A DNA stretch of 16,297 nt, taken from Abditibacteriaceae bacterium. Its GTDB lineage: Bacteria > Armatimonadota > Abditibacteriia > Abditibacteriales > Abditibacteriaceae. Under the pieces are notes generated by a model. That model did no database searches and was not told the DNA's origin. It saw nothing but the letters and a program-made list of their open reading frames with translations. Shown here piece after piece: positions 1 through 16,297 of the stretch (within the stretch, counting starts at the first letter, position 1; the number at the start of each line of letters is the position of its first letter). The DNA is taken from the NCBI GenBank assembly GCA_031425655.1, contig JANPJS010000002.1:1-16297 (forward strand). Direction: 5' to 3'. Both the position numbers and the translations under genes were made by a program.

Positions 1-87
1 GAATCTATTTTGCGATCCGCTTGGTAAGAGCAATGGGGGCGCAAAATAGATTCTTCCGGGTGCCCTCTGGGCAGGACTCAGAATGAC
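1..87. repeat. Partial REP/MITE-like palindromic element, truncated at the window start
   Basis: Perfect 14-bp inverted repeat GAATCTATTTTGCG (1-14) / CGCAAAATAGATTC (40-53). It is followed by AGATTCTTC...CTCAGAATGAC (48-87) with an inner hairpin TGCCC-TCT-GGGCA (61-73). Resembles the GTCATTCTGAG...GAAGAATCT class of intergenic repeats (from recall). Confidence 0.6.
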
Positions 88-163
88 ACAACTCCTTTGC
101 CTTCCCGTGATTCGCAGGCTAATGGCTGCGCCTATCATAACCGACTGCGTAAGGCGAGTCTTT

Positions 164-205
164 AACTCAAAACTCAAAACTCAAAACTCAAAATTCATAA
201 TTCAT
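164..205. repeat. Heptamer tandem repeat (STRR-like)
   Basis: AACTCAA x4 (164-191) followed by AATTCAT x2 (192-205). Confidence 0.9.
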
Positions 206-217
206 AATTTTTTCAGC

Positions 218-231
218 GGCGCGCGATTTGC
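218..231 (+). promoter_or_regulatory. Putative sigma-54 (RpoN) -24/-12 promoter
   Basis: GGCGCG-CGAT-TTGC has exact GG-N10-GC spacing (consensus TGGCACG-N4-TTGC). The predicted start near 243 lies just ahead of the RBS (GAAGGTG 247-253) and ATG 260. The same motif recurs at 4089-4102. Confidence 0.6.
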
Positions 232-259
232 CAATTCAGCGGCGCGGAAGGTGATTGCT

Positions 260-541
260 ATGTCTCTCGGTGAATTTGTCGTTTTGTTTATTGTTTCGGC
301 GATTGTCGGCGCCATCGGCGAGGCTCTGGTTGGCTATTCGCTCGGCGGTTGCGCCATCAGCGCGGTTGTCGGATTCATCGGCGCGCTGATCGGAACCTGG
401 CTTAAAGGCGTGCTGAATATGGGAAACCTGCTCCCGGTTAACATGGGCGGGCGCACCATTGACATCGTGTGGGCCGTCATCGGCAGCGCGCTGCTGGTTT
501 TCATTTTGGGCCTCGTTCGCCGACGCCGAACCGTTGTCTGA
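260..541 (+). CDS. GlsB/YeaQ/YmgE family (transglycosylase-associated) stress-response membrane protein, 93 aa
   Basis: Three Gly-rich hydrophobic helices (IVSAIVGAIGEALV, VVGFIGALIGTWL, IVWAVIGSALLVFILGLV) and an Arg-rich tail. RBS before ATG 260. The ORF-track start at 83 reads through the heptamer repeat. Confidence 0.85.
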   Translation: MSLGEFVVLFIVSAIVGAIGEALVGYSLGGCAISAVVGFIGALIGTWLKGVLNMGNLLPVNMGGRTIDIVWAVIGSALLVFILGLVRRRRTVV

Positions 542-560
542 CGCGGCAGTCGCCAGAAAC

Positions 561-602
561 AAAAAGCGCCCCGGCTTCCAGCGAAGCCGGGGCGCTTTTT
601 TT
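561..602. terminator. Bidirectional intrinsic terminator
   Basis: 18-bp perfect stem AAAAAGCGCCCCGGCTTC (561-578) / GAAGCCGGGGCGCTTTTT (583-600), loop CAGC, with A and T tracts at the ends. It lies between convergent stops at 541 and 607. Confidence 0.92.
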
Positions 603-606
603 CTGT

Positions 607-978
607 TTAGTCTCCGATTCTCCGCGCTTTCGCGGTGTCTCCGTTCGTGGTCATTTCCATGACGCCCCAGTGTATTCGGACTTTTGTGACGTAAATCAGA
701 GGTGTCGGGCGATACTTTGAAGGAGCGTTATCAGTTACTTCGATGGCGTTGTCGCTCAGAAAACGATACCGCCTTTTGTCGGGTTTGCCGTTTTGGCTGA
801 TGAACAGTTCATTTCCATGCACACGAAAAGCGAACACACCAGCTTCATTGCGCCATCTCCCAGAAATATTCTCCCGCACATCTTCTTCGTGTGAAAGAAG
901 CGCCCAAACCACGAATACCAGCACCGGCAAGCATAAGAAAATGACTTCTCCTACTTTCAATCGGCTTCGATTGCTCAT
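607..978 (-). CDS. Hypothetical membrane-anchored protein, 123 aa
   Basis: N-terminal TM segment (VIFLCLPVLVFVVWALL) followed by ISGRW and beta-strand-like sequence. Starts 6 nt after the kinase stop and ends at the terminator. Confidence 0.65.
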   Translation of the reverse strand: MSNRSRLKVGEVIFLCLPVLVFVVWALLSHEEDVRENISGRWRNEAGVFAFRVHGNELFISQNGKPDKRRYRFLSDNAIEVTDNAPSKYRPTPLIYVTKVRIHWGVMEMTTNGDTAKARRIGD

Positions 979-984
979 AGAAAC

Positions 985-2940
985 TCACCCTATCGTCGCC
1001 TGCAAGTTTTCGTTGACCATGCGGCAAAGGCGTTCGGGATCGAAGGGTTTAACTAAGACCGGACGCCCGGTTTTTTCGAGAAAAGCGCGCGTCGAGGCCG
1101 ACATGGTATCGCCGGTCACGAAGATCACTTTGGGCAGCAAATTGGGATGCGAGGTTTGCAGCGCCTCGAAGAACGTCGGGCCGCCGACGGCGGGCATTCG
1201 CACGTCGCTGACGATGAGATCGAAATCTTCATGTTCGAGCAACGCAAGGGCTTCGGCGCCGTTGTAAGCCGCCGTCACGCGATGGCCTTCGCCGGCCAAA
1301 ATTTCGGTCATCAGCAGCACGATTGGCTCTTCGTCGTCTATGACCAAAACGTGGCTGTGCGGCGCAGACCGCGCTTTGGCATTGGGCGATGCCGGCTCTT
1401 GCGAAGCGCCGATTCCGGCTACGGGCAATTCGATAATAAACGTCGCGCCGCTGCCGAGGCGACTTTCAGCCCGAATAGTGCCACCGTGATTGGCGATGGT
1501 CCGATGCGCCAGGCTCATGCCCAGGCCTGTGCCTTTTCCGGGCGGTTTGGTCGTGAAAAACGGGTCAAAAATGCGCCGCAAATACTCCGCTGGAATGCCC
1601 GGCCCATCGTCGCGCACCGTCAAACGAACCAAAAACTGCCCGGCCAAGTGAATCGCTTCGGTGCGAATGAAAATTGTGCCGTTTTCGCTATGATTCTGCG
1701 CATCGCGGATGGCGTGAATGCCGTTGTTAACGATATTAAGCAGCACTTGCTGTAAACCGGCGGGGTCGCCCCAGATTAACGGCAGATTTTCGGCGCAATC
1801 GCTTTCAATTTCCACATTGTCTTTTTCCAACTGGAAAGCGCGCATTCCCAGCACGGCGCGCACCACGTCGTTGAGATCGAGATGCGTTTTTTCCAATGTG
1901 GTGCGGCGCGAAAAGTCGAGCAGACTTTGCACGATTTGCGAAGCGCGCTGCGCCTCGTGGTTGACGGCGTGAACCTGCCTTTGCAAATGCGAAGGCAGCG
2001 TCGAATCGGTTTCGAGCAACTGCGCGTAGCCCACGACGGTCGCCAAAGGATTGTTCAACTCGTGCGCTACGCCCGACAAAAGTTCGCCTAAAGCCGCTAA
2101 TTTTTCGGCTTGAATGACTTGCTCTTGCAAAAGCCGCGACTCGGTGACATCGCGCAACACACCAATGCGCTGCGCGCGGTCAACGCGGTCGAGATCGTCG
2201 TCCGAGCGCAAAACGAAGCTGGTTTCCACGAAAATGCGCTCCGGCACCTGACAGCGAAACTCGCCCCGCCGAAAATCGAGCGAGGGCAAGCTGTCTTCGA
2301 GGCGCTTTTCGCTTTCCAGTTCGAGATATTCCGGCAGCGAAGTAAAAAGCGCGCGGCGCTCCTGGCCAACGATTTCGCGCAGCGGCACCGCAATCAGTTG
2401 GGACAGCGCCAGATTCGCGCGCAAAATGACGCCATCGGCGTCGTAGATAAAAATGCCGTCGGCCATGCCGTCGAACACGGTTTCCCATTCGCGCTTGGCC
2501 CGTTCGAGCTGATCGAAAAGCCGCGCTTTTTCCAGCGCGACACCGGCCTGCTCCCAGAGCATTTTCGACAGCGCAGCCGCGTCTTCACGCAAGCGAGGCG
2601 TTGCCACGCGCAAAACCGCGACGTTCTGGCCGCGCAAAGCTAAGGGCCAGGTGCATTCTTCCGATGCCTGCCGAAGTTCGCCGATAAACAGCCAGTCGTC
2701 TTCGTTGTCCGGCCATTTCGAGAACGATAAATCGCGCAGCGGCGCGATTTCGTCGCGCAGCACGGCGGCTAAGGCTTCGCGGTGCAAGGCCAATTGCGCG
2801 CTGCCGTTTTCCCGCGCGCACAAGCGCGCGGCCTGCTCGGTGAAGGTTTCTAAAAGCTCGTGCAGCGAAGCCGCGCTATGTAGTGCCAGTGTCGCGCTGT
2901 GCAGAACTTCCAGCGCGACGGGCGAAAACGAAGTTTCCAT
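985..2940 (-). CDS. Cytoplasmic hybrid sensor histidine kinase (degenerate GAF-like region, PAS, HisKA, HATPase, receiver), 651 aa
   Basis: PAS ([25 protein letters not shown]), H-box ([14 protein letters not shown]), N-box ([11 protein letters not shown]), G1 (DDGPGI), F/G2 ([17 protein letters not shown]), receiver ([24 protein letters not shown]). No TM helix seen. Confidence 0.93.
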
Positions 2941-2978
2941 GTCTTTTCAGCCTGCGGCACTTTGGCCAATCGAGGCCA

Positions 2979-3983
2979 TTACGCATCCGTTTTCAGCCAT
3001 TTCAACACGATGGCGTCGAACTTTTCGGGATGCTCGGCGTGCGGCATCAGCATGGCGTTGTCTACGACTTCGAGGTGCGCGGACGGCTGCAAAGCCAACC
3101 ATTCGGGAGCCATATCTACCGGTGTCAGCAGCGCGTTGCGGCCCCAGACGAGCAAAGCCGGCACGCTGATTTTCGCCCAATCTTCGAGAGGATCGCAATC
3201 GTTGGCGCCGCCTAAAAACGCCGTCAGCGCATGACGGGCGCCGGGTTGATGCGCCGCAATGGAATGGCGCGCGATAAAAGCGTCATCCACGCGCGTTTTG
3301 TCGAAAAACAGGTGGCGGCGCGAGAATTCTTCGATGCTGCGCCGCGAAGCGAGAGTGTTATAAAGCGTCTGGCCCACAACGGGCAAATTGAAAAGACTAT
3401 GCGCCACTTTCGATTGCGCCTGACGAATCGCGGGATCGGAATCGCGCAGCGTCGGGCAGACGAAGACGAAATTCGTAAACAAATCCGGTCGCCGCGTGGC
3501 CGCACTGAGGGCAAAACACGCGCTCTGATTCGAGGCGATGACCGCACACGGCGCGCCGATCACGTCTTCGATGAAATATTCGACTTGCTCGGCATAAGTT
3601 TCAATTCCGTAAGTGCTTTCCGGCTTATCCGAAGCGCCCCAGCCCAGAAAATCCAGCGCGTAAACCGTGAAATGCTGCGCGAGTTCCTGAAAATTGCCCT
3701 GCCACTCGGCCATCGAGTTGCCGGCGCCCAGCCCGTGCAGCAGCAAAAGCGGCGGGCCGTCGCCGGCCACGGTATAAGCGATGTCACCCTGACGCGCCGG
3801 ATAACGATTGAAAACGCCGCCCAAAAGGTCGTCGGGCGGCGGCGTTTTCAGCGCGATATAAGTGTTGGCCATCGCAGCGGCGCCAATCGCCGCGCCGACA
3901 AGCCACGCCGCCGTTTTCAAAGCGCCGCAGCAGGATTTGCTTTCGGTTTCAAAGGGTAATTCTTCGGTTTCAGAGTGTCGCAT
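2979..3983 (-). CDS. Alpha/beta fold hydrolase with N-terminal hydrophobic anchor and atypical nucleophile elbow, 334 aa
   Basis: GPPLLLLHGLG, VYALDFLGWGASDKP, PALLVWG and MPHAEHPEKF motifs. The elbow reads VIASNQSA. RBS AAGGA upstream of ATG 3983. Confidence 0.88.
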   Translation of the reverse strand: MRHSETEELPFETESKSCCGALKTAAWLVGAAIGAAAMANTYIALKTPPPDDLLGGVFNRYPARQGDIAYTVAGDGPPLLLLHGLGAGNSMAEWQGNFQELAQHFTVYALDFLGWGASDKPESTYGIETYAEQVEYFIEDVIGAPCAVIASNQSACFALSAATRRPDLFTNFVFVCPTLRDSDPAIRQAQSKVAHSLFNLPVVGQTLYNTLASRRSIEEFSRRHLFFDKTRVDDAFIARHSIAAHQPGARHALTAFLGGANDCDPLEDWAKISVPALLVWGRNALLTPVDMAPEWLALQPSAHLEVVDNAMLMPHAEHPEKFDAIVLKWLKTDA

Positions 3984-4029
3984 TCGTTTTCCTTGCGCGT
4001 TGATTTTTCATCGCAACCTCGCCCCATCC

Positions 4030-4038
4030 ATTTTAACA
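4030..4038 (-). promoter_or_regulatory. Possible extended -10 promoter of the hydrolase-kinase operon
   Basis: Minus strand reads TGTTAAAAT (TGn + TAAAAT), about 45 nt upstream of ATG 3983. Confidence 0.4.
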
Positions 4039-4088
4039 GCCCGCGCCTGCATTCCGAGAATTGCCTTGAGAATCGGCGATTAAGTTTC

Positions 4089-4103
4089 GGCGCGCCTTTT
4101 GCA
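4089..4103 (+). promoter_or_regulatory. Putative sigma-54 (RpoN) -24/-12 promoter
   Basis: GGCGCG-CCTT-TTGCA with exact GG-N10-GC spacing. Predicted start near 4114, upstream of RBS AGGAG (4128-4132) and ATG 4138. Confidence 0.65.
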
Positions 4104-4137
4104 AATGCGGCGCGTGAAATTCCCTCAAGGAGATAAT

Positions 4138-4632
4138 ATGTTAACGATGTTGACCCAACCCAGAACCGCTACCAAGTCCTTCGCGCTTCTGCTTTCGGCC
4201 TCAATTGTGGCGCCGACACTGCTGGCCGGCTGCGGCAACGGCGCACAAACCGACGCGCCGCCACCACCACGCAATGCTTCGTCGAGCGAAATGAGCCGCA
4301 TGAATCAAGGGGCCGCACCGGCCAAGCAGGGCATGAGCACCAAGCAGAAAATGGTGCTGGTCGGCGGCGCTGCCCTGCTGTATTACCTTTACAAAAAGAA
4401 CAAGGCCAAACAGCAGGCCCCGGCGAACGTGCAGTATTACATCTCGAAATCCACAGGCCGCGTTTATTACCGCGACCCACAAACCAAGCAGGCCGTCTGG
4501 ATGACGCCGGAACGTCCACAGCCGATGCAAATCCCAGAATCCGAAGCCTCCGCTTATCGCGATTATCAAGGCTACAACAACCAGTCCACAGGCCGCAGCT
4601 TGCAAGACTCAGGCGAGTTTCAGCTTCAATAG
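4138..4632 (+). CDS. Hypothetical lipoprotein with an internal hydrophobic helix and a WW-domain-like segment, 164 aa
   Basis: AGGAG RBS. Signal peptide with lipobox LLAG-C (Cys codon 4231-4233), then PPPPR, hydrophobic MVLVGGAALLYYLY followed by KKNKAK, and SKSTGRVYYRDPQTKQAVWMTP. Confidence 0.85.
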   Translation: MLTMLTQPRTATKSFALLLSASIVAPTLLAGCGNGAQTDAPPPPRNASSSEMSRMNQGAAPAKQGMSTKQKMVLVGGAALLYYLYKKNKAKQQAPANVQYYISKSTGRVYYRDPQTKQAVWMTPERPQPMQIPESEASAYRDYQGYNNQSTGRSLQDSGEFQLQ

Positions 4633-4650
4633 GAAGCGCAAAGGAGAATC

Positions 4651-4947
4651 ATGAGCCTCAATCCACTCGATTTACTTTTCGGCCAAGTCCGAAAGTCCAT
4701 TGAAAATCAAGCGTCCCCCGACACACCGGGGCCGGCTTTCGATGCCAATCCGCTTTTGGGCATTTTAGGCGGACTTTTTGGCCAGCACGCACAGCAACAA
4801 GGGCAAGACTTCGGCGGTTACAATACCCAATCGTCCGATCAAGACCCGTATGGCGATCCCGGTCTCCGACAGGGCGGCGGCGGCCAGTTCGGCAACGCCA
4901 AATCATCCGACGAAGACCCGTATGGCGATCCCGGTCTCCAGCGTTAA
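4651..4947 (+). CDS. Small acidic Gly/Gln-rich hypothetical protein with two DPYGDPGL repeats, 98 aa
   Basis: Strong RBS AAAGGAGA, start 18 nt after the upstream stop. Repeats NPLDLLFG / NPLLGILGGLFG and SSDQDPYGDPGL / SSDEDPYGDPGL. No signal peptide. Confidence 0.85.
   Translation: MSLNPLDLLFGQVRKSIENQASPDTPGPAFDANPLLGILGGLFGQHAQQQGQDFGGYNTQSSDQDPYGDPGLRQGGGGQFGNAKSSDEDPYGDPGLQR
4841..4939 (+). repeat. Intragenic 27-bp perfect direct repeat
   Basis: AAGACCCGTATGGCGATCCCGGTCTCC at 4841-4867 and 4913-4939 (period 72 nt = 24 codons). Confidence 0.95.
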
Positions 4948-4953
4948 CAACTC

Positions 4954-5070
4954 ACCACAAAGACACGAAGACACAAAGAAACCCCAAAGAAAAAGAGATT
5001 AAAGGATTTTAACTCCCTACGATTTCTTAAAATTCTTTGGGGTTTCTTTGTGTCTTCGTGTCTTTGTGGT
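4954..5070. repeat. CACAAAGA-family palindromic element, copy 1; may act as terminator between convergent genes
   Basis: Perfect 38-bp inverted repeat ACCACAAAGACACGAAGACACAAAGAAACCCCAAAGAA (4954-4991) / 5033-5070 around a 41-nt AT-rich spacer. Confidence 0.92.
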
Positions 5071-6132
5071 TCAACTCACGTCAACAATCGCTTTCACGCA
5101 CGTCGCGCGATTGTCCACGACATATTCAAAAGCCTGAGGCACTTCGGCGAGCGCGAATCGCTTCGAGATCAGCGGCTTGAGATTGACTTTGCCGGACGCG
5201 ATCAGGCTGACACCGGTCGGAAAAGTGTTGTTGTAACGGAAAATTGGGCGCAGCTTGATTTCGCGCACGATCATGTCGTTGATATTCAATGTGGCCGTGT
5301 CATCCGGCGGCATTCCGATGAGAACAACCGTCGCGCCGGGCCGCGCCGCCGCGATGCAAGCGTTGAGCGCGCTGGGATGGCCCGCGCACTCGATGCACAC
5401 GTCGGCGCCGCGCCCGTCGGTGAGTTCGCGTGCGGCGTCGCGCAATTCTTCGGCGCCGCCTTGAATGACTTGCGTGGCGCCGATTTCCTGCGCGACTTTC
5501 AAGCGTTCGGGCACCATATCCGAGATAATCACGTTCGCCGCGCCCGCCGCTTTGACGGCCAGTAAATTCATCAGGCCAATCGGCCCGGCGCCGGTGATAA
5601 CGACCGTATCGCCCATCGTGACCGGCGCCACGCGCGCGGCGAATATGCCGGTCGAAAGCGGCTCAATCAGCGCGCCTTCTTCAAGCGACACGTTATCGGG
5701 CAGCTTGAAGCAAAAATCCGCCGGATGATTGACGAAACCGCAAAACGAGCCGTGATCGGGCGGCGTGGCGAAAAAGAAAATATCCGGGCACAAATTATAT
5801 TCGCCGCGCTTCATGTAATAATGCGAAATATTCGTCGAAAGACGCGGCACGCCCGGTTCGAGGCAAACACGGTCGCCGACCTGCAAATGCGTCACATTCG
5901 CGCCGATTTCGACAATGGTTCCGGCGCATTCGTGGCCCAAAATCATCGGCGCCTTCACGACGAAATCGCCGATGCGTCCGTGTTCCCAATAATGCACGTC
6001 CGAGCCGCAAATTCCGACTTTATTGATGGCGATTTTGACTTCGTTCGGCCCCGGCGCGCCGGGAATCGGCACTTCCTCGACGCGCAAATCTTTCACGCCG
6101 TGCAAAACAGCGGCTTGCATAGTTTTTGACAT
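5071..6132 (-). CDS. Zn-dependent NAD-linked polyol dehydrogenase (sorbitol/xylitol dehydrogenase family), 353 aa
   Basis: GICGSDVHYWEHGRIGDFVVKAPMILGHE, FFATPP, IEPLS, GAGPIG, Asp in ISDMV (NAD preference) and FRYNNTFP. RBS AAAAGGA before ATG 6132. Confidence 0.92.
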   Translation of the reverse strand: MSKTMQAAVLHGVKDLRVEEVPIPGAPGPNEVKIAINKVGICGSDVHYWEHGRIGDFVVKAPMILGHECAGTIVEIGANVTHLQVGDRVCLEPGVPRLSTNISHYYMKRGEYNLCPDIFFFATPPDHGSFCGFVNHPADFCFKLPDNVSLEEGALIEPLSTGIFAARVAPVTMGDTVVITGAGPIGLMNLLAVKAAGAANVIISDMVPERLKVAQEIGATQVIQGGAEELRDAARELTDGRGADVCIECAGHPSALNACIAAARPGATVVLIGMPPDDTATLNINDMIVREIKLRPIFRYNNTFPTGVSLIASGKVNLKPLISKRFALAEVPQAFEYVVDNRATCVKAIVDVS

Positions 6133-6168
6133 GGAAATCCTTTTAATCAGCCAAGAGTTTCGCAAACA

Positions 6169-6231
6169 TTAAACACAAAGACACAAAGACACAAAGAGAT
6201 TTTCTTCGTGTCTTTGTGCCTTTGTGTTTAA
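6169..6231. repeat. CACAAAGA-family palindromic element, copy 2
   Basis: 29-bp inverted repeat with 2 mismatches: TTAAACACAAAGACACAAAGACACAAAGA (6169-6197) / 6203-6231. Arms are built from 8-nt ACACAAAG units. Confidence 0.9.
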
Positions 6232-6269
6232 AAATATTTAATCTGTGCGATGCGTGATGCGTTCCGCTC

Positions 6270-7247
6270 TCACGCTTTTTTCTGCCACTGATCGAAGGCG
6301 ACGGCGGCGATAATCAGCACGCCGACGATGATTTGCTGCACGAACGAATCCACACTCATCAAACTGGCGCCGTTTTTCAACACCGCGATGACCAAAGCGC
6401 CGATAACGGTGCCGGCAATGCTGCCGACGCCGCCAAAAAGTGACGCACCGCCGATAACGACGGCAGCGATGGCATCCAATTCGGCGCCCATTCCGGCTCC
6501 CGGCTGTGCCGAAATGCTGCGCGACACGTCAATCATGGCCGCGACACCCGCCAAGGCGCTGGTGAGAATGTAGACGAAAAACAAGGTTTTGCGCTGGTCA
6601 ATGCCCGCGAAGCGCGCCGCCTGAGGATTGCCGCCCACCGCATAAATCGTGCGCCCGATTACGGTTTTGTTCAGCACCATGTAGCAAAGTAATCCGACGA
6701 TAATAATGATCCAGAGCGGCACAGGAAGCCTCAGAAAATTGCCTTCGCCCAGCCAGCCGATGCCTTGCGCGGTTACGTCTACAGAACCGCCGTGCGAAAT
6801 GATATTAGTCGCGCCGCGTGCGATGCCCATCGTGCCCAAAGTCGCAATGAACGGCGGCAGGCGCAGAATCCCAATTAGAAAGGCGTTGACCATGCCGCAC
6901 AAAGCGCCGGCAAAAACGCCGATGGTCATGGCAACGGGCACCGTTAGGCCCAGTCCGCCTTTCGTGGCCGGAATCATGAGCAGCGCCGAAATCATGCCTG
7001 TAAAAGCAGCCACACTGCCCACGCTGAGGTCAATACCGCCGCTGATAATGACCAACGTCATGCCGAACGCGATGAGCAAAATCGCCGATTGCTGGCGCGC
7101 GATGTTGAAGATGTTTTCGGTCGAGAGAAACAGGTTTTCGCCCTCCGGCCCACGAGGTGCTTTGATCGAAAAGAAAACGACCAGCACCAGCAATCCGGCC
7201 AAAGGCAGCAGGCGGCGCAACAGTGAAGAGATTTGTGTGTTGGACAT
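6270..7247 (-). CDS. Monosaccharide/polyol ABC transporter permease (RbsC family), about 325 aa
   Basis: GMTLVIISGGIDLSVGS, LPPFIATLGTM, GRTIYAVGGNPQAARFAGI and ELDAIAAVVIGGASLFGG. Start placed at ATG 7247; the alternative GTG 7322 lies within the repeat. Confidence 0.92.
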   Translation of the reverse strand: MSNTQISSLLRRLLPLAGLLVLVVFFSIKAPRGPEGENLFLSTENIFNIARQQSAILLIAFGMTLVIISGGIDLSVGSVAAFTGMISALLMIPATKGGLGLTVPVAMTIGVFAGALCGMVNAFLIGILRLPPFIATLGTMGIARGATNIISHGGSVDVTAQGIGWLGEGNFLRLPVPLWIIIIVGLLCYMVLNKTVIGRTIYAVGGNPQAARFAGIDQRKTLFFVYILTSALAGVAAMIDVSRSISAQPGAGMGAELDAIAAVVIGGASLFGGVGSIAGTVIGALVIAVLKNGASLMSVDSFVQQIIVGVLIIAAVAFDQWQKKA

Positions 7248-7250
7248 TGC

Positions 7251-7326
7251 GAGTGACGAGTGATGAATTACGAGTGACGAATTACGAATGAAACTCGTCA
7301 CTCGTAATTCGTAACTCGTCACTCAC
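7251..7326. repeat. Inverted heptamer repeat array
   Basis: GAGTGAC/GAGTGAT/GAATTAC units at 7251-7285, then reverse-complement units ACTCGTC/ACTCGTA/ATTCGTA at 7293-7326, able to fold into an imperfect hairpin. Confidence 0.88.
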
Positions 7327-7327
7327 T

Positions 7328-8368
7328 TTAGCCTTGCAGCCATTCTTTGTTTTCCGGCTTGTCAATGTCTTCAGTCGTCAGCAGTTTCACGCCGGTGTCA
7401 ATGCGCGGCTTAACTTCTTTACCGGCTTTCTTATCGGCAATGGCTTTGACGCCTTCGTAACCCATCTTGAATGGATTTTGCACAATGATGGAATCCACGT
7501 CGCCTTTCCGCACCGCTTCGACTAAGATGTCGGGCGTATCGAAGCCGATAACTTTGATTTTGCCTAACTTCTGGCGCGAACGTATGGCATTGAGCGCGCC
7601 GACCGCCGAGCTTTCGTTTGAGCCGAAAATCGCCAGCATATTGGGGTGCGCGGTCAGCATATCCTGCGCCACGGTCATGCTTTTCTTGCGGTCGCTTTCG
7701 CCGAATTGCGAGATGATGACTTTCACTTTGCCGCCGGACAACGCTTTGATTTTGTCGGTGAAGCCTTTTTCGCGCTTTTCGGTAGATTCGGAGTTGGCCT
7801 GCACCGGCACCATGCCAATGGGGCCTTTGCCGCCCGTCAATTTCCAGATGCGCTCGGCAGCCATCGCGCCGCCGATTTCGTTGTCGGTGGCAACATAAGA
7901 AATGCGATTTTTCGTGTCGGCATCGCTGTCGGCGATGACAACCGGAATGCCTGCTTTAGCCGCTTTATCAATGGCCGGCACCAGCGCGGTTTTGTTGTTG
8001 GGCGCGATGACAATGCCGTCCACTTTTTTGGTGATCTGGTCTTCGACGATTTGCTGCTGCTGTTTGGTGCCGTCGCTTTCGCTGGCCGGGCCGACCCAGA
8101 TGATTTCCGCGTTCATCTCGCTGCCGGCCTTTTCCGCGCCGCGCCGAATGGCCTGCCAGAACGAATGCGTGAGTCCTTTGGGAATCACGGCAATCCGCAT
8201 CTTTGCGTCGCCCGCACCGCCGCTTGTCGCTGCCGGCGAAACGCTGTTCGTAACCGGCGCTGCTGCTTCCGGCGGGTTTCCATTGCCGCAGCCACCCAAA
8301 ACCAACGCGCCGCCCAACAACACCGAAGCCGCGCTCAGCGGCGCCGTCCGTGCAAAAAACCGAGTCAT
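7328..8368 (-). CDS. Sugar ABC transporter substrate-binding lipoprotein (RbsB-like), about 346 aa
   Basis: Lipobox LVLGG-C, IAVIPKGLTHSFWQAI, VDGIVIAP, YVATDN, VIGFD and IVQNPFKMGY. AAGGAG at 8375-8380 favours ATG 8368 (8371 possible). Confidence 0.92.
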   Translation of the reverse strand: MTRFFARTAPLSAASVLLGGALVLGGCGNGNPPEAAAPVTNSVSPAATSGGAGDAKMRIAVIPKGLTHSFWQAIRRGAEKAGSEMNAEIIWVGPASESDGTKQQQQIVEDQITKKVDGIVIAPNNKTALVPAIDKAAKAGIPVVIADSDADTKNRISYVATDNEIGGAMAAERIWKLTGGKGPIGMVPVQANSESTEKREKGFTDKIKALSGGKVKVIISQFGESDRKKSMTVAQDMLTAHPNMLAIFGSNESSAVGALNAIRSRQKLGKIKVIGFDTPDILVEAVRKGDVDSIIVQNPFKMGYEGVKAIADKKAGKEVKPRIDTGVKLLTTEDIDKPENKEWLQG

Positions 8369-8410
8369 CATGCGCTCCTTGAAAATTCTTTGAGGGAAAA
8401 TGTCAAGCCT

Positions 8411-8419
8411 ATTATAACA
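8411..8419 (-). promoter_or_regulatory. Extended -10 sigma-70-type promoter for the polyol ABC operon
   Basis: Minus strand reads TGTTATAAT (TGn + perfect TATAAT), about 40 nt upstream of the SBP start. Confidence 0.55.
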
Positions 8420-8528
8420 ACCGCTTCCTTCGGTTAAAAACATTTTAAGAACGCGACTCAACGGTTTCAACGGCATTTGGACGCCGCGCCGGACGCACAT
8501 CGCGCTAAACTGGCGCCAACCAACCCTC

Positions 8529-9374
8529 ATGCTGACCTACGATCCGGCCTCAACTGCGGCCACACGCGCCATTCTGCACGAACTCGGCGCCGCGCCCAAT
8601 CGCACGATGGGCCAGAATTTTCTGACCAACGGCGGCGCTCTCGACCGCATCGTGTCCACGGCGAAAATCGGCACCTCCGACACGGTTTTGGAAATCGGCC
8701 CCGGTTTGGGCGCGCTCACCACGCGACTTGTGCAACGCGCCGCGCAGGTGACGGCCATCGAAAAAGACGCGCAGTTTTTGGATTTACTGCGCGAAAAACT
8801 GCCGTCTCTGCATTTAATTCCCGGCGATGCGCTGAAAGTGGCGTGGGAAGAACTCGGCTTGCCCGAATCGGGCGTTAAAGTCGCGGCGAATCTGCCCTAC
8901 TCGATTTCCAAGCCGATGCTGCGCCGCCTGATGGAAGATTGGCGCCCGCATTTGCACAGCGCAACGCTGACGGTGCAGCGCGAAGTGGCCGAACGCATCG
9001 TGGCCAGTCCGAACACTTCGGCTTACGGCCCGATGGCGATTATGTGTGCGCTGCACGGCCATGCGAAGCGCGTTTTCGACATCGCGCCCGGCTCGTTTTT
9101 GCCGCCGCCCGCCGTGACTTCGTCGGTGGTTCACATCGTTATGCGCGAGCAGCCGGCGGTTGAAATCGCCGACGAAGCGTTTTTCTGGCGCGTGATCAAC
9201 GCCGCTTTCGGACAGCGCCGCAAGCAACTCGCAAACACGCTGCGCGCGGTTATCGCCGACAAAGCGCAACTGGCCGAAGCGTTAAATTCTGTGGATATTG
9301 ACCCGCTGCGGCGCGGCGAAACACTGTCGCTGCAAGAGTTCGCAGCATTGTCGCGGCGCTTGAGCGAAAATTAA
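8529..9374 (+). CDS. rsmA: 16S rRNA m6,2A1518/A1519 dimethyltransferase RsmA (KsgA), 281 aa
   Basis: GQNFL, VLEIGPGLGALT, AIEKD, ANLPYSIS, QREVAERI, SFLPPPAVTS, FGQRRKQL and RGETLS motifs. Confidence 0.96.
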   Translation: MLTYDPASTAATRAILHELGAAPNRTMGQNFLTNGGALDRIVSTAKIGTSDTVLEIGPGLGALTTRLVQRAAQVTAIEKDAQFLDLLREKLPSLHLIPGDALKVAWEELGLPESGVKVAANLPYSISKPMLRRLMEDWRPHLHSATLTVQREVAERIVASPNTSAYGPMAIMCALHGHAKRVFDIAPGSFLPPPAVTSSVVHIVMREQPAVEIADEAFFWRVINAAFGQRRKQLANTLRAVIADKAQLAEALNSVDIDPLRRGETLSLQEFAALSRRLSEN

Positions 9375-9381
9375 AGGCACC

Positions 9382-10185
9382 ATGGCAAAACTCGGCTTTA
9401 TTCATTACAACTGGCCCGGCTTTTCGTTCGATGATTTCCTGCGTTTCGCCAGCGAAAACGGCGCCGATTACGTCGAACTGCAACTGACCGACGTGTGCGA
9501 AAACGACGCTTTCGACGAAGAACGTGCCGCCGATGTGCGCCAGAAAGTCGAAAGTTACGGCCTCAAAGTCTCGGCTCTGGCCTCGCGCAACGACTTCGTG
9601 CAAGCCGACCCCGAAGCCGTCGCATTTCAGGTAGATCGCATGAAAAACGTTGCACAACTGGCAACAATTCTCTGCGACGAGCCGATTTTGCGAAGCGAAG
9701 GCGGACAGCCCAAAGACAGCGTGCCGCCCGAAAACTGGGGCGATGCGCTTTACGAATGCTTCGCGCGCTGCACTGGCTTCGCGGAGCAAATGGGCGTCAC
9801 TTTAGCGATTGACAACCACGGCATCGTCACCAATAACGGCGATTTGCTGATCGCGCTTTTGCGGCGCGTCAACCATCCGCGCATCGGCTCCAATTTGGAC
9901 ACCATGAACTTCCGCTGGGCCGGAAATTCCATCGCCGATTGCAACCGCTTCTACGAAGAACTGGCTCCGTTCGTCAAACACACGCATTTGAAAGATGGCT
10001 TCGGCAGTTTCAAGGATTATCGCGGCACGGCACTCGGCGACGGTGAAATTGATTTGCAACACGCGCTTATTTCGCTGAAAAATGCGGGTTACAACGGCGT
10101 TTATTTAGCCGAATACGAAGGCGAAGAAACTGCCGGCGGCATCGGCTATGGCAAGTGCATCGAGTGGATGAAGGTCAATGTCTGA
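9382..10185 (+). CDS. Sugar phosphate isomerase/epimerase (xylose isomerase-like TIM barrel), 267 aa
   Basis: GADYVEL, LAIDNHG, NLDTMNF, HTHLKD, LGDGEID and GYNGVYLAEYE. RBS AAAGG. Confidence 0.88.
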   Translation: MAKLGFIHYNWPGFSFDDFLRFASENGADYVELQLTDVCENDAFDEERAADVRQKVESYGLKVSALASRNDFVQADPEAVAFQVDRMKNVAQLATILCDEPILRSEGGQPKDSVPPENWGDALYECFARCTGFAEQMGVTLAIDNHGIVTNNGDLLIALLRRVNHPRIGSNLDTMNFRWAGNSIADCNRFYEELAPFVKHTHLKDGFGSFKDYRGTALGDGEIDLQHALISLKNAGYNGVYLAEYEGEETAGGIGYGKCIEWMKVNV

Positions 10186-11089
10186 CCACTTCTTCGATCT
10201 TCAAGTCAACGGTTACGCGGGCGTGGATTTCAACCGCGACGGCTTGACCGGCGAAGAACTACATCGCGCCTGCACAGCGCTCAAAGCGGCGGGAGTCATC
10301 GGCTTTTTGCCGACGATTATCACCGAACACATCCCCGTTATGGCGCGGCGCTTGGAAACGCTGGCGCGGCTGCGCGAAGCTGACCCGTTGGCCCGTGCGC
10401 TGATTCGCGGCTTTCACATCGAAGGCCCGTTCATCTCGCCGCTCGACGGTTTTCGCGGCGCGCACCCCGCCGATGCGATTCGCGCCGCCAATCTTGATGA
10501 GATGAAAGTGCTGCTCGACGCCGCGCAAGGCTTGGCAAAACTCGTCACGATGGCGCCCGAATGCGACGAAGATTTCGCCGTGACGCGCTTTCTCAGCGCG
10601 CAAAACATCCGCGTTGCGGCGGGGCACAGCGATGCTTCACTCGATCAGCTACGCGGCGCGTTGGACGCTGGATTATCGCTGTTCACGCATTTGGGCAACG
10701 GCTGTCCGATGCTGCTGCCGCGCCACGATAACATCGTGCAACGCGCGCTGAGTCTGGAAAAACTCAAGTTGTCGTTTATTGCCGACGGCGCGCATATTCC
10801 GTTTTTTGCGCTCAAAAATCACATTCGCGGGGCAGGAATCGAACGCTGTATCATCGTCACCGACGCGATTGCGCCAGCCAGTCTGGGGCCGGGACGCTAC
10901 ACGATGGGCCGTTGGGAATTGGAAATCGGCGCCGACATGGTGGCAAGGGCGCCGGACGGCTCGCATTTGGTCGGCGCTGCCATCACCATGCCGCAAAGCG
11001 CGCAGAATTTAGTCGAACATCTTGCCTTGTCGGAAAGCGATGTGCGCCGATTGACGTGGGATAATCCGCGCACATTTTTGGAAACGTGA
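10178..11089 (+). CDS. nagA: N-acetylglucosamine-6-phosphate deacetylase (short form), 303 aa
   Basis: [52 protein letters not shown] and VTDA. Overlaps the upstream gene by 8 nt. Confidence 0.88.
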
Positions 11090-11094
11090 GTTCA

Positions 11095-11174
11095 AACACA
11101 AAGGACACGAAGGCGGCACAGAGGCCACAAAAAACTTTGTGCCCCTTTGTGAAATCCTTTGTGCTCTTTGTGTT
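11095..11174. repeat. CACAAAG-family palindromic element, degenerate copy 3
   Basis: AACACAAAGGACACGAAGGCGGCACAGAGGCCACAAAA followed by inverted CTTTGTG units ending CTCTTTGTGTT. Confidence 0.8.
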
Positions 11175-11186
11175 AAAAGTTTCAAA

Positions 11187-11918
11187 ATGCAAATCATCAT
11201 TAGCGAAAACAAAACCGAAAGCGGCTTCCGCGCCGCACACGACGGTGCAGCTTCCATTCGCGCCGCCATTGCCGAAAACGGCGCCGCCAATATCATCGTG
11301 GCAACCGGCGCCTCGCAATTTGAAATGTTAGCCGCCCTTGTGCGCGAAGACCTGGATTGGTCGCGCGTGACCGGCTTTCACTTGGACGAATATATCGGAG
11401 TGCCGCTGACGCATCCGGCCTCGTTTCGCAAGTATTTGAAAGAGCGATTCGTGGATTTGCTGCCGTTAGCCGCGTTTCACTACGTCAGCGGCGAAGGCGA
11501 CGCGCAGGCCGAATGCGACCGCTTGGGCGAGATTATCGCGCAGTTTCCGATTGATGTAGCCTTTGTCGGCATCGGCGAAAATGGCCACTTGGCCTTCAAC
11601 GATCCACCCGCCGATTTCGCAACGCCCGCGCCTTATCTCGTGGTCAATTTGGACGACGATTGCAAAGCGCAGCAAATGGGCGAAGGCTGGTTCCCAACGC
11701 TGAATGACGTGCCATCGCAGGCGATTTCGATGGGAATTCAACAGATTCTAAAATCACGCGCCATCGTTTGCACCGTGCCCGACGAGCGCAAAGCCGTCGC
11801 GGTGAAAAACACCGTCGAAGGCGCAATTACGCCCGATGTGCCCGCTTCGATTCTGCAAACGCACGCGGCAACGACGCTTTATCTCGACCGGCCCGCCGCT
11901 TCGCTTTTATCCCAATGA
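11187..11918 (+). CDS. nagB: Glucosamine-6-phosphate deaminase, 243 aa
   Basis: [39 protein letters not shown] and [11 protein letters not shown] 11187 chosen because the ORF-track start 11139 lies in the repeat. Confidence 0.88.
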
Positions 11919-13714
11919 AACACCTGATTTTGGCGTTTTTGCTGTGCGCGGTGCCGACTTTTGCTCAACCCAAACCCATGTTTCAACTGCGTCCGCCCGC
12001 CGCATCACCGTTTCCCATCGCGCTCGATGCCGCGCAAAAAGCGCGCTTAAACGAAGCCCTCAAAGGCCAGCACGCGGCTTACGATGCCGACGCGCAAATG
12101 CTGAAAAAGCCTTTCAATTCACCGGGCTACCACACCACGCTCAAAGGCGGCACCGTTCATCCTACGCGCGATGCCGCCGCTTATGCCGCCGCGATTCTCG
12201 ACACCGGCGACGCGGAACTGCAAACGCGGGCCGAAGGTGTGCTTCGCAAAATCGTCAGCTTGCAAGACACCAATCCCGAATCGAAAACTTACGGCATCTG
12301 GTCGTGGTTTCATGAAGAACCACTGGCGCAAATGGCGCCGCCCGACTGGAACTGGGCCGATTTTATCGGCGTGCAGCTTTTGCAAGTCGCGCTTTCGCAC
12401 CGCGAACGATTGCCCGCCGATTTGCTGACACAAATTGACGCCGCTATCGGCCACGCCTGCCGCGCCATCATCAAACGCAATGTCGGGCCGGGCTATACCA
12501 ACATCGCCATCATGGGCACTTATGTCACCCTTGTGGCTGGCGAGCTTTACGATTGCGCCGAGTTCCGCGATTACGGCTTGCAGCGATTGAAAAACTTTCA
12601 TGCTTTCACGCTGAAGCACGGCGCGTTTTCGGAATACAACAGCCCAACTTATACCTTCGTCGCTCTCGAAGAAATCGGGCGTTTGCGCGCCAATGTTCGC
12701 ACGCCCGAAGCCAAGCCGCTCGTCGAAGATATTTATCGCGTGGCGTGGGAAGAAATTGCCCATCATTTTCACGCGCCGACGCGCCAATGGGCCGGGCCGC
12801 ATTCGCGCGCTTACCGCTCGCTGCTCGGCGGCAACGTCTTAGCGCAAATCGAACGCTCGACAGAAGGCCGCGTAAAATTTGGCGAGAAAACCGCGCCGAA
12901 TCTGACCGAACATCGCCTGCCGCTGCCCTGCCCGCGCGATTTGGAGCCGTATTTCACGAAATTAGACGCACCGCGCGAGTTCGTAAAAACCTTTGTGCGC
13001 GATGCAAACCCGGTCGTCGGCACGACGTATTTAGCGCCGCAATTCGCATTGGGCACTATTAATCGCGGCGATTTGTGGAATCAGCGTCGCGCACTCATCG
13101 CGTATTGGGGCGACGCCAAAACGCCAAGCTATCTGCATCTACGCTTCCTTCACGATGGCTACGATTTTTCCGCCGCGCAGTTTTTCAGCGCGCAAAAAGG
13201 CGGCAGCGCGCTGTGCGCCATCAACTTCGCGCTGGACGGCGGCGACACGCACGTCAGCCTCGACCGCATCAAAAACGCCACCATTAAAGCCAAAGATTTG
13301 CGCCTTCGCTTTGAATTCGGCGGCGCAGCAGGTAAAACCGTGCCGCTGGCTCCACCAAAATCGTTTGCGCCCACGCATTTGCGATTTGGTAACGTCAATC
13401 TGCAAATTTCTGTGCCCTGGGCACACTTCGGCGACCTTTCCGGGCGTTGGGAAGCCGTCCAAAAAGACGATAAAGCATGGTTGGATTTCGTGTTTTATTC
13501 AGGCGAAGAGCGCGATTTCAACTTCGCAGAAATACAGAATGCCGCGATTGCTATCGCGGTGCAATTCAGCGTGGGCGACGCTCCATTTACACTGCCGACT
13601 GAGCATCAAAGGGACGGGCGTTTGGCTGTGAAGTGGGATAATCTGAGCATTGAAATTCCGACTAAGCCCGGCAAAGTCGCCGAGTTGCAAAAAGATTTTA
13701 AGGCAAGCCGGTAA
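11915..13714 (+). CDS. Secreted hypothetical protein, possibly heparinase II/III-like polysaccharide lyase fold, 599 aa
   Basis: ATGA overlap with the nagB stop. Signal peptide [18 protein letters not shown]. Helical N-half with DWNWADF, YTNIA, EYNSPTY and GPHSRAY; beta-rich C-half. The CDS itself is well supported; the product is inferred. Confidence 0.75.
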
Positions 13715-13720
13715 TGTAAA

Positions 13721-13852
13721 TTTTTGCCGGGCGACTAAAGTCGCAGCAACAAAGCAGCAAAGCCCGCCTGCGCGGGCTAAAATTCGAGTTTGTTAGCCTC
13801 CGAAGGGAGGCTTTGCTGCTTTGTTGCTGCGACTTTAGTCGCCCGGCAAAAA
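13721..13852. repeat. REPIN-like doublet of inverted REP units
   Basis: Perfect 44-bp inverted repeat (13721-13764 / 13809-13852). Each arm carries the hairpin GCGAC-TAAA-GTCGC. Inner hairpins are AGCCCGC-CTGC-GCGGGCT (13761-13778) and AGCCTCC-GAAG-GGAGGCT (13795-13812). Confidence 0.9.
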
Positions 13853-13876
13853 AACGAAGGCGCACAAGCAATTTCC

Positions 13877-16270
13877 ATGAAACGATTCTCGTCCATCGCT
13901 CTTTATCTGCTGCTTTTTGCATTCGCCCACACGGCACAGGCGAAGACCAAACTCATCGTCTGGGGTTTGCAATCGGGCAAAGAAACCAAAGGTTTGGACG
14001 CGCAAGTCGCCGAATTTGAAAAGCGCAATCCCGATATTGACGTGTCGCTGCTTTCGATGGGCGCCGGCTCGATGAACCCGCAAAAACTGCTGACGGCCAT
14101 TGTCGGCGGCGTGCCGCCCGATGTCATTAATCAGGATCGCTTCACTATCGGCGATTGGGCTTCGCGGGACGCTTTTCAATCGCTCGACGAGTTTTTAGCC
14201 GCTGAGAAAAAGCTGCCGGACGGCATTCGCGCCGAGAATTTTTACAGCGCCGCGTGGAAAGAAGCGGCTTATAAGGGTCAGATTTACGCGATTCCGACCG
14301 GCATTGACGACCGGATGATGTTTTACAATCGCAAGATGTTCCGCGAGGCCGGCATTAAAAATCCGCCGCAAACATGGGAAGAACTGCTCGAAGTTGCGAA
14401 AAAGCTGACCAAAACCAACAAAGACGGCACCTTCGAGCGCATGGGATTCATTCCCAATTACGGCAACTCGTGGCTGTATCTTTATTCGTGGCAAAACGGC
14501 GGCGAATTCATGTCGCCCGATGGCCGAACCTGCACTTTAAACAATAAATACTCCGTCGAATCGCTCGAATACATGACCAAAGTCTATGACGCTTTGGGCG
14601 GTTACGACCGCGTGAATATCTTTCAGAGCGGCTTTCAAGGCGCCGAGCAAGACCCATTTTATACCGGCAAAATCGGCATGGTGATCACCGGAAACTGGGT
14701 TTTGGGCGGCATCGCGCGTTATGCGCCGGGACTGGATTTCGGCGTGGCGCCGGCGCCGGTGCCTGCTGCGCGCTTGCGCGGCGAAGGGCGTTTTAAAGGC
14801 CAGCCGAAATTCCTGACGTGGACGGGCGGCTTTTCTCTGGCGATGCCCAAAGGCACCAAGCATCCGCAGGAAGCGTGGAAATTCATCAAGTGGATGACTT
14901 CGCCCGACGCCGCTGTTTTAGCCGCCGCGACCGATAAAAAATACAACGAAAGCAAAGGCAAGCCTTTTGTTTTCGGCCTGACCGCGAATCAGAAAATCAA
15001 TGCCGAATTGCTGCGGCGCTTTCCGCCGGCGGGCAAGAACTTAGTCGAAGGCCAGCGCGCGTTTATCGAGATGTTGCCTTACGCGAAATATCGCCCCGTC
15101 ACGTTCGTTGGCCAAACGCTGTGGGACGCTCATGTGCGCGCCTTCGAGCAAGCTGCCGCACACGCAAAAACGCCAAAAGGCGCAATGGACGAACAAACGT
15201 ATCTGGTGCAAAAAGAACTCGATAAATCGTTCGCGCGCGAAAAACTGCCGCTGTTTTCATTCGGCGCACCGGCGCTGATTATTGGCCTGTTATTGGTGGT
15301 CGGCTTAACTTTCGGGGCGATAAACATCCGAAAACAAGTCGGAACTTCGCCGATGGCACGCGGCGAAGCCTTAGCCGGATATTTGATGGCCGCGCCGTGG
15401 ATTATCGGCTTTGTTTTGCTCACGGCGGGGCCGATTTTGGCTTCGCTGCTGATGGCCTTTTCCGATTACGATGTGCTGCACGCGCCGCGCTACGCCGGAT
15501 TAAGCAACTTCCAAACATTATTCACCGACGACCGCGAATTGCTGACCAAAGCATTGGGCAACGCGGCGTATTTAGCCGTTTTCGGCATCCCGCTGGGCAT
15601 GGCGACGGGGCTTGGCATCGCCATGCTGCTCAACATGAAAGTGCGCGGCATGGCATGGTATCGCACCGCGTTTTATATTCCTTCGATTGTGCCTGCGATT
15701 GCCAGTGCGGTTTTATGGGCGTGGATTTTGGCCGGCGACCCGAATAAAGGCTTGCTCAACGCCGTGTGGAAAGCAACGATCACCGATTGGTTCAGCATTG
15801 CGCCGCCGGGCTGGTTCGGCGTGGCGGAATGGGCCAAACCGGGATTGATTGTGCAAGGATTGTGGGGCGCGGGCGGCGGCATGATTTTGTGGCTCGCCGG
15901 CTTGCAGGGCATTCCGCAAAGTCTTTACGAAGCCGCGCAAATTGACGGCGCGCGGGCGTGGAAGCAGTTTCAGCACGTCACGCTGCCGCTGCTGTCGCCG
16001 TATATCTTTTTTCAACTGATTATGGGCACCATCGGCGCCTTGCAGGAGTTCGACCGCGTTTACGTTTTGGGCGGCGGCAGCGGCAACGCCGGGCCGCTTG
16101 ATTCGCTGCTCGTGCCCGTTTTGTATTTGTTCACCAACGCTTTCCGCTATTTCAAAATGGGCTACGCCAGCGCAATTGCGTGGGTGATTTTCGTCATTAT
16201 TTTGGCGCTGACGCTGGTGCAGCTTTGGGCGCAAAAATACTGGGTGCATTACGAAACGGAGAAGAAGTAA
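13877..16270 (+). CDS. Fused carbohydrate ABC transporter substrate-binding protein + MalF/UgpA-type permease (CUT1), 797 aa
   Basis: Signal peptide MKRFSS...AHTAQA-K. SBP family 1 motifs (FEKRNPDIDV, GGVPPDVI, YKGQIYAIP, FYNRKMF, PPQTWEEL, EAWKFIKWM). Permease motifs (GLSNF, YRTAFYIPS, LYEAAQIDGA, FKMGYASAIAW). Confidence 0.92.
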   Translation: MKRFSSIALYLLLFAFAHTAQAKTKLIVWGLQSGKETKGLDAQVAEFEKRNPDIDVSLLSMGAGSMNPQKLLTAIVGGVPPDVINQDRFTIGDWASRDAFQSLDEFLAAEKKLPDGIRAENFYSAAWKEAAYKGQIYAIPTGIDDRMMFYNRKMFREAGIKNPPQTWEELLEVAKKLTKTNKDGTFERMGFIPNYGNSWLYLYSWQNGGEFMSPDGRTCTLNNKYSVESLEYMTKVYDALGGYDRVNIFQSGFQGAEQDPFYTGKIGMVITGNWVLGGIARYAPGLDFGVAPAPVPAARLRGEGRFKGQPKFLTWTGGFSLAMPKGTKHPQEAWKFIKWMTSPDAAVLAAATDKKYNESKGKPFVFGLTANQKINAELLRRFPPAGKNLVEGQRAFIEMLPYAKYRPVTFVGQTLWDAHVRAFEQAAAHAKTPKGAMDEQTYLVQKELDKSFAREKLPLFSFGAPALIIGLLLVVGLTFGAINIRKQVGTSPMARGEALAGYLMAAPWIIGFVLLTAGPILASLLMAFSDYDVLHAPRYAGLSNFQTLFTDDRELLTKALGNAAYLAVFGIPLGMATGLGIAMLLNMKVRGMAWYRTAFYIPSIVPAIASAVLWAWILAGDPNKGLLNAVWKATITDWFSIAPPGWFGVAEWAKPGLIVQGLWGAGGGMILWLAGLQGIPQSLYEAAQIDGARAWKQFQHVTLPLLSPYIFFQLIMGTIGALQEFDRVYVLGGGSGNAGPLDSLLVPVLYLFTNAFRYFKMGYASAIAWVIFVIILALTLVQLWAQKYWVHYETEKK

Positions 16271-16272
16271 CG

Positions 16273-16297
16273 CCCTCACCCCCGGCCCCTCTCCCAA
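16273..16297. repeat. Start of a CCCTCACCCC...CCCTCTCCC intergenic palindromic repeat, truncated at the window end
   Basis: CCCTCACCCCCGGCCCCTCTCCC directly after the stop codon. The complementary GGGAGAGGG arm would fall outside the window. Confidence 0.6.

Follow-up and report, generated by a model that had tools for sequence, protein, structure and literature searches.

The window, that is, the whole stretch of 16,297 nt that was analysed, comprises positions 1 to 16,297 of contig JANPJS010000002.1 (Abditibacteriaceae bacterium, assembly GCA_031425655.1), read on the forward strand. Two small genes lie there on the same strand, each preceded by an AAGGAG ribosome-binding site and separated by a spacer of 18 nt following the TAG stop codon of gene 1 (4630-4632), an arrangement that an earlier note on this DNA had described correctly (Table 1). 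Both genes are real; relatives of gene 1 (n=61) and of gene 2 (n=161) were found in a large protein collection, and each gene is present as a single copy in its own genome. A scan of positions 3900-5200 revealed one weak sigma-70-like site (4033-4061) as the sole promoter candidate and no canonical terminator beyond chance. The last 45 nt upstream of 57 related loci (55 listed loci, the window locus itself, L005, and the window row) were compared by eye, without alignment. A GGAG-type ribosome site was seen in most of these loci, and no common promoter block was recognised within the 45 nt.

A palindrome with 38-nt arms (4954-4991 and 5033-5070) follows gene 2. The arms are 100% complementary and fold with -75.2 kcal/mol (z = -13.9). 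The 38-bp hairpin reported to close the operon exists with perfect arms, but it is not specific to the operon: it belongs to a repeat that is scattered over the genome, its arms matching 104 places there (both strands counted), with more copies within the window at 6174-6226. A function as a two-way terminator is possible.

Table 1. Features of the two-gene locus in the window
Feature	Position	Strand	Evidence
Shine-Dalgarno AAGGAG of gene 1, ATG 5 nt downstream	4127..4132	+	Sequence reading
Gene 1 (P0001), 164-aa lipobox protein with hydrophobic helix and WW-like domain	4138..4632	+	ORF, 61 relatives
Predicted signal peptide of gene 1, lipobox end L-L-A-G-C32	4138..4233	+	Conservation, lipobox pattern
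PPPPR, gene 1 residues 41-45, putative Pro-rich tether	4258..4272	+	Sequence; PPPVDDTR frequent in relatives
Hydrophobic core of gene 1, M72-Y85, 14 residues, in predicted helix 68-92	4351..4392	+	AlphaFold2, hydropathy
Predicted WW-like three-stranded sheet, gene 1 residues 98-124	4429..4509	+	AlphaFold2, Pfam, PDB profile, Foldseek
C-terminal extension of gene 1, helix 134-140, Y140, Y146-x-N-N	4510..4629	+	Conservation, AlphaFold2
Shine-Dalgarno AAGGAG of gene 2, ATG 4 nt downstream	4641..4646	+	Sequence reading
Gene 2 (P0002), 98-aa acidic protein	4651..4947	+	ORF, 161 relatives
Helical hairpin predicted for gene 2, with helices at residues 5-21 and 33-49	4663..4797	+	AlphaFold2
Motif copy 1, NTQSSDQDPYGDPGL, gene 2 residues 58-72	4822..4866	+	Sequence, family logo
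Motif copy 2, NAKSSDEDPYGDPGL, gene 2 residues 82-96, 2 residues from the C-terminus	4894..4938	+	Sequence, family logo
Palindrome, 38-bp arms, between gene 2 and a convergent Zn-dehydrogenase gene	4954..5070	.	Repeat search, folding

Among sequencing runs, one of DNA contained a share of 0.97 of sampled words and may be the origin of this sequence. Contigs 95-99% alike over positions 4392-4631 were found in two RNA libraries of one study (an ice metagenome). One of them extended for 32 letters that are unlike the window and contain ATGAACCTCAA, with which close relatives of gene 2 begin, as well as an AAGGAG site. These contigs hint only weakly, at best, at expression in a relative, since they cannot prove a single transcript and such libraries can contain DNA. 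Positions lacking coverage carry no information.

Linkage of the two genes across phyla

With a strong match of gene 1 defined as E <= 1e-28, the survey of 201 Armatimonadota genomes detected gene 1 in 42 genomes. Gene 2 was found in exactly these 42, with one further weak match in G011. Where only part of a family carried the genes (f6, 4/7; f7, 4/10; f13, 2/7; f29, 8/11), it was always the same genomes that held both. In 36 of these carriers gene 1 lay immediately before gene 2 on one strand, and in the other six a full-length gene 2 was located elsewhere in the genome. Two of these six non-adjacent genomes (G130 and G112) showed a short one-motif gene after gene 1, in a check that left out G066, G166 and G040. 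In Cyanobacteriota, gene 1 was present in 30 of 301 genomes and gene 2 in 29 of these 30 and nowhere else, the two being adjacent in all 29. Among the best 80 loci found with gene 2, gene 1 was directly upstream in 64, 10 of them cyanobacterial and 7 myxobacterial, and no third gene family recurred across phyla in these 80.

Co-occurrence and adjacency, which the earlier note had named as a check of its proposal, were observed in the same gene order in Armatimonadota, Cyanobacteriota and Myxococcota. The two genes are a conserved, self-contained two-gene module that crosses phyla, and they probably work as a pair. About one in five of the sampled Armatimonadota species and one in ten of the sampled cyanobacterial species carry it. 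Carriers include, by their record titles, strains rather than metagenome bins, namely Microcoleus, Lyngbya sp. CCAP 1446/10 and Phormidesmis priestleyi BC1401.

Predicted structure of the two proteins

All parts previously read in gene 1 were found in its translation: the lipobox Cys at position 32, PPPPR at 41-45, a hydrophobic helix directly followed by KKNKAK, and the WW-like segment at 98-124. The signal peptide ends in the lipoprotein pattern [LVI][ASTVI][GAS]C, and lipidation is predicted. Conservation across 31 sequences is 90% or more for G31, C32 and G33, and a lipobox-like pattern occurs in 59 of 65 orthologues; the six misses include truncated or N-containing frames, one G-G-A-C and two regex failures, as read by eye from the sequences. 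Of the 59 lipobox-bearing orthologues, 38 have PP[PAV] no more than 30 aa from the Cys and 24 have a PPPVDDT-like motif. The 14-residue hydrophobic stretch is flanked by Lys on both sides and contains the invariant residues G77, A78, A79, Y83 and Y85. The helix is devoid of charged residues in 59 of 64 orthologues adjacent to gene 2 (mean Kyte-Doolittle 1.73), and it either spans the membrane or has a structural role. The C-terminal extension was always present after the WW-like part, fused paralogues included.

Strands were predicted by AlphaFold2 in the WW-like part of gene 1 at residues 100-102, 109-112 and 119-121, with pLDDT 70-83. Among 31 sequences, Y110, Y111 and R112 never vary and W121 reaches at least 90% conservation; in the 65 orthologues, position 121 is occupied by Trp (44), Tyr (11), Phe (6) or an undecided residue (4). 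In the window the second Trp opens the sequence W-M-T-P, P124 being the Pro expected two to three residues on. Gene 1 carries the central aromatic pair, second Trp and nearby Pro by which a WW domain is recognised, and the antiparallel three-stranded sheet of about 30 residues is present as a prediction only. The first WW Trp is missing in the gene 1 family, where Q-Y-Y or Q-L-Y is found, and the Pfam match begins at profile position 9. That match to the Pfam WW family (PF00397) gave E = 0.016 and 15.7 bits against a gathering cut-off of 26.9, and E <= 0.1 was reached by only 5 of 31 family members, the best at 0.0081. In a PDB profile search the top four matches were WW domains of PRP40/FBP11 (E = 0.029-0.52), and in Foldseek WW domains or WW-containing proteins made up 43 of the 47 matches listed, the top ones included (best E 0.39). 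These three concordant and independent signals, each below threshold, weakly suggest a WW-like domain and agree, together with the predicted sheet, with the call made in the earlier note. At 50% identity the gene 1 module makes up 179 clusters in a collection of 1.84 billion representatives.

Other searches with gene 1 gave leads only. The sole NCBIfam match was to StpX (NF051869), sub-threshold with 25 bits against a curated cut-off of 450 and covering residues 19-91, and the neighbours in a language-model atlas were cyanobacterial hypothetical proteins or lipoproteins (score 0.80). A wide VIA-align search with the gene 1 model (best Z 3.4) was uninformative, because its matches were dominated by the long helix.

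For gene 2, AlphaFold2 returned pLDDT 74-84 over residues 1-50 and values below 50 for the repeat tail alone. The earlier description of the protein as disordered holds for this tail, but not for helices 5-21 and 33-49, which were predicted with pLDDT of about 80. The hairpin is kept in Armatimonadota and Myxococcota, and a single helix is found in Microcoleaceae. Two SSD(Q/E)DPYGDPGL copies and the lack of a signal peptide were, as claimed, evident in the translation; a hydrophobic N-terminus was absent and an export signal was found in none of the three phyla. The DNA under the motifs forms a direct repeat (4821-4867 and 4893-4939, 87% identical). Throughout the family the motif comprises about 14 residues, (V/I)x(P/S)(A/S)S(Q/E)DPYGDP(A/G)D, and is present in two to five copies, the last almost C-terminal. 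The flanks of DPYGDP are conserved too (154 motif instances) and the remainder of the protein is variable between phyla, indicating that the motif is the constrained element. DPYGDP-repeat proteins in cyanobacteria, which the earlier note had mentioned, do exist as gene 2 homologues in 29 cyanobacterial genomes.

No Pfam or NCBIfam family matched gene 2, a PDB sequence search with its profile gave 0 matches at E <= 10, and the best language-model atlas neighbour (score 0.82; a lead only) was without family. The string DPYGDP was absent from a text collection of 8.4 million papers and preprints. As a natural fusion of gene 2 to other domains there was a sole match, P0332, whose sequence proved to be a frameshifted read-through from gene 1 into gene 2; P0286 was likewise a read-through artefact and no true fusion.

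A conserved N-terminal part followed by two to five near-identical, core-like repeats is also the layout of a RiPP-like multi-core precursor, in which case gene 2 would supply repeated peptides that are secreted or modified, with gene 1 as an accessory. This is very improbable, given that a modifying enzyme, protease or transporter was conserved beside the pair in none of the best 80 loci and that the N-terminal part of gene 2 is not conserved between phyla.

Possible contact between the proteins and side of the membrane

WW domains are textbook peptide-recognition modules of eukaryotes. In the reading that we prefer, gene 1 would encode a small envelope protein whose lipobox Cys, after a Sec/lipoprotein signal, anchors the N-terminus to the cytoplasmic membrane on its outer side. 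From there a Pro-rich tether would lead to the short, fully hydrophobic helix as a probable stop-transfer span, and the C-terminal part would consist of a divergent WW-like three-stranded domain with its conserved extension. Gene 2 would be a small acidic protein in which a helical hairpin precedes a disordered tail of repeated motifs. As the most likely mechanism, an aromatic groove formed by Y110, Y111 and W121, with the conserved basic residues K104, R108 and R112 beside it, would bind the acidic Asp-Pro/Tyr motif, and multivalent binding would hold the repeat protein at the membrane. That the WW-like domain binds the gene 2 repeats in this manner is plausible, if tentative. The more elaborate form, a bacterial WW-type system with a lipid/helix-anchored receptor that captures the DPYGDP ligand at the cytoplasmic face into a membrane scaffold or condensate, and whose two genes travelled together between Armatimonadota, filamentous cyanobacteria and Myxococcota, is unlikely as a whole. 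We infer the physical contact of the two proteins, the side of the membrane and the physiological role, which is possibly envelope or stress related; a stress role as such is speculation.

A complex prediction with gene 1 residues 93-164 and full-length gene 2, run with alignments, gave 0.06 against a mark of 0.32, which is no evidence either way. The residue after Y-Y-R-D in gene 1 was tabulated against motif position +6 (P/G 23, A/A 19, P/A 13, A/G 4, other 4), a test of covariation that has no power because only three to four of the pairs are phylogenetically independent.

Linkage and WW-likeness speak for the receptor-ligand interpretation as originally proposed, but its positive-inside argument, which placed the WW-like segment in the cytoplasm, fails family-wide. 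Over 65 orthologues the flanks of the helix are equally charged (mean K+R 2.80 before and 2.85 after), and the C-terminal flank is the richer in only 25 of the 65. Helix and WW-like module also occur in paralogues with signal peptides, joined to DUF1559-like or to Trypsin_2 and NlpC/P60 parts; in one paralogue type the module precedes a BON domain, and in another it is inserted in a bacterial alpha-2-macroglobulin. The helices of 15 such fused paralogues had a mean Kyte-Doolittle value of 1.12 and contained charges in six. Since the same module is plainly exported in these paralogues, the WW-like domain of gene 1 may be periplasmic as well, while gene 2 carries no export signal. The two proteins would have no chance to meet if all of gene 1 lay in the periplasm.

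The pair could accordingly be linked in function and yet sit in different compartments without binding, gene 1 as a lipoprotein lying wholly in the periplasm, where its helix would give the WW-like module structure or mediate oligomerisation, and gene 2 as a cytoplasmic, acidic, disordered protein, the two being co-expressed parts of one response, e.g. the envelope arm and the cytoplasmic arm of a single stress programme. The exported paralogues with their charged helices, the unbiased flanks and the missing signal peptide of gene 2 point in this direction, as does the shortness of the hydrophobic stretch (just 14 residues), in which Lys occupies the second position in 5 of 64 orthologues. A fully apolar helix of four turns would, however, be unusual in a soluble monomer, and strict gene order with near-perfect co-occurrence in three phyla is more typical of physical partners. 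A gene 2 motif of about 14 residues also calls for a reader that is itself conserved, and the sole conserved neighbour is gene 1. We regard the separation of the two proteins as somewhat unlikely; should the WW-like domain be periplasmic, the pair would still be a tightly co-inherited module of envelope and cytoplasm.

Contact might also be made through other surfaces. The second helix of gene 2 (LLGxLGGLFG) could pack, within or at the membrane, on the gene 1 helix that carries G-A-A-x-L-Y-Y. The acidic DPYGDP repeats would then have a different task, such as keeping the tail hydrated or binding either cations or some other partner. Both helices are Gly/Ala-rich and conserved, the hairpin is confidently predicted, and the motif is rich in Asp, with a DxDxxGD spacing that we take to resemble calcium-binding loops loosely. 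Cyanobacterial gene 2 proteins, however, lack the second helix, yet gene 1 adjoins them and they bear more motif copies, indicating that it is the motif and not the hairpin that is conserved across phyla; contact of this kind is quite unlikely. For binding of the motif by the WW-like domain, the preferred reading, two small proteins and one peptide would suffice as test material, given that the pair is carried by named strains (Microcoleus, Lyngbya, Phormidesmis).

Comparison with known systems

Eukaryotic WW domains (PF00397; Pin1, PRP40/FBP11, YAP) were the best matches found for gene 1 in both sequence and fold. Like them, the gene 1 domain is some 30 residues long, is predicted to form an antiparallel sheet of three strands, and has a G-R-V-Y-Y core, the second Trp and a Pro after it. 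It differs in that the first Trp is replaced (Q-Y-Y) and its scores fall under every threshold, in that the domain always stands between the G-A-A-x-L-Y-Y helix and a conserved extension of about 40 residues, and in being part of a bacterial lipobox protein. The candidate ligand, the acidic DPYGDP motif, differs from the eukaryotic ligands PPxY, PPLP and pS/T-P; no classical WW ligand (PPxY, PPLP, S/T-P) is contained in the gene 2 motif, which is also longer than usual WW ligands. D-P could mimic the pS-P of group IV ligands.

The fused Armatimonadota paralogues share the helix, the WW-like sheet and a Y-x-G-Y-N extension with gene 1 (E = 1e-10 to 1e-30). Unlike gene 1, they have neither lipobox nor tether and are clearly extracytoplasmic, their helix is less hydrophobic and often charged, and no DPYGDP gene lay alongside in the three loci examined (L113-L115). 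The Gly/Leu-rich N-terminal helices of gene 2 are reminiscent of small YidB/DUF937-type proteins (PF20159), although gene 2 itself has no Pfam match; PF20159 occurred in 14% of one language-model neighbour cluster of gene 2 at a score of 0.76, which is under the meaningful level and a lead only.

Literature matches listed for Abditibacterium and desiccation were community surveys alone, and among those listed for WW-related work only PMC12331936 (2025) was relevant. In that article, WW domains are described as hitherto characterised solely in eukaryotic proteins, and the WW-like C-terminal domain of EL4 in the Mycobacterium tuberculosis protein mannosyltransferase is presented as the first functional prokaryotic case. 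EL4 and gene 1 are both bacterial WW-like beta elements that miss one of the two Trp, the second in EL4 and the first in gene 1, and Pro-containing peptides are proposed to be read by EL4 (PMC12331936). EL4 is an experimentally supported loop of a large polytopic enzyme, whereas the gene 1 domain, known from sequence, would represent a family that stands free and whose candidate ligand is linked to it genetically. Gene 1 would stand for a compact bacterial WW-like family with its candidate ligand encoded next door and, if the reading as WW-type recognition is true, for the first prokaryotic family of free-standing WW-like domains whose ligand is defined genetically.

Linkage of genes 1 and 2

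The earlier note had proposed genes 1 and 2 as a candidate receptor-ligand operon, and every feature that it listed was found again, with the same coordinates, when the sequence was re-read (see table). The genes are separated by 18 nt, and AAGGAG precedes both ATGs with a gap of 4-5 nt. In one study, contigs of two RNA libraries covered 4392-4631 with 95-99% identity, one of them running on into the ribosome site and the gene-2-like start of a close relative, which gives at most a weak hint at expression. The four flanking genes of the window are ordinary and are not kept with the gene pair across phyla.

Features of the window around the gene pair
Feature	Position	Strand	Remarks
Transgly_assoc small membrane protein	83-541	+	GlsB/YeaQ/YmgE-type
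PAS hybrid histidine kinase	985-2940	-	with receiver domain
Alpha/beta hydrolase	2979-3983	-	divergent from gene 1
Gene 1	4138-4632	+	164 aa, P0001
Gene 2	4651-4947	+	98 aa, P0002
Perfect inverted repeat	4954-4991 / 5033-5070		38-nt arms; between gene 2 and convergent Zn-dehydrogenase gene
Zn-dependent dehydrogenase	5071-6165	-	convergent with gene 2

Both genes represent genuine families that lack a name. A collection of 5.8 billion sequences contained 61 proteins matching gene 1 and 161 matching gene 2, and the gene 1 profile matched only 179 cluster representatives among 1.84 billion (E ≤ 0.001). Where named, the relatives are hypothetical proteins, two gene 2 names adding the labels Abditibacteriota and Abditibacteriaceae, and neither protein reached any Pfam or NCBIfam cut-off. 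Each gene is present in one copy in its own genome.

Co-occurrence and adjacency of the two families, suggested in the earlier note as a check, held in both phyla searched. The gene 1 profile matched 54 of 201 genomes of the window's phylum (E ≤ 0.001), 42 with strong full-length matches (E ≤ 1e-28) and 12 in which the signal-peptide end alone matched, weakly and in part; the gene 2 profile matched 43, i.e. the same 42 and, weakly, G011. The genes also coincided within families that only partly carry them (f6 4/7, f7 4/10, f13 2/7, f29 8/11), indicating that they are gained and lost together. They were neighbours on the same strand, gene 1 first, in 36 of the 42 genomes, the exceptions being G130, G066, G112, G166 and G121, all of one genus, and G040. 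Three of these (G130, G112 and G121) were inspected; a short ORF with one DPYGDP motif lay directly 3' of gene 1 in G130 and G112 and was not seen in G121. Among 301 genomes of Cyanobacteriota, taken as an independent replicate, gene 1 was found in 30; gene 2 was confined to 29 of these, each time next to gene 1 and with the gene order unchanged. For two cyanobacterial gene 1 copies, a second one in genome G438 (C78:82436-82882) and the sole one of G308 (C2:59415-59870), gene 2 was not matched at E ≤ 0.001; they could have a short partner that has diverged or was missed. Five gene 1 matches, three with identical scores, were observed on small contigs (C148, C152, C153, C192 and C145) of G204, the genome of locus L100 (Phormidesmis priestleyi BC1401), reflecting either assembly redundancy or several gene 1 copies.

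Scanning one genome per species with a motif pattern yielded 461 gene 2 relatives. Gene 1 was directly upstream in 64 of the best 80 loci; in four the contig end was too near to judge, and the remaining 12 belonged to the Capsulimonadaceae/Armatimonadales group, that of the non-adjacent genomes. By title, the 64 linked loci came from Armatimonadota/Abditibacteriota (43), Cyanobacteriota (10, including Microcoleus, Lyngbya sp. CCAP 1446/10 and a Gloeobacterales bin), Myxococcota (7) and a Janthinobacterium-labelled bin (1), with three unlabelled. In a gene 1 tree, unrooted and hence read without naming a donor, myxobacterial rows formed one clade (support 98/97) and cyanobacterial rows were compatible with one group. 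The gene pair of L090, a locus titled Janthinobacterium lividum MAG, nested inside a Capsulimonadaceae clade, so that this contig is probably mis-binned and hardly evidence for the pair in Pseudomonadota. P0286 and P0332 were considered as natural gene 1-gene 2 fusions and rejected, both being frameshifted read-throughs. All-against-all clustering of flanking ORFs revealed no third gene family common across phyla; the next clusters were due to ORFs shadowing gene 1 on the antisense strand and to local synteny within Abditibacterium. The clustering likewise showed no conserved enzyme near the pair, which makes a RiPP-like nature of gene 2 highly improbable.

The hairpin that had been taken to close the operon is present and perfect (4954-5070; folding energy -75.2 kcal/mol, z = -13.9), but it is not specific to the operon, as a 128-nt palindrome region gave 104 matches in its own 6.0-Mb genome (both strands, self included). 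Further copies of the 23-nt arm core lie at 6174-6196 and 6204-6226 of the window, where chance would give none, and a degenerate copy was noticed by eye near 11094-11176. The arms of all three (4954-5070, 6174-6226, ~11094-11176) are built on CACAAAGACAC(G/A)AAGACACAAAG, and copies are situated between convergent or adjacent genes. The palindrome is a dispersed intergenic repeat, looks like a REP/MITE-type element and may well serve as a terminator or transcript stabiliser, but it is uninformative on this operon specifically.

The WW-like domain and the repeat protein

The gene 1 protein begins with a signal peptide and a lipobox (L-L-A-G-C32), followed by a low-complexity, Pro-rich tether containing PPPPR (4258-4272). 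A conserved G-M-S-T-x-x-K cap precedes a fully apolar stretch (M72-Y85) with KKNKAK directly after it, then the WW-like stretch V-Q-Y-Y-I-S-K-S-T-G-R-V-Y-Y-R-D-P-Q-T-K-Q-A-V-W-M-T-P and a conserved C-terminal tail of about 40 residues. AlphaFold2, with a 31-sequence alignment, predicted helices at 68-92 and 134-140 and strands at 100-102, 109-112 and 119-121; pLDDT was 70-83 for the C-terminal part but low for the rest (mean 64.3, pTM 0.27).

Three independent weak signals point to a WW fold for this segment. The Pfam WW profile matched through profile positions 9-28 (E = 0.016, 15.7 bits, cut-off 26.9) and reached E ≤ 0.1 in five of 31 family members; the top four PDB sequences found with the gene 1 profile were PRP40/FBP11 WW-containing chains (E = 0.029-0.52); and 43 of the 47 Foldseek matches listed were WW domains or WW-containing proteins, with a best E of only 0.39. 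Y110, Y111 and R112 are invariant in the gene 1 family and W121 is present in at least 90%; among 65 orthologues the residues at the latter position included W (44), Y (11) and F (6). As the signals are weak and the family lacks the WW signature's first Trp, we term the domain WW-like rather than a member of PF00397.

The gene 2 protein lacks an N-terminal hydrophobic stretch and carries two copies of SSD(Q/E)DPYGDPGL at its C-terminal end, encoded by a 47-nt direct repeat with 87% identity. Its supposed disorder applies to the tail from residue 60 (pLDDT <50), whereas a helical hairpin (helices 5-21 and 33-49, pLDDT about 80) was predicted ahead of it by AlphaFold2. The best 80 loci of the pattern scan contained 154 motif instances, one to five per protein and two in 61 proteins, and in 78 of these loci the last copy ended 2-9 residues before the C-terminus. 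Since D, G, D and P had been fixed beforehand by the search pattern, conservation was read only outside them: V/I at -6, P/S at -4, A/S at -3, S/D at -2, Q/E at -1, A/G at +6 and, for the most part, D at +7. The N-terminal part of the Microcoleaceae proteins is reduced to a single short helix, with motif copies rising to four or five, indicating that the motif is the constrained element. Contact between the two proteins through their helices, which would leave the repeats a different task such as binding cations, is quite unlikely; the cyanobacterial gene 2 proteins, lacking the second helix, speak against it.

Membrane side of the WW-like domain

The receptor-ligand hypothesis is decided by the membrane side on which the gene 1 domain lies. 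A cytoplasmic location had been argued from the positive-inside rule, an argument that fails because the helix flanks are equally basic (K+R 2.80 before vs 2.85 after; C-flank richer in only 25/65); the orientation of the helix, if spanning, would be set by the N-terminal signal. In favour of a span are the apolar stretch, with a mean Kyte-Doolittle value of 1.73 and free of charges in 59 of 64 adjacent orthologues, its terminal aromatic Y-Y-L-Y belt, the Lys/Arg after it and an apolarity higher than in the paralogues. Against it are a length of only 14 residues, Lys at its second position in five Abditibacterium orthologues, the balanced flanks and the exported paralogues. We consider a spanning and a non-spanning helix about equally probable.

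In the fused paralogues, a helix with the same G-A-A-x-x-Y pattern, the WW-like sheet and a Y-x-G-Y-N tail form the C-terminal module of proteins of 380-570 aa with N-terminal signal peptides (by eye), among them L114:3980-5398 (-), L115:4042-5181 (-), P0238, P0266, P0274, P0277, P0308, P0312 and others. Some show a sub-threshold DUF1559-like stretch and an H-x9-DG-like ending, some carry a Trypsin_2 and NlpC/P60 part, and others have a C-terminal BON domain, which in P0312 (30.3 bits, cut-off 27) follows the module. Several have Lys, Glu, Asp or His within the helix. An inserted WW-like stretch was also found in L113:1047-5804 (+), at frame residues 1173-1239, within or beside the TED region of a 1586-aa bacterial alpha-2-macroglobulin of a related genome (MG2, A2M, bait-region, TED and bMG10 domains), a class that is periplasmic. 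No DPYGDP gene lay beside the paralogues at the three loci examined (L113-L115). The module is plainly exported in the fused paralogues, so its usual home is extracytoplasmic. In gene 1, either the helix has become a true span with the domain inside, or the domain is periplasmic and unable to meet a cytoplasmic gene 2 product. The main alternative to a receptor-ligand pair, that both genes are co-expressed across the membrane without contact of their products, is on balance unlikely.

Candidate receptor-ligand pair and known WW systems

With the linkage of the genes and both architectures established, a receptor-ligand pair is the best-supported reading, and a tentative one, its contact, compartment and any physiological role being inferred. 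The WW-like sheet, through its aromatic groove (Y110/Y111/W121) and together with the conserved basic residues K104, R108 and R112, would read the acidic Asp-Pro-Tyr-Gly-Asp-Pro motif, and two to five motifs per ligand would provide multivalency at the membrane.

A literature search for the string DPYGDP gave no occurrence, and one for bacterial WW-like lipoproteins gave, among the matches listed, nothing relevant beyond PMC12331936. Among known systems, those that come closest are the WW domains of eukaryotes and a WW-like loop in a Mycobacterium tuberculosis mannosyltransferase. The authors of the work on this enzyme state that, up to then, the characterised WW domains were all eukaryotic (PMC12331936). 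The loop lacks the second Trp, whereas the gene 1 family lacks the first. Unlike these systems, gene 1 moreover encodes a small, free-standing lipobox protein whose helix and tail extensions are obligatory, and its candidate ligand is genetically linked, non-classical and acidic.
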